NCBI GenBank assembly: GCA_015062485.1
Contig: SUUO01000001.1
Span: 1,691 to 65,690 of the forward strand
Direction: 5' to 3'
Length of the DNA: 64,000 bases
Source of the DNA: Alphaproteobacteria bacterium
GTDB taxonomy: Bacteria; Pseudomonadota; Alphaproteobacteria; Rs-D84
Both the position numbers and the translations under genes were made by a program. A model generated the notes under the pieces. That model searched no databases. It had not been told where the DNA came from and saw only the letters and a program-made list of their open reading frames with translations. The first letter of the stretch is position 1. Each line of letters begins with the position of its first letter. Positions 1-64,000 of this stretch are shown one piece after another.

Positions 1-1182
1 GTTCTGATTCTTGTTATAGAATTCGAATACCTGTTTTGGATCTGGATAGCGTGCGGCCTCGGCCCAGATGGCCTGTTGCAGGTCATCACGTGTGACCTCT
101 ACCTTGTTCTGGGTGCCCCATTCCGCCAATATCAAGCCTAATTTAACACGGCGTTCGGCGTCTTTGTGTTCTTGTTTTTCATCCCATTTGTGGTCGCATT
201 TTTCATCGTGACAATGGGAATGCTGATGTTCAAATTCAGATTTTGCCATATTGTATTCTTGTTCAACCAATGTTTCCGGCAAATCCAATTTGACTTTATC
301 CGCCAGGGCGTCCAGCAATTCGTTACGCATATCGCGTTTGGCCGCTTCGTCATACTGTTCGTTGATGATTTTGCGGATGTGTTCACGCAAAGCCTCGACA
401 GATTCTTGGCCGACCTGTTTTGCCAAATCATCATTCAATTCCGGCAAGATATGTTTACGGATTTCGTGGATTTTTACCGCGAAACGTGCGTCTTTGCCCG
501 CCAAGTTTTCAGCGTGATAGTTTTCTGGGAATTTGACATTTACATCAAATTCATCGCCAACCTTGTGACCAATAATTTGATCTTCAAATCCCGGGATGAA
601 CGAACCAGAGCCCAAAATCAAGTGATGCTTTGTTGCTGCGCCACCTTCGAATGCTTCGTCTCCAATAAAGCCAGTAAAGTCGATAACAGCGGTGTCACCG
701 TCGGTGGCCTTGTATTTTGCATCCTGTTTTTCGGCCGTGCTGCGAGATTTGCGAATGTTTTCCAGTGCGGTTTCGACTTCTTTCTCGTCCAGTTTTGCGA
801 CCTTCTTGGTTACGGTGATTTTTTCCAAATCAATCGCCGGCAAAGTTGGCAAAATATCGAATTCCATTGAATATTCGGCATCTTGACCAACGGTCCAGCC
901 CGACAGGTCAACCTTTGGCGCGCCGGCCAGGCGGATTTTCTTGTCTGCGACATACGTTTCCAGGTCACGGTTCATCAATTTATCGATTGCCTCGCCGTAT
1001 GCGGATGCATTGTATTTCTGGCGCAAGATGTTTAATGGAACCTTGCCCGTGCGGAATCCCGGCATTTTAACCTTTTTACCGTATTCCAACAGAATTTCAT
1101 CGGCCGATTTCTGCAATTCGTCCGCAGAAATTACGCCATTTACAGAATAATGTAAATCTTTGATTTTTTCTTTTTTGAACAT
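1..1182 (-). CDS. tig: trigger factor, C-terminus cut by window edge
   Basis: The minus frame is open from base 1 to the ATG at 1182-1180. Translation MFKKEKIKDLHYSV...MPGFRTGKVP...GSFIPGFEDQIIGHKVGDEF carries the GFRxGxxP ribosome-binding signature and an FKBP-like PPIase core. It is absent from the ORF track because no stop lies in the window. Confidence 0.9.
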   Translation of the reverse strand, partial: MFKKEKIKDLHYSVNGVISADELQKSADEILLEYGKKVKMPGFRTGKVPLNILRQKYNASAYGEAIDKLMNRDLETYVADKKIRLAGAPKVDLSGWTVGQDAEYSMEFDILPTLPAIDLEKITVTKKVAKLDEKEVETALENIRKSRSTAEKQDAKYKATDGDTAVIDFTGFIGDEAFEGGAATKHHLILGSGSFIPGFEDQIIGHKVGDEFDVNVKFPENYHAENLAGKDARFAVKIHEIRKHILPELNDDLAKQVGQESVEALREHIRKIINEQYDEAAKRDMRNELLDALADKVKLDLPETLVEQEYNMAKSEFEHQHSHCHDEKCDHKWDEKQEHKDAERRVKLGLILAEWGTQNKVEVTRDDLQQAIWAEAARYPDPKQVFEFYNKNQN

Positions 1183-1248
1183 ATGTTTTCCCCTAATTAA
1201 TTAGAATTGCCAGGTGATTATACACTGTTTTTATATGAAAGCAATAAT

Positions 1249-1278
1249 AAAAAAATCCCGCCGAAGCGGGAATTTTTG
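1249..1278 (-). terminator. intrinsic terminator after rpsI
   Basis: A-run, stem TCCCGC / loop CGAA / GCGGGA, then a T-run. It reads as hairpin plus U-tract on the minus strand. Confidence 0.75.
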
Positions 1279-1291
1279 TTCTGGAAACGTA

Positions 1292-1777
1292 TTAACGTTT
1301 GCTGAACTGAGTAGAACGACGTGCCTTGCGGAAACCGTAGTGTTTACGTTCAACAACACGGCTGTCGCGGGTCAAGAATCCAGCAGCCTTTAATGTGGCA
1401 CGTAATTCTGGTTCTTTCTTTTCCAGAGCCTTGGAAATACCGTGTTTAACGGCACCAGCCTGGCCGGATAAACCGCCACCTTCTACGAAGGCAACAATGT
1501 CGTATGCCGTTTCGCGATTTGTAACACCGAATGGCTGTGCAATAATCATCTGTAATACCGCACGACGGAAGTATTCCGCAGATGCCTTGCCGTTAACGAT
1601 GATGTTGCCCTTGCCCGGCATCAGATATACGCGTGCGACAGAGTCTTTGCGTTTGCCGGTTGCATATGTCGCGTCGTTTAATTTTGGTGCAACAACAGGT
1701 GCCTTCTTGGCAGTTGTTTTTGCCGTTGCAGCCTTCTTAGTTGTAGCTTTTGTGGCTGTCTTTTTTGCTTCTGCCAT
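1292..1777 (-). CDS. rpsI: 30S ribosomal protein S9 with Lys/Ala-rich N-terminal extension
   Basis: [14 protein letters not shown]...[19 protein letters not shown]...[18 protein letters not shown] is a typical S9. The first 30 aa or so are a KKxA-type low-complexity tail. Confidence 0.95.
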
Positions 1778-2250
1778 TATTCGCCCCTTTTGTTTTTACG
1801 ATTTAATGATGCGAAATCAATAACGATTGGGTTCTGGGCCGCGTGTTTGTGTTCTGCGCCCGCATATACGTGCAGTTTTGTCAAACGTTTGTTTGCCAAT
1901 GCAACCGCCGTACGACGACCCATCATACGTTTTACCGCGTTTGTAACCAATTTTTCAGGTTTTTCTTCGCGCATCTGGCCCAGGGTACGTGATTTCAATG
2001 ACCCAGTCCACAAAGAATGCCAGAAGAAACGATCCTTGTCAGCCTTGTGGCCAGACAAAGCAACCTTGTCCGCGTTGATAATGATAACGTGGTCACCACA
2101 ATCCATATTTGGTGTCCAAGTTGGCTTGTTCTTGCCACGCAAGATGTTTGCGGTATATGCCGCTAAACGACCCAGCGTGCAATCAGTTGCGTCAATCAGA
2201 TACCATTTGGCATCTAATTCGCACTTTTTTAACGATTTTGTCGCTGCCAT
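1777..2250 (-). CDS. rplM: 50S ribosomal protein L13
   Basis: [47 protein letters not shown] is a typical L13. Its stop overlaps the rpsI start (TAATG). Confidence 0.95.
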
Positions 2251-2351
2251 TTTTGTTTTTCCCTTGTTTATTTTGTTATAGCGCGCATATTATGACGCAA
2301 CGCCCCAGAAATGTCAAGAAAAATCAATACGGTATTATTATACCACAGACT

Positions 2352-3035
2352 TTATCTTTTCTTTTGCAGCATACCATCAATTGTTGGGCGTATAACATCA
2401 AAGACCTGGTCTATGTTCATACGTGTGCCATCCGCACGCATTTCATCCACAACTGTCCACTGCCCCGGATTGCGCGACGCAATATGACGATAAACATTTG
2501 ATACGTCATACAACAACTGAAAATCAGACTCGTGAATATCAGGCTTGCCATTTTGGTATTCTTTCAGGCCGGTATTGCGCATTTCGTATGCCACACGCGG
2601 ATCCAGATACAAATATATATTATAATCTGGACGCAAAATGCCCATATTTGTAAATTCCAGGTCTTCTAGAAAGTTTATTTTTGAATCCCATTGTTCGCGT
2701 GATGTTTTCGCAATAGAAAAAGCGTTGCTGTATGTGTATCTGTCCAAGATTACCCAATTACCAGAATCCAGCCAACCTTTGATAAGTGGCATATGTTGTT
2801 GCCGGTCAAGCGCATATGGCAACATAGTATATTCGGCCGGTAAATCACGTGTCGCGCCAAATTTGCCATTCAAATAATCACGCGTAAGACGGCCAAAGAA
2901 TGCCTTGTACTGGGGGAAATCCAGTGTCTGCACCGGGATTCCAAGTGATTTTAAATAATTTACTATATTCATAACCTGGGTGTGTTTGCCGGCCTTGTCG
3001 GCCCCTTCGACGGCGATAAGTTTTCCAGATGGCAT
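2352..3035 (-). CDS. tmk: thymidylate kinase (eukaryote/archaeal-like type)
   Basis: P-loop LIAVEGADKAGKHTQ and a DRYTYSNAF (DRY) motif. The start was chosen at the internal ATG (MPSGK) preceded by AAGGA. Confidence 0.75.
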   Translation of the reverse strand: MPSGKLIAVEGADKAGKHTQVMNIVNYLKSLGIPVQTLDFPQYKAFFGRLTRDYLNGKFGATRDLPAEYTMLPYALDRQQHMPLIKGWLDSGNWVILDRYTYSNAFSIAKTSREQWDSKINFLEDLEFTNMGILRPDYNIYLYLDPRVAYEMRNTGLKEYQNGKPDIHESDFQLLYDVSNVYRHIASRNPGQWTVVDEMRADGTRMNIDQVFDVIRPTIDGMLQKKR

Positions 3036-3091
3036 ACGTTTTTCCTTTTGTTTTTGTTTATATAAAAAGACCCACAAAATGTGGGCCGGAT

Positions 3092-5176
3092 TTAATCTTC
3101 CAAGAAACTGCGCAATTTACGTGCACGTGTTGGATGTTTTAATTTATTCAACGCCTTTTGTTCAATCTGGCGGATACGTTCACGGGTAACACCGATGTAT
3201 TCACCGACCTCTTCCAGGGTGCTGGTTTTATTTGTCGACATACCAAAGCGTTGACGCAGAACTGTTTCTTCCTTGGGGTCCAGTTCCGACAGAATCTGGG
3301 TCACAATTTTACGCAGATTCTTTTGCGCGGCGGATGTAAACGGATTTTTCGCTGTTTCGTCCGCAATGATTTCGATACGTGAACTGTCATCCTCGGTGCC
3401 AACGGGCGCTTCGAGGGATATAGGTTTCAGGTTGACCTTCATCGCCTTGTGAATTTTATCCACCGGCAGATAGATAATCTTGGACAATTCTTCGGCGGTG
3501 GGCTGACGACCATATTTATGCATAAACTGGCGCGTGGCACGCTGAATCTTGTGAATATTATCAATCATATGAACCGGGATGCGGATTGTACGCGCCTGGT
3601 CGGCAATACTGCGCGAGATTCCCTGTTGAATCCAGTTGGTGGCATACGTAGAGAACTTGTTCCCCAAACGATAATCAAATTTATCAACCGCCTTCATCAA
3701 ACCAATGTTTCCATCCTGGACCAGGTCCGAGAAATCCAATCCCAGACCACGATTACTGGACTTTTTCGCAAATTTAATAACCAGACGCAGGTTGGCCTCT
3801 ATCATTTCGCGCTTGGCACGGGCGGCCTCGGCCTGGCCACGACGAACCAATTCAACAACCTTTTTATATTCTGTTGTTGGTTGGCCGGTTTCGGTTGCAA
3901 TTGCGGTGATGTCTTCTTGAATCTTCAAGATATCTTTTTCGTGCTTTTTGGCAAAATTAGACCATACTGCATTTTTATGCTTGGCCAACTTTTTAACCCA
4001 GTTGCGATTTAATTCATTGCCAGCATATTCAGCCAAGAAATCTTCGCGCTTAACCTTGTTAGCCATCGCCAGGCGTAACAATTTACCTTCCAGTCCCATC
4101 AACAACTGGTCACGTTTGGTTAATTGTTCCAGGATTTCGGCAACACGGTCATCATTCAGGCGAATCTTGCTGACGTGTTCGAACAATTCCAGGCGCATTT
4201 TGTTATATTTCTTTTCCAGGGCCGCGTCCGGCGTATCGGATATCAACAGATTTTCAAGACGTTTTGCCTGTAATTTTTGCATACTGTTAAAGATGCGCTT
4301 TATCTTGGCAAATAATTCCGTCACCATTGGCATCAGCGCTTCTTCCATCACAGGGATTGGAACGCCAGATGTGCTGCGCGGGGTATCTTCTTTTTTGATA
4401 CCATCTTCTTCATCATCCAGCTCTTCCTCATCTTCTTCGTCAACGGTGGCATCTGCCAAATCGTCCAGGTCATCATCGTCCAATTCATCAACGTGCTCGA
4501 CCCCCTTGGATTTTAAGGCCTCGGACAATGCCGCCAGGGATTTTTGTTCAGATTCACTGGAATACATTACTTCCAGGTTAACGATATAGCGCAGGCGAAT
4601 ATCTTCGTTTAACAACTGTTGATACCAATCAAGCATAGCCTGGATTGTCATTGGGCTTTCACACAGACCATAGACCATCAAGCGGGACGCCGCCTCTATA
4701 CGTTGGGCAATTGCAACCTCTCCGGCGGCGGTCAGTAATTGGACCGTGCCAATTTGCTTTAAATACGATTGGACAGAATCCTGGACCCCCAGTACCAGCG
4801 AGCCAGTCTGACTGCGTTCTAACTGTTTTGCGTAATGTTCATAGTCATCATCACTGACGTCAACCTGTTCGGCGTCGGCATTTAACAGATTACGTGTTTT
4901 ATCACGTGGTTCATCTGAATCATCGTCGTCATAGTATTTGCCCAAATCGCGTGCATATGTGTCTGATTCCAAGACCTCTAGCCCCAAATCCTGTTGAAAG
5001 AAATCCAAGACTTCGTCTTGTTCTTCGTCTGGGACCTCGTCAGCGGCGGTGGCGTTGGCAAAATCCATCTGGGACATATATCCAACCTCAATCGCGGATT
5101 CAGCCAATTTTTGCAAGTTTTCTGGCAAAGACTCGATTAAAAGTCTTGTTGCGTCGTCCAGTTTTTTTACCATCAA
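3092..5176 (-). CDS. rpoD: RNA polymerase primary sigma factor
   Basis: Acidic spacer region, then the conserved regions 2-4 (LRLVIKFAKK..., DLVQDGNIGLMKAVDKFDY, TLEEVGEYIGVTRERIRQIEQKAL). Confidence 0.95.
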   Translation of the reverse strand: MMVKKLDDATRLLIESLPENLQKLAESAIEVGYMSQMDFANATAADEVPDEEQDEVLDFFQQDLGLEVLESDTYARDLGKYYDDDDSDEPRDKTRNLLNADAEQVDVSDDDYEHYAKQLERSQTGSLVLGVQDSVQSYLKQIGTVQLLTAAGEVAIAQRIEAASRLMVYGLCESPMTIQAMLDWYQQLLNEDIRLRYIVNLEVMYSSESEQKSLAALSEALKSKGVEHVDELDDDDLDDLADATVDEEDEEELDDEEDGIKKEDTPRSTSGVPIPVMEEALMPMVTELFAKIKRIFNSMQKLQAKRLENLLISDTPDAALEKKYNKMRLELFEHVSKIRLNDDRVAEILEQLTKRDQLLMGLEGKLLRLAMANKVKREDFLAEYAGNELNRNWVKKLAKHKNAVWSNFAKKHEKDILKIQEDITAIATETGQPTTEYKKVVELVRRGQAEAARAKREMIEANLRLVIKFAKKSSNRGLGLDFSDLVQDGNIGLMKAVDKFDYRLGNKFSTYATNWIQQGISRSIADQARTIRIPVHMIDNIHKIQRATRQFMHKYGRQPTAEELSKIIYLPVDKIHKAMKVNLKPISLEAPVGTEDDSSRIEIIADETAKNPFTSAAQKNLRKIVTQILSELDPKEETVLRQRFGMSTNKTSTLEEVGEYIGVTRERIRQIEQKALNKLKHPTRARKLRSFLED

Positions 5177-5209
5177 TTAACCTTTGCGTGTGTTAATGGG
5201 TTGATTTTA

Positions 5210-5761
5210 TTATTTTTTCTTCTTTTTTGCGGGTTTGCTGGCAGCTTTTTGCGCCTTGGCCACGGCATCGTGAATCGCAGATTCAGAAACCAAACCCAAT
5301 ACAATCGGACTCTGAATTTGAATCAAAGAATATGAATTGTGTGTTTTGTTACGAACAGATGCAACCGTTGGGTTTGTACTGCGCATCAGGCGTGCAACCT
5401 GGCCGTCTGATAATTCTGGATAATTTTTCAAAATCCACAAAATTCCACCCAAACGATTTTGACGATGTAATTTTGGTGTATAGCCAACACCGCGCTTGTT
5501 CTGTTTGTTCTGGGCGGCAACAATTTCATCACGCAATGTCAGGCGCGCGGACGCATCCGCCTCGCACTTTTCGATATCTTCGCGTGTTAATTGACCACTT
5601 AAAATTGGGTTTAATGGTTGAATTTTATATGTTTCTGCATCGGCAATACTTTTAACCTCAAGTTCGTGCAGACCGCAGAAATCCGCAATTTGTTCAAATG
5701 TCAATGCTGTATTTTCAATTAACCACAGGGCGGTCGATTTTGGCATATATGGATAGTTCAT
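5210..5761 (-). CDS. DUF1013-family protein (TrcR-like, alphaproteobacterial)
   Basis: MPKSTALWLIENTALTFEQIADFCGLHELEV... resembles the DUF1013 family as I remember it. The tail is Lys-rich. Confidence 0.6.
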   Translation of the reverse strand: MNYPYMPKSTALWLIENTALTFEQIADFCGLHELEVKSIADAETYKIQPLNPILSGQLTREDIEKCEADASARLTLRDEIVAAQNKQNKRGVGYTPKLHRQNRLGGILWILKNYPELSDGQVARLMRSTNPTVASVRNKTHNSYSLIQIQSPIVLGLVSESAIHDAVAKAQKAASKPAKKKKK

Positions 5762-5850
5762 GGAAAATTCCTCTTGTAATTACGCGGGGTAATATACACC
5801 AATATTACCCCAATTTCAACCGATTTTTATTATTTTTTTATTTTGGCAAT

Positions 5851-7269
5851 TTATGCCTTTTTGACGATTTTGTAACCGTCCTTGGAATCCAGAACCGTCC
5901 AACCCGCCGCATCAATTTCAGATCGCAACGCATCCGCGGTTGCCCAATCTTTGGATGCCTTGGCAGCTGCACGGGATTCGGCCAGCGCAACAATTTCAGC
6001 CGGCGCCGTTTCCGATTCCAATGCAATCAGTTTCTTTGCGCGATCAATAAACTGGGCCCCCAACAGGCGGTCAATAAATTCAAACAGCGCAATCTTGGTC
6101 GCCGGATTTACGGTTGCATCCTTTAACAATTCTTGGACAACAACCAGCGATTCCGCCGTTTTAAAGTTATCAGATGCCGGTGCCAGAATTTTATCGTGCC
6201 ACGCGTCATACACCGCACCATCAACGTCACCACGCGCCGTATCCGACAGAATATCTGCGACACGACGAACGATATTTTTGTATCCATTTGCCGCCGCATC
6301 CAAGGATTCAAATGAAAATTCTAATGGCTGGCGATAGTGCCCCTGTAACAACAGATATCTGAACGCCATTGGATCATAGCCACGCTCTATAAGATTGCGA
6401 ACCGTATACGCCGTACCCGCCGATTTTGACATTTTGCCATCTTTTAGCAACAGCCACGCATAATGCACCCAATATGACACCCACGGATTGCCGACAATTG
6501 GTTCCGCCTGGGCAATTTCATTTGTATGATGAACCTTGGTATGTTCTTGGCCGCCGGTATGAATATCAAAATGAGCCCCCAGGTATTTCATACTCATCGC
6601 GCTGCATTCGATATGCCAGCCCGGGAATCCGACACCCCAGGGACTGTCCCATTCCATTGCGCGCTTGGCATCGGTTGGGGAAAATTTCCATAATGCAAAG
6701 TCGGTTGGATTACGCTTGCCGGTATCATCAATACGTGCCCCACCCCGTAATTCCGATAAATTTTGTCCCCCCAATGCGCCATAGGCCGCAAAACGTGACG
6801 TGTCATAATAAATTCCATTACCCGGAATTTCGTATGTATAGCCCATCTTTTCCAATTCCTGGACCAGGGCGATTTGTTCCGCGATATGGTCCGTTGCACG
6901 TGGCAAAAACGTCGGGCGAATAATATTCAACAGGTCTGCATCATTTAAAAACGCATCCGTGTACTTCTTTGCAATATCCCAAACAGACACATTTTCACGG
7001 GCGGCCCCCTTTTCCATTTTGTCGTCGCCGTCGTCTTCGTCACTGGTCAGGTGGCCAACGTCTGTGATATTTGTTACGTGTGTGACATCGTAACCGTTTT
7101 CAATAAACACACGCTTGATAATATCATTGTTAACAAATGTACGCATATTACCAATATGGGCATCCCAATAGACCGTTGGACCACACGAATAAAAGCCCAT
7201 CTTGCCTGGAACCAGCGGTTTAAATTCTTCTATTTTGCGACTCATCGTGTTATACAGTCTGATTGTCAT
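5851..7269 (-). CDS. cysS: cysteine--tRNA ligase
   Basis: Class I signatures HIGN and KMSKS (GKMSKSAG), in typical CysRS sequence context. Confidence 0.95.
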   Translation of the reverse strand: MTIRLYNTMSRKIEEFKPLVPGKMGFYSCGPTVYWDAHIGNMRTFVNNDIIKRVFIENGYDVTHVTNITDVGHLTSDEDDGDDKMEKGAARENVSVWDIAKKYTDAFLNDADLLNIIRPTFLPRATDHIAEQIALVQELEKMGYTYEIPGNGIYYDTSRFAAYGALGGQNLSELRGGARIDDTGKRNPTDFALWKFSPTDAKRAMEWDSPWGVGFPGWHIECSAMSMKYLGAHFDIHTGGQEHTKVHHTNEIAQAEPIVGNPWVSYWVHYAWLLLKDGKMSKSAGTAYTVRNLIERGYDPMAFRYLLLQGHYRQPLEFSFESLDAAANGYKNIVRRVADILSDTARGDVDGAVYDAWHDKILAPASDNFKTAESLVVVQELLKDATVNPATKIALFEFIDRLLGAQFIDRAKKLIALESETAPAEIVALAESRAAAKASKDWATADALRSEIDAAGWTVLDSKDGYKIVKKA

Positions 7270-7462
7270 ATGCGTTCTTCCTTTGTTAATTTTATGTGTA
7301 GAGTTTAGTAAACAGGTTATTTAAATGCAAACAAAATCAGTTTGCGAAAAATGCAACAGTTAACAACAACAGTAAAAGTTAATAAAGCGTATTGTCATAT
7401 CACCACGATTGTGGCACAGTAAATATAATAAAGTCAAGGCGATAAAGTTTATTTTTTCGTGC

Positions 7463-7491
7463 TTGCAATTATTTTTATGATTCTATATAAT
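7463..7491 (+). promoter_or_regulatory. sigma70-type promoter for tRNA-Ser
   Basis: TTGCAA (7463-7468), a 17-nt spacer, TATAAT (7486-7491). It lies about 18 nt upstream of the tRNA 5' end. Confidence 0.7.
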
Positions 7492-7508
7492 ACGCAACGC
7501 AACCACAC

Positions 7509-7596
7509 GGAGCGTTGGCAGAGTGGTAATGCAGCAGATTGCTAATCTGTGACCGGTATTATCGGTCCATAGGTTCGAGTCCTATACGCTCCGCCA
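7509..7596 (+). tRNA. tRNA-Ser(GCU), CCA encoded
   Basis: Manual cloverleaf: acceptor GGAGCGT/ACGCTCC, anticodon loop TTGCTAA, long variable arm GACCGGTATTATCGGTCC, T-loop TTCGAGT. Confidence 0.9.
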
Positions 7597-7603
7597 GGAA
7601 TTT

Positions 7604-7630
7604 AACCCGCCAAACGGCGGGTTTAGTTTT
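7604..7630 (+). terminator. intrinsic terminator after tRNA-Ser
   Basis: AACCCGCC-AAAC-GGCGGGTT hairpin followed by a T-rich run. Confidence 0.7.
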
Positions 7631-7650
7631 ACATTCTTGACAAAGGTATA

Positions 7651-8829
7651 ATGCCAGGTAAAAATAAAACTATGAAACAATATGACGTAATTATTATTGG
7701 TGCGGGGGCGGCGGGCCTGAGCGCGACGGGGGAACTGGTGACGCGTGGGAAACGTGTGTTGGTTCTGGATATGGGAAACACACCCGCGCGCAAGGTGGCC
7801 GTATCCGGTGGTGGCAAATGCAATATTACAAATATAGCCACCGATGTCACACGATACTTTGGTGAAAATCCAAACTTTGTACGTGGCGCGCTAAGTCGCG
7901 TTGGGCCGACCGACATCCTGCAATGGTGCGACAGGCACAAAATCAAACTGTACGAAAAAGAACCCGGCCGATATTTCTGTGCCGACGGCGCGGGCGTGGT
8001 GGTTGATGCGCTGATTCACGATGCAATGGGGGCGGACATAAAATATAATCACGCGGTGGAATCTGTGACACGGCGCGACGACCAATTTATTGTTGCCGCA
8101 AACGGCACCAAATTTTGTGCAAATTCTGTGATTGTTGCAACGGGCGGGACGTCTTTTGGGACGTTGGGGGTGTCTGACGTGGGGTATAAAATCGCCAAAT
8201 CATTTGGGCATAAAATTGTGCCGGTGCGCCCGGCCCTGTGCGCAATGGCGACGGAAATGTTTGGGACGGATTTTGCGGGAATTTCAATACCGGTCGAAAT
8301 TACGGTGGCCCGTGCGAAAATCCAAGACGATATGTTATTCACACACTTTGGTATCGGCGGACCGGCCGTCTATCGCGCCAGTGTTCGTGATTTATCGAAT
8401 GGCATAACAATCAATCTGTGTCCGGACGTGGATATGTTTGCCACACTTAAAAACGCAAAACAGAAAAACGGAAAACGCAACATATCAAGCATACTGTCCG
8501 AATATTTACCGGTACGTATTGCCAAATATTTTTCAAATAATGACGTGCGAAATATTGCAGATTGGCGCGATTCAGAAATTCGTGCAATTGCCGACCGTGT
8601 TAACAAAACACAAATTCAGTCGTCGGATATAAAATTATATAATACGCAAAGCGCAGAAATCGTTCGCGGTGGCGTATCAACCGAACACATTTCATCCAAG
8701 ACAATGGAATCAAAACTGTGCCCGGGGCTGTTCTTTGCGGGCGAAGTGTTGGATATATCAGGCGACTTGGGGGGATTCAACCTGCACTGGGCGTGGGCCA
8801 GTGGTCGTATCGCCGGCAGAAACGCATAA
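7651..8829 (+). CDS. HI0933/BaiN-like FAD-dependent flavoprotein
   Basis: N-terminal YDVIIIGAGAAGLSA Rossmann motif, an SGGGKCNITN motif, and C-terminal GGFNLHWAWASG. Confidence 0.8.
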   Translation: MPGKNKTMKQYDVIIIGAGAAGLSATGELVTRGKRVLVLDMGNTPARKVAVSGGGKCNITNIATDVTRYFGENPNFVRGALSRVGPTDILQWCDRHKIKLYEKEPGRYFCADGAGVVVDALIHDAMGADIKYNHAVESVTRRDDQFIVAANGTKFCANSVIVATGGTSFGTLGVSDVGYKIAKSFGHKIVPVRPALCAMATEMFGTDFAGISIPVEITVARAKIQDDMLFTHFGIGGPAVYRASVRDLSNGITINLCPDVDMFATLKNAKQKNGKRNISSILSEYLPVRIAKYFSNNDVRNIADWRDSEIRAIADRVNKTQIQSSDIKLYNTQSAEIVRGGVSTEHISSKTMESKLCPGLFFAGEVLDISGDLGGFNLHWAWASGRIAGRNA

Positions 8830-8857
8830 AAATCCCGCCGGATGGCGGGATTTTTTA
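8828..8857. terminator. A-run/hairpin/T-run bidirectional-type terminator
   Basis: AAAAATCCCGCC-GGAT-GGCGGGATTTTTT. Confidence 0.8.
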
Positions 8858-8904
8858 TGAGATATGAGACAAGAGATATGTGATATGAAGCACGAATACT
8901 TCGC

Positions 8905-9086
8905 TAAATAAAAGTTTATCGCAGGAAGTACAAACAGAATTTTTTGCAAAAAAAATTCTGTCATCCCGGTGCTTGACACCGGGACCCAGGTCATATTTCC
9001 TTTTTATTTGCTTTCACCTGGATTCCGTGGTCAAGCCACGGAATGACAAAAACGTAAAACGTTTTTATTAAATAAACTTTTATTTA
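8905..9086. repeat. nested palindromic MITE-like element, copy 1
   Basis: Outer inverted repeat TAAATAAAAGTTTAT (8905-8919) / ATAAACTTTTATTTA (9072-9086). Inner arms of about 33 bp lie at 8959-8993 and 9016-9048, each with its own hairpin (CCGGTG-CTTGA-CACCGG; CCGTGG-TCAAG-CCACGG). Confidence 0.6.
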
Positions 9087-9095
9087 TCTAAGTAA

Positions 9096-9124
9096 TTGCG
9101 TAAGGGGAAAGATTTAGTTATAAT
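9096..9124 (+). promoter_or_regulatory. sigma70-type promoter of Cys-rich cassette 1
   Basis: TTGCGT (9096-9101), 17 nt, TATAAT (9119-9124). The same architecture occurs at 25676-25704 and 50473-50501. Confidence 0.7.
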
Positions 9125-9130
9125 TGGTGT

Positions 9131-9334
9131 GTTATGGTGGTTTGCCATAATGGGGTGTGAGAACCCGTGCAACAAGCAACCGTACGCAAATATATTGTTG
9201 TGTGCCGTTGATTATAAAAACTCCTGATCTTTACTGTCAGGGGGGCTGTGAATATATTGAATAAACAGCACAATTCTTGTTGATTGTTCTCAACCTCCTG
9301 ACCACTCGAAAGTTTTCGGTGGTTTTTGTTTTTT
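9131..9334 (+). ncRNA. conserved structured leader / candidate riboregulator, copy 1
   Basis: Begins about 7 nt after the -10 box. Hairpins TTATGG..GCCATAA and GGGT..ACCC. CTCCTGA (9221-9227) or CCTCCTGA (9294-9301) can each pair with TCAGGGG (9237-9243). Terminator ACCACTCGAA..TTCGGTGGT plus a T-run at 9300-9334. The paralogue lies at 50508-50733. Confidence 0.55.
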
Positions 9335-9363
9335 CGCGAAAAACAATGAAAGGAGTTGAACAA

Positions 9364-9801
9364 ATGAAAAAACTTTTAATATTAACCGCGGTTGGCGCAA
9401 TGCTTGCCGCGCCCGCAATGGCGGTACAAAAATGTGTGGCGTTGGATGCGTCGACCACCACGTGTACATCAACATCGACGATGAGTAAAGCGGATTGGTC
9501 CGCCACGTGTACAACGAATGACACCAGTGTCCCGATTAAGGGAATTGCGATGTGTTCAAATCAGGCGGCGGACGCACAATTTGGCACGTCAGATGTGATA
9601 ACAACGGTAAGCGGCTCATCGGATACGACCAATTTAAATTGCTGGTGTAAAATGGTTGAGCCGGCCGTGTCGTCTTGGGTGTTCGTCATCGCGAGCTCGT
9701 CCGCCGGTTTTTGCGCGAACGTCTGTTCGTACCGCTGTTCGCATTACGCCCAGAACTATTCCGCGTTCCGGTCCGCGCTGTTTGGTTCATTGGCAAATTA
9801 A
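9364..9801 (+). CDS. secreted Cys-rich protein, N-domain type
   Basis: AAAGGAG RBS 8 nt upstream. Signal peptide MKKLLILTAVGAMLAAPAMA. Ten Cys in the mature part. Paralogous to 50763-51215 and to the N-half of 51233-51952. Confidence 0.8.
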   Translation: MKKLLILTAVGAMLAAPAMAVQKCVALDASTTTCTSTSTMSKADWSATCTTNDTSVPIKGIAMCSNQAADAQFGTSDVITTVSGSSDTTNLNCWCKMVEPAVSSWVFVIASSSAGFCANVCSYRCSHYAQNYSAFRSALFGSLAN

Positions 9802-9811
9802 GGGGACGCGA

Positions 9812-10084
9812 ATGAAACGAATAATATTTTTGTTAGCGGGCGCGCCGATTGTGGCGTACGCCACCGCGCCGTCAACGTCGTGTCCGGCGGGTTATATCGC
9901 GATTGATGAGCCGCAAATCACAATTGCAACAAGTTGCCCCAGTGGCACAACCGCCATTGGCACGGCGGAATCGTGTTTGGTGTCATCACCGGCAGGCTCG
10001 TGCATAATGTATGCGCCGGTGGGAATGTCGTACACCGACGACACCGGCACGTATGAATTTACCGATGTGTGCCCAATGTCATAA
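9812..10084 (+). CDS. secreted Cys-rich protein, C-domain type (CPAGY...YEFTDVCPMS)
   Basis: Own signal peptide MKRIIFLLAGAPIVAYA. Matches the C-half of 51233-51952 and the C-terminus of 25814-26710. Confidence 0.75.
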   Translation: MKRIIFLLAGAPIVAYATAPSTSCPAGYIAIDEPQITIATSCPSGTTAIGTAESCLVSSPAGSCIMYAPVGMSYTDDTGTYEFTDVCPMS

Positions 10085-10111
10085 AAAAACCCGCCGTATG
10101 GCGGGTAATTT
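10085..10111. terminator. bidirectional terminator between convergent genes
   Basis: AAAAAAACCCGCC-GTAT-GGCGGGTAATTTTT. Confidence 0.75.
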
Positions 10112-10441
10112 TTATTTCTCGGATGGGGTTTCGGCCGGTGTCTGCGCCGGGGCGGTTGCGCCCTGCTCTATAATTTCCTGGCGCAGGTGACTTTGTTGTG
10201 TTGTCATATCCGTCTTGGCCGCGACCAATGCCAATGCCGCGCACAATATAAAGAACAAGGTCGCCAACCACGCCGTCGCACGGGTCAAGAAATTCCCCGC
10301 CGCCGCGCCCGTCAATGCGCCACCAAACATAGATGCCGCAGATGATCCAGACATCCCAGACCCTTCGGATTTCTGTAACAAAATAATCCCAATCATAAAT
10401 ACCGCGACGATTATCAATAAAACCAGTAAAATTGAAAACAT
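10112..10441 (-). CDS. secG: preprotein translocase subunit SecG
   Basis: Two TM segments and the typical LLQKSEGSG motif. Confidence 0.85.
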   Translation of the reverse strand: MFSILLVLLIIVAVFMIGIILLQKSEGSGMSGSSAASMFGGALTGAAAGNFLTRATAWLATLFFILCAALALVAAKTDMTTQQSHLRQEIIEQGATAPAQTPAETPSEK

Positions 10442-10484
10442 ACTTTATCCTTTGTCTTGTATTGTGTTGATTTTATAGGGCGTT

Positions 10485-11120
10485 TCAAGAAATTGCAAGG
10501 ACTTTCAGCATTTCGTCCGCGGCGGCAATACTGGCCGCTTTTTTAGATTGCCCGCGACCCTCGGTCGTTTTACCCATTGCGGTAACGCGTACAACAAATT
10601 CCGGACAATGCGATTCCCCACGTGGCGTCAGATAATTATATATCGGCAATGCACCGTTATCGTTTTTCTGAACATATTCTTGTAATTTGGTTTTTGGATC
10701 CTTGGGCGCGACAACATTTTCACGTGCCAATTCGGTCCATATTTCTGTTATTACCGCACGCGCGGCACGCCAACCGCTGTCGATAAATATCGCCCCCAGG
10801 ACCGCTTCCATCGCGTCGGCCAAGATATGTTGCAGGCGCCCCCCTGTTAAATGACCGTGACGAATTTGTTTATGCAACCCCAGGCGCATTGCGACATTTG
10901 CCAACGTCTTTGCCGACACCAGCAATGCGTGACGTCGTGCAAGGTGCCCCTCGGGCTCGGTCGGGAACATTTTATACAGTAATTCCGCCACAACCAGGCC
11001 CAACACGCGATCGCCGATAAATTCCAAGCGTTCATTATTATTTGTGGCATCCGCCCCACTTTGGGTCAATGCCAAATCCAACAACAGTTGATTTTTAAAA
11101 GTATAGTTTAATTTTTCCAT
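10485..11120 (-). CDS. rnc: ribonuclease III
   Basis: ERLEFIGDRVL signature and a C-terminal dsRBD (KTKLQEYVQK...). Confidence 0.95.
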   Translation of the reverse strand: MEKLNYTFKNQLLLDLALTQSGADATNNNERLEFIGDRVLGLVVAELLYKMFPTEPEGHLARRHALLVSAKTLANVAMRLGLHKQIRHGHLTGGRLQHILADAMEAVLGAIFIDSGWRAARAVITEIWTELARENVVAPKDPKTKLQEYVQKNDNGALPIYNYLTPRGESHCPEFVVRVTAMGKTTEGRGQSKKAASIAAADEMLKVLAIS

Positions 11121-11121
11121 C

Positions 11122-12075
11122 TTAGTTTACACCCATTCCAAATCGGCCCCAGCGCATTTTGTCGCCCCACGACCATATCGCCAACATTGGCGCATAATAG
11201 TTATGCGAATACCACGTAAACCATACGCGCCCCAGTACATTATCACGCGGAACGAATCCAACGTGCATACGGCTGTCCCCGCTGTTGTCGCGGTTATCGC
11301 CCATAAAGAAGAAATGATTTTCCGGCACGGTATAGACCGGCGTATTATCTGAATAATGTTCATTATCAGATGTTTCAATTATGCTGTGCGTGATGCCGTT
11401 GGGCAATGTTTCGGTGTATTCGGTCATAATAAATATGCCGCACGGAACATCCGATGGTTTCCAGTTCCCCTCGGACACCGGCAGGTTTTCGCCATTTGGT
11501 CCGTCATACAGGTTTATTACACGTTTGTATTGGTTGCTGCACATTGGGCTGTATTGAATTGTATAGTTAAATTCGGCCGGTTTGTTATCAATAAAGATTT
11601 TATTACCATCAATTTCAAATTTGCCATTTTGATATTTGCCGCGCTTTGGTTCGGTTGGCAATGTTGCCCAAACATACGGACGTGGATTTTCGCGTTTAAC
11701 CTGTTCGCCGTTGATGTGCAGGCGTCCGTTTATCATCTGAATCTTGTCGCCGGGTTTGCCAATCAGACGCTTGACATAATCCTGGGATTCATCGACCGGG
11801 TTTCTGAAAACGATAACATCGCCAATTTCTGGTTCCGTTGCCCAGAAACGCCCGTTCCATAATTTCCACGAACCAAATGGAAATGAATAACGCGAATATC
11901 CATACGACCATTTGGTCACAAATATATGATCGCCCACGTGCAATGTCGGAATCATAGAACCGGATGGAATATTAAATGGCTCTAATAACAAACTGCGGAA
12001 AACGATTGCGATTAGTGCCCCATAGAATATTGTATTAAACCATTCACGTGCGACATTTTTACTTTTTGCGGGCAT
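11122..12075 (-). CDS. lepB: signal peptidase I
   Basis: SGSMIPTL catalytic Ser box, GDNRDNSGDSR box, N-terminal TM segment. Confidence 0.9.
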   Translation of the reverse strand: MPAKSKNVAREWFNTIFYGALIAIVFRSLLLEPFNIPSGSMIPTLHVGDHIFVTKWSYGYSRYSFPFGSWKLWNGRFWATEPEIGDVIVFRNPVDESQDYVKRLIGKPGDKIQMINGRLHINGEQVKRENPRPYVWATLPTEPKRGKYQNGKFEIDGNKIFIDNKPAEFNYTIQYSPMCSNQYKRVINLYDGPNGENLPVSEGNWKPSDVPCGIFIMTEYTETLPNGITHSIIETSDNEHYSDNTPVYTVPENHFFFMGDNRDNSGDSRMHVGFVPRDNVLGRVWFTWYSHNYYAPMLAIWSWGDKMRWGRFGMGVN

Positions 12076-12145
12076 TATATATCCTTTCTTGATGTGGGGT
12101 ATTTTAGACCTTGAAATCTATTAAAGCAAGTTATAATATGCGCGT

Positions 12146-13669
12146 ATGATATCATTAAATTCAATAATTTTTAACGGAATGGACGCCACACGCATTGATG
12201 TTCAGGTACAACTGTCCAGTGGCTTTGCAAAATCAGAGTTTAATATTATCGGTCTGGCGGACCGTGCGGTCAAAGAATCCGCCGAACGTATACTGAATGT
12301 GTTGGCGGCACTGAATATTGCGTTGCCACCAAAAAAACTGACGGTGAATTTATCGCCGGCGGACGTTGAAAAAAGTGGTTCGCATTTTGATTTGCCGATA
12401 CTGTGCGGGATTTTATGTGCAATCGGCATTTTACCCGAAGAAAAATTATCGCAATACCTTATCCTGGGCGAGGTTGGCTTAAACGGTGCAATCGTAAAGA
12501 CCGATGCGGTTTTACCCGCGGGGGTATGGGCAAAACGAAATGATTTGGGTTTAATTTGTCCCGGCCCCCAGGGGGGCGAGGCACGCCTGTCTGGGCACGA
12601 TGACATTTTGGCGCCATTTCACGTCTTGGAATTGATAAATCATTTTAATGGCACGTCGCCTTTGGTGATGCCAGATGCTATCTTGGATGCCCGGGATACT
12701 AAACAGCATACAATCGATATGTCTGATGTTCACGGCCAGGCCGCGGCTAAACGTGCGTTGGAAATTGCGGCGGCGGGTGGGCACGCAATGCTTATGGTTG
12801 GTCCCCCGGGGTCGGGCAAAACTATGTTGGCGTCACGATTGCCGACAATTATGCCGGAAATGACCGCCGAAGAAATATTGGAAACATCTATTATTTATTC
12901 TATTGCGGGGCAATTGGATAACAAAAGCCTGATGTCGTCGCGCCCATTCCGCAGTGTTCATCATACGTCCAGTCCGGTCGCCCTGGCCGGGGGCAGTTCA
13001 GATGCCAGACCCGGTGAAATATCCCTGGCGCATAACGGGGTGTTGTTCCTGGACGAATTGCCAGAATTTAATCGGGCGACACTTGAAATTCTGCGCCAGC
13101 CAATGGAAAGCGGCAAAATTTTAATTTCACGTGCACGTCGCAATGCGACATATCCGGCACGCTTTCAACTAATTGCGGCAATGAATCCGTGTCCGTGTGG
13201 ACACCTGGGGAATGCGGCACTGTCGTGTTCGCGCGCCCCGCGCTGTGCCGAGGCATATCAAAATAAAATTTCCGGGCCATTACTGGACCGAATTGATTTA
13301 CACGTTGATGTAGATGCGGTAAATCCGTGGGAAATGAACAAAGACAACGGCACGCCACGTGAAACCAGTGCGCAAATTCGCGCACGTGTCGTTGCCGCAC
13401 GCAACCGACAAATTGCGCGTCAGGGGCACGTTAATGCAACCCTGGACGGGCCAGAACTGGAACAATTTGCACCTTTGACGGATGAATTAACAAATTTCTT
13501 GAACGCCGCCGCAGAAAAAATGGGAATGTCGGCACGTGGATATAATCGTATAAAGCGGCTGGCGCGAACGATTGCGGACCTGCGCGGGGCGACGGATATT
13601 GAAATGTCCGATCTGGCAGAGGCCCTGTCGTATCGGCCGATTAACCGTGGCAAATACGGTGTAAAATAA
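12146..13669 (+). CDS. comM: YifB/ComM family Mg-chelatase-like AAA ATPase
   Basis: Lon-like N-domain, Walker A GPPGSGKT, LFLDELPEF, C-terminal ChlI-like region. Confidence 0.9.
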   Translation: MISLNSIIFNGMDATRIDVQVQLSSGFAKSEFNIIGLADRAVKESAERILNVLAALNIALPPKKLTVNLSPADVEKSGSHFDLPILCGILCAIGILPEEKLSQYLILGEVGLNGAIVKTDAVLPAGVWAKRNDLGLICPGPQGGEARLSGHDDILAPFHVLELINHFNGTSPLVMPDAILDARDTKQHTIDMSDVHGQAAAKRALEIAAAGGHAMLMVGPPGSGKTMLASRLPTIMPEMTAEEILETSIIYSIAGQLDNKSLMSSRPFRSVHHTSSPVALAGGSSDARPGEISLAHNGVLFLDELPEFNRATLEILRQPMESGKILISRARRNATYPARFQLIAAMNPCPCGHLGNAALSCSRAPRCAEAYQNKISGPLLDRIDLHVDVDAVNPWEMNKDNGTPRETSAQIRARVVAARNRQIARQGHVNATLDGPELEQFAPLTDELTNFLNAAAEKMGMSARGYNRIKRLARTIADLRGATDIEMSDLAEALSYRPINRGKYGVK

Positions 13670-13742
13670 GTTCAAAAAAAATCTTTACAACAAAAAAATT
13701 ATTGAATACAATCAAGGCGTCAACAACCAAAGGAAAGGACAA

Positions 13743-14213
13743 ATGGCAGAAAAAACAACAAAAAAAGTTGTAAAGAAAACAACTACTAAGAAGACGGTCG
13801 CAAAAAAGACCCCTGTTAAGAAAACGGCCGCAAAAAAGGCCCCTGAATTAAAGGTTGTCGCGCCGGTCGTGGAAACACACGCGTGTGGATGTGACAAGGG
13901 TTGTCCGTGCGGTGGAAATTGTGAATGCAAAAAGCATCACTGTGGTTTCTGGAAAAAATTCATTGTTGTATTGGTATTTTTTGCACTGGGATTCGCAGCG
14001 GCAAAGGTTATGCCGTGCAAAAAACACGCCAAGATGCCACGTCCACAGTTCGATGATAATGGATGCCTGGTTGTAAAATGCCCAAAGATGGTTGAAATGT
14101 TACCACAAATCGATGTAAATAACGATGGCTGTGTGGATAAGTCTGAATTTAAAGCATTTAAACATAAAATGCGTAAACCGACGCCGGCACCAGAAGCGCC
14201 CGTCGCAGAATAA
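13743..14213 (+). CDS. small chimeric membrane protein (Lys-rich tail, Cys cluster, TM, EF-hand-like loop)
   Basis: AAAGGA RBS. KKxT/KKxA tail, CGCDKGCPCGGNCECKKHHC, hydrophobic segment FIVVLVFFALGFAAA, DVNNDGCVDKSEF. Confidence 0.65.
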   Translation: MAEKTTKKVVKKTTTKKTVAKKTPVKKTAAKKAPELKVVAPVVETHACGCDKGCPCGGNCECKKHHCGFWKKFIVVLVFFALGFAAAKVMPCKKHAKMPRPQFDDNGCLVVKCPKMVEMLPQIDVNNDGCVDKSEFKAFKHKMRKPTPAPEAPVAE

Positions 14214-14216
14214 ATA

Positions 14217-14247
14217 CAAAAAAATCCCCCAATTGGGGGATTTTTTT
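14217..14247. terminator. bidirectional-type terminator
   Basis: AAAAAAATCCCCC-AATT-GGGGGATTTTTTT. Confidence 0.8.
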
Positions 14248-14310
14248 ATTCCATCACGCACGCATCGGTGAATTCATATGTCCCGGTGTCGTCGTTATAC
14301 GATATACCGA
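14246..14310 (-). pseudogene. C-terminal remnant of a Cys-rich family gene
   Basis: The minus frame reads ...TITTLGISYNDDTGTYEFTDACVME-stop. This nearly matches the C-termini SYTDDTGTYEFTDVCPMS (10084) and SYNDGSGAYEFNSMCVME (51952). There is no long upstream ORF. Confidence 0.6.
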
Positions 14311-14337
14311 GTGTTGTAATCGTTTTGATAAATAAAC

Positions 14338-14366
14338 TTGCATATCTGTAAAGAAAATAGTACAAT
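14338..14366 (+). promoter_or_regulatory. sigma70-type promoter upstream of rnj
   Basis: TTGCAT, 17 nt, TACAAT. It leaves a leader of about 175 nt before the ATG at 14547. Confidence 0.5.
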
Positions 14367-14546
14367 CGGTTCCGTCGGTGGAAAAATTCCGACAAAATAA
14401 CCCCCTTTTGTATTTTATCGGCGAATAAAACATCCGGGGGATGGTACGCGACCCCCAGGTTTACTACAAATAAAGATACGTCTTTATTGGCAATAAACTG
14501 CGGGTTGGTCGCGAAAAGGTTAATTATAACAAAGGATTATTTATAA

Positions 14547-16316
14547 ATGGTAAAAGTAAAAGAAAAGAAAAATTTGCCGGCAAAAATTACCGGCAAAACA
14601 AAACACGAAAGTGACAAAAATGATGATAAAATGTACTTTATGGCGTTGGGCGGATTGGAACACATCGGCCAGAATATGTATGTCTATAAGTACCAGGGTA
14701 AATATTTAATCGTTGATTGTGGTATGGGTTTCCTGGAAGAAGAAATCGGTGCCGGCGATGTTCAATACTGTGACACAACGTGGCTTGAAAAACGCCGCAA
14801 AGATGTTGTTGGCTTTGTCATCACACACGGTCACGAAGACCATATTGGCGCATTAAAGTACATTTGGCCAAAATTCAGAAAGCCAATTTACTGCACACGA
14901 TTCCCGGCGGAGATTCTGCGTCGCACATTCCGTGGTATTGAATTAGATTTCAACGAAAAGACGGATATTGTCGAATTTGATCACAATGGTGCGACACTGG
15001 ATTTGGCGCCCTTTACGGTCGAAACGTTCCACGTTACCCATTCCGTGCCAGAGGCACAGATGCTGATTATTTCAACCGATGCGGGTAAAATCTTGCATAC
15101 GGGTGACTGGACATTCAACGACGATATTCCGATTGAGGCGCCAACTGATTTCGCACGTTTGCGCGAAATTGGGTCAGATCCGAAATTATTGGCGTGTATG
15201 TGTGATTCAACAAATTCATCACGCCAGACAAAACAAGTTACCGAAACTCAGGTTCGTGACACGTTAACTGAAATTATGAAAAATGCCCCGGGGCGCGTTA
15301 TTGTGACGGGATATTCACGCAGTCTGGCCCGTATCAAAATGTTTGCAGAGGCCGCACGTGCCGCCGGACGCATTGCCGCAATCAAAGAACGCACAAATCC
15401 AAATCCGGTGCCTTATGTGGGCCTGCCGGAATTTCGTGAAATGGGAATCGAATTTGGATATATCGGCAAAGATGAAGTTTACACCCACGGCGAAATCAAA
15501 GATTTGCCAGCAGAAAAACAGGCAATATTCTTGACCGGGTCCCAGGGTGAAAAATTCGCAATGCTGACGCGTCTGTGCCGTGGCCAGGTAAAAGAAATGA
15601 AACTGATGCCAACCGACACGGTTATATTCAGTTCCATTATCATACCGGGGCGCGAACAAGATGTTTCATTCCTGTACAATAAATTGGCGCGTATGGGGAT
15701 TAAAACGCACACAATCTTTGACACCGATAACCTTCACGCCAGTGGTCACGCCGGCCGTCCAGAATTGGAACGCTTTTATGATATGGTTCACCCCCAAGTA
15801 TCAATTCCAATGCACGGCGACTATATCAACGAAATGCTGAATGGGAAAATGGCGATGGAACGTGGTGGTGCAAAACATATGATGGTTGTGCATAATGGTG
15901 AAATGGTCGCCCTGCGCGATGGCGAAGAACCATATGTTGCCGAAACAATCGAGACATCCTATGTTGTGATGGAGGGTGAAACCGAACGCAGTGCCGACGA
16001 CCAAGTTTATAAGAACCGTCGCAAAATTGCGTCAAACGGTGCGGTATTCGTAACATTGCCGGTTGACAAGCGCGGATTTTTAAAGGGCGTGCCAGAGGTT
16101 TCCAGTGCCGGAATCTTTGAAACCGACACAACCGGATTTATGAAACGTCAGATTCAAATTGAAATCACCAAGGCGATTGACGCATTAAGCAAGGCCGAAC
16201 GCAAGGATCGCGACAATCTGGTCCGTGCGGTCCAAATTGCATCTAACAAGGTTGTGCGTGCATCCCTGGGGGCGGACAAAAAACCGCAATACAGTGTGCA
16301 TTTCATTCAGAAATAA
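14547..16316 (+). CDS. rnj: ribonuclease J
   Basis: Metallo-beta-lactamase HGHEDHIG motif, beta-CASP region, C-terminal domain. Confidence 0.9.
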   Translation: MVKVKEKKNLPAKITGKTKHESDKNDDKMYFMALGGLEHIGQNMYVYKYQGKYLIVDCGMGFLEEEIGAGDVQYCDTTWLEKRRKDVVGFVITHGHEDHIGALKYIWPKFRKPIYCTRFPAEILRRTFRGIELDFNEKTDIVEFDHNGATLDLAPFTVETFHVTHSVPEAQMLIISTDAGKILHTGDWTFNDDIPIEAPTDFARLREIGSDPKLLACMCDSTNSSRQTKQVTETQVRDTLTEIMKNAPGRVIVTGYSRSLARIKMFAEAARAAGRIAAIKERTNPNPVPYVGLPEFREMGIEFGYIGKDEVYTHGEIKDLPAEKQAIFLTGSQGEKFAMLTRLCRGQVKEMKLMPTDTVIFSSIIIPGREQDVSFLYNKLARMGIKTHTIFDTDNLHASGHAGRPELERFYDMVHPQVSIPMHGDYINEMLNGKMAMERGGAKHMMVVHNGEMVALRDGEEPYVAETIETSYVVMEGETERSADDQVYKNRRKIASNGAVFVTLPVDKRGFLKGVPEVSSAGIFETDTTGFMKRQIQIEITKAIDALSKAERKDRDNLVRAVQIASNKVVRASLGADKKPQYSVHFIQK

Positions 16317-16344
16317 AAAATCCCCCAAACGGGGGATTTTTTTT
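16314..16344. terminator. bidirectional terminator (rnj / rlpA)
   Basis: AAAAAATCCCCC-AAAC-GGGGGATTTTTTTT. Confidence 0.8.
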
Positions 16345-17248
16345 AAATGCTGTCGGCGTTGACCCAACGACCGGATTTTAATAAGCCGGGGGCCATACCC
16401 TCATTATTACGCAGGGCATCAATTACACCACGTGCCTGGGTTGCATCCAGGTTGATAATGCGAACCTTGTACATATCGCCCTCGTTAACAACAACCGCAT
16501 CACCGTATGTTTTCATACGATTTGCCAATGTTGTTGCGCTATCTTCGGCATAGAATGCGGCAACCTGTACACTGTAATCGCCGGTAGCAACGGGCGCCGG
16601 TGTTTCAACCGGGGCCGTGGCAACGGCAACCGTCTCGGTTACAACTGGGGCCGCAACAACCGCCGGTTGTGCCGGTGTGTTTGCACCCAGGGTTGCAGCC
16701 TTTACCGCGTTGGATTCATTAACCATAACTTGGACCTGGACCTTGCCCTGGCCGTTCAGACCGATTTTTTGTGCGGCCGCCGGAGACAAGTCCATAATAC
16801 GTGTATTTACAAATGGACCACGATTATTTACACGAACGACAACCGACTGACCATTGTCCAGATTCGTCACACGTGCAATTGTTGGCAATGGTAATGTTTT
16901 GCTGGTCGCCAATAATTGACCCGCGTCAAATGTTTCACCATTGCTAGTCTTGGTGCCATTTAATTCAGTTGGAATGATGCCCGCAACACCCGTCTGGTTA
17001 TAAGACATATCTTCGACCGGGATGTATTGAACATCTTCGACCTTGTACGCGGTGCCAATGTAATATTTTGGGGCCGGCGCCAACAAATACGCATCCGTAT
17101 TCAATGATTGTTCGGCCGCAGGTGCCGCGACCAAGGTTTCTTCGCCAAAGCCATCCGCACCATAACCCGCAGGCTGAGATGTTGTACTTAAATCCGCACA
17201 CGCGGACACCAATGCAGTTAATACCGCCAAGGAAACTATTTTTTTCAT
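16343..17248 (-). CDS. rlpA: septal ring lytic transglycosylase RlpA lipoprotein with SPOR domain
   Basis: Lipobox LVSAC. DPBB core TSNGETFD...ARVTNLDNGQSVVVRVNNRGPF. C-terminal SPOR-like YSVQVAAF... Confidence 0.85.
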   Translation of the reverse strand: MKKIVSLAVLTALVSACADLSTTSQPAGYGADGFGEETLVAAPAAEQSLNTDAYLLAPAPKYYIGTAYKVEDVQYIPVEDMSYNQTGVAGIIPTELNGTKTSNGETFDAGQLLATSKTLPLPTIARVTNLDNGQSVVVRVNNRGPFVNTRIMDLSPAAAQKIGLNGQGKVQVQVMVNESNAVKAATLGANTPAQPAVVAAPVVTETVAVATAPVETPAPVATGDYSVQVAAFYAEDSATTLANRMKTYGDAVVVNEGDMYKVRIINLDATQARGVIDALRNNEGMAPGLLKSGRWVNADSI

Positions 17249-17318
17249 ATTTTGTGACTCCTTACATTCTTTTATGATTGTATTTTATCACAAAACAGGG
17301 ACGTATTCAAATTTATTT

Positions 17319-18782
17319 TTACCTTAATTTGCGGTCGATTATATACGCCACCGGCAAATACACAATTCCATAGCCAACAATCGCAAAGGCCAACATCCAG
17401 ATACTGTGTACCGGCACCAAATACAGGCCCATACCAACAATCGTCGCCCACAGACCAAACGCAACAATCGCACGTATGGTGCGGCCATCGTGATGCACCA
17501 ATCCGCGCCGACGGCACGCCCGCCCCAGTAAATAATTTTTCAAATAACCACTGACCACAACACCAATCGGTATTGCCAGGTATCCAACAAGCGGGAACAG
17601 CGCCAGATAAAGCACCGCGGCCACCCCCAATGATACCATACTGGTCTTGACCGGGGTTTTAACGTCCTGGGACGCGTAAAGAGTTTTACTGTAAATCTGG
17701 CTGACCAGCATCGCAGGCAGGACCAAAACCTGAATCATTATCGCATTCGCCACCGCCGTTGTTGATACAGATGTCCACGCACCATATTCAAACAAATATC
17801 TTATTATCGGTTCCGCCAAGACAACCAGTCCCACAACGCACGGAAATATCAGCATCAACGAACGGCGCATCGAAGAATTTTGCTGTAAATAAACACTGCG
17901 CATATTTTTATCCGCCAGGGCATTTGATATCGAAGACATTAAAACCGTCCCCACCGCCAGGCCAATCATCGCAAACGGCAACTGAACAATTCTGTCTGAA
18001 TAATAAAGCCACGATACGGCCCCGCTTTGGAAACTGGCGACAAAGGTACCGATTATCATCGTTATCTGATAAAAGCCGGTGCCAACAATACTGACCCCCA
18101 GGCGTTTAAACAGATTCTTTATCCCCGGGGTCCAGCGTGGTACAATCAAGCGCAATCCAAAGTGCCGACGACGTATACGTGACCATAAAATTCCAAACTG
18201 AATTACCCCGGACAAGACAACCGTACCCGCCATAAGGTACAGTACATTTTCCGAGCCGAATACAATCGCGCACACCAATGCACCAATTAACATAATGTTT
18301 AGTAACACCGGCATAAATGCCGCCAACAAAAACCGTGAAAAAGCGTTCAAAATCGCTGATAAAAATGCCGCACCACACACAAATATCACGTATACGAACA
18401 TTATGCGCGCAATTGTGATGGTTAAATCTATCTTGCCCGGGTCTGCATCAAACCCAGGCGCCAGAATCCATATAACCACCGGCATAAATATTTCAAACAG
18501 GATTGTTATCCCAAGCAGCACAACCATCAGCCAGGAAAAAACATTCTTGGCAAAAGAATCATCTTTCTTTAAATCGGTATACATTGGGATAAATATCGCA
18601 GACAATGCCCCCTCGCCCAACAGGTCACGGAACAAATTCGGCAACTTGAACGCCGCCAGGAACACGTCAGACAGGCGCCCCGCCCCCAATACGCGCGCGA
18701 TAAGCATATCGCGAATAAATCCGAAAATACGACTGATGCCGGTCATTGCGCCAACACCGAAAATATGTTTGCCTAGTTTCAT
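17319..18782 (-). CDS. murJ: lipid II flippase MurJ
   Basis: GFIRDMLIARVLGAG...FKLPNLFRDLLGEGALSAIFIP, polytopic membrane protein. Confidence 0.9.
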   Translation of the reverse strand: MKLGKHIFGVGAMTGISRIFGFIRDMLIARVLGAGRLSDVFLAAFKLPNLFRDLLGEGALSAIFIPMYTDLKKDDSFAKNVFSWLMVVLLGITILFEIFMPVVIWILAPGFDADPGKIDLTITIARIMFVYVIFVCGAAFLSAILNAFSRFLLAAFMPVLLNIMLIGALVCAIVFGSENVLYLMAGTVVLSGVIQFGILWSRIRRRHFGLRLIVPRWTPGIKNLFKRLGVSIVGTGFYQITMIIGTFVASFQSGAVSWLYYSDRIVQLPFAMIGLAVGTVLMSSISNALADKNMRSVYLQQNSSMRRSLMLIFPCVVGLVVLAEPIIRYLFEYGAWTSVSTTAVANAIMIQVLVLPAMLVSQIYSKTLYASQDVKTPVKTSMVSLGVAAVLYLALFPLVGYLAIPIGVVVSGYLKNYLLGRACRRRGLVHHDGRTIRAIVAFGLWATIVGMGLYLVPVHSIWMLAFAIVGYGIVYLPVAYIIDRKLR

Positions 18783-18835
18783 AGTTTGGATTATACTGCG
18801 TTCATCAAACTAAAATCAAGGCAGGAATATACGTG

Positions 18836-19561
18836 ATGAAAAAATTATTTATGCTATTGGCGTGTACAGGAATCCTGGGGGCGTGTGCGGGCGCATCGGA
18901 CAATGAAATTGTCGCACAAATGCCACTGGACGAAATATACAAGACCGCATACGCCGAATTTAATGATGAAAATTATGAAATGGCGGCACTGGAATTTCAA
19001 AAGGCTGAAACACAATATCCATCCAGCCCCTGGGCCGCAGATGCATTGGTGATGAGTGCGTATTCATACTATATGGACGATGATTTTGCATCTGCGATTT
19101 TGGCGATTGACCGATATATGCGCTTTCACCCGGGGCACAGGGACGTGGCATATATGATGTATTTGCGCGGAATGTGCTATTACCGCCAGGTCAGTGATGT
19201 CCGTCGTGAACCGGGGATGTCTGCATACGCGTTGGCAGAATTTCAAAACCTGGTGCAACGTTTCCCAAAAAGCCCATATGCAAAAAATGCAGAAAACAAG
19301 ATTAACATTCTTAAAAACTATATCGCGGGGAAAATTATGTACGCCGCACGCAATGATATGGCGCGCGAAAATTGGCCCAGTGCGATTTCACACCTGCAAT
19401 CGGTTGTGTCTGGTGCCCAAGAAACCGTTATGACACCAGAAGCAATGTATCGCCTGACCGAATGCTATACGGCAATTGGCCTGCCGGAACAGGCGTATGG
19501 GTATGGCGAAATGTTAAAATTGAACTTTCCCGATAACGAATGGACAAAAAAATTAAAATAA
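18836..19561 (+). CDS. bamD: outer membrane protein assembly factor BamD
   Basis: Lipobox LGAC, then a TPR-like YfiO sequence. The ATG at 18836 sits just after the in-frame GTG at 18833. Confidence 0.8.
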   Translation: MKKLFMLLACTGILGACAGASDNEIVAQMPLDEIYKTAYAEFNDENYEMAALEFQKAETQYPSSPWAADALVMSAYSYYMDDDFASAILAIDRYMRFHPGHRDVAYMMYLRGMCYYRQVSDVRREPGMSAYALAEFQNLVQRFPKSPYAKNAENKINILKNYIAGKIMYAARNDMARENWPSAISHLQSVVSGAQETVMTPEAMYRLTECYTAIGLPEQAYGYGEMLKLNFPDNEWTKKLK

Positions 19562-19586
19562 AAAACCGCCAACCGGCGGTTTTTTA
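19559..19586. terminator. bidirectional terminator
   Basis: AAAAAACCGCC-AACC-GGCGGTTTTTT. Confidence 0.8.
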
Positions 19587-20006
19587 TTCGATTCCATTCA
19601 TTGTTTTTAATAGATTCAAAACGGCTTCGCGTTTGCCATCATCACCCAATTTCCAATACAACTTTATCAATTCTAATGTTTCATTTTTACCCATTGGATC
19701 ATCGGCCGCGCTGGAACATACGCGCATTGCCGGCTGGGAACGTGTGGCCTTGGTTTCATCTGGCAAATTACCCGGCAATCCCATAAAGAAAAAAGACACA
19801 GGCGTATCCATCGCAACACCAATTTCAAACAAGCGCGATGCCGCAACACGATTACCCGCCGTTTCATATTTCTGAACCTGTTGAAAGGTGACGCCACAGG
19901 CGTCGGCCAAATCTTTCTGGGACAGCCCCAGCATATTACGACGCAACTGAATACGACGACCAATATGTTCGTCAACAACCGTTGGGATGTATGGTTTTCC
20001 TGCCAT
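19584..20006 (-). CDS. XRE-family helix-turn-helix transcriptional regulator
   Basis: IGRRIQLRRNMLGLSQKDLADACGVTFQQVQKYETAGNRV is a typical HTH_3 sequence. Confidence 0.8.
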   Translation of the reverse strand: MAGKPYIPTVVDEHIGRRIQLRRNMLGLSQKDLADACGVTFQQVQKYETAGNRVAASRLFEIGVAMDTPVSFFFMGLPGNLPDETKATRSQPAMRVCSSAADDPMGKNETLELIKLYWKLGDDGKREAVLNLLKTMNGIE

Positions 20007-20117
20007 ATGTTTTCTCCTGTGATATGAACAATATCTTATACAACCTGTAATTGTATAAATTTTATGTTATTTTGCAATCAAAAAACGTGTATAATGTCGA
20101 TAAAATACGGAGTTGAT

Positions 20118-21593
20118 ATGAAAAAACCACTTGTTTTATGTATTATGGACGGTGTTGGCATAAACCCAGAACGCACAAACAATGCGGTTGCAATGGCAAA
20201 GATGCCGTTTTTTGACGGGCTGCTTTGCAAATATCCACATTCAAAACTGGATGCCAGTGGGGTGGCGGTGGGCCTGCCGGCGGGAACAATGGGAAATTCA
20301 GAGGTTGGACACATTACAATCGGCGCTGGACGTGTTGTGAACCAGTTCCTGCGCCGGTTCGAGGTTGAAGACTGGAATAAAAATGTTGCATTAAATTCTT
20401 TTATTGACGACATCCGGACGTCTGGTGGCATAGTGCATATCGCAGGCCTGATGAGTGACGGGCGCGTTCATTCCGATATCCGCGACATTATGACAATCGC
20501 AAAATACGTATTGGATTCGGGGTTGCGCGTGTGTATTCACTTTATTGCCGATGGGCGTGATACACCGCCACAGTCCGCAAAAAAGTATGTCGATTTGATT
20601 AAGGATACTTTGGCGCCCTATTTCGCCGATGGACGCGCGTTCTGGGGGACATTGTCTGGGCGGTACTATGCAATGGATCGAAACAACAATATGGACCGCA
20701 CGGCATTGGCCATTGACGCAATTGCAATGGCAAAATCTGAATATCGTGTGGACACGATTGATGACGCACTGCGTGATGCATATGCACGCGGCGAAACGGA
20801 TGAATTTATTAAACCAACCGTTATAAATGGCGACGTACCGATTACAAAACAGGATGGTTTTATATTCGGAAACTATCGCAGTGATCGTGCCCGCCAAATT
20901 ATGCGCGAAATAGTTAAAACAGGCATTCGCGTGTTGTGCTTTTCCCAATATGGCGAAGGGTTAAATGAGGTTTGCCCCGCGCTTATTGATGATGAAATTG
21001 TTGAAAACACGTTGGGGGATGTTCTGGCTGAAAATGGACTGTCACAACTGCGTATCGCAGAAACCGAAAAATACAATCACGTTACATATTTTATGGACGC
21101 GGAACGCAATATTGACTATGCGGGCGGGAAAAAAATTCTGATTCCGTCACCCGATGTTGCGACATTTGATTTAAAGCCGGAAATGTCCGCAATCGAAATC
21201 ACAGATGCACTGTTACCGGTGCTGGGGGATTATGATGTTGTAATTTTGAACTGGGCCAATGGGGATATGGTTGGACATACCGGCAATATTGATGCAGCGG
21301 TGCGCGCAATGGAAACATTGGACGCGCAATTGGCGCGATTGGTGCCGGCGGTGTTGGCATTGGATGGGACAATATTGATTACGGCGGACCACGGTAATGC
21401 AGAACAAATGTGGGACATCAAAAACAATACCCCCTGGACGGCACACACAACAAATCCGGTAAATTTGATTGTGGTGTCGAATAATCCGCCGGCCGTGGTG
21501 CGCGACGGCGGTCTAAGTGATATTGCGCCAACAATGCTTAAAATACTGGGGATAAAGCAGCCCGATGATATGACGGGAAAGCCACTTATTTAA
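20118..21593 (+). CDS. gpmI: 2,3-bisphosphoglycerate-independent phosphoglycerate mutase
   Basis: LCIMDGVG, GNSEVGH, ADHGNAE motifs. The start was chosen at MKKPLV, after a GGAG RBS. Confidence 0.9.
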   Translation: MKKPLVLCIMDGVGINPERTNNAVAMAKMPFFDGLLCKYPHSKLDASGVAVGLPAGTMGNSEVGHITIGAGRVVNQFLRRFEVEDWNKNVALNSFIDDIRTSGGIVHIAGLMSDGRVHSDIRDIMTIAKYVLDSGLRVCIHFIADGRDTPPQSAKKYVDLIKDTLAPYFADGRAFWGTLSGRYYAMDRNNNMDRTALAIDAIAMAKSEYRVDTIDDALRDAYARGETDEFIKPTVINGDVPITKQDGFIFGNYRSDRARQIMREIVKTGIRVLCFSQYGEGLNEVCPALIDDEIVENTLGDVLAENGLSQLRIAETEKYNHVTYFMDAERNIDYAGGKKILIPSPDVATFDLKPEMSAIEITDALLPVLGDYDVVILNWANGDMVGHTGNIDAAVRAMETLDAQLARLVPAVLALDGTILITADHGNAEQMWDIKNNTPWTAHTTNPVNLIVVSNNPPAVVRDGGLSDIAPTMLKILGIKQPDDMTGKPLI

Positions 21594-21619
21594 AAAACCC
21601 GGCGATTGCCGGGTTTTTT
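21592..21619. terminator. bidirectional terminator (gpmI / tadA)
   Basis: AAAAAACCCGGC-GATT-GCCGGGTTTTTT. Confidence 0.8.
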
Positions 21620-22067
21620 ATTGTTTTTTTCGACGCAACGCAAAAAATTCCCGCAACATTTGTGCAGATTCGTCCACATATTCGGGCACCTGGTGCACGG
21701 ATGGCCGCCAAAGGTGGCGGTCGGTTTCATAAATACGTGCGTTTGATGTGATTCCACCGCCCTTTTCATCGGTTGCGGCAAAATATACATTTTTTATTCG
21801 TGCGAATGAAATCGCGGTTGCACACATCGCACACGGTTCCAGTGTCACGTAGATATCGCAATCGTCCAAGAATTTTGTTCCCAATTTCTTGCACGCACGA
21901 TTTATCGCGACTATTTCCGCGTGCAGGGTTGGATTCTTTTTATACTGAACCTGGTTTTCGCCACGTGCAATGATTTTTCCATCACGAACAATCACGGCGC
22001 CGATTGGAACATCGTCGTGGGATTGGGCACGGGTCGCCAAAATAAATGCTTGTTTCATAAACTTCAT
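21618..22067 (-). CDS. tadA: tRNA adenosine(34) deaminase
   Basis: HAEIVAI and TLEPCAMCATAI zinc motifs. Confidence 0.9.
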   Translation of the reverse strand: MKFMKQAFILATRAQSHDDVPIGAVIVRDGKIIARGENQVQYKKNPTLHAEIVAINRACKKLGTKFLDDCDIYVTLEPCAMCATAISFARIKNVYFAATDEKGGGITSNARIYETDRHLWRPSVHQVPEYVDESAQMLREFFALRRKKQ

Positions 22068-22084
22068 ACGTTATACTTTACATT

Positions 22085-22645
22085 ATGGAATCAAATTTGC
22101 AAATTATTTCAGGGCGTTTTCGCGGGCGAAAGTTATTTTTGCCCCCAGACGCGCGCCCAACACAAAACCGTGCGCGAATCGCGCTTTTTAATATGATGGA
22201 ATCCGGCGTATTTCAGGCGCGGCCAAACCTAATCATCTGGGATGCGTTTGCGGGATCGGGGGCATTTGGATTGGAATGCCTGTCACGATACCAAGGGGTC
22301 CAAGTTTTATTTACAGATAATTCACCAACGTCTTTGCAGACAATCCGTTCAAATCTGTCACTGTTGGGACTTGGCGCAATCGCACGCATACGCAAAACGG
22401 ATGCAATGATGGCAATTCCAACGTATGGGGGGATGGTTGACCTGGTATTCTTGGACCCGCCATATGCACACCCAGAAATGGGCTTGGGTTTTTTAAAGGG
22501 ACTGGCCCGCGTGGCAAAGCGCGGAATGATTGTTATCTGGGAACAAGATGCACAAAACGCGGTCGCCCCAAACGAAAAAAAATGGAACATTGTGCGAGAT
22601 AAAACATATGGTCGGGCAAGATTCTTGATTTTACAGAAAAAGTAA
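22085..22645 (+). CDS. rsmD: 16S rRNA (guanine966-N2)-methyltransferase
   Basis: IISGRFRGRKL...RPT, DAFAGSGAFGLE, FLDPPY. Confidence 0.85.
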   Translation: MESNLQIISGRFRGRKLFLPPDARPTQNRARIALFNMMESGVFQARPNLIIWDAFAGSGAFGLECLSRYQGVQVLFTDNSPTSLQTIRSNLSLLGLGAIARIRKTDAMMAIPTYGGMVDLVFLDPPYAHPEMGLGFLKGLARVAKRGMIVIWEQDAQNAVAPNEKKWNIVRDKTYGRARFLILQKK

Positions 22646-22748
22646 TAAAATCACTTGATTTTTCAAAGATTTTAAGTAATAATACGCGTCGCACAGCACC
22701 CTTGGAGGCTGGGCAATGTATAACAAATGCTATAAAAAGGATATAAAA

Positions 22749-23348
22749 ATGGCAATTAATATTAATGCAGAAATTCGCGAACGTACCGGCAAGGGGGCCG
22801 CACGTAGCACCCGCAATAACAAAAATATTCCGGCTGTTATCTATGGCGAAAAGAAAGCCCCTGTTTCAATCGTTCTGAACGGTCGTGAATTTGAAATGCT
22901 GATTAAAACACCAGGATTGCGGACAAAATTGTTCCAAATTGCAACACCAAACGGCACAGAAGACGCGATGTTGATGGACATTCAATATCATCCGGTGACC
23001 GATATGGCAATTCACGCAGACTTTAAACGTATCGACGTTAAAAAGCCGGTTAACGTGGTTGTTCCGGTTGAGGTTATCAATGTCGAAACATCCAAAGGCT
23101 TGAAATTGGGTGGCACGTTGAACTTTGCGGTACGTAAGGTCGCGTTGCGTGGTTTGGTTGATGTAATCCCAGAAAAAATCACAATCGATTTGGCTGACCT
23201 GACAATTGGTGACGTGGTTCACGGTACTGATTTGGTATTGCCGGCGGGCGTTGAATTGGGCCTGCACCAGGCAGAATTGGCCTTTGCGACAATCGGTGGT
23301 AAAATGCCGGCCGAAGAAGACGACAAAAAAGCCGCAGCCGCAAAATAA
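22749..23348 (+). CDS. rplY: 50S ribosomal protein L25/Ctc
   Basis: RERTGKGAARSTRNNKNIPAVIYG..., long Ctc form. The start follows an AAGGA-like RBS. Confidence 0.9.
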   Translation: MAININAEIRERTGKGAARSTRNNKNIPAVIYGEKKAPVSIVLNGREFEMLIKTPGLRTKLFQIATPNGTEDAMLMDIQYHPVTDMAIHADFKRIDVKKPVNVVVPVEVINVETSKGLKLGGTLNFAVRKVALRGLVDVIPEKITIDLADLTIGDVVHGTDLVLPAGVELGLHQAELAFATIGGKMPAEEDDKKAAAAK

Positions 23349-23378
23349 AAAATCCCCGCCAAATGGCGGGATTTTTTA
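23346..23378 (+). terminator. intrinsic terminator after rplY
   Basis: AAAAAATCCCCGCC-AAAT-GGCGGGATTTTTT. Confidence 0.8.
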
Positions 23379-23487
23379 TCGTGATATTTTTTACACTTTT
23401 TGTTAAGAAAATGTGTCTATTGCCCCTTGAAAACATTTTTTGCATAACTATATGGTGGTTAAGCGAAAATTTTAAGGAGTGAACAAA

Positions 23488-25383
23488 ATGGGAAAAGTAA
23501 TTGGTATTGACCTGGGGACGACTAATTCCGCGATGGCTTTTATGGACGGAACGGACCCAAAAATTATCGAAAATTCAGAGGGACAGCGCACAACACCATC
23601 GGTTGTGGCACTGACATCAAACGGCGAACAGTTGGTTGGTATTACCGCCAAGAATCAGGCCGTCACAAACCCCGAGAATACTATCTATGAAATTAAACGT
23701 TTAATGGGCCTGCGTTTTGACAGCCCGGCCGTCAAAGAAATTGCCGCACGTGTTCCATACAAAATCGTTGCGGGTGACAATGGTGACGCCTGGGTTGAAA
23801 TGGATGGCAAAAAATATGCCCCATCCCAGATTTCCGCAATGATTTTAGGTAAACTGAAAAAAGATGCGGAAAGCTATCTGGGCGAACCGGTAACAGATGC
23901 GGTTATCACGGTACCTGCGTACTTTAATGATTCCCAGCGCCAGGCAACAAAAGACGCCGGTCGCATTGCGGGTCTGAATGTATTGCGTATTGTTAATGAA
24001 CCAACCGCCGCCGCGTTGGCATATGGCCTGGACAAGGGTAAAGACGGCATTATCGCGGTTTACGACTTGGGCGGTGGTACATTTGACGTATCCATTCTGG
24101 AAATTGTCGACGGTGTGTTCGAAGTAAAATCCACCAACGGCGATACCGCATTGGGTGGTTCGGACTTTGACGCACGTGTTTTGGAACACCTGATTGCGGA
24201 ATTCAAATCCCAGACCGGAATTGATTTATCGGGCGATAAATTGGCCCTGCAACGCTTGAAAGAGGCCGCAGAAAAGGCAAAAATCGAATTGTCTTCTAAG
24301 ACGTCGACGGACATCAACCTGCCGTTCTTGACGGCGGATGCAACAGGTCCGAAGCACTTTAACACGACACTGACACGTGCAAAGTTGGAATCTTTGGTGG
24401 GCGATTTGATTGAACGTACAATCGAACCGTGCAAAAAGGCATTAAAAGACGCCGGCTTGGAAAAATCGCAGATTAACGAAGTTATCTTGGTCGGTGGCCA
24501 AACCCGTATGCCAAAGGTTGCAGAAACGGTTAAAGAATTCTTTGGTCGCGAACCACACAAAGGCGTCAACCCAGACGAAGTTGTCGGTATGGGTGCCGCA
24601 ATTCAAGGTGGCGTTTTAAAGGGCGATGTAAAAGATGTTCTGTTGCTGGACGTGACACCATTGTCATTGGGTATTGAAACGTTGGGTGGCGTATTTACAC
24701 GCTTAATCGACCGCAATACCACAATCCCAACGAAAAAGTCACAGGTATTCAGTACCGCCGAAGACAATCAATCGGCCGTGACAATTCGTGTGTTCCAGGG
24801 TGAACGTGATATGGCCGCAGATAACAAGTTATTGGGTCAATTTAACCTGGAAGGTATCGCACCGGCCCCACGTGGTATGCCACAGATTGAGGTTTCGTTC
24901 GATATCGACGCGAACGGCATTGTTCACGTATCAGCCAAAGACAAAGGCACCGGCAAAGAACAGGCGATTTCTATTAAATCAGACGGTGGCCTGTCGGAAG
25001 ATGAAATCAAACGTATGGTTGATGAAGCCGCCGCCAATGCAGAGGCAGACAAACTGAAACGCGAACTGGCCGAGGCGAAAAACACCGCCGAGACAGCAAT
25101 ATTCAGCATTGAAAAGTCACTGAAAGAACACGGCGATAAAATCAGCGAAGATGAAAAGAAAGCCATCGAAGACGCCAAAAAAGAATTGGCAGACGAATTG
25201 GCCAAGGCGGACGCAACCGCAGAATCTTTGAAAGCCAAGACCGATGCATTGTCTGAAAAGGCAATGAAATTGGGCGAAGCGGTTTATAAAGCCGCCCAGG
25301 CGGAACAAGCCGCCGCATCCGGTGCCAACGACACGAAAAACGACGATGGCACGGTTGATGCAGATTTTTCTGAAAAGAAATAA
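23488..25383 (+). CDS. dnaK: molecular chaperone DnaK
   Basis: GIDLGTTNS and DLGGGTFD motifs. AAGGAG RBS 8 nt before the ATG. No grpE or dnaJ lies adjacent. Confidence 0.97.
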
Positions 25384-25411
25384 AAAATCCCGCCAATGGC
25401 GGGATTTTTTT
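25382..25411. terminator. terminator after dnaK
   Basis: AAAAAATCCCGCC-AAT-GGCGGGATTTTTTT. Confidence 0.8.
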
Positions 25412-25454
25412 ATGAGATATGAGACAAGAGATATGTGATATGAAAATACTTCGC

Positions 25455-25659
25455 TAAATAAAAGTTTAAACTAAAGTGCAAATGTGGAAAAATTAAACTT
25501 CTTTTGTCATCCCGTGGCTTGACCACGGGACCCAGGTCATAGAAACATTATTATTTGTGCGCGCTCTGCGCGCATAACCTGGTTTCCGGTGTCAAGCACC
25601 GGAATGACAAAAACGTGAAACGTTTTTGTAAACTAATTACTTCGCTAAACTTTTATTTA
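25455..25659. repeat. nested palindromic MITE-like element, copy 2 (core inverted relative to copy 1)
   Basis: Outer IR TAAATAAAAGTTTA (25455-25468) / TAAACTTTTATTTA (25646-25659). Inner arms at 25505-25539 and 25577-25609. The arm hairpins are swapped relative to copy 1 (CCGTGG..CCACGG on the left, CCGGTG..CACCGG on the right). Confidence 0.6.
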
Positions 25660-25675
25660 TCTATGAATTTCGTGC

Positions 25676-25704
25676 TTGCCTAAAATCGCGCAAATCGTTA
25701 TAAT
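25676..25704 (+). promoter_or_regulatory. sigma70-type promoter of Cys-rich cassette 2
   Basis: TTGCCT, 17 nt, TATAAT. Confidence 0.65.
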
Positions 25705-25813
25705 ACGTGGCATAGAGACGAAAAACATATGCCGAATCCAATGGGACGTTTTTCCTCGGCATAAATTCGTAATTAAAAATCCCTGATTTCTGCATATTTT
25801 ATCCCCCGTTTTT

Positions 25814-26710
25814 GTGCCGAATCTAAACGTCGGTTTGGTTGCGGCGGTGGCGACGTTCTTGTCATTGAACGCATTTGCAAGCCAGACCGCTTTGCATACC
25901 GGGAATTATACGGTTTTAAGCGCATCTTCGCGCGGTTTGTCGTCTTATTATCAAAATATGCTGGCGACGCATTATGATAAACTGACCAGCGGAACATATG
26001 GTGTGGTGCCTATGTGTGGCTCGGGCAGCGATGGTTATACGCTGTTAATGGGAAGCAGTGCGTATTCATATTGCGTTCTGGCCAAATGGTACGACGACGA
26101 TAACAACACCGGTATCGGCGGCTTTTGTTTTTCCACAGAGGCACTTTGTTGGAAATTTTCAGGAATGATATCATCGGGCGTCAGTGGGAATACAAACAGT
26201 AGCGCCACGTTGAAAAAGGGTTATTTTTTCTCTAATACCAGTTATGCAACATATTTAAATAATACGACAACACAGTCTTATTATCGGCGCAATGTTTCGA
26301 TTGCAAACGATTCATTTTTTACGTGTTTGCAAAATTGTGCTAATGACACGGGCTGGGTATCGTATACACAATCAGACGGTACACCATATGAAAAATGGCA
26401 AAAACAGTATTGTCCCGAATCCACAATAAACGCCAGTACTTGTTCCCCTATAACGACCAGTTCTACGGCTTTTAGTTATCGCTGTCCCGCCGAATACTAT
26501 AATGAACTTGGTAAAATTTCTTGGCCTTCATTAGACTACATCAGTTGTAAGCCGTGTCCAAGTTTACCCAAACGCGATGGCACGACGTGCGCAATCAGTT
26601 CGGGTGCAGGTTTGTCCTCGATAACAGGTTGCGTATTGGCCGGTGGGTGCGAATCATATGACGACACCGGTGATTTTATGTTTGCAGGCAGTTGTTTTTA
26701 CACTAACTAA
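25814..26710 (+). CDS. secreted Cys-rich protein, distant family member
   Basis: GTG start, no clear RBS. Signal-like VGLVAAVATFLSLNAFA. Many Cys and N-x-S/T sites. C-terminus CPAEYY...CESYDDTGDFMFAGSCFYTN resembles the C-domain of the family. Confidence 0.65.
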   Translation: MPNLNVGLVAAVATFLSLNAFASQTALHTGNYTVLSASSRGLSSYYQNMLATHYDKLTSGTYGVVPMCGSGSDGYTLLMGSSAYSYCVLAKWYDDDNNTGIGGFCFSTEALCWKFSGMISSGVSGNTNSSATLKKGYFFSNTSYATYLNNTTTQSYYRRNVSIANDSFFTCLQNCANDTGWVSYTQSDGTPYEKWQKQYCPESTINASTCSPITTSSTAFSYRCPAEYYNELGKISWPSLDYISCKPCPSLPKRDGTTCAISSGAGLSSITGCVLAGGCESYDDTGDFMFAGSCFYTN

Positions 26711-26746
26711 ACAAAACATCCCGCCAATCGGCGGGATGTTTTGTTT
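26711..26746. terminator. bidirectional terminator
   Basis: AACAAAACATCCCGCC-AATC-GGCGGGATGTTTTGTT. Confidence 0.8.
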
Positions 26747-26752
26747 CCAACA

Positions 26753-27094
26753 TTATTTTTTCCAGAATGCAAATCCACGACGGGTTGATTTTTCTTCGCG
26801 TTGCTTTCTGTCCTCTATCGCACGACGGCGTTCGGCACGACGTTCCTGGAAACGACGGGCGGATTCTTCGTCACGCTGAATCAATGTAATGGTTGTGGCC
26901 GATAATTTATCATTGCGCACCTCTTCTTCGAATTCTACGATATCATTTTCATTCAAGAAGCGAATGCCCGCAGCCTTTAAAGAACTGGAATGAACAAATA
27001 CATCATCTGTGTTACCATTTTCATTTGGTGTGTCCGGGGTAATAAACCCAAAACATTTTTTACCGTTGTACCATTTTACTTTTCCCTGACGCAT
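26753..27094 (-). CDS. cold-shock domain protein with basic C-terminal extension
   Basis: GKVKWYNGKKCFGFITP...DVFVHSS is a CSD with RNP1/RNP2-like motifs. The tail is Arg/Glu-rich. Confidence 0.85.
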   Translation of the reverse strand: MRQGKVKWYNGKKCFGFITPDTPNENGNTDDVFVHSSSLKAAGIRFLNENDIVEFEEEVRNDKLSATTITLIQRDEESARRFQERRAERRRAIEDRKQREEKSTRRGFAFWKK

Positions 27095-27187
27095 AATCGT
27101 ATCCTTTGTTATGCTTGTTATGGTTCTGCAAGACAGTCAAGAACCTGATACTATTTTTACATTTTTGACCATTTAACGCAAGGGGAA

Positions 27188-27217
27188 TAAAAATACCCGC
27201 CAGGTGGCGGGATTTTT
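27188..27217 (-). terminator. intrinsic terminator after the 27216-28616 gene
   Basis: AAAAATACCCGCC-AGGT-GGCGGGATTTTT. Confidence 0.7.
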
Positions 27218-28616
27218 ATGATTTCTTATAGTAACGTTGGACCTCGTTCATAACAAAGTTAAATAACTTTTCCGCCTGGGAGGTTGGTGAAAAGGCCCAG
27301 TCACGTTGCATATACGGCATCGCAGATACCAGGACAAAACGCGCCATAAAATGAAAAATCTTGGACTGTTGATTTGTTGTCAATTTTGTTGGCGCATTTT
27401 CAACACGAAATACTTCGTTTTCAATGGCATCGTCCAGTTTTTCATTAATATTATCCAGAATCTTTTGCGGATAATATAATTTACATTCGTGTGGGAATCC
27501 TTCGAACATAGATATATGATTGTCCTGGGAATATAAAATATTCCAACCGACACGCTCAAACAATGCTTCCAGGCAGCGACAAATCACGTGGTTGTACGAC
27601 TTTACACCATCTTCCAAGAACGTGGCCAATTTACTTTCCATATTATCGGATTTTGCATTTTTGGCGCGACGTGTTGTTTCGTACACTTCGTGTGTTTTAC
27701 GTTCGAATTCAAAGAACGTACGAACCTGGCATATAATTTCCATTGGAATTACCGTCTTGCCGTGACCGATATTCAATATAACCTTGGCATCACGATAATT
27801 ACGCGGATTCGTCATATCATAGAACTTGTCACGACTGGACAAAATGCGCTCTGGCATTGCAGAATAAAGGCGTTCAATAAATGTTCGTGCCTGGGGGATT
27901 AAATCAAAAAGACATTTTACACGCCAGACGTCTTGTAATCTTTGATGTGGCTTTTCAATTTTATCCAGGGCACGAACCATTTCGACCGCTATTTTCTCGT
28001 GTCCACGGCCAATAATCGACAGCACCGTTTCAGATGCGTTCGTGATATATTTCGCGTCAAAAATTTTGTGGATTTTATCGGATATCGCACGTGCGGATGC
28101 GTCACGACCATCGGCGCTTAACACGCGGGATGCGGCACGCGCGACGTCATTTACATAGTCACGATAATATTTGCCCGTAATCTTGTCCAGGGCGCGTTCT
28201 ATCCTTTTCTGGGCCGCGACGATAACCGTTACAATCGACGATACTGACAATTCAATTTTATGTCCGGGTAAACTTGTAAAGAACTGATTACGCATAGGGT
28301 CGGCGTCCAGACGATGCTGAACAACATATGGCGACAATGGATGAATGTCTGAAATCTTCATCGGTTCATCAATCGCCGAATCCGTCGCATAATCGTATTT
28401 CATAACGGGGGCCTTGGGCGCACCAAACGATTTGCCCAAAACGTGAAATACTTCACGGAACCAGGTCATACTGTCGCTGTACAGTGTGCGCAGGTATTCG
28501 GCCGCCTCTTCGTTAATGCGACCGGATTCAACCGCATTATCAATTATAGATAAATTCTTTCTGTCCCGTTCCAGGGTTAATGTTTCCGCATAGCCATCCG
28601 GCATACCATCATTCAT
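27216..28616 (-). CDS. hypothetical protein, possible divergent RelA/SpoT-like nucleotidyltransferase
   Basis: The ORF is open from the GTG at 28625. The ATG at 28616 has a GGGGTGG SD overlapping the lysS stop. The segment GRGHEKIAVEMV...DVWRVKCLF...NYRDAKVILNI...PMEIICQVRTFFEFERKTHEVYE follows the order of RSH synthetase-fold motifs (remembered pattern only). Confidence 0.35.
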   Translation of the reverse strand: MNDGMPDGYAETLTLERDRKNLSIIDNAVESGRINEEAAEYLRTLYSDSMTWFREVFHVLGKSFGAPKAPVMKYDYATDSAIDEPMKISDIHPLSPYVVQHRLDADPMRNQFFTSLPGHKIELSVSSIVTVIVAAQKRIERALDKITGKYYRDYVNDVARAASRVLSADGRDASARAISDKIHKIFDAKYITNASETVLSIIGRGHEKIAVEMVRALDKIEKPHQRLQDVWRVKCLFDLIPQARTFIERLYSAMPERILSSRDKFYDMTNPRNYRDAKVILNIGHGKTVIPMEIICQVRTFFEFERKTHEVYETTRRAKNAKSDNMESKLATFLEDGVKSYNHVICRCLEALFERVGWNILYSQDNHISMFEGFPHECKLYYPQKILDNINEKLDDAIENEVFRVENAPTKLTTNQQSKIFHFMARFVLVSAMPYMQRDWAFSPTSQAEKLFNFVMNEVQRYYKKS

Positions 28617-28627
28617 AATCACCACCC

Positions 28628-30103
28628 CTATTTCATTATTGGGAACAAGATTACATCGCGCAAGGTTGGCTGATCGAAAATGATGCTGGCCAATCTGTCA
28701 ACACCCATTCCAACACCCGAAATCGGTGGGAAACCGTGTTCCATCGCACGAACAAAGTCGTTGTCGGGGTTAAAGGCTTCTTCGTCACCGTCGGCGATAT
28801 TGCGGGCCTGTTCTTCGAATGCGGCCAATTGCTGGATTGGGTTTACAAGTTCAGAATACCCCTTGCAAATTTCGGCACCACATACCAATAATTGATACAT
28901 ATCAATTCTGCGTTCATCCGCATCATTACGACGTGCCAATGGAACCATATACGCCGGATAGTTATACAAGAATGTCGGATTTACAATATCGCCACGAATC
29001 TTGCGCTTGTACACATAGTCAACCAATGTCGGGATTGATTTTAAATCTTCTAATTCCGCCATCGGGAACATACCGTTATCCACCAATTTTTGGCGCAGGG
29101 CATCGACGTCATCAAAATCCAGAATATCGCAACCAAAGAATTCGTTCATCTTGGCCGTATAGTCAATCATTTCATATTTGCTGAAATCCAATGCTGTACC
29201 CTGGTATTCAATCTGTAATGTGCCACGGCATTTCATCAATAATTCCTGGATTAATTCCCACGTAAATTTGATATTGTCGTTAAAGTCCCAATATGCCGCG
29301 TACCATTCAACCATTGTGAATTCTTGCAGGTGCATCGCATCCATACCCTCGTTGCGGAAGTCTTTGGCAACCTCATACACGCGGTCAAAGCCGGCACCAA
29401 TGGCCTGTTTCAAGAATAATTCAGGCGAAATTCGCAACTGAAAATCCGCATCCAGGGCATTGTGATGTGTTGTAAATGGACGCGCCGCCGCACCAGATGC
29501 AATATTCTGCATAATTGGTGTTTCAATTTCCAAGAATCCGTTGCGGTTCATATAATCACGCCAGTACTGTGTCATCTTGAAACGCCCCAGCAAGGCATTA
29601 CGTGCCTCTGGATTCGAGATGATATCTAAATAACGCTGGCGATATCTGGTTTCCATATCGGTCAGGCCGTGATACTTTTCCGGCAACGGGCGCAAGGCCT
29701 TGGCCAGGATTTCATACGCGGACACTTTGACCGTCAATTCGCCCGCGGTTGTGTGATACAATTCGCCCGTAATACCAATAAAATCACCCAGGTCGACATT
29801 GGCCTTCATAAATTTGTAATTTTCTTCGCCCAATTCTTCGCGGGACATAGAAAACTGAATTTCACCATTGATGTCATAAATACGACCAAACATCAATTTG
29901 CCCAGCCAACGCAATGCAGTCACACGACCCGCCAGACGCACCGGCGTACCATCGGCTAATTCACGCGCATCCTCAATCGTGTGTGTGCGATCAAATTTGT
30001 CTTTCCATACAACGCCGTCACGGGCACGGATATTTTCAGCCTTTTGCAGGCGCGCCGTCAATTCGTTTGTTGAAATCGCTGTATTCGTTGTATTTTCTGA
30101 CAT
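28628..30103 (-). CDS. lysS: lysine--tRNA ligase, class II
   Basis: OB anticodon-binding N-domain and class II motifs (FLEIETPIM, ...GVGMGVDRL). Confidence 0.95.
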   Translation of the reverse strand: MSENTTNTAISTNELTARLQKAENIRARDGVVWKDKFDRTHTIEDARELADGTPVRLAGRVTALRWLGKLMFGRIYDINGEIQFSMSREELGEENYKFMKANVDLGDFIGITGELYHTTAGELTVKVSAYEILAKALRPLPEKYHGLTDMETRYRQRYLDIISNPEARNALLGRFKMTQYWRDYMNRNGFLEIETPIMQNIASGAAARPFTTHHNALDADFQLRISPELFLKQAIGAGFDRVYEVAKDFRNEGMDAMHLQEFTMVEWYAAYWDFNDNIKFTWELIQELLMKCRGTLQIEYQGTALDFSKYEMIDYTAKMNEFFGCDILDFDDVDALRQKLVDNGMFPMAELEDLKSIPTLVDYVYKRKIRGDIVNPTFLYNYPAYMVPLARRNDADERRIDMYQLLVCGAEICKGYSELVNPIQQLAAFEEQARNIADGDEEAFNPDNDFVRAMEHGFPPISGVGMGVDRLASIIFDQPTLRDVILFPIMK

Positions 30104-30275
30104 TTTTTGTTTTCCCTTGGTTTAATTCATAAAAAACGGGCGTACCAAAAGTGCGCCCGCAGTTTTGTTACTGTTGGTCGCACAATCAATTAAAACGTTT
30201 AATAAACAATTTCATTATTCTATGCATCCTGTTTATTTGAAATAAGACCGCCCACAAGGACGGTCTTATAAATCC

Positions 30276-30352
30276 TGGTGCGAGCAAAGGGGCTCGAACC
30301 CTCGACCTCAACCTTGGCAAGGTTGCGCTCTAGCCAACTGAGCTACGCTCGC
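30276..30352 (-). tRNA. tRNA-Gly(GCC), CCA encoded
   Basis: The reverse complement GCGAGCGTAGCTCAGTTGGCTAGAGCGCAACCTTGCCAAGGTTGAGGTCGAGGGTTCGAGCCCCTTTGCTCGCACCA folds as a cloverleaf with anticodon loop TTGCCAA. Confidence 0.9.
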
Positions 30353-30438
30353 ATTGCGTGGTATATATTGACATATATTTTTTCGCATTGCAAGTGTTTT
30401 TTTCGTTTTTTGTTTTCCATCCTATTTTCAACCCATTA

Positions 30439-31422
30439 TCAAAACCACGTCCAGGGCTGGAACACTTTTAACAACCCCAGTGCCGTGCGTTTATCGGCAT
30501 ATGTGTGGCCACAGCGTGGACATACATTAAACGGCTTCAAAATAGATTTTACCTTCTTAGATACCAACCACCAGATATACAATCCAATCGCCCACGCACC
30601 CACGACCAGGCCCCACGCGACATATCCAAAATACGTGTCAACCGTGCGGGTGATTACGGTTATGGTATCCACATCCGATTTAGATAAATCGTCGTAAATC
30701 TTGGTCGCAACCGGCCACGACGACGGACGCCACGCATAAACGTGTTCAATACCATAATTAGTCAGCAATGTTGTGCCCAATCCGCCACTGTTCTTATCCA
30801 GCGCAGATTTTACCGCCGCATCCAGTGCTTTATCGATTTCAGTTTGGGCAACACGGGTTAAATCCCCCTGAATTTTATCCAACTTTTCATTTACCAGTTG
30901 TGCGGTTTTATCAACCGATGCGATTGCATCATTTGCACGGGCGACCCCTTGGTCGACCTGGGCGACGGCTTTGTCAACGCCACCGGTTTTAATGCCAAAT
31001 TTATTGGCAATGCCCGTTAATTTCTTTACCCCCGATGTTTTTTCAGATACGTCTGCGGTGGCATCTTTGGCTTTATCAGTGGCGTCCGTCACCTTGTCAA
31101 CGGTGTTATCAACCATTTTGACACCCTTTATCGCGGCGGCGATTGGTTTTTCAAGGTTAATGGATTTTGCCACACCGGACAGTAATGCCTCGTACTGTTT
31201 TACAATCCCCTTTTGCAGGTCAAAGAACATCGATACAACAATCGACTTCTTTATCGGTTGGGAATATGTGTTTTTTACATGCAATGGGAACCAGGCAACC
31301 AGCGCCAGCCATACAATCGTCACAATTGCAAATGTACGTTTTGTCCAGGTGATAACAGATTGCTTCTTCTGTACGGTTTTTGCACCGCCCATATCGATTA
31401 CTGTGACTTGTTTTTTTGCCAT
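30439..31422 (-). CDS. hypothetical membrane protein with amphipathic repeat region and C-terminal CPRCGH
   Basis: N-terminal and C-terminal TM segments. Central D/K/A/V-rich helical repeats (DKVTDATDKAKDATADV...). AAGGGG RBS. Confidence 0.6.
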   Translation of the reverse strand: MAKKQVTVIDMGGAKTVQKKQSVITWTKRTFAIVTIVWLALVAWFPLHVKNTYSQPIKKSIVVSMFFDLQKGIVKQYEALLSGVAKSINLEKPIAAAIKGVKMVDNTVDKVTDATDKAKDATADVSEKTSGVKKLTGIANKFGIKTGGVDKAVAQVDQGVARANDAIASVDKTAQLVNEKLDKIQGDLTRVAQTEIDKALDAAVKSALDKNSGGLGTTLLTNYGIEHVYAWRPSSWPVATKIYDDLSKSDVDTITVITRTVDTYFGYVAWGLVVGAWAIGLYIWWLVSKKVKSILKPFNVCPRCGHTYADKRTALGLLKVFQPWTWF

Positions 31423-31483
31423 AAAAAACCCCTTTACTTTATGTAAAAGAGTTTAGACGATTATAATACAATATTTCAATAAA

Positions 31484-32711
<1,228 letters not shown>

Positions 32712-32722
32712 TTATATCCACC

Positions 32723-34000
32723 CTATTCCTTAAAATTATCAATCCATATTTGTTTCAAGTCGCCGTCAAAATCCGCACCCTGGGTCACAATAGATATCGG
32801 CCCATCAAAAAATCCACGTAAATATTTTATAACATCAGCCGGGGTCACAGAATCATATTTACGTACAGCATCATAAAAATCGTATAAAATTCCATGCACA
32901 CGATATTCACCAACCAATGCGTCACAGCGTGCCGTGGCAGATTCCAGCCAGTTTGCATCAGACAATCTGTCTTTGCGATTAAACCTGTCTAAATCATCAA
33001 ACGTTATGTCTGGGTGTGAATAAATCTGATATGCGGTTTTCGCAATCAGCGCCACAACCGTCCCCAGATTTTGCGCCGATGTTTCTGTGCTAAAACCATT
33101 AACCGAAAAGACCTCGTTACCGGCGGTGCTGCCGCCAAATCCATAGACCAAGCCATTTTCCTGGCGCAGGACATCGGATAACTTTTTCGTTATAAATCGC
33201 TTGAAACGCGACACACAAATGCGTTTATATTCGTTTTCAATCGTGTTTGGCCATATTTCTGGAAACAAAATACGCAGGCGAACATTGTTTTTATCCGGCA
33301 AAGAATTATGTGCCACCGCCGGTGTATAATGTATTTCTGTGTTTTGTGACACATCGTGTGTTGGCAAAAACGAAAAACGCTTTTCAATGTGCGCCAAGGT
33401 TGCATCGGGATTATCCAAGCGCCCCGACAGGCATATTATGCAATTTTTAGCCGAAAAACGGCGCGATATAAATTCCAGCATTTGTTCGCGCGTAAATGAC
33501 ATAATGTTTTCGACCGGCCCTATGCCACGGAAAGAAAATGTCGCGTAATTAAATAAATGCTTTGATATAAAATCGCCGAACTGACGATCGGGGTTATCCA
33601 ACGCACGACGACGTTCATCACAAATAACATTACGCTCAATTTCTATTTTATCTGGCTCAAACAAAGAATCTTGTAATTGGTCACCAAAGAAATCAATCAA
33701 GATATTTACATTTTCCGCCAACACACGCCCAATCAGTGCCATATATGCATTGCCAGTTACCGCGTTACGCGATGCACCATAATAATCCATATAATCATCA
33801 ATGGCCTTTTTATTTGGCAACTGGGATGTTCCCTTGCACAACATATGTTCACAGAAATGTGTTATACCATATTCGTGTGGCAACTCGTCACGATCGCCCG
33901 TGGTAAACAGAACCTTGATGGCAACCGTTTCAATATCCATCGGGTCCAAGATAACCGTCACGCCGTTTGATAGTTTATGCAGGGTCGGATTGTATTTCAT
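32723..34000 (-). CDS. M16-family zinc peptidase (pitrilysin-like)
   Basis: Inverted zinc motif HFCEH near the N-terminus. Size is typical of the family. Confidence 0.8.
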   Translation of the reverse strand: MKYNPTLHKLSNGVTVILDPMDIETVAIKVLFTTGDRDELPHEYGITHFCEHMLCKGTSQLPNKKAIDDYMDYYGASRNAVTGNAYMALIGRVLAENVNILIDFFGDQLQDSLFEPDKIEIERNVICDERRRALDNPDRQFGDFISKHLFNYATFSFRGIGPVENIMSFTREQMLEFISRRFSAKNCIICLSGRLDNPDATLAHIEKRFSFLPTHDVSQNTEIHYTPAVAHNSLPDKNNVRLRILFPEIWPNTIENEYKRICVSRFKRFITKKLSDVLRQENGLVYGFGGSTAGNEVFSVNGFSTETSAQNLGTVVALIAKTAYQIYSHPDITFDDLDRFNRKDRLSDANWLESATARCDALVGEYRVHGILYDFYDAVRKYDSVTPADVIKYLRGFFDGPISIVTQGADFDGDLKQIWIDNFKE

Positions 34001-35051
34001 CGCTTATTCCCTTTTTAAACAACAGACAGCAGTCGCCATAACTGAAAAATCTGTATTTTTCATCAACGGCGTGCTTGTACGCCGCGCGCATTTCTGGCAA
34101 CCCTGAAAACGCAGACACCAACATAAACAATGTCGATTTAGGCAAATGAAAGTTTGTCAGCAGTACATCAACCGCACGGAATTTATAGCCCGGCGTGATA
34201 AATATATCCGTGTTCTGACCAAATGGGCACACACGGTGTTTTGGATTCAAATTCGGATTTCGCGCCGCACGACGGGCATATTCGGCCGCCGCCGATTCCA
34301 GCACGCGCATAGATGTCGTCCCCACCGCAATTACACGCTTGGCCCGGTTAATCATACGGGCGTGTGGTTCACTGATAAACGCCCATTCACTGTGCATTTT
34401 GTGTTCGGATAAATTTTCGGTTTTTACCGGCATCCAGGTGCCCGCCCCAACGTGCAATGTGACGTGAACAATTTTCGCACCACGGGCGCGAATTTCATCC
34501 AATAATTCATCTGTAAAATGCAAACCGGCCGTCGGTGCCGCCAGTGACCCCAAGTGCTTTGAATACACCGTTTGATAGCGTTCACGGTCGGCGTCTTCCA
34601 TTTCGCGCTTCATATACGGTGGCAGGGGTAATTTACCCACCCGGTCCAGTACCGCAAAAACATCATCACATAAAAACTTTAATTTCAGACCACTTTCGGC
34701 ATCATTATCAACCACGCGAACCTGCGTTCCATCGTCCAGTGTCAACAGTGATGCCTTTTTAATCTTTCTATATTTTTTACACAGTCCCCACCACGTTTTA
34801 TCGTTTACCGCGGTATGCAATGTAATTTCGTGCTTGCCATCCGCCACAAAGCGCGCGGGAATAACACGCGAATTATTCATAACAACAACATCACCCGGAC
34901 GTAAGAAATCCAGGAAATCACGGATATGCTTGTCCGCGATGGCGCCATCGGCACCAACCACCAACATACGTGACGCATCACGTTCCGGCAATGGGCGCGA
35001 CGCAATTAAATCGGCGGGTAATTCAAAATCAAAATCAGACAGTGTTAACAT
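33975..35051 (-). CDS. queA: S-adenosylmethionine:tRNA ribosyltransferase-isomerase
   Basis: LSDFDFELPADLIASRPLPERDASRMLVV plus typical QueA C-terminal blocks. Confidence 0.95.
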   Translation of the reverse strand: MLTLSDFDFELPADLIASRPLPERDASRMLVVGADGAIADKHIRDFLDFLRPGDVVVMNNSRVIPARFVADGKHEITLHTAVNDKTWWGLCKKYRKIKKASLLTLDDGTQVRVVDNDAESGLKLKFLCDDVFAVLDRVGKLPLPPYMKREMEDADRERYQTVYSKHLGSLAAPTAGLHFTDELLDEIRARGAKIVHVTLHVGAGTWMPVKTENLSEHKMHSEWAFISEPHARMINRAKRVIAVGTTSMRVLESAAAEYARRAARNPNLNPKHRVCPFGQNTDIFITPGYKFRAVDVLLTNFHLPKSTLFMLVSAFSGLPEMRAAYKHAVDEKYRFFSYGDCCLLFKKGISDEIQSDPA

Positions 35052-35055
35052 TTTT

Positions 35056-35952
35056 CTACTTCTTAAACTCTAAGCCCTGGTCGATGTAGTTTTCGGCCTT
35101 TTCTTCCCAGTCAGGTTCCACACGCACAAACAGGTGCAATCGTGCATTTACATCCCACTGGTCCTGAATATCGTGACGGGCGGCGGTACCAATGCGTTTT
35201 AATTGTTCGCCCCCGCGCCCCACAACAATCTTCTTGTGCGCGTCATTTTGAACCGCAATTTTCTGGTATATATCCAGGACACCGTCGGCATCAACGTCAA
35301 CGCGTTCGGTCACGACATTGATGTGATATGGTAATTCCTGGTGAATATATTTATAAATCTTTTCACGGGTCAATTCCGACAGATATAATTCATCCGGTAC
35401 ATCGGGCGCATCAACCGTATCAAACAAATACGGACTTTCGGGCATAACGTCCGCCAATGCCGCCAGCATTTTTTCAACGCCATCGTTTTTCAGTGCCGAA
35501 ATCATAAATATTTCACGCCACGGTGCCATTTCATTTAATTCGGCAACCATTGGTAATAATTCCAGTTTTGGGATTGCGTCAACCTTGTTCAATGCAACAA
35601 AGATATTTGGGCGGTCGGCGATTTTTTGTGCCAATGTGCGAATTGTTTCGGTTAATCCCTTTTGTGCATCAACCAACAACAACACCGCATCGGCATCGGC
35701 CACCGCATCCATAGCGGCCGCGACCATTGCGCGGTCTAATCTGCGTGACGGCTTGAATACGCCGGGGGTATCAACAAATACCAACTGTTTATCGCCCACC
35801 ATTTTCACCGCACGCAGGCGGGTTCGCGTGGTTTGCACCTTGTGCGATACAATGGATACCTTGCGCCCCATAATTTGATTCAATAATGTGCTTTTGCCCG
35901 CATTTGTCGGACCGATAATGGCAACAAAGCCAGAATATGTTTTCTTAGTCAT
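35056..35952 (-). CDS. era: GTPase Era
   Basis: GFVAIIGPTNAGKSTLLN, DTPG, NKVD, C-terminal KH domain. The start was chosen at MTKKTYSG rather than at the upstream ORF extension. Confidence 0.9.
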   Translation of the reverse strand: MTKKTYSGFVAIIGPTNAGKSTLLNQIMGRKVSIVSHKVQTTRTRLRAVKMVGDKQLVFVDTPGVFKPSRRLDRAMVAAAMDAVADADAVLLLVDAQKGLTETIRTLAQKIADRPNIFVALNKVDAIPKLELLPMVAELNEMAPWREIFMISALKNDGVEKMLAALADVMPESPYLFDTVDAPDVPDELYLSELTREKIYKYIHQELPYHINVVTERVDVDADGVLDIYQKIAVQNDAHKKIVVGRGGEQLKRIGTAARHDIQDQWDVNARLHLFVRVEPDWEEKAENYIDQGLEFKK

Positions 35953-36060
35953 ACGCAAACAATACCACACCAAAATCAAAAGTGAATAAAAATCTTGCAT
36001 TTGGTGGTGCGTTTTACGCATAATAAGGGCGTGGGCGGGGAAAGGAAAAAAGGATAACAA

Positions 36061-36774
36061 ATGTTGCTGACCGGTCCAGAAATAAAAAAACGTATGATGG
36101 GTGAAAATCCCGATATCGTAATAAAGCCATTTGATGACAGGTGCCTGGGGTCTAACAGTTATGATTTACACCTGGATGATACGTTAAAGGTCTACAAACA
36201 TACAATTCCGTGGGGTATGCGCCCCGCAATCCCGTACAAGGGGGCACCAGAATTGCACGATATGAAAGATTGGTTTGAATATCCCGTCCGGTATGAGGTG
36301 TACAGACAAAATCCAGACGCGTACGACATACGCAATCCAAAGTATTTAATAGATCCAACAAATCCCGCACATCACGAAACAATCGATATCAAAATCCCGG
36401 AAAGTGGACTGATTCTGTCGCCGGATGTGGGGTACCTGGGGTCGACGCTTGAATATACAGAGGCACATAACCTGTTCCCGGAAATTGATGGAAAATCCAG
36501 CATTGGTCGAAATTTCATCTTGAACCACCATACCGCGGGCCGCGGGGACGACGGATTCTGTGGGCAATGGACATTGGAAATTCACGTTCTGTATCCGACG
36601 GTTGTTTATCCGTATATGCGTATTGGACAGATTTATTTCAAAGAATTTACCGGCGAACGTATGCCGTATAATATGAACAAATCCAGTCACTATAATGGTC
36701 AGCGTGGACCAACGCCCGCCGCCCCGGTGCCGATTGACACATTTTTGAAAGATTTGGTACAGAAACAGAAATAA
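36061..36774 (+). CDS. dcd: dCTP deaminase family protein (long form)
   Basis: MLLTGPEIKKRM...SNSYDLHL N-terminus and a GxxxIGQ-like C-terminal core. About 40 aa longer than usual. Confidence 0.8.
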   Translation: MLLTGPEIKKRMMGENPDIVIKPFDDRCLGSNSYDLHLDDTLKVYKHTIPWGMRPAIPYKGAPELHDMKDWFEYPVRYEVYRQNPDAYDIRNPKYLIDPTNPAHHETIDIKIPESGLILSPDVGYLGSTLEYTEAHNLFPEIDGKSSIGRNFILNHHTAGRGDDGFCGQWTLEIHVLYPTVVYPYMRIGQIYFKEFTGERMPYNMNKSSHYNGQRGPTPAAPVPIDTFLKDLVQKQK

Positions 36775-36803
36775 AAAATCCCGCCGTCTGGCGGGATTTT
36801 TTA
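36773..36803. terminator. bidirectional terminator (dcd / giant gene)
   Basis: AAAAAATCCCGCC-GTCT-GGCGGGATTTTTT. Confidence 0.8.
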
Positions 36804-39800
36804 ATCAACCGCGTGATACGTTGTTCCGCCAATATTTACATTCAGCGCACCAGATTTATTCCCACTGGCCAGGCTGGCATAACACATATCGCCCGCACTT
36901 GTTTTTACAACCAATGTATGAGACGTACGCTTTGACGAATACAGCGGTATCGATAGCCCAGTACTTAATTTTATATGGGTTATGCCCGCCTCGCAGAACT
37001 GGCCACACAATCCATCAGAGGTCAGATTATACCCACTGTTACACACCCAGGGACAATTATCTGTACCACCGCCAGACCCCGTATAACTGGCATTATCAGG
37101 TGCCAATGTGCACGCCGTGCGGGTTAATTCACCTGCCGCCGACCAGTAGCCTGTGCCAACATCCTGGCAAACATTTTCATACAAATCATCCAGTGTATCA
37201 TAACCCGTGTCCTGTGTTGCGGTACTGCTGGCATTAAAGTACACATTATAGTACCCGCCATCACAAGTTAAATTACTTCTGTTTACCCAGCAAGTCTTGG
37301 TTGTTCCATCAACGCCATACGTGTATGTGGTAAGGCTGTTGTCGGTGTAAGCATCAACATAACACGAATACTGGGCCATTGTTCCATCATCTAATGTTTT
37401 ACTGTTGAACGTCACATTGCACCCCGACGAAACTGTATGGTCACCTGTGGCACCAGTATTCCAATATGAATAGCCCCTTACATTTGCGGTATTATTGCTT
37501 GCCGTTGGGCAACTGATGCACGAGGACTGACCGGTGTATGGCTGGTACGTTGCACCGGTACAGGCTGTACAAGCGGATGCGGTATTTGCGGATGACGTAT
37601 AATAACCCGCCGGGCATTTGGTACACGATGCACTGTTCGAATAATAGCCCGCACCACAATTAACCGTCAATGCGTATGTTGCGGTTGCACTTTTATAAGT
37701 TGATGTTTCGGCACTGGTCACGGTAATTGTGGCCGTTCCGGCCTTGACATAAGTCATCGTGACGGTTGTACCGCTGATTGCGACGGTCGCGACACCGGTT
37801 GCATTGGACGATACGCTTAATGTGCCACCACTGGTATTCGTGCTGACTGTAAACTGTTTGGTCTTTGCACTGTCTGTATAAGACAATGTTCCACTGGCCG
37901 CACTTAGTTTCAAAGTGTTCGTACCCTTGGCGGTTGTGACCGCAACAGTTTTGCTGGACGCTTTATAGTTCGTAGTCGCGGCACAGTTTACCGTAATCGT
38001 CGCACTGCCCGCCGCTTTCCACGTCACGGTCACGGTACCACTGTTTATTGCAACCGTTGCCTTGGACGTGTCACTGGATGATACGGTTGCGGTACCATTC
38101 TCGCTGCAACTGGCGGTAAAGGTTCCAGTAGTTGTTGGATATGTAACCGTAAGACTTGTTTTGCTGACCGTTGTCGTACCATTAATCTTGTTAACCGTCA
38201 CACTGTACGTCTTGGAACCACTTAGGTAATTGTCGTTACCCGCCGCGGTTACGGTAATGGTTGTGCTGCCCGCCTGTTTACCGGTCATCGTGACCGTCGT
38301 ACCACTTACCGAGGCGGTGGCAATGGTGCTGGATGCTGACGACACACTTAATGTACCCTGGGCACCGCTTACCGTAAATGTTCCGGTACCGTTATAATCA
38401 ATCGAGCCACTGGTCGCGCTTAAACTAATCGGGTTTGTACCCTTGGCGGTCGTGACCTTATAGGTGGCGGTTGTCGCATTATACTGGTCACTTTGCGCCG
38501 CGGTTACCGTAATCGTCGCAGTTCCCGCAGATTTCCACGTGACTGTGCCCGTTGTACCACTTAAACTTACCGTTGCAACGCCCGTCGCATTGGATGCGGC
38601 ACTTAGCGTTCCGTTACAAGATCCCTTGGACACGGTAAATGTACCCGTGGTCGTTGGATATGTAATCGTAGCGGTTGTGGGGCTGACACTTATCGAGCAA
38701 GTCCCACGATTAACCGTTAACGCATATGTCTTGGAACCACTGTAATAATTCGCATTACCCGCCGCGGTTACGGTTATCGTTGATGTTCCGTATTTAACCG
38801 GTGTCATCGTAACCGTCGTGCCACTTACCGATGCGGTCGCAACGGATGTTGTGCCAGACGTCACGGAAACAGTACCCTGGGCACCACTTACCGTAAACGT
38901 TCCGGTGCTTGGATATGTTATCGAACCACTGGTCGCACTCAGGCTAATCGGATTCACCGCCTTTTTGGTATACAATGTATATGTTGCACTGGATGCTTTA
39001 TAGTTCGTGGTCGCAGGACAATTTACCGTAATCTTCGTCGTACCATCAGCCGCTTTCCACGTCGTACTTACCTGGCCAGTGCCAACCGTTGCACTTGCAT
39101 ACGTCGACGTATCCAAAGACACAGTCGGTGTAGCACTCTCGCTACAACTTACTGTAAAGCTGCCAGAAGTCGTTGGGTATGTCAGTGTGCCACTGGCCGC
39201 ACCCAAAGTTGTCGTACCATTAATCTTGTTAACCGTCACACTGTACGTCTTGGAACCGCTTAGATAATTGTCGTTACCCGCCGCGGTTACGGTAATGGTT
39301 GTGCTGCCCGCCTGTTTACCGGTCATCGTGACCGTTGTACCACTTACCGAGGCGGTGGCAATGGTGCTGGATGCTGACGACACACTTAATGTACCCTGGG
39401 CACCGCTTACCGTAAATGTTCCGGTACCGTTATAATCAATCGAGCCACTGGTCGCGCTTAAACTAATCGGGTTTGTACCCTTGGCGGTCGTGACCTTATA
39501 GGTGGCGGTTGTCGCATTATACTGGTCACTTTGCGCCGCGGTTACCGTAATCGTCGCAGTTCCCGCAGATTTCCACGTGACTGTGCCCGTTGTACCACTT
39601 AAACTTACCGTTGCAACGCCCGTCGCATTGGATGCGGCACTTAGCGTTCCGTTACAAGATCCCTTGGACACGGTAAATGTACCCGTGGTCGTTGGATATG
39701 TAATCGTAGCGGTTGTGGGGCTGACACTTATCGAGCAAGTCCCACGATTAACCGTTAACGCATATGTCTTGGAACCACTGTAATAATTCGCATTACCCGC

Positions 39801-42488
39801 CGCGGTTACGGTTATCGTTGATGTTCCGTATTTAACCGGTGTCATCGTAACCGTCGTGCCACTTACCGATGCGGTCGCAACGGATGTTGTGCCAGACGTC
39901 ACGGAAACAGTACCCTGGGCACCACTTACCGTAAACGTTCCGGTGCTTGGATATGTTATCGAACCACTGGTCGCACTCAGGCTAATCGGATTCACCGCCT
40001 TTTTGGTATACAATGTATATGTTGCACTGGATGCTTTATAGTTCGTGGTCGCAGGACAATTTACCGTAATCTTCGTCGTACCATCAGCCGCTTTCCACGT
40101 CGTACTTACCTGGCCAGTGCCAACCGTTGCACTTGCATACGTCGACGTATCCAAAGACACAGTCGGTGTAGCACTCTCGCTACAACTTACTGTAAAGCTG
40201 CCAGAAGTCGTTGGGTATGTCAGTGTGCCACTGGCCGCACCCAAAGTTGTCGTACCATTAATCTTGTTAACCGTCACACTGTACGTCTTGGAACCGCTTA
40301 GATAATTGTCGTTACCCGCCGCGGTTACGGTAATGGTTGTGCTGCCCGCCTGTTTACCGGTCATCGTGACCGTTGTACCACTTACCGAGGCGGTGGCAAT
40401 GGTGCTGGATGCTGACGATACGCTTAATGTACCCTGGGCACCGCTTACCGTAAATGTTCCAGTACCGTTATAATTAATCGAGCCACTGGTCGCACTTAAA
40501 CTAATCGGGTTTGCCGCCTTATTCACCGTACAGGTAAACGAGCCAGTTTTAGTTGTATAGTTCGTTGCGGTTACCTGATAATAAATCGTATATGTACCCG
40601 CATCCGTTTTTGATATTGCACTGGTTGATGTATAACTGCCGCTGGCGGTGCCGTATTTTACGGTCGCACCACTGCTTGGTGTCGTTACACTAACCGTGCC
40701 GCAACTTTGCGCGCTACCGTTATATGTCAGCGTCTTGTTAGATGCACTGGCACTGATTGTTGCGTTTTCAATCGTACAACCAAATGAACCTGTTTGTGTC
40801 ACATAGTTTGGATGTGTGACTTGGAAATATATAGTTTTGCTGTCTGCAACATTAGTAACAGTTGGCGCAGATGTCAGATTATAAGTACCCGCTGTTGTGC
40901 CATATTTAATCGTTGCGCCCGATGGCCCATCTTCATCCAGCAGACCTGTACAGGTCATAGCGGTGCCATCATAAACCCTTGAATGGTCAACCCCCAATTC
41001 TTCCCAGTCTGCCTTGGTCACCGTACAACTGAACGATCCGGTTTTATCCGTATAATCGGTTGCGGATATTTTGTAATAAATGGTCTTGCTGTCCGCAACA
41101 TTGGTAATTGTTGGGGCGGTGCTGGTGTATGTGCCGGTGCTGCTGGTGGCGTATGTGATGGTTGCGCCCGACGGGGATGATACCGATATACCACCGTTAC
41201 AAGTCAATGCGGTGCCATCATAAACCTTGGTTTGGGCGGTTGGTCCCGTCACCGACATACACGTCCATTGGGCATACAAGGTGCGGTCCCCCGCAATATT
41301 CCAGGCACGCGCCGACGCCCCCGCCGCGGTATAATATTGTGTACCACCCGATGCCGCACTGTACCAACCATTGAATTTACAGCCGGTCTTGGTTGGTTTG
41401 GTCGTGCTGATTGTCGGCATCGCGACACCATATGTTGCGGTTACGTCCGCCGTTTGTCCGCCCGAACCACCGTTGGCATCAAATGATACAGTATAAGTGT
41501 TTGCAACCCAACAAGCGTACAAAGCACTTGTACGTGTTGTAGTTAATGACGATGTTCTGTAACCAGTCGCGCTGATATAACGGGTGGTAGATGATGTACA
41601 GCCCGACGTCGATGCCGCATATCCATCAAATGTATATCCCGTTTTTGTTGGAATTGTAATCGGATTTGTCGTGGTCGTCATAGCCGTCGCGTGCGCCGAG
41701 TCCAGATATACATTAACCCCATATCGCGTATAAATCGCCGTTGTGCCGGCCGTTGTAGCACTGTTGTTATTTAATGTGATTGTGAAATCATCCCCGGTTT
41801 TTTGCGCATAATACGTCACGGATGATGCGGTACTGGTTACCGTGACCGATGTTGTTGTGGTGCTGGGGCACGACGCCAATGTGGTTGACGACGATGACCA
41901 ACCGCCACAATATTTATAATATCCACTGTACAAACCATTTGTTACACCGTGGGAACTGCTTGTCTGGTCGGTTATCGTCGGTAATGCGCACGACGTGCCA
42001 TAATAGCATTGTGTTGATACACTGGTTGTGCTGGTCGCAGATGCGGTTGTTCCCGTAACAGCATTGGTTAGCGATACCGTACCATTACCGCTGTTTTTGC
42101 TTAATGTGACGGTACGATAACACTGGGTGCGGGCGGTCGACCCCGTAGACTTGGTCGTCCAATAGTTATTTGCACTGGTGGTTGTGCTACCGGTATCACA
42201 GTCAAGACGCGCATTTGCGTTACTGGTTGCAGAGCCGCCGGGGCAATAATAGCCAACCTCGCACAGGGTACAGGCATTACCAACCTGAGCGGTTGTGTTT
42301 GGGGTGCCATCCACGGTCATATAATACCCCGCGTTACAGGATGTATACATCTTGATATCGTTACATGTATACCCCGCAGATAAGGCGGAGGACACCGACA
42401 TCAACAGAACAAGTGTAAAAGAGAAAAAAAAGTGGTGAATTTTTCGCGCAATTTTATTACTTAAAAAATTCCCGATATTCTGTTGCAT
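36801..42488 (-). CDS. giant secreted repeat protein (adhesin-like), 1,895 aa
   Basis: GGAGG RBS 6 nt before the ATG at 42488. Signal peptide ...LLMSVSSALSA. N-terminal Cys-rich CxxGYY modules. Listeria-Bacteroides-type repeats (YTVSFDANGGSG...GWY...LYAQW). Three YDG/MBG-like repeats. About 11 Ig-like (Big_2-like) domains. C-terminal Cys-rich CPAGYY region. Confidence 0.9.
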   Translation of the reverse strand: MQQNIGNFLSNKIARKIHHFFFSFTLVLLMSVSSALSAGYTCNDIKMYTSCNAGYYMTVDGTPNTTAQVGNACTLCEVGYYCPGGSATSNANARLDCDTGSTTTSANNYWTTKSTGSTARTQCYRTVTLSKNSGNGTVSLTNAVTGTTASATSTTSVSTQCYYGTSCALPTITDQTSSSHGVTNGLYSGYYKYCGGWSSSSTTLASCPSTTTTSVTVTSTASSVTYYAQKTGDDFTITLNNNSATTAGTTAIYTRYGVNVYLDSAHATAMTTTTNPITIPTKTGYTFDGYAASTSGCTSSTTRYISATGYRTSSLTTTRTSALYACWVANTYTVSFDANGGSGGQTADVTATYGVAMPTISTTKPTKTGCKFNGWYSAASGGTQYYTAAGASARAWNIAGDRTLYAQWTCMSVTGPTAQTKVYDGTALTCNGGISVSSPSGATITYATSSTGTYTSTAPTITNVADSKTIYYKISATDYTDKTGSFSCTVTKADWEELGVDHSRVYDGTAMTCTGLLDEDGPSGATIKYGTTAGTYNLTSAPTVTNVADSKTIYFQVTHPNYVTQTGSFGCTIENATISASASNKTLTYNGSAQSCGTVSVTTPSSGATVKYGTASGSYTSTSAISKTDAGTYTIYYQVTATNYTTKTGSFTCTVNKAANPISLSATSGSINYNGTGTFTVSGAQGTLSVSSASSTIATASVSGTTVTMTGKQAGSTTITVTAAGNDNYLSGSKTYSVTVNKINGTTTLGAASGTLTYPTTSGSFTVSCSESATPTVSLDTSTYASATVGTGQVSTTWKAADGTTKITVNCPATTNYKASSATYTLYTKKAVNPISLSATSGSITYPSTGTFTVSGAQGTVSVTSGTTSVATASVSGTTVTMTPVKYGTSTITVTAAGNANYYSGSKTYALTVNRGTCSISVSPTTATITYPTTTGTFTVSKGSCNGTLSAASNATGVATVSLSGTTGTVTWKSAGTATITVTAAQSDQYNATTATYKVTTAKGTNPISLSATSGSIDYNGTGTFTVSGAQGTLSVSSASSTIATASVSGTTVTMTGKQAGSTTITVTAAGNDNYLSGSKTYSVTVNKINGTTTLGAASGTLTYPTTSGSFTVSCSESATPTVSLDTSTYASATVGTGQVSTTWKAADGTTKITVNCPATTNYKASSATYTLYTKKAVNPISLSATSGSITYPSTGTFTVSGAQGTVSVTSGTTSVATASVSGTTVTMTPVKYGTSTITVTAAGNANYYSGSKTYALTVNRGTCSISVSPTTATITYPTTTGTFTVSKGSCNGTLSAASNATGVATVSLSGTTGTVTWKSAGTATITVTAAQSDQYNATTATYKVTTAKGTNPISLSATSGSIDYNGTGTFTVSGAQGTLSVSSASSTIATASVSGTTVTMTGKQAGSTTITVTAAGNDNYLSGSKTYSVTVNKINGTTTVSKTSLTVTYPTTTGTFTASCSENGTATVSSSDTSKATVAINSGTVTVTWKAAGSATITVNCAATTNYKASSKTVAVTTAKGTNTLKLSAASGTLSYTDSAKTKQFTVSTNTSGGTLSVSSNATGVATVAISGTTVTMTYVKAGTATITVTSAETSTYKSATATYALTVNCGAGYYSNSASCTKCPAGYYTSSANTASACTACTGATYQPYTGQSSCISCPTASNNTANVRGYSYWNTGATGDHTVSSGCNVTFNSKTLDDGTMAQYSCYVDAYTDNSLTTYTYGVDGTTKTCWVNRSNLTCDGGYYNVYFNASSTATQDTGYDTLDDLYENVCQDVGTGYWSAAGELTRTACTLAPDNASYTGSGGGTDNCPWVCNSGYNLTSDGLCGQFCEAGITHIKLSTGLSIPLYSSKRTSHTLVVKTSAGDMCYASLASGNKSGALNVNIGGTTYHAVD
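38171..40513 (-). repeat. 1,038-bp tandem duplication (about 2.26 copies) inside the giant gene
   Basis: Identical shadow ORFs lie at 38464/39502, 38818/39856 and 39007/40045, all offset by 1038. The unit encodes four Ig-like domains. The few differences I found are mostly synonymous (one changes an amino acid). Confidence 0.9.
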
Positions 42489-42765
42489 CTGCACCCTCCA
42501 TACTTTCCTTTCGTTCGGATAAAAAATAACCGCCACAGATATTGGCGGTCGGGGTGTTAGAAAAATCATAAAAGAGAATGACCCCGCCGGTTTTCGGGGC
42601 AAGGCCCCTGTGGTATAACCGACGGCACCCCGACAAACCGGGGATTTACACAAAAAAAGACGCATTCCGCGCCATTTTCTATGTGCGGATCAGTGTGCAT
42701 TTTCTCACACCGCTCTTCTATGGGCTTTTCTAAGGCCCCGAACCCACATCCCTGTGAATTCATTG
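42489..42765 (-). promoter_or_regulatory. long GC-rich structured 5' leader of the giant gene with internal intrinsic terminator
   Basis: Hairpin ACCGCCA-ATATCTG-TGGCGGT plus TATTTTTT (42520-42550, minus strand), about 30 nt upstream of the ATG. Upstream of it lie several GC-rich helices (CCCCGGTTT...AAACCGGCGGGG, GGGGCCTTGCCCC). Confidence 0.5.
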
Positions 42766-42768
42766 TTG

Positions 42769-42797
42769 AGTGTAAAATATCCATAAAATAAATACAA
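42769..42797 (-). promoter_or_regulatory. candidate promoter of the giant gene
   Basis: The minus strand reads TTGTAT, 17 nt, TACACT. Confidence 0.4.
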
Positions 42798-42857
42798 GCG
42801 AAAAAATTTATTATTTTGACGGTGGAAACAGGGATAATTCTTTTTTGACAAAACATA

Positions 42858-42885
42858 TTGACAAAATATATTTTTTGACTATAAT
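42858..42885 (+). promoter_or_regulatory. near-consensus sigma70 promoter
   Basis: TTGACA, 16 nt, TATAAT. It is divergent from the giant gene. Confidence 0.65.
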
Positions 42886-42919
42886 CCTAGTAAAAGAATT
42901 TAACCAAAGGGGTTATGAT

Positions 42920-43675
42920 ATGTCAAAAAAGCAACAGATTAAGCGCGCGACAAAGCGTGTGCAAACAAAAAAAGTCACATCCAAGAAAACACGCCAGGGC
43001 AATTTCTGGAAAAAAGTTTGGAATATTATATGCTGGCCATTTCGTATGGTGGCACGTGGCGCAAAATGGTTTTGGAAATGGCTGTGCGGTGTTAATGTAA
43101 TCGGCATTGCCAATCTGACGTTGCTGGTTGCGATTATCGTTTTATTTTCTATGCTGATTATTGATTTTACCAAGTGTAATAACACGCAAACGGTTGTGGT
43201 GCGTTCAGACGTTGTTCAGACCCCGGTATTGCCAAGCGAAAAACGCAATGTCGTTGCACGCCCAGTAAAGCCGGTGACAAATACCCTGCCGATGGTGCGA
43301 AATGTAAAATCTGGCGAAATTATCAATGAACCGATTGTTGTTGCAACGGAAAAGCCCTGTGCGACAATGGAAAAACAAATCGCAAAGGTAAAAAAAGAAA
43401 ACAAAATTATGGGCGATGTCGTTATAGATTCTCGCAAGGTGGCGGGGGTAATCGAACACGGCACAAAAATCCAAGGGAACCTGTACCTGCAAAATATGCG
43501 CAAATATACCCTGCCCTGTGGCGTGCGCATCAACGGTAATTTATTCCTGAGGGATGTAAATATGCTGCAATTCTGTGGTGAATTTACAGTCACAGGCAAT
43601 ATTTATGTCAGCCCACGTTCTGCGTTCGGCCCAATTCCGGCAACAGCACGCCTGGGCGGATATGTAATTTTGTAA
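42920..43675 (+). CDS. hypothetical membrane-anchored protein
   Basis: The start follows an AAAGGGG RBS downstream of the promoter. Basic N-terminus, one TM segment, and a C-terminus with short G-N-[LI]-[YF]-like repeats. Confidence 0.6.
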   Translation: MSKKQQIKRATKRVQTKKVTSKKTRQGNFWKKVWNIICWPFRMVARGAKWFWKWLCGVNVIGIANLTLLVAIIVLFSMLIIDFTKCNNTQTVVVRSDVVQTPVLPSEKRNVVARPVKPVTNTLPMVRNVKSGEIINEPIVVATEKPCATMEKQIAKVKKENKIMGDVVIDSRKVAGVIEHGTKIQGNLYLQNMRKYTLPCGVRINGNLFLRDVNMLQFCGEFTVTGNIYVSPRSAFGPIPATARLGGYVIL

Positions 43676-43800
43676 AAAGTTTTTTCATGTTTTCTCCCCT
43701 GAAAAAAAGAGGACGCGGTTTTGCCGCGCCCTTTCTTTTTTTCATTAGAAAGATATTTTTATGTATGATATAATGCAAGTGTGTAAACAAAGGAAAAAAT

Positions 43801-44028
43801 ATGAAATCTTTTGAAAAATTGATGGGTGTGCTGGCGGCGAATCTGGGGTATACCATTGTTTTGGTTGCGGCGATTGTATTGTTTGCAATCTTCTCGGATG
43901 GTTTGATTTCTGGATTGATTACGGCTGTGTCGGCACTGTTGGCGTATACGTGTATCGTTACACTGGCGCGTGAATACAGAAAAGCCGCACCAAAGGCTGT
44001 ATCAAAGCCAAAGGCAAAAAAGAAATAA
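43801..44028 (+). CDS. small two-TM membrane protein with Lys-rich tail
   Basis: AAGGA RBS, two hydrophobic segments, followed by a terminator. Confidence 0.5.
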   Translation: MKSFEKLMGVLAANLGYTIVLVAAIVLFAIFSDGLISGLITAVSALLAYTCIVTLAREYRKAAPKAVSKPKAKKK

Positions 44029-44056
44029 TAAAAACCGCCGGTTGGCGGTTTTTTTC
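44029..44056. terminator. bidirectional terminator
   Basis: AAAAACCGCC-GGTT-GGCGGTTTTTTT. Confidence 0.8.
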
Positions 44057-44062
44057 TTCTGG

Positions 44063-44740
44063 TTATTTTAACCCGAACTTGTATGCCGCGCCCAGATAAA
44101 ATTCAGTGGCATCTATGTCCGTTGTCGCAAATGTTCCCGCAGACGTCTTGTGATCGGCGTCGCCATATTTAATGTATTTGAATCCCAGATTTAAATCAAC
44201 ACGGTCATTCAATGCAAAACTGACCCCCGCCATCAATGAATATGAAAAATCAAACGTGGTATTGTCCGCATCAAAGCCCCATCCACTTATATCAGACCAG
44301 ATGGTTGAAAAGCCCAAGCCGATTCCCGCGTATGGTTCAACCGCACCGCCATAGGTCTTGAACATATAAACGTTTACCATATTCGCCCAGATATCAAAAT
44401 TTAAATCTAAATCGCGCTTTGCATCATCCAGGCCCGTATAGATTGTTTCAAATTCTATCTTTAAAAAATCGGTCAGGCGATTACCAACAAACGCACCAAA
44501 GCCGACGTTATCGTTCTTTAACGTGGTGCCCGCACCATTGCGCACATCAAACGCATAAGAAATCCGTTCGTTCTTGTGCAGGCGCAATCCAATATAATTA
44601 TCACGTGCAATCGGTGCAGATGACACCGCGTCCGGCGCCGTATATTCGGCATCTGGCGATGCGTATTCTGCATAATAAAAATCGTTTGCAATCGCGGGCG
44701 TTGCGACCAATATCGATGCAAGAAATGCTATTTTTTTCAT
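44063..44740 (-). CDS. small outer-membrane beta-barrel protein
   Basis: Signal peptide MKKIAFLASILVATPAIA. Alternating beta-strand pattern ending in an aromatic-rich stretch, GAAYKFGLK. Confidence 0.7.
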   Translation of the reverse strand: MKKIAFLASILVATPAIANDFYYAEYASPDAEYTAPDAVSSAPIARDNYIGLRLHKNERISYAFDVRNGAGTTLKNDNVGFGAFVGNRLTDFLKIEFETIYTGLDDAKRDLDLNFDIWANMVNVYMFKTYGGAVEPYAGIGLGFSTIWSDISGWGFDADNTTFDFSYSLMAGVSFALNDRVDLNLGFKYIKYGDADHKTSAGTFATTDIDATEFYLGAAYKFGLK

Positions 44741-44810
44741 ATATCTCTTTCCTTTTTTATATGCTAGGATTATAATTACAAAGCATATAAAAAGGCAAGG
44801 AGTTTTCATC

Positions 44811-46583
44811 GTGGCACGCGCAAACGCCCAAAATCGCAAGAAAGATTCACAAAAACCGTCAATTAAACGACGGGTGGTGGCGTTGCTTTTTAACGCGTTT
44901 CTGATTGGCGGATTGTGTGTTGGTGGATATGTTGCATATATTTATATGCGGATGCCATCACTGGACGCAATATTGAACGAGACACGACCGGCCGCCGTGA
45001 CCATATTGGACAAAAACGGCAGTGAAATTCGATCGTCTGGGCGTATTATGGGCGCGCCTGTGTCGGTGGATACCCTGCCCCGGCACGTATGGCAGGCAAT
45101 CGTCGCAATCGAAGACAAACGCTTTTTTGAACACGGGCCGATTGATATGCGTGGAATCACGCGCGCAATGCTTTCAAACCTGGTGGCGGGACGCGTGGCG
45201 GCGGGTGGTTCTACAATTACACAGCAGACCGCAAAGAACATATTTCTTAGTCGTGATAAAAAAATATCGCGCAAGGTCCAGGAACTAATTTTATCGCATT
45301 GGTTGGAAAATCGATTTACAAAAAATCAAATCTTGGATTTGTATATGAACCGTGTGTCTCTGGTCGGCGGAATGCGCGGTATTGATGCCGCCGCACGCGT
45401 AATGTTTCAAACACCTGCAAACAAACTGTCCATTGCACAGGCGGCACAAATTGCAGCAATGCTGAAAGCGCCAACAACATACAGTCCGTTGCGTAACCCG
45501 GAAAAAAACATCCAACGCGCACGCGTTATTTTACAAGAAATGGTACGACAGGGGTATATCACCCTGAACCAGGCACGAATCGCGGCACAACAATTAAAAC
45601 CCGCAATGGCGACACCGGATACAAACCTGTACCGATACTGGACAGATTATGTTATTGACGAAGTAAAATCAAGAATTGGGACATTTGAATCCGATCTGTA
45701 CGTGTATACGACAATGGACCGGAATTTACAAGAACACGTTGCCGCAACTTTGTCACAAAAAACACCCCCTTATCAGGGCGCTGTTGTTGCAATGGAAATA
45801 GATGGTGCAATTCGCGCAATGTCCGGCGGTATTGATTACCAGGCCAGTCAATTTAATCGCGCCACCGCCCCACGCCAACCCGGCAGCAGTTTTAAACCCG
45901 TTGTGTACCTGGTTGCGCTTGAAAATGGATTAACGCCCGACAGTTATGTTAACGATTCGCCATTTGCGATTGGGGATTATAACCCGAAAAACTATAACGA
46001 GAAATACTATGGCGATATAACACTGGCCACGGCATTTGCAAAAAGCGTAAATTCTGTACCGTTAAAACTGACCGAAATGTACGGAATCGAAAACATATTG
46101 TCTATGGCGGGACGATTGGGGGTGGGAACACGCCTGCGCCGTGAATATTCGACCGTTTTGGGGGCATCGGAAATGAGCCTGGTTGATTTAACGAATATTT
46201 ATGCGGTTATTTGGAATAATGGCAATTCGGTACGTCCGTATTCTATTACAAAAATTGTTGATGCGTCGGGCAATATACTTTATGAGCGAAACCCGTCAGA
46301 GCCAATCGTTATTTTACAGCCACAAACCATTGAACATATGACAAAAATGCTGGGCGATGTTGTGGCGCCGGGCGGAACCGGTGGGCGTGCACGTGCGAAC
46401 GGGGTTCTGGGCGGTAAAACCGGTACCAGCAATGGCAACCGTGACGCCTGGTTCGTGGGGGCAACAGATGATTTGGTTATCGGTGTATGGATGGGTAACG
46501 ATGATTTTACCCCAATGGATTCAAAAATCACCGGTGGTACAATCCCCGCTGAAATATTCCGAGAAATTGTGCAAAAGCAATAA
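44811..46583 (+). CDS. mrcA: class A penicillin-binding protein (transglycosylase/transpeptidase)
   Basis: GTG start after AAGGAG. GT51 motifs EDKRFFEHGPID and GGSTITQQ. Transpeptidase motifs SSFKP and KTGTS. Confidence 0.9.
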   Translation: MARANAQNRKKDSQKPSIKRRVVALLFNAFLIGGLCVGGYVAYIYMRMPSLDAILNETRPAAVTILDKNGSEIRSSGRIMGAPVSVDTLPRHVWQAIVAIEDKRFFEHGPIDMRGITRAMLSNLVAGRVAAGGSTITQQTAKNIFLSRDKKISRKVQELILSHWLENRFTKNQILDLYMNRVSLVGGMRGIDAAARVMFQTPANKLSIAQAAQIAAMLKAPTTYSPLRNPEKNIQRARVILQEMVRQGYITLNQARIAAQQLKPAMATPDTNLYRYWTDYVIDEVKSRIGTFESDLYVYTTMDRNLQEHVAATLSQKTPPYQGAVVAMEIDGAIRAMSGGIDYQASQFNRATAPRQPGSSFKPVVYLVALENGLTPDSYVNDSPFAIGDYNPKNYNEKYYGDITLATAFAKSVNSVPLKLTEMYGIENILSMAGRLGVGTRLRREYSTVLGASEMSLVDLTNIYAVIWNNGNSVRPYSITKIVDASGNILYERNPSEPIVILQPQTIEHMTKMLGDVVAPGGTGGRARANGVLGGKTGTSNGNRDAWFVGATDDLVIGVWMGNDDFTPMDSKITGGTIPAEIFREIVQKQ

Positions 46584-46626
46584 AATCTGTTTTTATCGGC
46601 ATTGATTTTGTGATATAATAACAGGT

Positions 46627-47607
46627 ATGAGAAAAAGAATATTTACAATTTTACCAATTTTATCGTGTCTGGTGGCGATGCCGGCAATGGCAAACTGGCA
46701 GTATGACGGGGTTTATGTTGGTGACGGCTGGTACGAAGATGATGGGGCACGCTTTATTCTGTCATTTCGTGGTGGTGCGGCGGCCGGTTTTGGAGATATC
46801 AAAAACGATGTTGGCGCACTGAGTGCATATTACTATCTTGATGATGCCGGGGCAATTATTCCGGAAACTGTGTGCCGTGCAAATGGTGGCGATTGCAGTG
46901 GATATGAATTGCTGGGGTATGGCGATATTGCAAACCTGTCACCGACCAAGGATTTTGAGTCTTTTTCTTTTGCCGCCGGGGCCAGTGTTGGATGGACCCT
47001 GCCGGGGCGTCCACAGTGGCGTTTTGAGGGTGGCTGGGACCATATAATGAAAAGCGACTTTAACGCGTCCCCGTTGTTTAGGGGGGAAATGCAACTTTAT
47101 AACGGGGCCGGCGATGCCACATACATTTTGAGCACCGACAGTGGTGCAATTCATTCAACCGTTCAAACAGATATCATCAGCGCGATGGCGTTCTATGATT
47201 TCTTTGACGGGGTACAAAAGCCTTTGCGTAAAACGATTCCATATGTCGGGCTTGGTATTGGATATGCCGACACAACAACGGTATTGAATTTGACCGATCC
47301 GTACGGAGATTTGTCCGCAGATAACGATTTGCGTAATTTTGGGACACTGGATGAAAATTCGGTGTATGAAATTGTTAATTTCTATCAATCAAAGCACAGT
47401 TCAACAAATGTCGCAGGATTGTTGGCGGCGGGATTTTCATATGGCCTGACGGAAACTATGTTCATAGATTTCGGCGCGCGTATGACATATATCCCAAAAG
47501 TCAAATGGGTGTTAACCAACGAAGACGGATCACGTCATCGTGATTGGATAAGTGCCGAAGATTTGATTTACCTGAATGTGATGCTGGGGTTACGGTTTGA
47601 ATTTTAA
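46627..47607 (+). CDS. outer-membrane beta-barrel protein
   Basis: Signal peptide ...LVAMPAMA. C-terminal beta-signal LGLRFEF. Confidence 0.7.
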   Translation: MRKRIFTILPILSCLVAMPAMANWQYDGVYVGDGWYEDDGARFILSFRGGAAAGFGDIKNDVGALSAYYYLDDAGAIIPETVCRANGGDCSGYELLGYGDIANLSPTKDFESFSFAAGASVGWTLPGRPQWRFEGGWDHIMKSDFNASPLFRGEMQLYNGAGDATYILSTDSGAIHSTVQTDIISAMAFYDFFDGVQKPLRKTIPYVGLGIGYADTTTVLNLTDPYGDLSADNDLRNFGTLDENSVYEIVNFYQSKHSSTNVAGLLAAGFSYGLTETMFIDFGARMTYIPKVKWVLTNEDGSRHRDWISAEDLIYLNVMLGLRFEF

Positions 47608-48331
47608 ATTCTGGTTTTTGGGTGCGATATCTTGCCTGGGGGCGTGTACGTCCATTATGATTGGCCCGTACAGTTTTACATATGTCCCGGTCCAGGCGGG
47701 TGAATTTGAAATTGCGTCCTGGCAACACTTAACAAACGCATCAGATCCAATACATATCTATATAGAGGGCGACGGATACGCGTTTGATAGACACGGGCAC
47801 CCAACACGAAATCCGACACCAAGAAAAAACCTGGTGCGCAATTTGGCGGCACGTGACGATGTGGCAAATGTCGCATATGTTGCGCGCCCGTGCCAATATA
47901 TAAAATCCCCCGGTTGTGACGTATCCGATTGGACCGATGGCCGATTCTCGGCGACAGTTTTGGATTCAATGCACACCGCAATCAAGACAATTGCAAAAAA
48001 TCGTCCGATTATACTGATTGGATATTCGGGTGGCGCAATGATTTCGGGATTGCTGATAGAAAAATATCCAGATTTAAATGTACAAAAATGGATTACGATT
48101 GCGGGCGTCTTGAATCACAAAGAATGGACCGAATATTTTAATGACAGTCCATTGAAAAAATCACTGAACCTGAACAAATTGCCGCAGATTTCCCAAACAC
48201 ATTATATTGCAGATGGGGATAAAGTTGTGCCAAACGAACTTAGTCGTAAATGGGCCAAAGAATCAGATATTGTTGTTATTAAGGACGCACGTCACGATTC
48301 CCTGCGTAACCTGAAAATAGACTTTGATTAA
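47597..48331 (+). CDS. alpha/beta-hydrolase lipoprotein
   Basis: TTG start overlapping the upstream stop. Lipobox LGAC. Nucleophile elbow GYSGGA. Confidence 0.65.
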   Translation: MNFKFWFLGAISCLGACTSIMIGPYSFTYVPVQAGEFEIASWQHLTNASDPIHIYIEGDGYAFDRHGHPTRNPTPRKNLVRNLAARDDVANVAYVARPCQYIKSPGCDVSDWTDGRFSATVLDSMHTAIKTIAKNRPIILIGYSGGAMISGLLIEKYPDLNVQKWITIAGVLNHKEWTEYFNDSPLKKSLNLNKLPQISQTHYIADGDKVVPNELSRKWAKESDIVVIKDARHDSLRNLKIDFD

Positions 48332-48333
48332 AA

Positions 48334-49104
48334 TTATTTGGTAAAAATCAACACACGCTCGACGCCACTTAAATCACGTTCGGCGCGTACAAATTTCCAT
48401 TTGTTTGATTCAAATATTTTGCGGACGCGCGCGCCCATATCAATACCAATTTCCAGATAAATTTTACCGCCACGCTTAATCCACCCACGGGCATTTCGGG
48501 CGATTGATTCATATGCTGCAAACCCATCCATATCTGCATAAAGTGCCATCTTTGGGTCGTGCATTGCCCCAATATCAACCCGTGAATCACCATTTGCAAT
48601 ATATGGCGGATTAGAAACGATTATATCAAATTTCTCTTTAAATTTTATATCCCGCATAAAAGATGCACGACGCAACACAATTCTTCCTGATAAATTATGT
48701 GTAACAACATTTCGGTGCGCCACACGCAGTGCCCCACGCGACAAATCAACCGCCACACCACGGGCACCGTTTATATTTTTAACCAGGCTGATTATTATGC
48801 ACCCCGTACCGGTTCCTAAATCCAATATCTGTGGCGCGTGCCCCGCCCCACAATCTGCGATTACCGCCGATACAAGCGTTTCTGTATCCGGTCGTGGATC
48901 CAGTGTATATTTATTTGTGTAAAAGCGCAGACCATAGAACCATTTTTGTCTGATTATTTTTGCCACCGGCACCCCACGACGCAGTGCGCGCGCCATACGC
49001 CACACGGAAAACCGTGACAATTTCTGATTGTTTTCAGTTATAATTCGGGCGGCGCGAATACCACCCGCGTTTGATAGAATTGTGAATGCTTGATTTGTTT
49101 TCAT
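48334..49104 (-). CDS. prmC: release factor glutamine N5-methyltransferase
   Basis: LDLGTGTGCI SAM motif and IVSNPPYI. Confidence 0.9.
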   Translation of the reverse strand: MKTNQAFTILSNAGGIRAARIITENNQKLSRFSVWRMARALRRGVPVAKIIRQKWFYGLRFYTNKYTLDPRPDTETLVSAVIADCGAGHAPQILDLGTGTGCIIISLVKNINGARGVAVDLSRGALRVAHRNVVTHNLSGRIVLRRASFMRDIKFKEKFDIIVSNPPYIANGDSRVDIGAMHDPKMALYADMDGFAAYESIARNARGWIKRGGKIYLEIGIDMGARVRKIFESNKWKFVRAERDLSGVERVLIFTK

Positions 49105-49125
49105 AAAATTATTATAATCCGACTT

Positions 49126-50388
49126 ATGAAAAAAGCAAAAGATATTCTGAACCCAGCCAACCTGACCCGTATGGTGATGGCGTTGGCGATTTTATTAACA
49201 CTGATTGCAATATTCTTGGTCGTGACACGTCGCGCACCGGTAAATGCGGGACGCACACGTGGTGGCGACGAATGCACATCCGTTGTGGTTGTGGCGTCGG
49301 GCGACACGTTGTCCAAACTGTTGCTGGAACAGGGATTAACCCATAACGACGTGGATGCAATTGCAAAAACACTTAAAAAAGACGCTGGGATATCAACCCT
49401 GCGCGCGGACAGCGATAAAATCGAATTTACACGCCCAACCGACAGCGAGCCGGTATCTAAGATTGTTGTTATTCCATCGCCCTGGAAACAGGTGGAATTA
49501 ACCTGTGATGGGACGGGCGCGTGGAATTGCAAAACGGTTGACATTGAACGCGACACGCGTGCGGTTTATCGTGCGGGTGAAATCTTGGACGGGGACAGTT
49601 TTTACCTGGCGGGGCAACGCGCAGGTGTGCCGGCGGGAATTTTGGCCGACGTGTATGATTTATTGGCGTTTGAAATGGACTTTGAACGTGATGTTCGTGC
49701 GGGACAGAAATTCTGGGTCGTGTATGAAGAAAACTTTTCAGGCGGCCAGAAGATAGATAACGGGCGCGTTTTGGCCGTATCGTTCGATGCGTTGCGTGGT
49801 AATGTTAAAATGTACCGCTATCGCAAGGCGGATGGCACAACCGGATATTACGACGCGGACGGAAATGGCGCGATTAAGTCACTGAAACGTACACCAATTA
49901 ACAACGCCAAAGTCACCAGCAGTTTTTCAAACAAACGCAAGCACCCAGTGTTGGGATATACCCGCGCACACAAGGGGGTTGATTTCCGTGCGTCAACCGG
50001 AACACCTATTCCCGCCGCCGGTGCGGGGCGTGTGGTTGCACGTGGATATAACCGTGGACACGGAAACTATATCAAATTACGTCATAATGGCTCATACGAG
50101 ACTTTATATGCGCATTTGTCCAAGTTTGTAAAGAATGTAAAGGTCGGCACCAATGTCCGCCAGGGTCAAACGATTGGATATGTCGGTTCAACCGGGATGT
50201 CAACGGGCCCACATTTGCACTATGAAATCATCAAAGACGGAAAACACGTCAATCCAATGACGGTAAAGTTGCCGGCGATAAGTAACCTTAATAAATCAGA
50301 AAAGAAGAAGTTTGCCGAATATCGCGAAATAATGGACAATGCCATAGAAGAATTAAAAAAGAACCAAAATCTGTTTATTCAATTATAA
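49126..50388 (+). CDS. M23-family peptidoglycan endopeptidase
   Basis: N-terminal TM segment. HKGVDFRA and GSTGMSTGPHLHYE motifs. Confidence 0.9.
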   Translation: MKKAKDILNPANLTRMVMALAILLTLIAIFLVVTRRAPVNAGRTRGGDECTSVVVVASGDTLSKLLLEQGLTHNDVDAIAKTLKKDAGISTLRADSDKIEFTRPTDSEPVSKIVVIPSPWKQVELTCDGTGAWNCKTVDIERDTRAVYRAGEILDGDSFYLAGQRAGVPAGILADVYDLLAFEMDFERDVRAGQKFWVVYEENFSGGQKIDNGRVLAVSFDALRGNVKMYRYRKADGTTGYYDADGNGAIKSLKRTPINNAKVTSSFSNKRKHPVLGYTRAHKGVDFRASTGTPIPAAGAGRVVARGYNRGHGNYIKLRHNGSYETLYAHLSKFVKNVKVGTNVRQGQTIGYVGSTGMSTGPHLHYEIIKDGKHVNPMTVKLPAISNLNKSEKKKFAEYREIMDNAIEELKKNQNLFIQL

Positions 50389-50416
50389 AAAGTCCCGGTA
50401 ACGCCGGGATTTTTTA
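50387..50416. terminator. terminator after the M23 gene
   Basis: AAAAAGTCCCGG-TAACG-CCGGGATTTTTT. Confidence 0.8.
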
Positions 50417-50472
50417 TACGATATGAGATATATAATATAAATACTTAACCAAACTTTTATTTATCATTGCGA

Positions 50473-50501
50473 TTGCGCAAATGAAAACAATCGGTTATAA
50501 T
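50473..50501 (+). promoter_or_regulatory. sigma70-type promoter of Cys-rich cassette 3
   Basis: TTGCGC, 17 nt, TATAAT. Confidence 0.7.
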
Positions 50502-50507
50502 ACATGT

Positions 50508-50733
50508 GTTATGGCGGCTTGCCATAATGGGGTGTCAGAACCCGTACAATACGCGTTTGGAAACGAAATCCGGCGCGCCGATGGCGTGTTTTTTCGTATA
50601 TGAATCCAGACGAAAATCAAAAAACTCCTGATGTATTACGTGTCAGGAGGGTTGCGAATATATTGAATAAGCACACAATTCGTATTGATTGTTCTGAACC
50701 TCCTGACCACTCGAATTTATTCGGTGGTTTTTT
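50508..50733 (+). ncRNA. conserved structured leader / candidate riboregulator, copy 2
   Basis: Same 5' block GTGTTATGGCGGCTTGCCATAATGGGGTGTCAGAACCCGT as copy 1. GTCAGGAGG (50642-50650) is complementary to both CTCCTGA (50625-50631) and CCTCCTGAC (50699-50707). Terminator at 50705-50733. Confidence 0.55.
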
Positions 50734-50762
50734 CAAACATGAAAAAAAGGGAGATTTAGGTT

Positions 50763-51215
50763 ATGAAAAAAATTTTATTTATGGGCATAATCGCAACAAT
50801 ATTATCCGCGCCCACAATCGCCGCACAGATATGCGCACCGCTTCAATTTTACGGAAAATCACCAATACAAAGCAAATTATACTTTACTGCGGATTGGGAG
50901 TCCCATAACGTCAGAGCAGACACTGCTATAACTATGAAAAAACCAGTCCTAAGTGGCGTGGCCATTTGTTCGTCTGCAACCCAAACCGTATCGGGAATGT
51001 TGCCCACAATTAGCAGCGAAGCCGAATATAAATCCATTGTTTATTGCTGGATACGAGCAATCAAACCTGTTGTATCGGATTGGTTGCGCCTCGAAGAATA
51101 TGATACCGCTGCTGAATGTCTGCAAAACTGTTCATATGATGCGAACGTGTTTATGCTGGGGTTTCATAACTCGGATTTTGTAAACGATATTATTCAAGAT
51201 GGAAATCAAATATAG
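50763..51215 (+). CDS. secreted Cys-rich protein, N-domain type (divergent)
   Basis: GGGAG RBS. Signal peptide MKKILFMGIIATILSAPTIA. Shares GVAICS...YCW...PVVSDW...NCSY with 9364-9801. Confidence 0.75.
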   Translation: MKKILFMGIIATILSAPTIAAQICAPLQFYGKSPIQSKLYFTADWESHNVRADTAITMKKPVLSGVAICSSATQTVSGMLPTISSEAEYKSIVYCWIRAIKPVVSDWLRLEEYDTAAECLQNCSYDANVFMLGFHNSDFVNDIIQDGNQI

Positions 51216-51232
51216 AACCACGGGGGGTAGGT

Positions 51233-51952
51233 ATGAAAAAAATAAGCATTTTATTATGTATTTTGGCAATGCCGGCATTTGGTGCGGCAAAACGGTGTGT
51301 AAAACTGGACCCGGAAACAACCACATGCACGCCAACAAACCCAACAAATGGCAATGTTGACTGGACGGCAACGTGCACGACCAAAGACAATGAAACAATT
51401 CCAATTCTGGGGATTGCGGCATGCGGGATGGACGCTGCATCGGATGTTACCGAAATAGCCGGTTGGAAGACGACTGATAGTATGTATGTATATAATAGTG
51501 ATGAAGAGTCTACAACTGATATACACATTGCCGTTTGTAGGTGTCGGATAATATACCCCGTCGTATCTGCGTGGGTAGCAATATCATTTGGCCAAGACCC
51601 CACATATATTCCAGAACCATTGGGATATGGTCCAAACGTATGCCTGTACAGATGTTCGTACGCGTGCGCAAATCGTGGTGGTACGTTTTATGAGGCCCTG
51701 CTTACATCGGCGGCAAAATCACAAAGCGACACCGAATGCCCCGCCGGGTATATTGGTATAGATGAACCAACCTTCAAAATAGAAGAAACGTGCACCAATG
51801 AGACATATGTTAACTACACCCCACTGGGGGACGCAAATTCATGTTTGGATGACAATCCAGGCATAGACTGTGTATTGTATGGTGAAAAAAACACATCGTA
51901 CAATGACGGCAGTGGCGCATATGAATTTAATTCAATGTGTGTAATGGAATAA
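51233..51952 (+). CDS. secreted Cys-rich protein, fused N-domain plus C-domain
   Basis: Signal peptide MKKISILLCILAMPAFG. The N-half aligns to 9364-9801 (KRCVKLDPETTTCT...DWTATCTT...). The C-half aligns to 9812-10084 (CPAGYIGIDEP...YEFNSMCVME). Confidence 0.8.
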   Translation: MKKISILLCILAMPAFGAAKRCVKLDPETTTCTPTNPTNGNVDWTATCTTKDNETIPILGIAACGMDAASDVTEIAGWKTTDSMYVYNSDEESTTDIHIAVCRCRIIYPVVSAWVAISFGQDPTYIPEPLGYGPNVCLYRCSYACANRGGTFYEALLTSAAKSQSDTECPAGYIGIDEPTFKIEETCTNETYVNYTPLGDANSCLDDNPGIDCVLYGEKNTSYNDGSGAYEFNSMCVME

Positions 51953-51980
51953 AAAATCCCCCGATTGGGGGATTTTTTTA
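51950..51980. terminator. bidirectional terminator
   Basis: AAAAAATCCCCC-GATT-GGGGGATTTTTTT. Confidence 0.8.
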
Positions 51981-51999
51981 TCTAGCAATCAAACAAGGT

Positions 52000-52272
52000 T
52001 TAGTTCAAAGCTTCTTTCAAGGCTTTACCTGGTTTGAATTTAGGCTGAACAGAAGCTGGGATTTTAATTGCTTCGCCAGTCTGAGGATTACGGCCAGTTG
52101 TTGCTTTGCGTTTTGCAGTTGCAAATGTACCGAAACCAACCAAGCGAACTTCGCCTTTCTTTTTCAGAACTTTTGTTACGTTGTTGATGAATGCATCTAC
52201 GCAAGCAGCAGCAGCAGCCTTTGTAATATCAACATCATTTGCGATTGCTTCAATCAATTGAGCTTTGTTCAT
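52000..52272 (-). CDS. hupB: DNA-binding protein HU
   Basis: MNKAQLIEAIA...GFGTFATAKRKATTGRNPQTGEAIKIPA. Confidence 0.95.
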   Translation of the reverse strand: MNKAQLIEAIANDVDITKAAAAACVDAFINNVTKVLKKKGEVRLVGFGTFATAKRKATTGRNPQTGEAIKIPASVQPKFKPGKALKEALN

Positions 52273-52321
52273 ATGTTTCTCCTTTCATAGATTTTATAAT
52301 AAGGTGTCCCGCAAGGTTCCC

Positions 52322-52413
52322 CAGGCAATGTCGATATAATCAAATGCCCCACATTTGCGCGATTTTTTTTAGTCGCATCGCGTCAACGTCTTGGATTATA
52401 TGGACATTGCCTG
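52322..52413 (-). promoter_or_regulatory. 20-bp inverted repeat in the HU upstream/leader region
   Basis: CAGGCAATGTCGATATAATC (52322-52341) versus GATTATATGGACATTGCCTG (52394-52413), 19 of 20 complementary. Confidence 0.4.
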
Positions 52414-52506
52414 ACCTGCTTATCCGAATCGTAGAGAAATCCGCGCTTTAAGTCAAGTCTATATTTTAAAATTCGTATTTTTTTTGATTGTTGACAAATT
52501 CGTACG

Positions 52507-52986
52507 TTAATGCGATACGATATCCGCACGTACGGGACGTGCCCCATCATCACCAAATTCGCACAGGACATAATCACGATTTACGCCGTTAACGTGCACA
52601 CTTCTGAAATAATTTGGTGTCATCATCAGCATAAATATTATGACAACCGCCCAGAATAACATCTTGGTCAATCCCCAGGGTTGTTTATATTTATCGCCAT
52701 CAAATTTGTCTTTTAATAAATTTTGATACAGTGCCCACCCCCACGAAAAAGACAAAACAATCAAGCACGCCGCAAATAATATTTTAAAGAATTTTGAAAA
52801 CTGACTAAAACCCGCGGCGATTGGATCCCAAATCGTACTGGTCGCGGGGCAGACATATAAGACATTCGCAGAAACCGTGTCCGGAATTTTTGTCGCAACA
52901 TCAACCGGGTCTAATTGCAGACCAAACGACGACACAATTATTATCGCCGTCAATAAACAAATTGCCGTGACCATTGTTGGTTTCAT
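52507..52986 (-). CDS. hypothetical membrane protein
   Basis: AGGGGAAAAGAA RBS. Three to four hydrophobic segments. No family recognised. Confidence 0.55.
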   Translation of the reverse strand: MKPTMVTAICLLTAIIIVSSFGLQLDPVDVATKIPDTVSANVLYVCPATSTIWDPIAAGFSQFSKFFKILFAACLIVLSFSWGWALYQNLLKDKFDGDKYKQPWGLTKMLFWAVVIIFMLMMTPNYFRSVHVNGVNRDYVLCEFGDDGARPVRADIVSH

Positions 52987-53070
52987 TTCTTTTCCCCTGT
53001 GCTTGGGTATTATTATATCATAAAACACTAATCCATTGCAATTTTAGAAACTTTTATTTAATATTTTTAT

Positions 53071-53847
53071 ATGGCGCGACAAAAACAGAATCTTGTTATC
53101 GGGTTAACCACGTTCAGCCACGAATTTTTGAAAATTTCTGGGGCGGGTTTGGCACGCGTGCCCAAGAATACTGTATTGGTTATATATAACGATAATCCGT
53201 GCCGACCGTTAAAGCATCGAACAATCCGCAAACTGGGGTTTCGTGGGCAATTAAATATTATAAACACGGATGAAAACGTTGGAATAATTCGGGCACGTGT
53301 GGCGATACTAAATTATATTTACAAAAACAAAATTGATGCATCGTGGATGATGTTCGCAAATGACGACGATATTGTTATGAACGTGGCCGTACCACAGGTT
53401 GATGAAAGCATATTTGCGATTATGGGCAATGCGGTGGTTATACGGCAACGCGTACTGGATATTCTGCGCGTGATAGACAATCCAGACGACTATACAGTTG
53501 ATGGGGTTGATACACAACTGTATGCACCACATATCGCAATGGCGGGTACATTTATGCGTACAAAATACGTTCTGGAATTTGGTACATTTTTATCAGAAAT
53601 AATGCCGGGGATAACAGAGATTACGTCGGACCTGCCGTTTGTGATACCGGCGGATGTGATAATGTGGAATATGTTTGTTGAATATATGCGCAAAAATCAT
53701 CCGGAAATGTCGCCAATTTATATGAATCAAACTAACTATCTGATGACAAAACTGAACAACAGTTGCCACCCATCGGACAGTCAGCGCGACGGCCTGGTTA
53801 CGCGGGCGGTTTCGATTGTTGTGGCGGCCCCACGGGGCAACGAATAA
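53071..53847 (+). CDS. hypothetical protein, possibly GT-A-like glycosyltransferase
   Basis: VIGLTTF beta-strand start and an NDDDIV (DxD-like) motif. Weak evidence. Confidence 0.3.
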   Translation: MARQKQNLVIGLTTFSHEFLKISGAGLARVPKNTVLVIYNDNPCRPLKHRTIRKLGFRGQLNIINTDENVGIIRARVAILNYIYKNKIDASWMMFANDDDIVMNVAVPQVDESIFAIMGNAVVIRQRVLDILRVIDNPDDYTVDGVDTQLYAPHIAMAGTFMRTKYVLEFGTFLSEIMPGITEITSDLPFVIPADVIMWNMFVEYMRKNHPEMSPIYMNQTNYLMTKLNNSCHPSDSQRDGLVTRAVSIVVAAPRGNE

Positions 53848-53932
53848 AATAATTATCAATTTTTTAAATATCTGATTGAAACGGGCGTTGAATGTTTATA
53901 CAATGCCCCCTGAAAATAAAAGGACAAACAAT

Positions 53933-56011
53933 ATGACGTATAATGAAATAAGAAAGGCTTTCTTGCAATATTTTGAATCGCGTGGACACACAATTGTGCC
54001 GTCTGCATCATTGATACCGAACGATCCGACGTTGCTGTTTACGGTTGCGGGGATGGTTCCGTGGAAGGGGATTTTACAAGGGACCGAACCAGCGTTTGCA
54101 CCACGTGTTGCCGACGTTCAGAAATGTATTCGCGCCGGGGGTAAACACAATGACCTGGAAGATGTTGGTTTTGATGGTCGTCATCATACATTCTTTGAAA
54201 TGCTGGGTAATTGGTCCTTTGGTGATTATTTCAAGGCGGGTGCGATTGAAATGTCCTGGGAATTATTGACCAAGGTTTTTGGCCTGGACCCGGAACGTAT
54301 TGTTGTCACCACACATTACAGCGATGACGAGGCCGTAAAAATCTGGAAACAGGTTGCCGGCAAAGATGCAATCTTGTTGGGTGACAAAGATAACTGGTGG
54401 TCGGCGGGCGACACCGGTCCGTGTGGCCCGTGCACAGAAATGCATTATGATATGGGTGCGGATTTGCCGGGGGGATTACCGGGTTCATCGGACGAAGACG
54501 GTGGTCGCTGGGTCGAAATCTGGAACGACGTATTTATGCAATATGATCGTGATGCAAATGGTAATTTAACACCATTGCCAAAACAAAATGTTGATACAGG
54601 TGCTGGCTTGGAACGTTTTGCATCTATTTTACAGGGAAAAACGGATAACTATGATACAGATTTGTTTGTGAACCTGAAACGTGCGGTGTCTGATGTGACG
54701 GGTGTTGCAGAAACGGCGGAAAACGTTTCCAGTTTCAAGGTTATCACGGACCACCTGCGTTCGGTTGGATTTGCAATCGCAGATGGTGTTATCCCATCGA
54801 ATACCGACCGTGGCTATGTAATCCGTCGTATCTTGCGTCGCGCAATGCGTCACGGACAAATCCTGGGGCACAAGGGGGCGTTGTTGTCCAAACTGTATCC
54901 AGCGTTAATTACCGAAATGGGTGATGCGTATCCAGAACTGGCGGCGAACCAGGCGCGCGTTGTTGAAATTATTCAGAACGAAGAAAACGCATTTGCAGAT
55001 ATGCTGCAAAACGGTATGAAATTGCTGGAAAGTGAATTGCCAAAACTGAATAACAATGTTTTGCCGGGCGATGTTGCGTTTAAATTGTTCGACACATACG
55101 GTTTCCCATTGGATTTAACCCAGATGATTTTACGTGACAGAAATATAGATGTTGATGTGGCGGGCTTTGAAAAATCAATGGCCGAACAGAAAGAACGTTC
55201 ACGCGCCAATACCAAGGGCACACGTATATTCTGGGAATCCCAGACGGATTTGGCCGCAACCGATGACGTGGCAAAATACGCACCGGTGGAAATGGAATCG
55301 CAGGTCCTGTCCATATTGCGTAATGGCGAATTTGTAAAATCCGCCACCGCCGGGGACGAGGTTGAAATTGCCCTGGACAAAACCACATTCTATGGCACCC
55401 AAGGGGGCCAGGTCGGTGACACTGGCGAATTAAAGCGCGGTGACGAAGTTGTCTTGGCCGTGACCGAGGCCGCACGTGTCGACAATGTCGTTATTCACAA
55501 GGGTGTTTTGAAATCCGATGTTGCCGTTGGGGACATTGTAACACCGGTGCTGAATGCGGCGGTGCGTCAACAGACGGCACGCGCCCATACGGCGACACAC
55601 TTGCTTCAGGCGGCGTTGCGTCACGTCTTGAACGAAGATGTTGAACAACGTGGTTCCAAGGTTTCGCCGGATTCGGTTCGTTTTGACTTTTCATTTGGTC
55701 GCGCGATGACGGCCGAAGAAAAGACGGCGGTTGAAAACCTGATTAACGAATGGATTACGGCCGATATGCCGGTTAGCCACGAACAGATGTCAATGGACGA
55801 TGCGGTTAAGCGTGGTGCGATGGCACTGTTTGGAGAAAAGTATGGCGACACCGTTCGTGTGATTACCGCCGGCGATGTGTCGTGTGAATTATGTGGTGGA
55901 ACACACATTCATCACACGGGCGAAATTATTAAGGCTAAAATAAACAAAGAAAAATCTATCAGCAGTGGTATTCGCCGCATAACAATGTCGGTTGGAACAT
56001 TGGCAGAATAA
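53933..56011 (+). CDS. alaS: alanine--tRNA ligase lacking the C-Ala domain
   Basis: Typical N-terminus MTYNEIRKAFLQYFESRGH, class II core, and editing-domain zinc motifs HTATHLL and CGGTHIHHTGEI. The protein ends about 35 aa later, at 692 aa. Confidence 0.9.
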   Translation: MTYNEIRKAFLQYFESRGHTIVPSASLIPNDPTLLFTVAGMVPWKGILQGTEPAFAPRVADVQKCIRAGGKHNDLEDVGFDGRHHTFFEMLGNWSFGDYFKAGAIEMSWELLTKVFGLDPERIVVTTHYSDDEAVKIWKQVAGKDAILLGDKDNWWSAGDTGPCGPCTEMHYDMGADLPGGLPGSSDEDGGRWVEIWNDVFMQYDRDANGNLTPLPKQNVDTGAGLERFASILQGKTDNYDTDLFVNLKRAVSDVTGVAETAENVSSFKVITDHLRSVGFAIADGVIPSNTDRGYVIRRILRRAMRHGQILGHKGALLSKLYPALITEMGDAYPELAANQARVVEIIQNEENAFADMLQNGMKLLESELPKLNNNVLPGDVAFKLFDTYGFPLDLTQMILRDRNIDVDVAGFEKSMAEQKERSRANTKGTRIFWESQTDLAATDDVAKYAPVEMESQVLSILRNGEFVKSATAGDEVEIALDKTTFYGTQGGQVGDTGELKRGDEVVLAVTEAARVDNVVIHKGVLKSDVAVGDIVTPVLNAAVRQQTARAHTATHLLQAALRHVLNEDVEQRGSKVSPDSVRFDFSFGRAMTAEEKTAVENLINEWITADMPVSHEQMSMDDAVKRGAMALFGEKYGDTVRVITAGDVSCELCGGTHIHHTGEIIKAKINKEKSISSGIRRITMSVGTLAE

Positions 56012-56042
56012 AAAAAACCGCCAAACGGCGGTTTCTTTTTTC
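56009..56042 (+). terminator. intrinsic terminator after alaS
   Basis: AAAAAAAACCGCC-AAAC-GGCGGTTTCTTTTTT. Confidence 0.8.
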
Positions 56043-56160
56043 TATAATGCCATCCATAGCAAATACATAGCAAAAACTTTGCGTATATTGTTCGGCGACA
56101 TCAAAATTCGATGCCGCCAAACAATACCTGGAACAACTGATTCAGATAAATCAATAATCG

Positions 56161-56496
56161 CTAATCTCGCTGAAAATAAAACTTACATCCATCTGAATAT
56201 ATGTATATCAAATCAGAATTTGCAACATAAAATTTTTCTGTTGTGTCTGTATCTTTTTTTACCAAAATTTCTTGGGACTTTTCGTCATTATCATAACCGA
56301 CAAGGATAATATTTGCAGTATTGATTTCAACAGCAGTATTTTCATAATAACTTTGTGCCATCCCATCGCAATCAGCGGTTATATATCCCGCATATTCAAA
56401 TCGGTCAAAAGACCATTTTCCACAGAACTCGCAAGATTTGCTGTCTGTGGGAACACAGCCAATCAAAAATACACAAAATAAGACAAGTCTTTTCAT
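56161..56496 (-). CDS. small lipoprotein
   Basis: Lipobox FLIGC. Mature part carries a CEFCGKW motif. AT-rich region. Confidence 0.55.
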   Translation of the reverse strand: MKRLVLFCVFLIGCVPTDSKSCEFCGKWSFDRFEYAGYITADCDGMAQSYYENTAVEINTANIILVGYDNDEKSQEILVKKDTDTTEKFYVANSDLIYIYSDGCKFYFQRD

Positions 56497-56605
56497 ACAA
56501 TGCAGTATGGCAAAGAAGATAATAAAAAATCAATATCAATTGCCTTTGTGCAATCTATTTTTTCATAATTGACACCTGTTAAGCATAGCAATATAATACA
56601 TATTG

Positions 56606-57040
56606 ATGACCAGAAACGCGCATTTTTTTATATACATTTTATGTTCTTGTATACTGATTCATCAGTCGGCAAAATGTGAAAACACAACCCAAAAGTGGGC
56701 GGGGAAGTGGTATCTAAATGACCAGGACACTGTTTTTGGTGGGGCAATGGAAGTTTTTAACTGTGATGATACAACATGTGATTTTAAATCGGAATCTTGG
56801 TACGATTTACATATCTGTGATGTTGAAGGGAAAATAAAAATCAACGGAGATAAGGCAGAATACAACAGCAAAAAATATCAATATGACAGAGAGACAGATA
56901 CGGAATATTTTATTCCTGTTGGTATATTGTTTCAAATGGAGGCAGAAGATAAAATGAATCTGCATTTTATCAATGCAGATTCATTTAGCGCCTTTTGTGG
57001 CATACAAGCAACACTTGAAGGGATATGGATTAAACAGTAA
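56606..57040 (+). CDS. small secreted Cys-containing protein
   Basis: Hydrophobic N-terminus FFIYILCSCILI. A KWAGKW motif resembles the neighbour's GKW motif. Confidence 0.5.
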   Translation: MTRNAHFFIYILCSCILIHQSAKCENTTQKWAGKWYLNDQDTVFGGAMEVFNCDDTTCDFKSESWYDLHICDVEGKIKINGDKAEYNSKKYQYDRETDTEYFIPVGILFQMEAEDKMNLHFINADSFSAFCGIQATLEGIWIKQ

Positions 57041-58186
57041 TTAGTATTTATTTACTCTTTTCAACCAACCGTTTTTTGCCGTCACCCAGTTTTTTGTGCC
57101 TTTTAAGTAATCTATTCTTTCAGATTTTAGTGCTACCATAAATTCGTTGACCGCGTTATCGGGAATAGTATTTAGGGATTTAATTGTTTCGCTGCCTATT
57201 GCGCCATCAACAACCAAATTCGCGTCCAAGAAAGAATTTAGTGCACGTTGAACTGTCTTCCCGGCACCTCCCATCACATTCATATCAAACACTGCATCAC
57301 GTATTCTGTCGTTTTTGATTTCTGGGATTCTTGTATTGTCCCAATATTCGTTTTTATAAATTTCTTTGGCCTGTGCGGCTGTTAAATATTTTACATCTGC
57401 TGGGAAATTTTTGTCTGGATGCTTGTTAGCGTATCTATCCAGCGTGCTTTGTTTTATGCCCATATTAGTCGGTTCGTCTTTTCGTTGATTCTTGCCATCG
57501 GTATATCCCCCTTCGGGTTCTTGTAATTTATTGTATGCTTGTTCAAATTTCATATTATCTTCCTTTTGCGTTTCTGGCTTTTGACCTTTGTAAACCTTGC
57601 TGCCTATCTTCTTGCCGTTTTTGTCCAGCTCTATTTCTTCAACCCAACAGCGACAGTTTGGATGAACGGGACATGTTGGTACGCCTTCTTTGGTTTCATA
57701 GACCGTCCCATCGTTCCCCGAACATTCATCGCATGTATTTTCGCCATGTTCGCTGTGCCATATCCATATCTTGGGCTTTATTTCAAACTCTGGAATATTC
57801 AAAGCATAAGTTTCCAGACTTCGTTTTGAAACATGACCGCCCGGCATTAAAACTTTGACCGGTATCGGCGTGCCAGGAACAACATATTCTTCGATATCAA
57901 AATTAAAACCAATTGTTTCAAAATAATCGCCGTATGTGTCCAGGACATCTGCTTCTGCCTCGCTTTTATCGGACTCGAACTCCGTTTCTATTTCATGCTG
58001 GGCTTTGTAGAACTGTTCCAATGTCATATCATATTCTGGGCGCATCATACGACCTGTGGCATCAAACGCCACTGTTCCGGGATACAAGATGTTCATATAC
58101 TTTGTTGCGCGTTTATAAGTTTCGCTGTTTTTATCACCGTATTCGGGCGATGAAATCAGTTCTTGTAAAAATTTTGGTGTTATCAT
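57041..58186 (-). CDS. MuF-like domain fused to GH108-type muramidase and PG_binding_3-like domain
   Basis: N-half ends in C..C...PVHPNCRCW, the hallmark of the phage Mu F / SPP1 gp7 family. C-half carries EPEGGYTDG...NMGI (the GH108 EGGY motif) followed by VVDGAIGSETIKSL (peptidoglycan-binding type 3). Confidence 0.6.
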   Translation of the reverse strand: MITPKFLQELISSPEYGDKNSETYKRATKYMNILYPGTVAFDATGRMMRPEYDMTLEQFYKAQHEIETEFESDKSEAEADVLDTYGDYFETIGFNFDIEEYVVPGTPIPVKVLMPGGHVSKRSLETYALNIPEFEIKPKIWIWHSEHGENTCDECSGNDGTVYETKEGVPTCPVHPNCRCWVEEIELDKNGKKIGSKVYKGQKPETQKEDNMKFEQAYNKLQEPEGGYTDGKNQRKDEPTNMGIKQSTLDRYANKHPDKNFPADVKYLTAAQAKEIYKNEYWDNTRIPEIKNDRIRDAVFDMNVMGGAGKTVQRALNSFLDANLVVDGAIGSETIKSLNTIPDNAVNEFMVALKSERIDYLKGTKNWVTAKNGWLKRVNKY

Positions 58187-58329
58187 TGTTTTTCTCCATA
58201 AAAAACACCCGCGGTTGCGGGCAATAAAAAAAGACGACCAAATGTCGTCTGCTGAATATGCGCATTATATCATAAAACGCACATTCCTTCAACAAAAAAC
58301 AAAACGACCGGCAAGCGGTCGTTAATTTT

Positions 58330-58405
58330 TGGTGGGGACACAGGGACTCGAACCCTGGACCCAATGATTAAAAGTCATTTGCTCTACCAACTGAGCTATG
58401 TCCCC
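58330..58405 (-). tRNA. tRNA-Lys(UUU), CCA encoded
   Basis: The reverse complement GGGGACATAGCTCAGTTGGTAGAGCAAATGACTTTTAATCATTGGGTCCAGGGTTCGAGTCCCTGTGTCCCCACCA folds as a cloverleaf with anticodon loop CTTTTAA. Confidence 0.92.
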
Positions 58406-58508
58406 AAAACCGGACCTGGAAAGGGAGAACGCGGAGTTCTGTTTCCAAGGTACGGGGGCAATTTTGACACATTTAAAATTAAAAATCAAGAAAAAATAAC
58501 AAAAATTC

Positions 58509-59195
58509 TTATTTTTTATTTTTGCCGCCCTGCCCTGGAATCGATTCTGGGGGCGTCAAATGATGTGCCAGGTTCAGAGCGGCCACACTGTCGGCGTCCA
58601 ACCAATCCAAGATATGTCCCATTATATTTTCAACATATTTCGCAGAAACGTGCCGATTTTTATGAAATTTTGTTTCATTTATCAAATGCGCCATTGCGCG
58701 CGCAATGGACGATAAAATTTGAACCTGGTCTGGGGTTAGGGTGTTGGTCTGACTGTTCCGAAATAACAGTGTATCCAAATCATTATGACACGAATGCAAT
58801 GCATCCAGGACGCGTGGAGTTATATTCAATCGTCGCGCAATTTCAGGCGCACGCCACACCAACATTCGGTTCAAGTTTTCCAGGCTTAATTTGTTTCGCA
58901 CCCCCATCGCGTCACGCAACATCATTATTGTATTTACCAGGACATCGTTCAGTTTATCGGTCATACTGTGGATGACGGACTTCTTCATTTGACGCGCAAC
59001 ACGAGAATTTGTGTAATCATACAGCAAGAATACCAATGGTATCGACAGCAGGGACGCAGAAACATTTATAACCAAATCCCGAATATTTGCATTTGGGGCA
59101 TTGTCAATGGCGCCTGTGTACAAAATAATACCGCCGGCAATAGACATCAAGTAAGGCAAGGACTTTAACAAAAAAGTGCGGATATTTAGTTTCAT
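58509..59195 (-). CDS. hypothetical membrane protein
   Basis: Two N-terminal TM segments, helical C-terminal domain. No family recognised and no clear RBS. Confidence 0.45.
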   Translation of the reverse strand: MKLNIRTFLLKSLPYLMSIAGGIILYTGAIDNAPNANIRDLVINVSASLLSIPLVFLLYDYTNSRVARQMKKSVIHSMTDKLNDVLVNTIMMLRDAMGVRNKLSLENLNRMLVWRAPEIARRLNITPRVLDALHSCHNDLDTLLFRNSQTNTLTPDQVQILSSIARAMAHLINETKFHKNRHVSAKYVENIMGHILDWLDADSVAALNLAHHLTPPESIPGQGGKNKK

Positions 59196-59245
59196 ATCCG
59201 CATTGTATATTTTTTATCCGGCAATATGTACAGGAACATAGTCCC

Positions 59246-60487
59246 TTAGACAATATCATCACCGGCGGGACGTGTTGTCTTAAGAACACGAATATTGGGG
59301 TTGTATTGTGCGGCACATCTGTTTTTAATGAACAACAAAGCCCACATTCCAATAAGTACTATTATCGTGCCCAGGATGAATATACTGTAACGCCAACTGC
59401 CCATTGTGCCACCCAGGCCAATAAGCAGGCACGTAACAACGTAAATAACGTTATCACCGATACTGTACAATGATAAAATTACAGAACGATAGCCGGATGG
59501 CAGGAAATCTTGGAACCGCGAATAAAGCAAAATATAGATGGCTGCAAACAATGCATATGCCGCCCCCAGCGCCCACAGCCCCGTAACATTATAAAAGACA
59601 GAAAACGTCATATAAAGCCCGCCCGCCATACATATCGCAAAATATAAAATCCAATCCGGCACAGATTTAAAACGGTGCGCAAAGGTTTGACCCAGAACAC
59701 TGCACCCAAGGGCAAAAAACTGAACCAATCCAACATAAACCACCGGCAGGCCAATTTCAACACCAATCGGGCTAAGGTAGTCATCAAGATAGCAAATATT
59801 ACTGACCAGCAGTGTCAGCATCAGCATCAAAAATATGCACGGCGTTTGAATGCAAATGCGGGTTCCCGTACGAAACAGTTTCATAAAGTTCGTCTTACGC
59901 ACACGTTGGGCGCGATTGTGTGAATGCGCGCGCAACTGAATCCGATTTATGCAAATCATAGAAATTGCTATCGAGATCAATGACGCCAATGTTATCCATT
60001 CATATCCAACAAACATTAGTAACGATCCAAATGCAGACAATGCCGCCGCAACCGCAGACACATTATAACGCGTTCCCAAAACACGCGCATAAATATCGTG
60101 GTGACGGCGGGCACGCAATTCATCGTACAACATCCCTTCGAATGCGACGTTAAAGAACGCAGACTGAATCCCCCATAAAAACATACCGATTGCAAAACCC
60201 CAAAAGGTTGGCCAAATCAGCCATAATGCAAATGCAAACGCCTTTAACACCTGGCCCAGATTTATAGCATTCTTCTGGCCCAATTTGTTCGTTATCCAAG
60301 TGACCGGAATTTGGCACATAAACGTACCGACCGACAAAATAATAAACAGCGCCGACAACTGCATATCGGACATACCGTGTTCCTGCATAAAAACCGCATA
60401 AACCGGGCTTAATAGCAATAATTTATTAAAGAAAATATACGCATAAATGTTCGTCAGGAAACGACGCAGAGTAGTCTTCTTTTTCAT
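59246..60487 (-). CDS. MFS transporter
   Basis: About 12 hydrophobic segments in a 413-aa protein, with MFS-like loop motifs. Confidence 0.7.
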   Translation of the reverse strand: MKKKTTLRRFLTNIYAYIFFNKLLLLSPVYAVFMQEHGMSDMQLSALFIILSVGTFMCQIPVTWITNKLGQKNAINLGQVLKAFAFALWLIWPTFWGFAIGMFLWGIQSAFFNVAFEGMLYDELRARRHHDIYARVLGTRYNVSAVAAALSAFGSLLMFVGYEWITLASLISIAISMICINRIQLRAHSHNRAQRVRKTNFMKLFRTGTRICIQTPCIFLMLMLTLLVSNICYLDDYLSPIGVEIGLPVVYVGLVQFFALGCSVLGQTFAHRFKSVPDWILYFAICMAGGLYMTFSVFYNVTGLWALGAAYALFAAIYILLYSRFQDFLPSGYRSVILSLYSIGDNVIYVVTCLLIGLGGTMGSWRYSIFILGTIIVLIGMWALLFIKNRCAAQYNPNIRVLKTTRPAGDDIV

Positions 60488-60576
60488 AATTCCAATCCAT
60501 TATTGGTGGAATTATAACCCATTTTGAAAATAAAATGTATAAATTTTAATTTTTAAATCAAAAAATCCCAAAAACA

Positions 60577-60605
60577 TTGAATTTTTGTCAAATTTACACT
60601 ATAAT
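60577..60605 (+). promoter_or_regulatory. sigma70-type promoter
   Basis: TTGAAT, 17 nt, TATAAT. The ATG at 60634 lies 29 nt downstream. Confidence 0.6.
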
Positions 60606-60633
60606 AAACGGGATAAGAACAAAGGTAGCGCAG

Positions 60634-63015
60634 ATGGCAAATATGAAAGATTTTTTGACAGCATACTACAACAGACTGATATTTCGTGAAATGTCGCATG
60701 AACAGTTTGTTCAGTTCTGCGGATATATCAAAGACAAAAAAGCAACTGACAATCAAAAAATCTGGGCGGAAGAATTACTAAAAAAAGATCCCGTTACGGG
60801 TGAATTTGAAACCGTTCCGGGAACAAATATATACGTAAAAAAGGAAATCCCAGACCCACAGGACCCGGCAGACGAACTGTATCTGGGGGCGGATGATAAA
60901 GAGTGGAAAAAATTATTTAAAGCATTTCAGACCGCTTTTCAGTCTATGGATGGCGCAAAGAACAGTTTCAAATATAACGATAAAGCCAACAAATTTTTAG
61001 AAAAATACTTTGGTTCCCATACAACTGGCACAACAACCGTTCAGCACCTGTTCCAATACACAAAAGCAACCCCAGCAGCCAGGGCAAAGATTGGCCCCGC
61101 ACCGGCCGGTGCGGCAACCGTTACGCTACACGGATTTTTAACCAAGTACAGAAACCGATTAGAATTGCAATTAAAAAACTGGGGTGTGCTAAATGATGAT
61201 TTTTCGTACGACGATTTATTAAGCGGAATTGCATCTGAAAAATATAATAAAAACCCAAAGTTCAGAAAACAGATGGAACATGTCGCCCAGGTGATTGATG
61301 GTTACATTGCCGGCGACACAACAATGCAAGCCAGATTGGGAATTTCAAATCCGAACGACATTCCAGATTGTGGAGATCTTGCACAGTGGTTTGATGATGA
61401 TAACATTCCGACTTTTCGCCTACAACAATTTAAAAATGAATACCCCATACTGTTAAATACATTGCGCAAAGAGTCGAAAGTGCGCGAGGTTTTTGAACAA
61501 TATGATGAAGGCAAGATATCGGGACCATTAAATAAAGCGTTGGCCAACCAATCATATGACAACCCAAATAGCGACGATTACGTTCAGCCCAAACGCGAAG
61601 ACACCCTTACAATCCCGGAACGACTTTCCGAATGGTGGGGGGATACATATTCTGATTGTCTGGAAAAATATATCAAACTAAGTGGGGACAGATTATACTT
61701 TTCACCCCAAGCCAAGGCAATTGCGGGAAAATTACCCAAGGATTTAAAAAAGACAGATGGACTGGACGGGGTATTAAAACATACCGGTTCTATACGAAGC
61801 AAATTAAAAGAGGCACGTGACTTTGAGTCCGCTAAACACGTTGAATGGTTTGAAAAAACATTAACCGCATTAAAAAATGATAAAAAATTATCCAAGGTTT
61901 GGGCCGGCGCACTAAAAAATGGAACACATATGCAGGCACTGGTCAAAGAAATAATGATTCGCGCCATAAAAGAAGGAAAAGTGAAAGAAGCAAAAACCGC
62001 ACTGGAACTGATTTCTGTGTTACATTATGGGTACACCACCAGCAAGGTTATGGACACATTGGCAAAAACAGACTTCACCGTATTTTCTGATAAAAGTCTG
62101 TCTTTCAATAAAACAGACGGGGTAAAATTTGTTACCAATGCACTGGACAAAGGGATAAAAACCGCGTTTATGGGAATTGGCTATGGCATTACAATAATTG
62201 GAAATGCAATAAAATTGTCTGGGCGCAAAATAAACAAGTTTTCTGATAAAAACGGTAATTTCAAATCAGAGCACGATCAATATTTACAGCAACAACAAAA
62301 TGATAAACAGTCGCTACAAAACCTGTTGACAAGTGAACGCGCACAAAGAACGAATACAGAGGCGACCATCAATACAATTACAGCAGGTCGAACCGTTGCA
62401 CAAACACAAACAGATTTAACAAATGATATTGGAAATCTGGAAACGATTATTAATAATTTCTGTGCCACCGAGATTCAAACCCTGGAACAAGCCATTAATC
62501 AAACCGTGTACAATGTCAATGCAACTGGCACGTGGGCACCAATCGCAAATAATGCAGAATTAACCGCACTGGACGCTTTTCTGAACTCTATATCGGGGGA
62601 TACACTGGCGGCGATGCCTACTCTGACGGGGACAGACCCAAGTATTCCCGCATTACAAAACCATCTGAACACGATTGCGGCACAACACGCAAACCTGGTT
62701 ACGAACAGGGGACAATTGGCAAATAAACAGCAAAGTTTAGATGACTTGATAAATGGGACAGAATTATTAACCCAATTAACCGCCCAGATTACAGAACATG
62801 AAAACGAAGTTAATAACTGGGACGCGAATCATATAGACGAATTAGAAGAACTGGTTAAATATTGGAATATGCTGGAAACGGGACGCAACACACATATGGG
62901 ACCAATGTATAATTGGTTGCGTAACCTGAAAAAGAAAAATGCCCAGAAACGCTTCAATCAGGAAATACCAAATATAATATCGGCGTACAACCAATCGCAT
63001 ACAATCGCGGCCTGA
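60634..63015 (+). CDS. large orphan protein (about 793 aa), helical / Q-N-T-rich C-terminal half
   Basis: Long ORF starting at MANMKDF. One hydrophobic stretch (AFMGIGYGITIIGNAI), then coiled-coil-like Q/N/T-rich sequence. No family recognised. Confidence 0.6.
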   Translation: MANMKDFLTAYYNRLIFREMSHEQFVQFCGYIKDKKATDNQKIWAEELLKKDPVTGEFETVPGTNIYVKKEIPDPQDPADELYLGADDKEWKKLFKAFQTAFQSMDGAKNSFKYNDKANKFLEKYFGSHTTGTTTVQHLFQYTKATPAARAKIGPAPAGAATVTLHGFLTKYRNRLELQLKNWGVLNDDFSYDDLLSGIASEKYNKNPKFRKQMEHVAQVIDGYIAGDTTMQARLGISNPNDIPDCGDLAQWFDDDNIPTFRLQQFKNEYPILLNTLRKESKVREVFEQYDEGKISGPLNKALANQSYDNPNSDDYVQPKREDTLTIPERLSEWWGDTYSDCLEKYIKLSGDRLYFSPQAKAIAGKLPKDLKKTDGLDGVLKHTGSIRSKLKEARDFESAKHVEWFEKTLTALKNDKKLSKVWAGALKNGTHMQALVKEIMIRAIKEGKVKEAKTALELISVLHYGYTTSKVMDTLAKTDFTVFSDKSLSFNKTDGVKFVTNALDKGIKTAFMGIGYGITIIGNAIKLSGRKINKFSDKNGNFKSEHDQYLQQQQNDKQSLQNLLTSERAQRTNTEATINTITAGRTVAQTQTDLTNDIGNLETIINNFCATEIQTLEQAINQTVYNVNATGTWAPIANNAELTALDAFLNSISGDTLAAMPTLTGTDPSIPALQNHLNTIAAQHANLVTNRGQLANKQQSLDDLINGTELLTQLTAQITEHENEVNNWDANHIDELEELVKYWNMLETGRNTHMGPMYNWLRNLKKKNAQKRFNQEIPNIISAYNQSHTIAA

Positions 63016-63075
63016 TCGTTTCCACGTTGACAAATCAATATTACAGTGTACTATATATACAAAAGAGGTGCACTT

Positions 63076-63819
63076 ATGTCTGTTATATCAATACCATACG
63101 CATTAGCAAATGCCAATATGACACAGTTCAAAGAAATCACTTTGACAGATTACCAGACAATTGTTCGTGCTTTAAATTCAATTTGCGCGATACACAAAGA
63201 GAGGCATTACAGTTTGTCTCACTCTGCAAGTTCGACCGCAACAACGCGCGAGCAACTTAAAAAAGAATACGCGCCACTAACAAAGCAATATACAACTGCG
63301 CTTGAAAAGTTGAACGCATTTAAAAAACGAAATTTTAATGTGTTGTCTAAGGGAGAATTAATCCAAGACGACGAATATCCAATGCCGTTTAGCAGTATCT
63401 TTACCGGCGAAACGCGCGAACAACTGTTTCAAAAACACCAAAATAGACACAGGGCTATTTATGAACAATTGCGCTCTTTAACGGCAGATGTATTGCGCTT
63501 ACAACAATACGCCCCGGAAAACGTACAACATACCATTGATATACAAATACATAACCAGCAGGCGCGCATCGAATCTGCAGAACGCGACAGCCAGGAAAAA
63601 TGGGAAAAAGACAAACGAGAACGATTAGACAAACAACATAAAATACTGACACCATTTAAATCTGGTTATATGTATGTTATACAGAATTTGAAAATTGACA
63701 TAAATGTACCTGTGTATGAAATATCTTGTAAAAGACGCACAATGAATAATATCTTAAAAGATGATACACAGAACTTTGCACATATACTTATTAATCCAAG
63801 TTTACAAATACAACGCTAA
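63076..63819 (+). CDS. orphan hypothetical protein
   Basis: AGAGG RBS before MSVISIPY. Helical and charged. No family recognised. Confidence 0.5.
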   Translation: MSVISIPYALANANMTQFKEITLTDYQTIVRALNSICAIHKERHYSLSHSASSTATTREQLKKEYAPLTKQYTTALEKLNAFKKRNFNVLSKGELIQDDEYPMPFSSIFTGETREQLFQKHQNRHRAIYEQLRSLTADVLRLQQYAPENVQHTIDIQIHNQQARIESAERDSQEKWEKDKRERLDKQHKILTPFKSGYMYVIQNLKIDINVPVYEISCKRRTMNNILKDDTQNFAHILINPSLQIQR

Positions 63820-63927
63820 GCAAACTGGCTTGATTTTTATGTCTTTTTATGATATAATATGGGCATTCGCACCGCCATTGTGGCGGTGTTTTTTATTAAC
63901 AATCTTCTACAAATCTAAGGAATCAAT

Positions 63928-64000
63928 ATGTCTAAAATTCTGCAAGTGCGACGCGGAACAGCCGACGCGCACAATAATTTTACAGGTATGCCGGGGGAAC
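63928..64000 (+). CDS. N-terminus of a phage tail-fibre-like protein (cut by window edge)
   Basis: AAGGA RBS. MSKILQVRRGTADAHNNFTGMPGE matches the I-x-[LV]-RRG-T...GE opening I associate with phage tail fibre / Mtd_N / HylP-type proteins. Confidence 0.45.
   Translation, partial: MSKILQVRRGTADAHNNFTGMPGE

Follow-up and report, generated by a model that had tools for sequence, protein, structure and literature searches.

Riboswitch regulons with many copies per genome are known for c-di-GMP-I/GEMM and its cGAMP-sensing variants, and the trp/his/pyr attenuators follow a four-segment logic of 1:2, 2:3 and 3:4 pairings. In Alphaproteobacteria, ROSE and fourU are RNA thermometers that form Rfam families of about 100 nt. 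The cuckoo/CcsR and LhrC small RNAs (sRNAs) have CU-rich motifs of the anti-SD type as their seeds, and LhrC is an example of tandem sRNA clusters. The cuckoo/ar14/CcsR anti-SD sRNAs are multi-copy and carry CCUCCUCCC loops (PMC4615179, PMC8034643).

In the stretch of DNA analyzed here, a window of 64,000 nt, a region flagged by an earlier sequence-only reading is a genuine folded RNA leader of about 200 nt, uncatalogued so far, that follows its own promoter. The same arrangement holds for the whole family, in which a promoter is followed by an RNA of 170-250 nt and then, in most copies, by genes, chiefly for secreted proteins. Two clear copies lie in the window, at 9129-9327 (copy 1) and 50506-50732 (copy 2), and a divergent third one brings the count to three in 64 kb. 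The search for homologues beyond this genome that the sequence-only reading had suggested was carried out with a covariance model and retrieved about 170 further copies from Candidatus Enterousia (order Rs-D84, genomes below 1 Mb) and from gut metagenomes, with at least 15 copies in one MAG. As far as seen, the family is restricted to Candidatus Enterousia and the Rs-D84 gut Alphaproteobacteria, an uncultured, genome-reduced gut lineage of ruminants, chickens, horses and humans. A new RNA family is well supported by sequence comparison: more than 30 pairs covary, the sequences were gathered separately in two sets, and the copies number about 170. A hit to a known family would have removed the novelty of the element, but Rfam 15 (4227 models) gave only three tRNAs for the whole window at the gathering threshold, an E-value scan (E up to 10) of 9000-9450 had RNA-OUT as its top entry (19.9 bits against a threshold of 41, E = 0.32), and ten whole homologous loci returned nothing at E up to 0.1. 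GEMM remained below the thresholds used (window at gathering; 9000-9450 at E<=10; ten loci at E<=0.1), and no mention of the leader RNA was found in the searchable literature. The parts of copy 1 are as follows.

9074-9088, + strand: AT-rich motif AAACTTTTATTTATC, directly 5' of the -35 box
9096-9124, + strand: sigma70-type promoter of copy 1, TTGCGT (9096-9101), 17-nt spacer, TATAAT (9119-9124)
9131-9151, + strand: P1, 5'-terminal hairpin, GUUAUGGUG / UGCCAUAAU
9152-9164, + strand: S1 (GGGG, 5' strand of P2a) and 5' strand of P2b (UGAGAAC), partner 9286-9297 in the minimum-free-energy fold
9170-9176, + strand: 5' strand of P3, CAACAAG, partner 9276-9282
9177-9215, + strand: Pv, hairpin of variable length, unequal between copies, then an A-rich linker
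9221-9245, + strand: P4 hairpin, S2 CUCCUGA (9221-9227), loop, S3 UCAGGGGGG (9237-9245)
9246-9268, + strand: P5, stem CUGU/ACAG with a conserved 15-nt loop, GAAUAUAUUGAAUAA (9250-9264)
9271-9286, + strand: P6, alternative hairpin, CAAU (9271-9274) with AUUG (9283-9286)
9286-9301, + strand: 3' strand of P2b, GUUCUCA (9286-9292), A9293, S4 tail CCUCCUGA (9294-9301)
9300-9334, + strand: T, intrinsic-terminator-like hairpin, GACCAC-UCGAA / UUCG-GUGGUU, U-run UUUUUGUUUUUU
9326-9346, + strand: P8 hairpin, terminator U-run UUGUUUUUU with A-run GAAAAACAA directly 5' of the SD
9352-9801, + strand: SD GGAG (9352-9355), start codon (9364) and gene for a secreted Cys-rich protein of 145 aa

The promoter TTGCGT-17-TATAAT at 9096-9124, already named in the sequence-only reading, can be read directly in the sequence, and a -35/-10 pair ends 4-5 nt ahead of model position 1 in all 74 of 74 homologous leaders. 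Transcription of copy 1 is inferred to start at about 9129-9131, so that the RNA would begin 4-5 nt past the sigma70-type -10 box; at its 3' end stand a hairpin and U-run, some 30 nt short of the SD. The recurrence of the leader at 50473-50762 that had been proposed is borne out by copy 2, which folds to the layout of copy 1 (z = -5.25).

50473-50501, + strand: promoter of copy 2, TTGCGC (50473-50478), 17 nt, TATAAT (50496-50501)
50506-50733, + strand: leader copy 2, covariance-model score 160.7 bits
50508-50528, + strand: P1
50529-50532, + strand: S1
50625-50631, + strand: S2
50643-50650, + strand: S3
50656-50670, + strand: P5 loop
50699-50706, + strand: S4
50705-50733, + strand: T and U-run
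50728-50748, + strand: P8
50750-50753, + strand: SD
50763, + strand: ATG
42525-42763, - strand: divergent third copy, covariance-model score 26.9 bits, E about 1e-6

Both block motifs have exactly two occurrences each in the 64 kb, where chance predicts 0.00. The 5' block GTGTTATGGYGGYTTGCCATAATGGGGTGTSAGAACCCGT (9129-9168 and 50506-50545) is shared as claimed, albeit with 3 differences in 40 nt (92.5% identity) rather than 4 in about 44 nt, and the 3' block (9216-9327 and 50622-50732) is shared at 80% identity with 22 differences, not 15-20. The proteins encoded downstream had rightly been called barely alignable: they have diverged to 26% amino-acid identity (43% nucleotide identity for the coding sequences) while the leader blocks remained 80-92% identical. 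ORFs across the block do run in different frames, with a 1-nt indel, and its conservation is thus not at the protein level. A leader peptide or small ORF of the trp/his type was rejected, as the crossing ORFs differ in frame and length; nor is a putative mini-ORF behind S3 conserved.

Each block supplies one strand of a long-range closing helix, the 5' block pairing with the 3' block. The fold begins with the 5' hairpin P1, continues with the closing helix P2a-P2b-P3 and opens into a four-way junction with the arms Pv, P4 and P5; T, a terminator-like hairpin with its U-run, then P8, the SD and the start codon lie 3' of the junction. Covariation, the check that had been proposed for a regulatory RNA, was assessed in a genome set chosen by the downstream protein and a metagenome set chosen by the RNA pattern. 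In the former, 98.0% of the cells of the main fold are paired and 28 of 40 pairs show double changes, and the covariation score is 0.615, whereas shuffles give 0.186 (none of 500 attains the observed value) and slid controls at most 0.10; the latter yielded 97.2% paired cells, double changes in 34/40 pairs and a score of 0.713 against 0.196 in shuffles. No shuffle out of 500 matches the observed covariation score, and both RNAalifold and an unbiased MI-APC scan return the same helices.

As evidenced by the individual helices, variation is spread over the entire structure. All nine of nine pairs of P1 vary, eight of them on both sides (pair 7-21 occurs as UA28, GC14, AU13, CG12 and GU6), and this variation is seen again in the metagenome set. 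Double changes are found in 5/7 pairs of P2b, in 6/6 modelled pairs of P3, which are also the top MI-APC pairs, and in 3/3 modelled pairs of P5; P4 is 92-96% paired, again with double changes, and Pv contributes the covarying base pairs 52-131 and 56-127. The sole G/C difference between the closing helices of the two copies, G9159-C9291 in copy 1 and C50536-G50696 in copy 2, is compensatory. Conserved G.U pairs (GU63 at 3-25, GU68 at 11-17, GU72 at 27-260) make sense only on the transcribed strand and point to RNA and not DNA as the structured molecule. Note that only a few evolutionary events among paralogues lie behind the many covarying cells; for the alternative helices P7 and P6, described below, these may number 6-9 and about 2, respectively. 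The P5 loop is nearly invariant (GAAUAU...GAAUAA), and an MI-APC scan for a tertiary partner of this loop found none. Its TATATT was also considered as an internal -10 box and rejected, as the loop variants TATCAA, TATATC and TATCAC violate -10 rules.

The riboswitch criterion of a conserved, structured aptamer domain with covariation is met. Like the GEMM regulons, the leader combines a multi-helix aptamer-like fold under strong covariation with many copies per genome, a putative expression platform of terminator hairpin plus SD-complementary sequence, and a location before diverse surface, secreted and regulatory genes, occasionally in tandem. Unlike GEMM, it has no Rfam riboswitch match, no known ligand and no classical antiterminator overlapping the terminator; every unit, tandem ones included, has its own promoter, and the family is confined to one reduced-genome order.

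Two C-rich segments of almost the same sequence, S2 and S4, are each complementary to the G-rich segment S3 (UCAGGAGG); in the DNA of copy 1, S3 is TCAGGGG (9237-9243), S2 is CTCCTGA (9221-9227) and S4 is CCTCCTGA (9294-9301). Pairing of S3 with S2 (CUCCUGA) forms the local hairpin P4, and pairing with the S4 tail forms the long-range helix P7. This alternative pairing of UCAGGRG with either partner, put forward in the sequence-only reading, gains support from coordinated three-way changes: S2, S3 and S4 change jointly in at least six sequence variants, namely CUCCUGA/UCAGGAGG/CCUCCUGA, CUCCAAC/GUUGGAGG/CCUCCAAC, AUCCAAC/GUUGGAGU/ACUCCAAC, UCCCGAC/GUCGGGAAG/CUUCCCGAC, CCCCG/UCGGGGUG/CACCCCGA and CUCCUGU/GCAGGAGG/CCUCCUGC. 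P7 is paired in 99.3% and 99.4% of cases in the two sets (UA38/GC35, CG38/UA34, AU38/UA35, GC61/UA12), the MI-APC scan ties column 177 to both 144 and 258, and S4 is more faithful than S2 in its complementarity to S3. The loop of the alternative hairpin P6 is the 3' strand of P3, and P6 and P3 are hence mutually exclusive; 97.3% of P6 cells are paired, and its pair 233-249 (AU52/UA23) was also found by the MI-APC scan. For 48 of 74 sequences, folding by minimum free energy gives the ground state. The state with P6 and P7 is on average 9.5 kcal/mol less stable, and could therefore be a mere folding intermediate.

This mutually exclusive chain, S2:S3 plus S4:SD versus S3:S4, resembles the trp/his/pyr attenuators, as do the duplicated strands (S2 and S4, S3 and the SD region) upstream of a structural gene and beside an intrinsic terminator. 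The Enterousia leader differs in lacking a leader peptide, with no conserved ORF and differing frames, in that its competing helices gate the SD and not the terminator stem, and in the large junction domain that comes first.

A terminator-like hairpin with a T-run about 30 nt before the ribosome binding site had been reported for copy 1 and is indeed present (DNA arms CCACTCGAA/TTCGGTGG, then the T-run). The T stem, CCAC(C)../..GGUGG, persists across copies in its seven modelled pairs, some of which show double changes. T is followed by four or more Us in 74/75 and 82/85 copies; that one copy has no U-run speaks against the leader model favored below. T meets the definition of an intrinsic (Rho-independent) terminator as judged by its sequence, in the absence of termination data; a consensus terminator scanner run on the window missed it, owing to a bulge. 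The further proposal that the alternative pairing acts on the terminator did not hold. P7 ends where T begins and takes at most two to three of its bottom A-U/G.U pairs, leaving stem and U-run in place, and is thus not a classical antiterminator. An RNA-only antiterminator is not visible, as neither state removes more than two to three bottom pairs of the terminator. Antitermination by pairing of the P1 loop GGUGGUUU with the 5' arm of T was considered as well, but this pairing exists only in copy 1 and is not conserved.

From the predicted structures, release of the SD, or its capture by the CCUCC tail, is the more plausible output of the alternative pairing. S4 has S1 (in P2a), S3 (in P7) and the SD as possible partners, and we infer that it mimics the ribosomal anti-SD sequence and forms the hub of the switch. 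When the full UTR is folded by minimum free energy, S4 is paired with the SD in 41 of 74 predictions, and the SD flanks differ by type, with CAGGAG in 18/39 UGA-type leaders and GGAGGUU in 15/22 AAC-type leaders. The S4:SD duplex has a mean energy of -9.5 kcal/mol in matched pairs, versus -8.7 when permuted (0/500) and -5.1 when S4 is shuffled. This duplex covaries only weakly; any SD is complementary to CCUCC, and no clean diagonal emerges when the energies are tabulated by type. P8 joins the terminator U-run to the SD region. It shows compensatory variants (UUUUGUUUU/AAAACAAAA, UUUUUUCAUU/AAUGAAAAAA, UUUUCUUU/AAAGAAAA), a mean z of -3.5 and a G-C pair in 68/72. With ROSE and fourU the leader shares a structured 5' UTR repeated before paralogous genes of one genome and the proposed sequestration of the SD. 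It is distinguished from them by its length (170-250 nt versus about 100 nt), by the four-way junction and terminator, by capture of the SD through a distant CCUCC tail and not a local hairpin, and by the absence of a ROSE signature or Rfam match.

The 145-aa protein behind copy 1 has a signal-peptide-like N-terminus, MKKLLILTAVGAMLAAPAMA, and more than 140 homologues, and Pfam gave no domain for these downstream proteins. The 239-aa paralogue as sole protein query found only two relatives, so that a profile of all paralogues was needed. The sequence-only reading had tied the element to secreted Cys-rich genes, a restriction that was not upheld: diverse secreted proteins and XRE regulators follow the leader, and small XRE-type HTH genes repeatedly bear a leader or adjoin one. 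In the protein-selected set essentially all copies lie at a fixed position on the gene strand, ending about 30 nt before an SD and start codon. Among RNA-selected copies, 17/87 (about 10-20%) have no ORF within 110 nt, and several of these carry inserted repeat elements or precede genes missed by a simple SD rule. Four tandem units are found on contig L110, each with promoter and terminator, and no ORF stands behind the first three.

Although data on transcripts, termination, ligands or reporters are lacking, we favor, at about even confidence, a bistable 5' leader that acts in cis as an orphan, riboswitch-like attenuator module; its transcription start, termination and switching are all inferred. 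In the ground state S2 would hold S3, and S4 would be held only weakly by the GGGG of S1. S4 would thus be available to sequester the SD; T and P8 would then be enclosed in a three-way junction, and translation would be off. Remodelling of the junction would allow P6 and P7 to form, whereby S3 takes S4, the SD is freed and translation is turned on. With T as a leaky terminator upstream of the SD, expression would also depend on read-through, and a discrete small RNA would be released. The effector that tips the balance might be a metabolite or second messenger, a protein, temperature or the ribosome. It is possible, if on the whole doubtful, that the leader represents a new riboswitch class or another signal-sensing RNA through which one global cue, e.g. 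a second messenger or a metabolite from the host or a partner, gates genes in a coordinated fashion via dozens of copies per genome; the gene context of secreted proteins and XRE regulators points to no candidate ligand.

Other explanations place the function elsewhere. A feature of the DNA, be it an operator palindrome, a recombination or gene-conversion tract, a MITE or a recent duplication, might be suspected where P1 is an inverted repeat directly after the -10 box (TTATGGC N5 GCCATAA, +5 to +23), MITE-like repeats adjoin copy 1 and the downstream genes are paralogues. This is effectively refuted by helices that keep their pairing in spite of hypervariable sequence (up to five to six pair types per position in P1 and P3), by G.U pairs that would be A.C mismatches on the opposite strand, by compensatory pairs 130-220 nt apart, by an orientation to promoter and gene that is always the same, and by the disparity of leader and protein identities given above. 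A MITE/REP-type repeat in particular was discarded, as all copies begin at the promoter and face the gene, and the hypervariable internal helices show compensation. The main rival, unlikely in our estimate, is an autonomous multi-copy sRNA gene, whose terminated RNA of about 170-230 nt would act in trans through its CUCC/CCUCC anti-SD motifs, through the conserved P5 loop or as a protein sponge, with the downstream genes co-transcribed by read-through. It would account for the promoter and hairpin/U-run of every unit, for terminal hairpins at the 5' and 3' ends that are typical of stable sRNAs, for the ORF-less tandem units of L110 and the other RNA-selected copies without an ORF, and for the high copy number in a small genome. 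Several and sometimes tandem copies, an own promoter and terminator and SD-complementary CU-rich motifs are features that the leader shares with cuckoo and LhrC, as is, for the cuckoo sRNAs, occurrence in Alphaproteobacteria. Those sRNAs, however, have about 70-90 nt and two hairpins, bear the motif in loops and are not leader-positioned, whereas the Enterousia unit has its CU-rich motifs in stems and tail and is fixed about 30 nt upstream of the SD; with no CCUCCUCCC motif in the leader and no Rfam match, membership in cuckoo/ar14/CcsR is not met. The near-constant strand and distance to the gene in protein-selected copies also speak against the sRNA, as does P8, which couples the element to the translation start by pairing the U-run with the SD-abutting A-run under compensatory change. 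Neither CU-rich motif is left unpaired in the ground state, the hypervariability of P2b and P3 among paralogues leaves no common extended seed except the P5 loop, and several cases without an ORF have the inserted repeats or missed genes noted above.

The 9.5 kcal/mol that separate the two states would fit a constitutive structural 5' UTR cassette. Such a cassette would combine a strong promoter with a compact folded leader that stabilizes the mRNA through the 5' hairpin and AU-rich protection and sets a fixed initiation context; it would not switch in response to a signal, and the alternative pairings would arise merely as intermediates of co-transcriptional folding. The terminator core is overlapped by none of the alternative structures, P8 ties up otherwise single-stranded U- and A-runs, and the great diversity of the genes downstream is that of a generic expression module. 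We nevertheless consider such a cassette quite improbable, as it needs neither a conserved 15-nt loop nor a four-way junction nor so strict a second partner for S3 (99.3-99.4%), a conserved U-run terminator ahead of a gene is costly if unused, and the greater fidelity of S4 than S2 to S3 is hard to explain for a transient intermediate. As a sub-case of cis regulation, a trans-acting protein such as a specialized antiterminator, a NusG-like factor or a translational repressor could recognize the leader and control read-through of T or access to the SD. That an RNA-only antiterminator cannot be drawn would suit this proposal, to which we accord only a slender chance, and the conserved P5 loop and junction might serve as the protein site; the XRE-type HTH genes recur with or beside the leader, but XRE proteins are DNA and not RNA binders. 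No candidate RNA-binding regulator was identified, and the present data cannot separate a protein from a metabolite effector.

Almost nothing is known about gene regulation in the host lineage. By extrapolation, leaders could take up 0.5-1% of a genome of about 0.9 Mb, and so large a share, together with the copy number, argues for an important function. The secreted and surface proteins and XRE regulators downstream are the most likely mediators of host or partner contact. If the cis-acting, globally cued reading is true, an RNA-based master regulon would command the surface, secreted-protein and XRE-regulator repertoire of Enterousia, in bacteria stripped of most transcription factors and by an unusual three-partner strand exchange around an anti-SD hub; if the leader is a sensor, the identity of its signal would reveal what Enterousia monitors. 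The covariation-backed strand exchange among S2, S3, S4 and the SD is suited to studies of RNA switching. Were the element an sRNA instead, it would be among the most highly reiterated bacterial sRNA genes known.

The third copy precedes the gene of a giant repeat protein (ORF listed at 36801-42665, minus strand). Its segments read CCCCG for S2, UCGGGGUG for S3, CACCCCGA for S4 and UUAGAAAA/UUUUCUAA for P2b, and its terminator is GACCGCC..GGCGGUU followed by Us. Both this copy (42763-42525, minus strand) and the pairing between the blocks had escaped the sequence-only reading.

The AT-rich motif AAACTTTTATTTATC at 9074-9088 doubles as the right end of a MITE-like repeat (8903-9088). Further matches lie at 25647 and 50451, with two more in inverted orientation at 8903 and 25453, and seven matches in all compare with 0.44 expected. 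The locus 25661-25830, which has the motif and a similar promoter, was considered as a leader copy and rejected; it has no covariance-model match and is a different leader type. A motif resembling AAACTTTTATTTATC lies upstream of about 20 of the 74 leaders.

The conserved leader is a real feature of this DNA, and the sequence-only reading of it is supported, with three corrections that concern the pairing of its two blocks, the likely capture of the Shine-Dalgarno sequence (SD) and a regulon broader than Cys-rich secreted proteins. Its claim of a promoter and leader recurring at 50473-50762 held, and the segments and hairpin that it had placed in copy 1 were all correctly located:

9096-9101 and 9119-9124: -35 TTGCGT and -10 TATAAT of copy 1, 17-nt spacer (read from sequence)
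50473-50478 and 50496-50501: -35 TTGCGC and -10 TATAAT of copy 2, 17-nt spacer (read from sequence)
9129-9327: leader copy 1
50506-50732: leader copy 2
42763-42525 (-): divergent third copy
9221-9227: CTCCTGA, segment S2 of copy 1
9237-9243: TCAGGGG, within segment S3 of copy 1
9294-9301: CCTCCTGA, segment S4 of copy 1
9300-9334: terminator-like hairpin T with T-run, copy 1

Between copies 1 and 2 the 5' block (9129-9168 vs 50506-50545) is 92.5% identical, the 3' block (9216-9327 vs 50622-50732) 80% and the stretch separating them 54%, and the window holds just two occurrences of each block motif against 0.00 expected. The downstream proteins had been called barely alignable, and they do share only 26% of amino acids (43% of nucleotides in the coding sequences); also as claimed, the ORFs that cross the leader use different frames in the two copies.

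Folding of the transcripts 9131-9336 and 50508-50736, whose ends are inferred, yielded one predicted architecture for both copies (z = -5.4 and -5.25). A 5' hairpin P1 is followed by a long-range helix, predicted between the 5' block (GGGGUGUSAGAAC) and the 3' block (GUUCUSAACCUCC). Each block differs by G/C at one site only, and these two changes compensate each other: the pair G9159-C9291 of copy 1 is C50536-G50696 in copy 2. In this model the two blocks, previously read as separate, are partners. The helix encloses a variable hairpin Pv, hairpin P4 (CUCCUGA/UCAGGRG) and the stem P5 closing a conserved loop GAAUAUAUUGAAUAA, and T lies 3' of it.

In an alignment of 73 unique leaders (A5), RNAalifold predicted 40 pairs, with double-sided changes in 26. 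The covariance model R1 built from it (178 positions) gave 83 matches in 549 kb, and in the 75 with E < 1e-20 (A7) standard pairs occupy 98.0% of cells, against 75.7% in shuffles and 35-50% with partners slid. Double changes occur in 28/40 pairs, and the covariation score of 0.615 (0.186 in shuffles) was attained by none of 500 shuffles. Covariation is found in P1, P2b, P3, P4 and P5. The sequence of P3 is almost unconstrained, each position showing four to five types of pair. Conservation of G.U pairs (GU63, GU68, GU72) places the constraint on RNA of the same sense as the gene. An MI-APC scan blind to the model ranked the pairs of the main fold at the top. A second set came from a metagenome scan whose pattern covered the S3-P5 loop region alone and which yielded at least 120 stretches; the 87 R1 matches among those listed (A8) are 97.2% paired, with double changes in 34/40 pairs and a score of 0.713 vs 0.196. 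We regard DNA-level explanations of the leader as effectively excluded; the homologue search and the covariation check both favor the structured RNA of the original proposal.

S3 (UCAGGAGG) has two complementary partners: with S2 (CUCCUGA) it can form the local hairpin P4, with the tail S4 (CCUCCUGA) the long-range pairing P7. This dual pairing, read originally from TCAGGGG in copy 1, was borne out: P7 is 99.3% paired in A7 (UA38/GC35, CG38/UA34, AU38/UA35, GC61/UA12) and 99.4% in A8, with a covariation score in A7 of 0.469 vs 0.155 and slid controls at or below 0.008. MI-APC linked column 177 to both column 144 and column 258, and the three segments vary in concert.

Table. Six combinations of S2, S3 and S4
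CUCCUGA; UCAGGAGG; CCUCCUGA
CUCCAAC; GUUGGAGG; CCUCCAAC
AUCCAAC; GUUGGAGU; ACUCCAAC
CUCCUGU; GCAGGAGG; CCUCCUGC
UCCCGAC; GUCGGGAAG; CUUCCCGAC; divergent homologue
CCCCG; UCGGGGUG; CACCCCGA; divergent, third copy in the window, 42763-42525 (-)

P7 is incompatible with P2a, a 3-bp pairing of GGGG with CUC. P3 and a further alternative hairpin, P6 (CAAU/AUUG, with the variant CUAU/AUAG), also exclude each other, since the loop of P6 is the 3' strand of P3. Constrained folding makes the P6+P7 state less stable than the ground state by about 9.5 kcal/mol.

The riboswitch-style logic proposed earlier stands as far as alternative pairing is concerned, but not in its action on the terminator: the core of T stays clear of both the ground state and the P6+P7 state, which leaves no classical antiterminator in sight, and we infer that the output is likely SD capture. 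When full UTRs were folded, the SD paired with S4 in 41/74, so that T and P8 are enclosed by a three-way junction; P8 is a hairpin of the U-run with an A-run, lying between T and the SD. The SD flank differs by leader type, CAGGAG in 18/39 UGA-type and GGAGGUU in 15/22 AAC-type leaders, and matched S4:SD duplexes reach -9.5 vs -8.7 kcal/mol when permuted, a slight but consistent gain attained in 0/500 permutations. S4 is inferred to be an anti-SD mimic. With S2:S3 and S4:SD formed the SD would be hidden, with S3:S4 it would be free, and T would add a dependence of expression on read-through. This attenuator-like logic, in which the switch output is inferred and the effector unidentified, is our leading explanation, about as likely as not to be right.

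Promoter and terminator recur with the RNA. In each of the 74 leaders whose upstream sequence was long enough, a -35/-10 pair ends 4-5 nt 5' of model position 1 (-10 TATAAT in 40, 17-nt spacer in 50). In 74/75 and 82/85 copies of the two sets, T is followed by a U-run of at least four. P8 (mean z = -3.5) has compensatory interruptions, UUUUGUUUU/AAAACAAAA, UUUUUUCAUU/AAUGAAAAAA and UUUUCUUU/AAAGAAAA, and a G-C pair in 68/72. On one metagenome contig (L110 155-999, Ga0073906_1009298) four leaders stand in tandem (155-323, 411-581, 619-785, 824-999), each with promoter-like hexamers and a terminator. Because no ORF follows the first three, the leader can exist as a stand-alone sRNA-like gene, a rival reading that we consider rather unlikely. 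In A8, 17/87 copies lack an ORF within 110 nt; some of these hold inserted repeats and some have genes missed by the SD rule. A constitutive structural UTR, though improbable, is not excluded, and neither is a protein-dependent mechanism, which we judge very improbable. The functional parallels of the leader are four-segment attenuators and riboswitch regulons of many copies, GEMM for example, and it has the anti-SD theme in common with the cuckoo/CcsR sRNAs; it fails the defining tests of each.

No Rfam 15 family matched the leader at gathering threshold when the window was scanned, and neither a permissive search of the leader nor ten homologous loci yielded one, as the claim of novelty required; no RNA-motif work was found in the literature on Enterousia and Rs-D84. 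The leader is a candidate for an orphan cis-regulatory leader or riboswitch. Near-identical metagenome contigs and one NCBI MAG also encode the window's proteins, with a leader that is either unchanged or altered at only a few positions, and a profile of the downstream proteins found 140 homologues, all from 'Alphaproteobacteria bacterium' MAGs. Among GTDB representative genomes 78 loci were found in Candidatus Enterousia and close relatives from the guts of sheep, deer, chickens and humans, with many paralogues per genome; in about 70 of them the leader, by nhmmer with a two-copy profile, ends about 30 nt 5' of the start codon. Enterousia belongs to the uncultured order Rs-D84, with genomes mostly below 1 Mb that lack the TCA cycle and respiration (PMC12306168).

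The earlier placement ahead of secreted Cys-rich genes is too narrow. Genes behind the RNA-selected metagenome copies include about 40 with signal peptides, of many families, and about 30 without, many of them small XRE-like HTH proteins (Pfam-confirmed for examples from genome loci). Such HTH genes repeatedly carry their own leader (L042 673-845 (-), L064 5598-5776), sometimes divergent from a unit of leader and secreted protein (L075, 2530-2681 (-) beside 2788-2960 (+); L079, 2551-2699 (-) beside 2806-2967 (+)), which suggests that these regulators belong to the same regulon. An ABC exporter gene beside prophage tail genes is also preceded by a leader, a copy without U-run. Three contigs with copies are classed viral (L086, L087, L088); that of L087 (8441-8613, IMGVR_UViG_3300024303_004416) lies a few kb beyond the tail genes (tape-measure-like and others), 5' of the exporter, and that of L086 precedes a 316-aa secreted protein.

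In the window a giant repeat protein also carries a leader, the divergent third copy. As this copy occupies the upstream region of the ORF (36801-42665 (-), about 1900-1950 aa), the annotated ATG 42665 probably lies within the leader and the true start near 42501 or 42487. The ORF holds 519-nt tandem repeats of 61-100% identity (about 37680-40550) and gave only weak Pfam hints (CopC-like, ephrin-receptor-like Cys-rich). The 239-aa protein after copy 2 (51233-51952) is a fusion-like homologue of two adjacent genes after copy 1, 9364-9801 (145-aa N-terminal domain) and about 9812-10084 (90-aa C-terminal domain). A 298-aa protein (25814-26710) shares the C-terminal motif ..YxDxxGxYxFxxxC.

A second, unrelated leader type (25706-25845) lies 5' of other paralogues of the secreted Cys-rich family and upstream of genes at nine homologous loci (L011, L043, L044, L046, L049, L058, L059, L066, L072). 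It is built from a hairpin such as (A/G)UGCCGAAUCUAAACGGUCNUUUGGAUUCGGC, present twice, matches neither R1 nor, in the window at gathering threshold, Rfam, and its window copy folds with z = -1.9 only. The stretch ATGAGATATGAGACAAGAGATATGTGATATGAA (repeat family D12) is conserved at 8858-8889, 25414-25444 and 50417-50448, in each case beyond the terminator of the gene upstream; these are the three loci with AAACTTTTATTTATC promoter context. Immediately 5' of two promoters stands a MITE-like repeat of about 190-210 nt (8903-9088 and 25453-25661). Its ends are inverted repeats (GCTAAATAAAAGTTT ... AAACTTTTATTTATC), and its interior holds two hairpins, gtcatcccggtgcttgacaccgggac and ttccgtggtcaagccacggaa; insertions of similar hairpins ('GTCATCC...GGATC') follow some metagenome leaders, e.g. 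L101.

Follow-up and report, generated by a model that had tools for sequence, protein, structure and literature searches.

sRNA-Xcc1 (RF02221) was described in Xanthomonas campestris as an RNA of 88 nt with mapped ends, its 5' end lying at the closing helix (PMC2996969), and according to papers that cite Chen et al. (2011), these authors described it as trans-acting. Members of the family have been located ahead of symE in integron cassettes, ahead of a gene encoding an ORF6N-domain protein in APSE phages, in seven copies in Xylella fastidiosa, and also on plasmids. The architecture of sRNA-Xcc1, with a 9-bp G/C-rich closing helix, two hairpins, a 6-nt joining strand and the closing strand, is that of one of the two folds considered below (fold B) for a leader element of uncultured gut bacteria. 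This leader also resembles the S-box/SAM-I, T-box and pyrR-type leaders, in the succession of promoter, structured leader, intrinsic terminator and ORF, in a central strand that may pair with either of two exclusive partners, one overlapping the terminator, and in the use of a single leader type for a multi-gene regulon. In some species, c-di-GMP riboswitches are found in many copies per genome before genes for surface, adhesion or secreted proteins; the likeness of the leader to c-di-GMP-I/II (GEMM) elements is limited to this regulon logic, its structure being different and a match in Rfam being absent.

The element was analyzed in a stretch of 64,000 nt (the window hereafter) from a member of Rs-D84. 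Ca. Enterousia/Rs-D84 are uncultured gut Alphaproteobacteria with genomes of less than 1 Mb and few recognizable transporters or regulators (PMC12306168). Three leader copies are present in the window, two of type A on the forward strand and a diverged one of type C on the reverse strand; their coordinates, along with those of the elements of copy 2 and of the genes that follow, are listed in Table 1. Copy 2 had been proposed to be a second copy of a leader on the basis of its sequence, and this identification was borne out: its conserved blocks are 79% and 88% identical to those of copy 1. The proteins encoded behind both leaders share just 28% identity, and therefore selection seems to act on the RNA. 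On balance, we favor the view that the copy 2 region would constitute a cis-acting regulatory leader RNA of ~230 nt, extending from its own predicted promoter, of sigma-70 type, to a terminator ahead of a secreted-protein gene; most likely, the leader would function as a cis switch acting on termination and translation.

Table 1. Leader copies in the window, predicted elements of copy 2 and associated genes. Positions refer to the window.
Feature	Position	Strand	Description
Copy 2, type A	50473-50735	+	Promoter to terminator
Promoter-like element	50473-50501	+	-35 TTGCGC 50473-50478, 17-nt spacer, -10 TATAAT 50496-50501
P0, 5'-terminal hairpin	50509-50527	+	UUAUGGCG / UGCCAUAA; both-sided changes in 8/8 pairs
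G1	50529-50533	+	GGGGU; partner ACCUC 50698-50702 (fold A) or C1 (fold B)
P1b, 5' strand	50535-50541	+	UCAGAAC; partner GUUCUGA 50691-50697
C1	50541-50544	+	CCCG; local hairpin with G1 in fold B
P2, 5' strand	50547-50553	+	CAAUACG; pairs with CGUAUUG 50681-50687
Variable arm Pv	50554-50612	+	Base CGUUUGGA / UCCAGACG; base helix covaries
Pv internal GC hairpin	50572-50590	+	U run to 50594; terminator-like score
A-rich tract and C2	50613-50631	+	C2 CUCCUGA 50625-50631, 5' strand of hairpin P3
G2	50642-50650	+	GUCAGGAGG; alternative partners C2 (fold A) and C3 (fold B)
P4 hairpin	50653-50673	+	UGC/GCA, conserved 15-nt loop GAAUAUAUUGAAUAA; 3/3 pairs change on both sides
P5, fold-B-only hairpin	50675-50692	+	ACAAU 50675-50679 : AUUGU 50688-50692; P2 3' strand as loop
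3' strands	50691-50707	+	P1b GUUCUGA 50691-50697, P1a ACCUC 50698-50702, C3 CCUCCUGAC 50699-50707
Predicted intrinsic terminator	50707-50733	+	CCACUCGAA / UUCGGUGG, then UUUUUU 50728-50733
Shine-Dalgarno	50749-50753	+	GGGAG
Copy 2 gene	50763-51215	+	150-aa ORF
Copy 1, type A	9096-9335 (or about 9068-9335)	+	-35 9096-9101, -10 9119-9124, terminator T run to ~9335
Copy 1 gene	9364-9801	+	145-aa ORF, paralogous
Copy 3, diverged type C	42515-42763	-	Found by nhmmer; sequence and folding inspected
Type C gene	36804-42494	-	~1900-aa ORF, Ig-like repeats, Pfam Big_2

In copy 2, a predicted promoter and a predicted intrinsic terminator stand directly ahead of an ORF without a promoter of its own, which is the layout of an attenuator. 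The order of promoter, structured RNA, terminator, Shine-Dalgarno and ORF is common to both type A window copies and their relatives, and in 106 related loci a TTGnnn-17-TATAAT arrangement precedes the first hairpin by 6-8 nt. The promoter-like element was missed by a simple promoter scan because its -35 hexamer matches at only 3 of 6 positions. Transcription would start at about 50506-50509 and stop at the predicted terminator, whose stem varies in sequence among relatives and keeps its pairing.

More than 120 leaders were found in genomes of gut Ca. Enterousia (order Rs-D84), with a density of at least eight per genome of less than 1 Mb, all the sequences being derived from metagenome-assembled genomes. 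In 115 of 123 pattern matches, an ORF in the same orientation and with a Shine-Dalgarno-like motif is located ~40-140 nt downstream, and three of the ~120 leaders appear to be orphans, lacking an ORF directly downstream. Type A leaders were gathered with a pattern in which ATTGTTNNNAACCTCCTGACCAC was fixed, so that the invariance of C3 in this type is partly a matter of ascertainment. The gene behind copy 2 encodes a Cys-rich protein with a signal-peptide-like N-terminus, in which no Pfam families were detected; its 110 homologs are all unnamed hypothetical proteins of the same lineage, and its AlphaFold model (pLDDT 72.5) found no match in a fold search against the PDB (best E 0.63). Leaders of type B also precede genes for small HTH-type DNA-binding proteins. 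Since the same leader stands before many genes for secreted or surface proteins and some small HTH regulators, it would coordinate a whole regulon.

Searching the whole window against 4227 Rfam families at curated thresholds returned only three tRNAs and left the leader unmatched, and a permissive search with both type A copies gave chance-level hits to snoZ169, RNA-OUT and c4-a1b1 only (E 0.25 to 6.7). The reading of the element as a leader-peptide attenuator was dropped, as a conserved short ORF was not found among 109 leaders: an ATG ORF of at least 8 codons with a Shine-Dalgarno-like motif is present in just 16 of them, with unconserved positions and lengths. A search within the window for a trans partner, using the complements of the P4 loop and of the A-run plus C2, matched the leaders alone.

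Folding and comparative analysis point to a predicted ground state, fold A, in which the 5' sequence GGGGU-UCAGAAC would pair with the 3' sequence GUUCUGA-ACCUC to form P1, and P2 would close a four-way junction of the variable arm, P3 (CUCCUGA:UCAGGAG) and P4, with the terminator hairpin intact and the Shine-Dalgarno free. This is the minimum free energy (MFE) structure of both type A window copies (z about -5.1). Among 109 leaders, 95.1% of cells pair in fold A, versus 80.3% after shuffling and 37-47% after sliding, with both-sided changes in 32 pairs and a covariation score of 0.421 versus 0.156. In P0, for which the proposed pairing of TTATGGC (50509-50515) with GCCATAA (50521-50527) in copy 2 was found to be correct, 98% of cells are paired across the 109 leaders. 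P1 is paired in 99.2% of cells, and its three variable pairs are wholly compensatory, without any unpaired cell (one of them being GC in 57, CG in 35 and AU in 17), while P2 shows both-sided changes in 6 of its 7 pairs, is paired in 96.8% of cells and is compensatory between window copies 1 and 2. C2 (CUCCUGA) is invariant in type A and can pair with UCAGGAG in 99.6%, and P3 is present in the MFE structure of 104 out of 108 leaders. In the ground state, CCUCC is predicted to pair with the 5' GGGGU rather than with GGAGG.

These results modify the original prediction in several respects. The conserved blocks, which had been regarded as a sensor or platform, are largely the two strands of the strongly covarying long-range helices P1 and P2. 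The stretch between them is indeed longer in copy 2 and cannot be aligned to that of copy 1; however, instead of being a free linker it forms a structured arm with a hairpin and U run typical of the family. The small GC hairpin followed by a T run (50572-50594) that had been noted there does exist, but is shared with other leaders: a hairpin followed by a T run occupies this position in 82 out of 109 leaders of type A and also in a diverged subtype, copy 1 being among the minority that lack it.

The alternative structure, fold B, would be built around the pairing of GUCAGGAGG with CCUCCUGAC, which would close a three-way junction including P4 and P5, with GGGG pairing locally with CCC(G), and ACAAU with AUUGU in P5. 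The complementarities on which competing helices had been proposed were recovered in full. A repeat search showed that GTCAGGAGG (50642-50650) is 100% complementary over 9 nt to CCTCCTGAC (50699-50707), and CTCCTGA (50625-50631) is 100% complementary over 7 nt to TCAGGAG (50643-50649). Copy 1 carries GTCAGGGGG, so that one A-U pair turns into G-U. By itself the 9-nt repeat was rejected as significant, since 202 of 1000 dinucleotide shuffles of the 290-nt region (20%) contain an inverted repeat of at least 9 nt; it is judged real because comparative conservation supports it. Of the 109 related leaders, 108 could form the 9-bp G2:C3 pairing, and 76 a tenth pair. The switch strands of type A never vary and therefore offer no covariation. 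Across the three subtypes C2, G2 and C3 change together and G2 is complementary to both partners throughout, examples of the C2/G2/C3 sets being CUCCUGA/GGUCAGGAGG/CCUCCUGACC, CUCCAACC/GGUUGGAGG/CCUCCAACC and CCCCGA/GGUCGGGGGG/CCCCCCGACC. In the type C copy of the window, C2 is CCCCGG, G2 is GUCGGGGUG and C3 is CACCCCGAC, followed by a CCGCCA..UGGCGG terminator. In subtypes B and C, G2:C3 is preserved through at least eight differing sequence versions, with perfect complements of at least 8 nt in 10 of 17 cases (each p<=0.005 versus shuffles).

The helices found exclusively in fold B are maintained as well. In the G1:C1 hairpin, the pair 50530 (G/A) : 50543 (C/U) is GC in 72 leaders, GU in 19, AU in 18 and AC in none, and the diverged subtypes have GGGC:GCCC, GGGU:ACCC, GGGA:UCCC or GGAAU:AUUCC at this location. 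P5 is paired in 99.2%, with an A:U to U:A change in six type B leaders and a U:A to C:G change in one, and other sequences take its place in a diverged subtype (UCAU:AUGA, GUCA:UGAC, AAUC:GAUU). RNAalifold on six type C leaders gives fold B itself, with covarying pairs in the closing helix. Folding of the isolated 3' domain produces the three-way junction in copy 1, in the relative L063 and in the window type C copy; the copy 2 domain, when isolated, forms the closing helix, and its MFE structure takes a copy-specific inner pairing over P4 and P5. As judged from sequence comparison, folds A and B are mutually exclusive and each is kept by compensatory changes.

The competing-helix model therefore stands as far as a central strand with two conserved partners is concerned, but folding disfavors the 9-nt helix. 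Its imposition carries a penalty of 8.5 kcal/mol in copy 2, 8.6 in copy 1 and a median of 10.6 among 108 leaders, or a median of 5.45 kcal/mol before the 3' arm of the terminator is made. Co-folding copies 1 and 2 with RNAalifold, for which support of both alternative helices had been sought, returned fold A alone. Being predicted as less stable than fold A, fold B would require some factor or kinetic route. Two additional tertiary arrangements were discarded. A pseudoknot linking CACAAUUC to the P4 loop was dropped after inspection by eye, as GAAU:AUUC and AUUG:CAAU are absent in three leaders (L004, L006 and L007), and the coexistence of P5 and P2 as an H-type pseudoknot was rejected on geometry, because there would be no linker across the 7-bp stem and two nucleotides are shared with P1b.

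As for the way in which the two folds might be coupled to expression, fold B would take the basal pair(s) of the terminator stem and free the A-rich/CUCCUGA strand, which may then pair with the 3' arm and U tract of the terminator, or with the Shine-Dalgarno; the balance between folds would set both the read-through of polymerase into the gene and the access to the ribosome-binding site. The overlap between the 9-nt helix and the terminator stem amounts to one nucleotide in the type A window copies (in copy 2, C 50707, the first C of the terminator) and to two in 76 of 109 leaders; due to a C-A mismatch, it is doubtful in several leaders of type C, and RNAalifold shows helix and terminator side by side. 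When G2:C3 is forced, the predicted terminator hairpin is lost in 61 of 108 leaders and shortened in most of the others, and the unpaired probability of the Shine-Dalgarno falls from 0.73 to 0.15, freed C2 being its predicted partner in 88 of 99 leaders. In copy 2, the A-run plus C2 are predicted under this constraint to pair with the terminator 3' arm and U tract, mostly through A/U runs. The complement of CUCCUG, CAGGAG, is present in the ribosome-binding sites of 50 out of 107 leader genes, versus 14 of 653 background genes. The predicted outputs of fold B would thus be opposite in sign, a weaker terminator on the one hand and a sequestered Shine-Dalgarno on the other. We infer that the two folds would have a regulatory use, interconverting in vivo and being shifted by a signal.

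Comparison of the G2-to-C3 domain of sister copies with the whole sRNA-Xcc1 model gave scores of 43.0, 35.9, 35.9, 34.4 and 27.6 bits, all of them (27.6-43 bits) under the 53-bit gathering cutoff; the match of the window type C copy (34.4 bits) spans 42540-42634, and window copies 1 and 2, of type A, were unmatched at E<=10. Positions 1-87 of the model align to this domain in the sister leaders, P4 being the counterpart of the first hairpin of the model, and copy 2 presents the same junction layout, with 50642-50650:50699-50707 around P4 and P5 and UCUGAA as joining strand. Both RNAs have an AAUA-rich loop on the first hairpin and occur in several copies per genome, often directly ahead of small genes. 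Unlike sRNA-Xcc1, the leader contains its junction within a longer transcript, with a promoter-like element ~135 nt upstream of the helix, a 5' domain able to convert the junction into fold A and a separate intrinsic terminator after it; its hosts are Alphaproteobacteria (Rs-D84), and its context is that of chromosomal genes for secreted proteins. A BLAST of the RF02221 consensus against plasmids, aimed at the canonical sRNA-Xcc1 loci, gave no hits. With respect to S-box/SAM-I, T-box and pyrR-type leaders, the differences lie in the overlap between leader and terminator, of just 1-2 nt, in the extra conserved hairpin and U run inside the leader, and in the freed strand, which is predicted to target the Shine-Dalgarno as well.

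Different explanations can be considered for these data. The element might be a small-molecule riboswitch, with a metabolite or second messenger binding the junction of fold A or fold B, which would be a refinement of the cis switch favored here. The junctions do contain unpaired positions of high conservation (the A-rich strand, the GG that follows G2, CACAAUUC and the P4 loop of 15 nt), a terminator with a competing helix is the usual expression platform, and the element is present in many copies per genome ahead of genes for surface and secreted proteins. We nevertheless regard this option as possible but somewhat unlikely, considering that the riboswitch families in Rfam gave no match, that the relative sRNA-Xcc1 is without a known ligand, and that type C keeps the switch strands around a differing internal domain, which would fit exchangeable sensors or no ligand. 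That the leader should be mainly a small RNA gene, its ~230-nt transcript or an sRNA-Xcc1-like core of ~70-90 nt acting in trans and the gene being reached by incidental read-through, seems unlikely. It would fit the existence of an own promoter-like element and an own terminator, the few leaders without an ORF directly after them (3 of ~120), the resemblance of CUCCUGA and CCUCCUGA to anti-Shine-Dalgarno seeds, and the case of sRNA-Xcc1, an 88-nt RNA with mapped ends that its describers, as quoted in citing papers, called trans-acting. Yet even canonical sRNA-Xcc1 lies upstream of symE and of the ORF6N-domain gene, the co-oriented ORF follows at a fixed short distance in 115 of the 123 copies, and in copy 2 the U run is separated from the ATG by 29 nt, with no space for a second promoter. 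It would also be hard to see why a genome of less than 1 Mb should contain dozens of near-identical sRNA genes, the CUCCUG motifs are located within helices rather than in loops, and the bias of downstream ribosome-binding sites towards CAGGAG indicates a cis relationship.

Fold A, being the strongly predicted ground state and the one with most of the covariation signal, could be all that matters, in which case the element would be a static structured 5' UTR with a role, for instance, in mRNA stability by way of the 5' hairpin, in insulation and in keeping expression low by a constitutively leaky terminator, and G2:C3 a by-product or intermediate. This is quite improbable in our opinion: in subtypes B and C the UGAC of C3, unpaired in fold A, changes along with G2, and neither the covariation of the helices exclusive to fold B, G1:C1 and P5, nor the match of the fold-B junction to an independently curated RNA family would be explained. 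A role at the DNA level, either as a mobile promoter cassette or as a substrate for recombination or phase variation in which RNA structure would be irrelevant, might be suggested by a multi-copy repeat that carries the promoter and is always 5' of surface-protein genes which are diverse and non-homologous. However, conservation at the DNA level does not predict dozens of compensatory pair changes in at least six helices, stems are conserved and loops variable, and neither flanking inverted or direct repeats nor association with recombinases was seen in the loci inspected, all of which makes this explanation very hard to sustain.

The leader represents a rare case in which covariation reveals both states of a bistable RNA. 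A broader and more tentative proposal, to which we give less than even chances, is that it would be a new switch responsive to an effector, either a small molecule or a protein, and gating the larger part of the secreted and surface proteins of Ca. Enterousia (Rs-D84), gut symbionts with reduced genomes, with sRNA-Xcc1 corresponding to the effector-binding or on-off fold of a widespread cis switch. If this were true, sRNA-Xcc1, so far treated as trans-acting, would be part of a cis switch present on integron cassettes, phages and chromosomes; the sub-threshold similarity described here makes the role of that family testable as a cis-acting switch. For the bacteria that carry it, the leader would constitute a central control of the surface presented to hosts or partner microbes, given its location before genes for secreted, Cys-rich and giant adhesin-like proteins.

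The alternative pairings put forward in the original prediction for the second leader copy (copy 2, ~50473-50735) were recovered: the central strand GTCAGGAGG (50642-50650; G2) is the perfect complement of the downstream strand CCTCCTGAC (50699-50707; C3) over 9 nt, TCAGGAG (50643-50649) pairs with the upstream strand CTCCTGA (50625-50631; C2), and the first hairpin is formed by TTATGGC and GCCATAA within 50509-50527. In copy 1 (~9068-9335) an A-U pair within the 9-nt helix is changed to G-U, as described; its conserved blocks proved to be 79% and 88% identical to those of copy 2, with an unalignable middle region. A 9-nt inverted repeat is by itself not beyond chance, since one of that length or more turned up in 202 of 1000 shuffles that kept the dinucleotide composition of the 290-nt region, and the case is built on comparative evidence from relatives. 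By that evidence this is a real leader RNA, conserved and present in multiple copies.

Copies 1 and 2 share the order AT-rich block, promoter, structured RNA, terminator, Shine-Dalgarno and ORF. The proteins that follow are paralogs with only 28% identity, and Pfam returned no family for either; the leaders are far better conserved, which suggests that the non-coding part is under selection. Rfam, at curated thresholds, matched only the 3 tRNA genes in the whole window. Within the subfamily preceding 145-aa genes, a conserved block, AAACTTTTATTTATC, lies just 5' of the -35 (9068-9090 and 50445-50467 in the window; L003, L004, L006, L008 and L027 among the related loci) and may serve as an UP element or bind a protein. 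Two-gene cassettes were also seen in this subfamily (9364-10084 and 50763-51952, both on the + strand; L001, L004, L006, L007, L008), in unrelated genomic neighbourhoods: the ~145-aa protein precedes another secreted-looking one, whose length is 90 aa in most of the loci but 239 aa behind copy 2. Pfam gave no family for either cassette protein, and no PDB match was obtained with an AlphaFold model of the first.

Features of the leaders and adjacent genes
Feature	Position	Strand	Details
Sigma-70-like promoter, copy 2	TTGCGC 50473-50478; TATAAT 50496-50501	+	17-nt spacing; from sequence
Structured part, copies 1 and 2			~230 nt, promoter to terminator
Predicted intrinsic terminator, copy 2	50707-50727	+	UUUUUU to 50733
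Shine-Dalgarno, copy 2	50749-50753	+	GGGAG
ORF after copy 2	50763-51215	+	150 aa; small, Cys-rich, signal-peptide-like N-terminus
ORF after copy 1	9364-9801	+	145 aa; small, Cys-rich, signal-peptide-like N-terminus
P0			Fold A; 5' hairpin
P1			Fold A; long-range, GGGGU and UCAGAAC with GUUCUGA and ACCUC
P2			Fold A; CAAUACG with CGUAUUG
Four-way junction			Fold A; variable arm Pv, P3 (CUCCUGA:UCAGGAG), P4 (conserved 15-nt loop)
Terminator			Fold A; last element
P5	50675-50679 with 50688-50692		Fold B only; ACAAU with AUUGU
Type C leader copy	42515-42763	-	nhmmer; third copy in window
ORF after type C copy	36804-42494	-	~1900 aa; Ig-like repeats; Big_2 and ephrin-receptor-like Cys-rich matches
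Type B leaders before HTH genes	L027:399-614; L064:3472-3693; L083:2341-2586		
Type B leader before HTH gene	L096:1338-1688	-	
tRNA genes	7509-7593	+	Rfam
	30279-30352; 58333-58405	-	Rfam

For the downstream protein family 110 homologs were obtained, each an unnamed hypothetical protein of a metagenome-assembled genome (MAG) assigned to gut 'Alphaproteobacteria bacterium' or Ca. Enterousia. All leader sequences likewise come from MAGs, and the leader lay upstream in 6/6 loci reached through the proteins. A scan for ATTGTTNNNAACCTCCTGACCAC, with one genome per species, gave at least 112 stretches; apart from one chance match in Streptomyces and a few evidently mis-binned contigs, the matches listed belong to Ca. 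Enterousia or to uncultured Alphaproteobacteria of the gut. Loci L062, L065 and L087, labelled as a Bacteroides fragilis bin, and L099, labelled Muribaculaceae, carry this leader and are probably mis-binned Enterousia contigs. Hosts of leader-bearing genomes include sheep, deer, goat, horse, rabbit, chicken and human, with at least 8 copies in MAG RGIG9136 and at least 7 in RGIG5353, which is close to the window. Members of the order, Rs-D84, have genomes of <1 Mb and a fermentative metabolism (PMC12306168). TTGnnn-17-TATAAT was present 6-8 nt 5' of the first hairpin in 106 loci, and a co-oriented ORF with a Shine-Dalgarno-like motif followed ~40-140 nt downstream in 115/123 of the matches listed. 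These ORFs encode very diverse proteins (68 to 751 aa, often Cys-rich), nearly all with a signal-peptide-like N-terminus as judged by eye. Three copies (L010, reverse-complement position 6666; L066, reverse-complement position 2701; L088) had no ORF directly 3' of the terminator and may either have decayed or be stand-alone RNAs.

RNAfold produced the same architecture (fold A) for copies 1 and 2, with z ~-5.1, where the partner of CCUCC is the 5' GGGGU. The two conserved blocks of the original prediction are indeed conserved, but correspond largely to both strands of P1 and P2. Co-folding of both window copies with RNAalifold gave fold A, with 7 compensatory pairs, while the G2:C3 helix was not in the agreed fold. 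When 109 distinct leaders were aligned with MAFFT (A5), not fitted to structure, standard pairs occupied 95.1% of the cells, versus 80.3% in column shuffles and 37-47% with partners slid; 32 of the 53 fold A pairs had changes on both sides, and the covariation score reached 0.421, compared with 0.156 for shuffled columns. In P1, the three pairs that vary were fully compensatory, with 0 unpaired cells in the 109 sequences. The GC hairpin followed by a T run predicted in the insert of copy 2 (50572-50594) is there, terminator-like and ~140 nt 5' of the main terminator, but is not peculiar to this copy: it is a family feature, found in 82/109 leaders of the main subtype (type A) and also in type C, and missing from copy 1 and nine short variants. 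It could act as an early terminator, as a pause site or as a site for a protein.

A 9-bp G2:C3 helix is possible in 108/109 type A leaders, with a tenth pair in 76/109. The invariance of the three strands in type A (CUCCUGA, GGUCAGGAGG and CCUCCUGACC), in a set gathered by a pattern in which C3 and P5 are partly fixed, leaves no covariation for this helix among the 109 leaders. Searching with nhmmer and the family profile yielded diverged copies outside the selection of the scan pattern, which form two more subtypes, B and C, with C2, G2 and C3 changed together in both.

Switch strands of the diverged subtypes
Subtype	C2	G2	C3
B	CUCCAACC	GGUUGGAGG	CCUCCAACC
B variant		GGUUGGGG	CCCCAACC
B variant		GGUUGGAGU	ACUCCAACC
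C	CCCCGA	GGUCGGGGGG	CCCCCCGACC
C variant		GGCCGGGGAG	CUCCCCGACC
C variant		GGCCGGGAAG	CUUCCCGACC
C variant		GUCGGGGUG	CACCCCGAC
C variant		GGUCGGGA	UCCCGACC

A perfect C3 complement of at least 8 nt was found at the expected place in 10 of the 17 non-type-A elements (each p<=0.005 against shuffles), whereas the complement averaged just 4-5 nt when C3 was swapped between subtypes. Those C3 nucleotides that fold A leaves unpaired (UGAC, AAC or CGAC) track G2, so that P1 and P3 alone are not a sufficient explanation. The subtypes are few and probably represent clades, and some of the apparently independent changes may be single events.

Two further helices accompany G2:C3 in a second structure, fold B; both are confined to it, and both covary. 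The pair 50530:50543 of the local hairpin between the 5' GGGGU (G1) and CCCG (C1) is GC in 72 leaders, GU in 19, AU in 18 and AC in 0, and the other subtypes have GGGC:GCCC, GGGU:ACCC, GGGA:UCCC or GGAAU:AUUCC. P5 is replaced in type B by ACUAU:AUAGU or ACUAC:GUAGU, and in type C by UCAU:AUGA, GUCA:UGAC or AAUC:GAUU; it takes two P1b nucleotides and loops out the P2 3' strand, and is thus incompatible with fold A. The RNAalifold consensus of six type C leaders was fold B, with covarying closing-helix pairs, and the fold A P1 strands covary in the same sequences, which indicates that both folds are under selection. The competing-helix idea is thus supported by comparative evidence, although the picture first drawn was incomplete.

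The G2:C3 helix corresponds to the 9-bp closing helix of the Rfam consensus of sRNA-Xcc1 (RF02221), which, with two hairpins and a 6-nt joining strand, equals the three-way junction of fold B. In a permissive search, below the gathering score of 53 in every case, the G2-to-C3 domain of the window type C copy matched RF02221 full-length (34.4 bits, E ~1e-4), as did the type B leader L063 (43.0 bits; E 1.3e-6 with 281 nt searched), L042 and L066 (35.9 bits each) and L100 (27.6 bits); window copies 1 and 2 gave no score. Folded in isolation, the domain formed the exact junction in copy 1, L063 and the type C copy, and the closing helix in copy 2. In Xanthomonas campestris, sRNA-Xcc1 is an 88-nt RNA with mapped ends (PMC2996969), described, according to papers citing Chen et al. 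(2011), as trans-acting and controlled by HrpG/HrpX. The commonest integron cassette of Xanthomonas carries it 5' of symE, APSE phages have it 5' of an ORF6N-domain gene, and Xylella has 7 copies. Type B leaders often precede small XRE/Cro-type HTH proteins (72-117 aa) instead of secreted ones, which echoes these small mobile-element genes.

Predicted energies favour fold A over the fold with G2:C3 enforced, by 8.5 kcal/mol for copy 2, by 8.6 kcal/mol for copy 1 and by a median of 10.6 kcal/mol in 108 leaders. At the stage where the terminator 3' arm is still to be transcribed the median fell to 5.45 kcal/mol, and in at least 15 leaders the two were within 1.4 kcal/mol of each other. Enforcing G2:C3 removed the predicted terminator hairpin in 61/108 leaders and shortened it in most others, although the two helices share little sequence directly (1 nt in the window copies, 2 nt in 76/109). 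Fold B would, by these predictions, weaken the terminator. It would also hide the Shine-Dalgarno, an opposed effect: with the ribosome-binding site included, its predicted probability of being unpaired dropped from 0.73 to 0.15, the partner being the freed C2 in 88/99 leaders, and the energy gap between folds narrowed. CAGGAG, the complement of CUCCUG that also lies inside G2, occurs in the ribosome-binding sites of 50/107 leader genes versus 14/653 other genes of the same loci, in line with the predicted pairing. This strong bias was seen for genes that follow type A leaders (L007, L010, L014 and L020 among them).

A stand-alone sRNA gene would agree with the presence of a promoter and a terminator and with what has been claimed for sRNA-Xcc1, but does not fit the fixed promoterless ORF after 115 of the 123 copies among the matches listed. 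Fold A is all that a static 5' UTR accounts for, leaving the fold-B-specific covariation unexplained, and a DNA-level repeat does not explain the compensatory changes. As for a leader-peptide attenuator, a conserved ORF was looked for in the leaders and none was found. A small-molecule riboswitch is possible as a refinement of the two-state reading. We class the element as a two-state leader with a terminator, into which an sRNA-Xcc1-like junction is built, and its most economical reading is that of a cis-acting bistable leader that would couple terminator strength and access to the ribosome-binding site.
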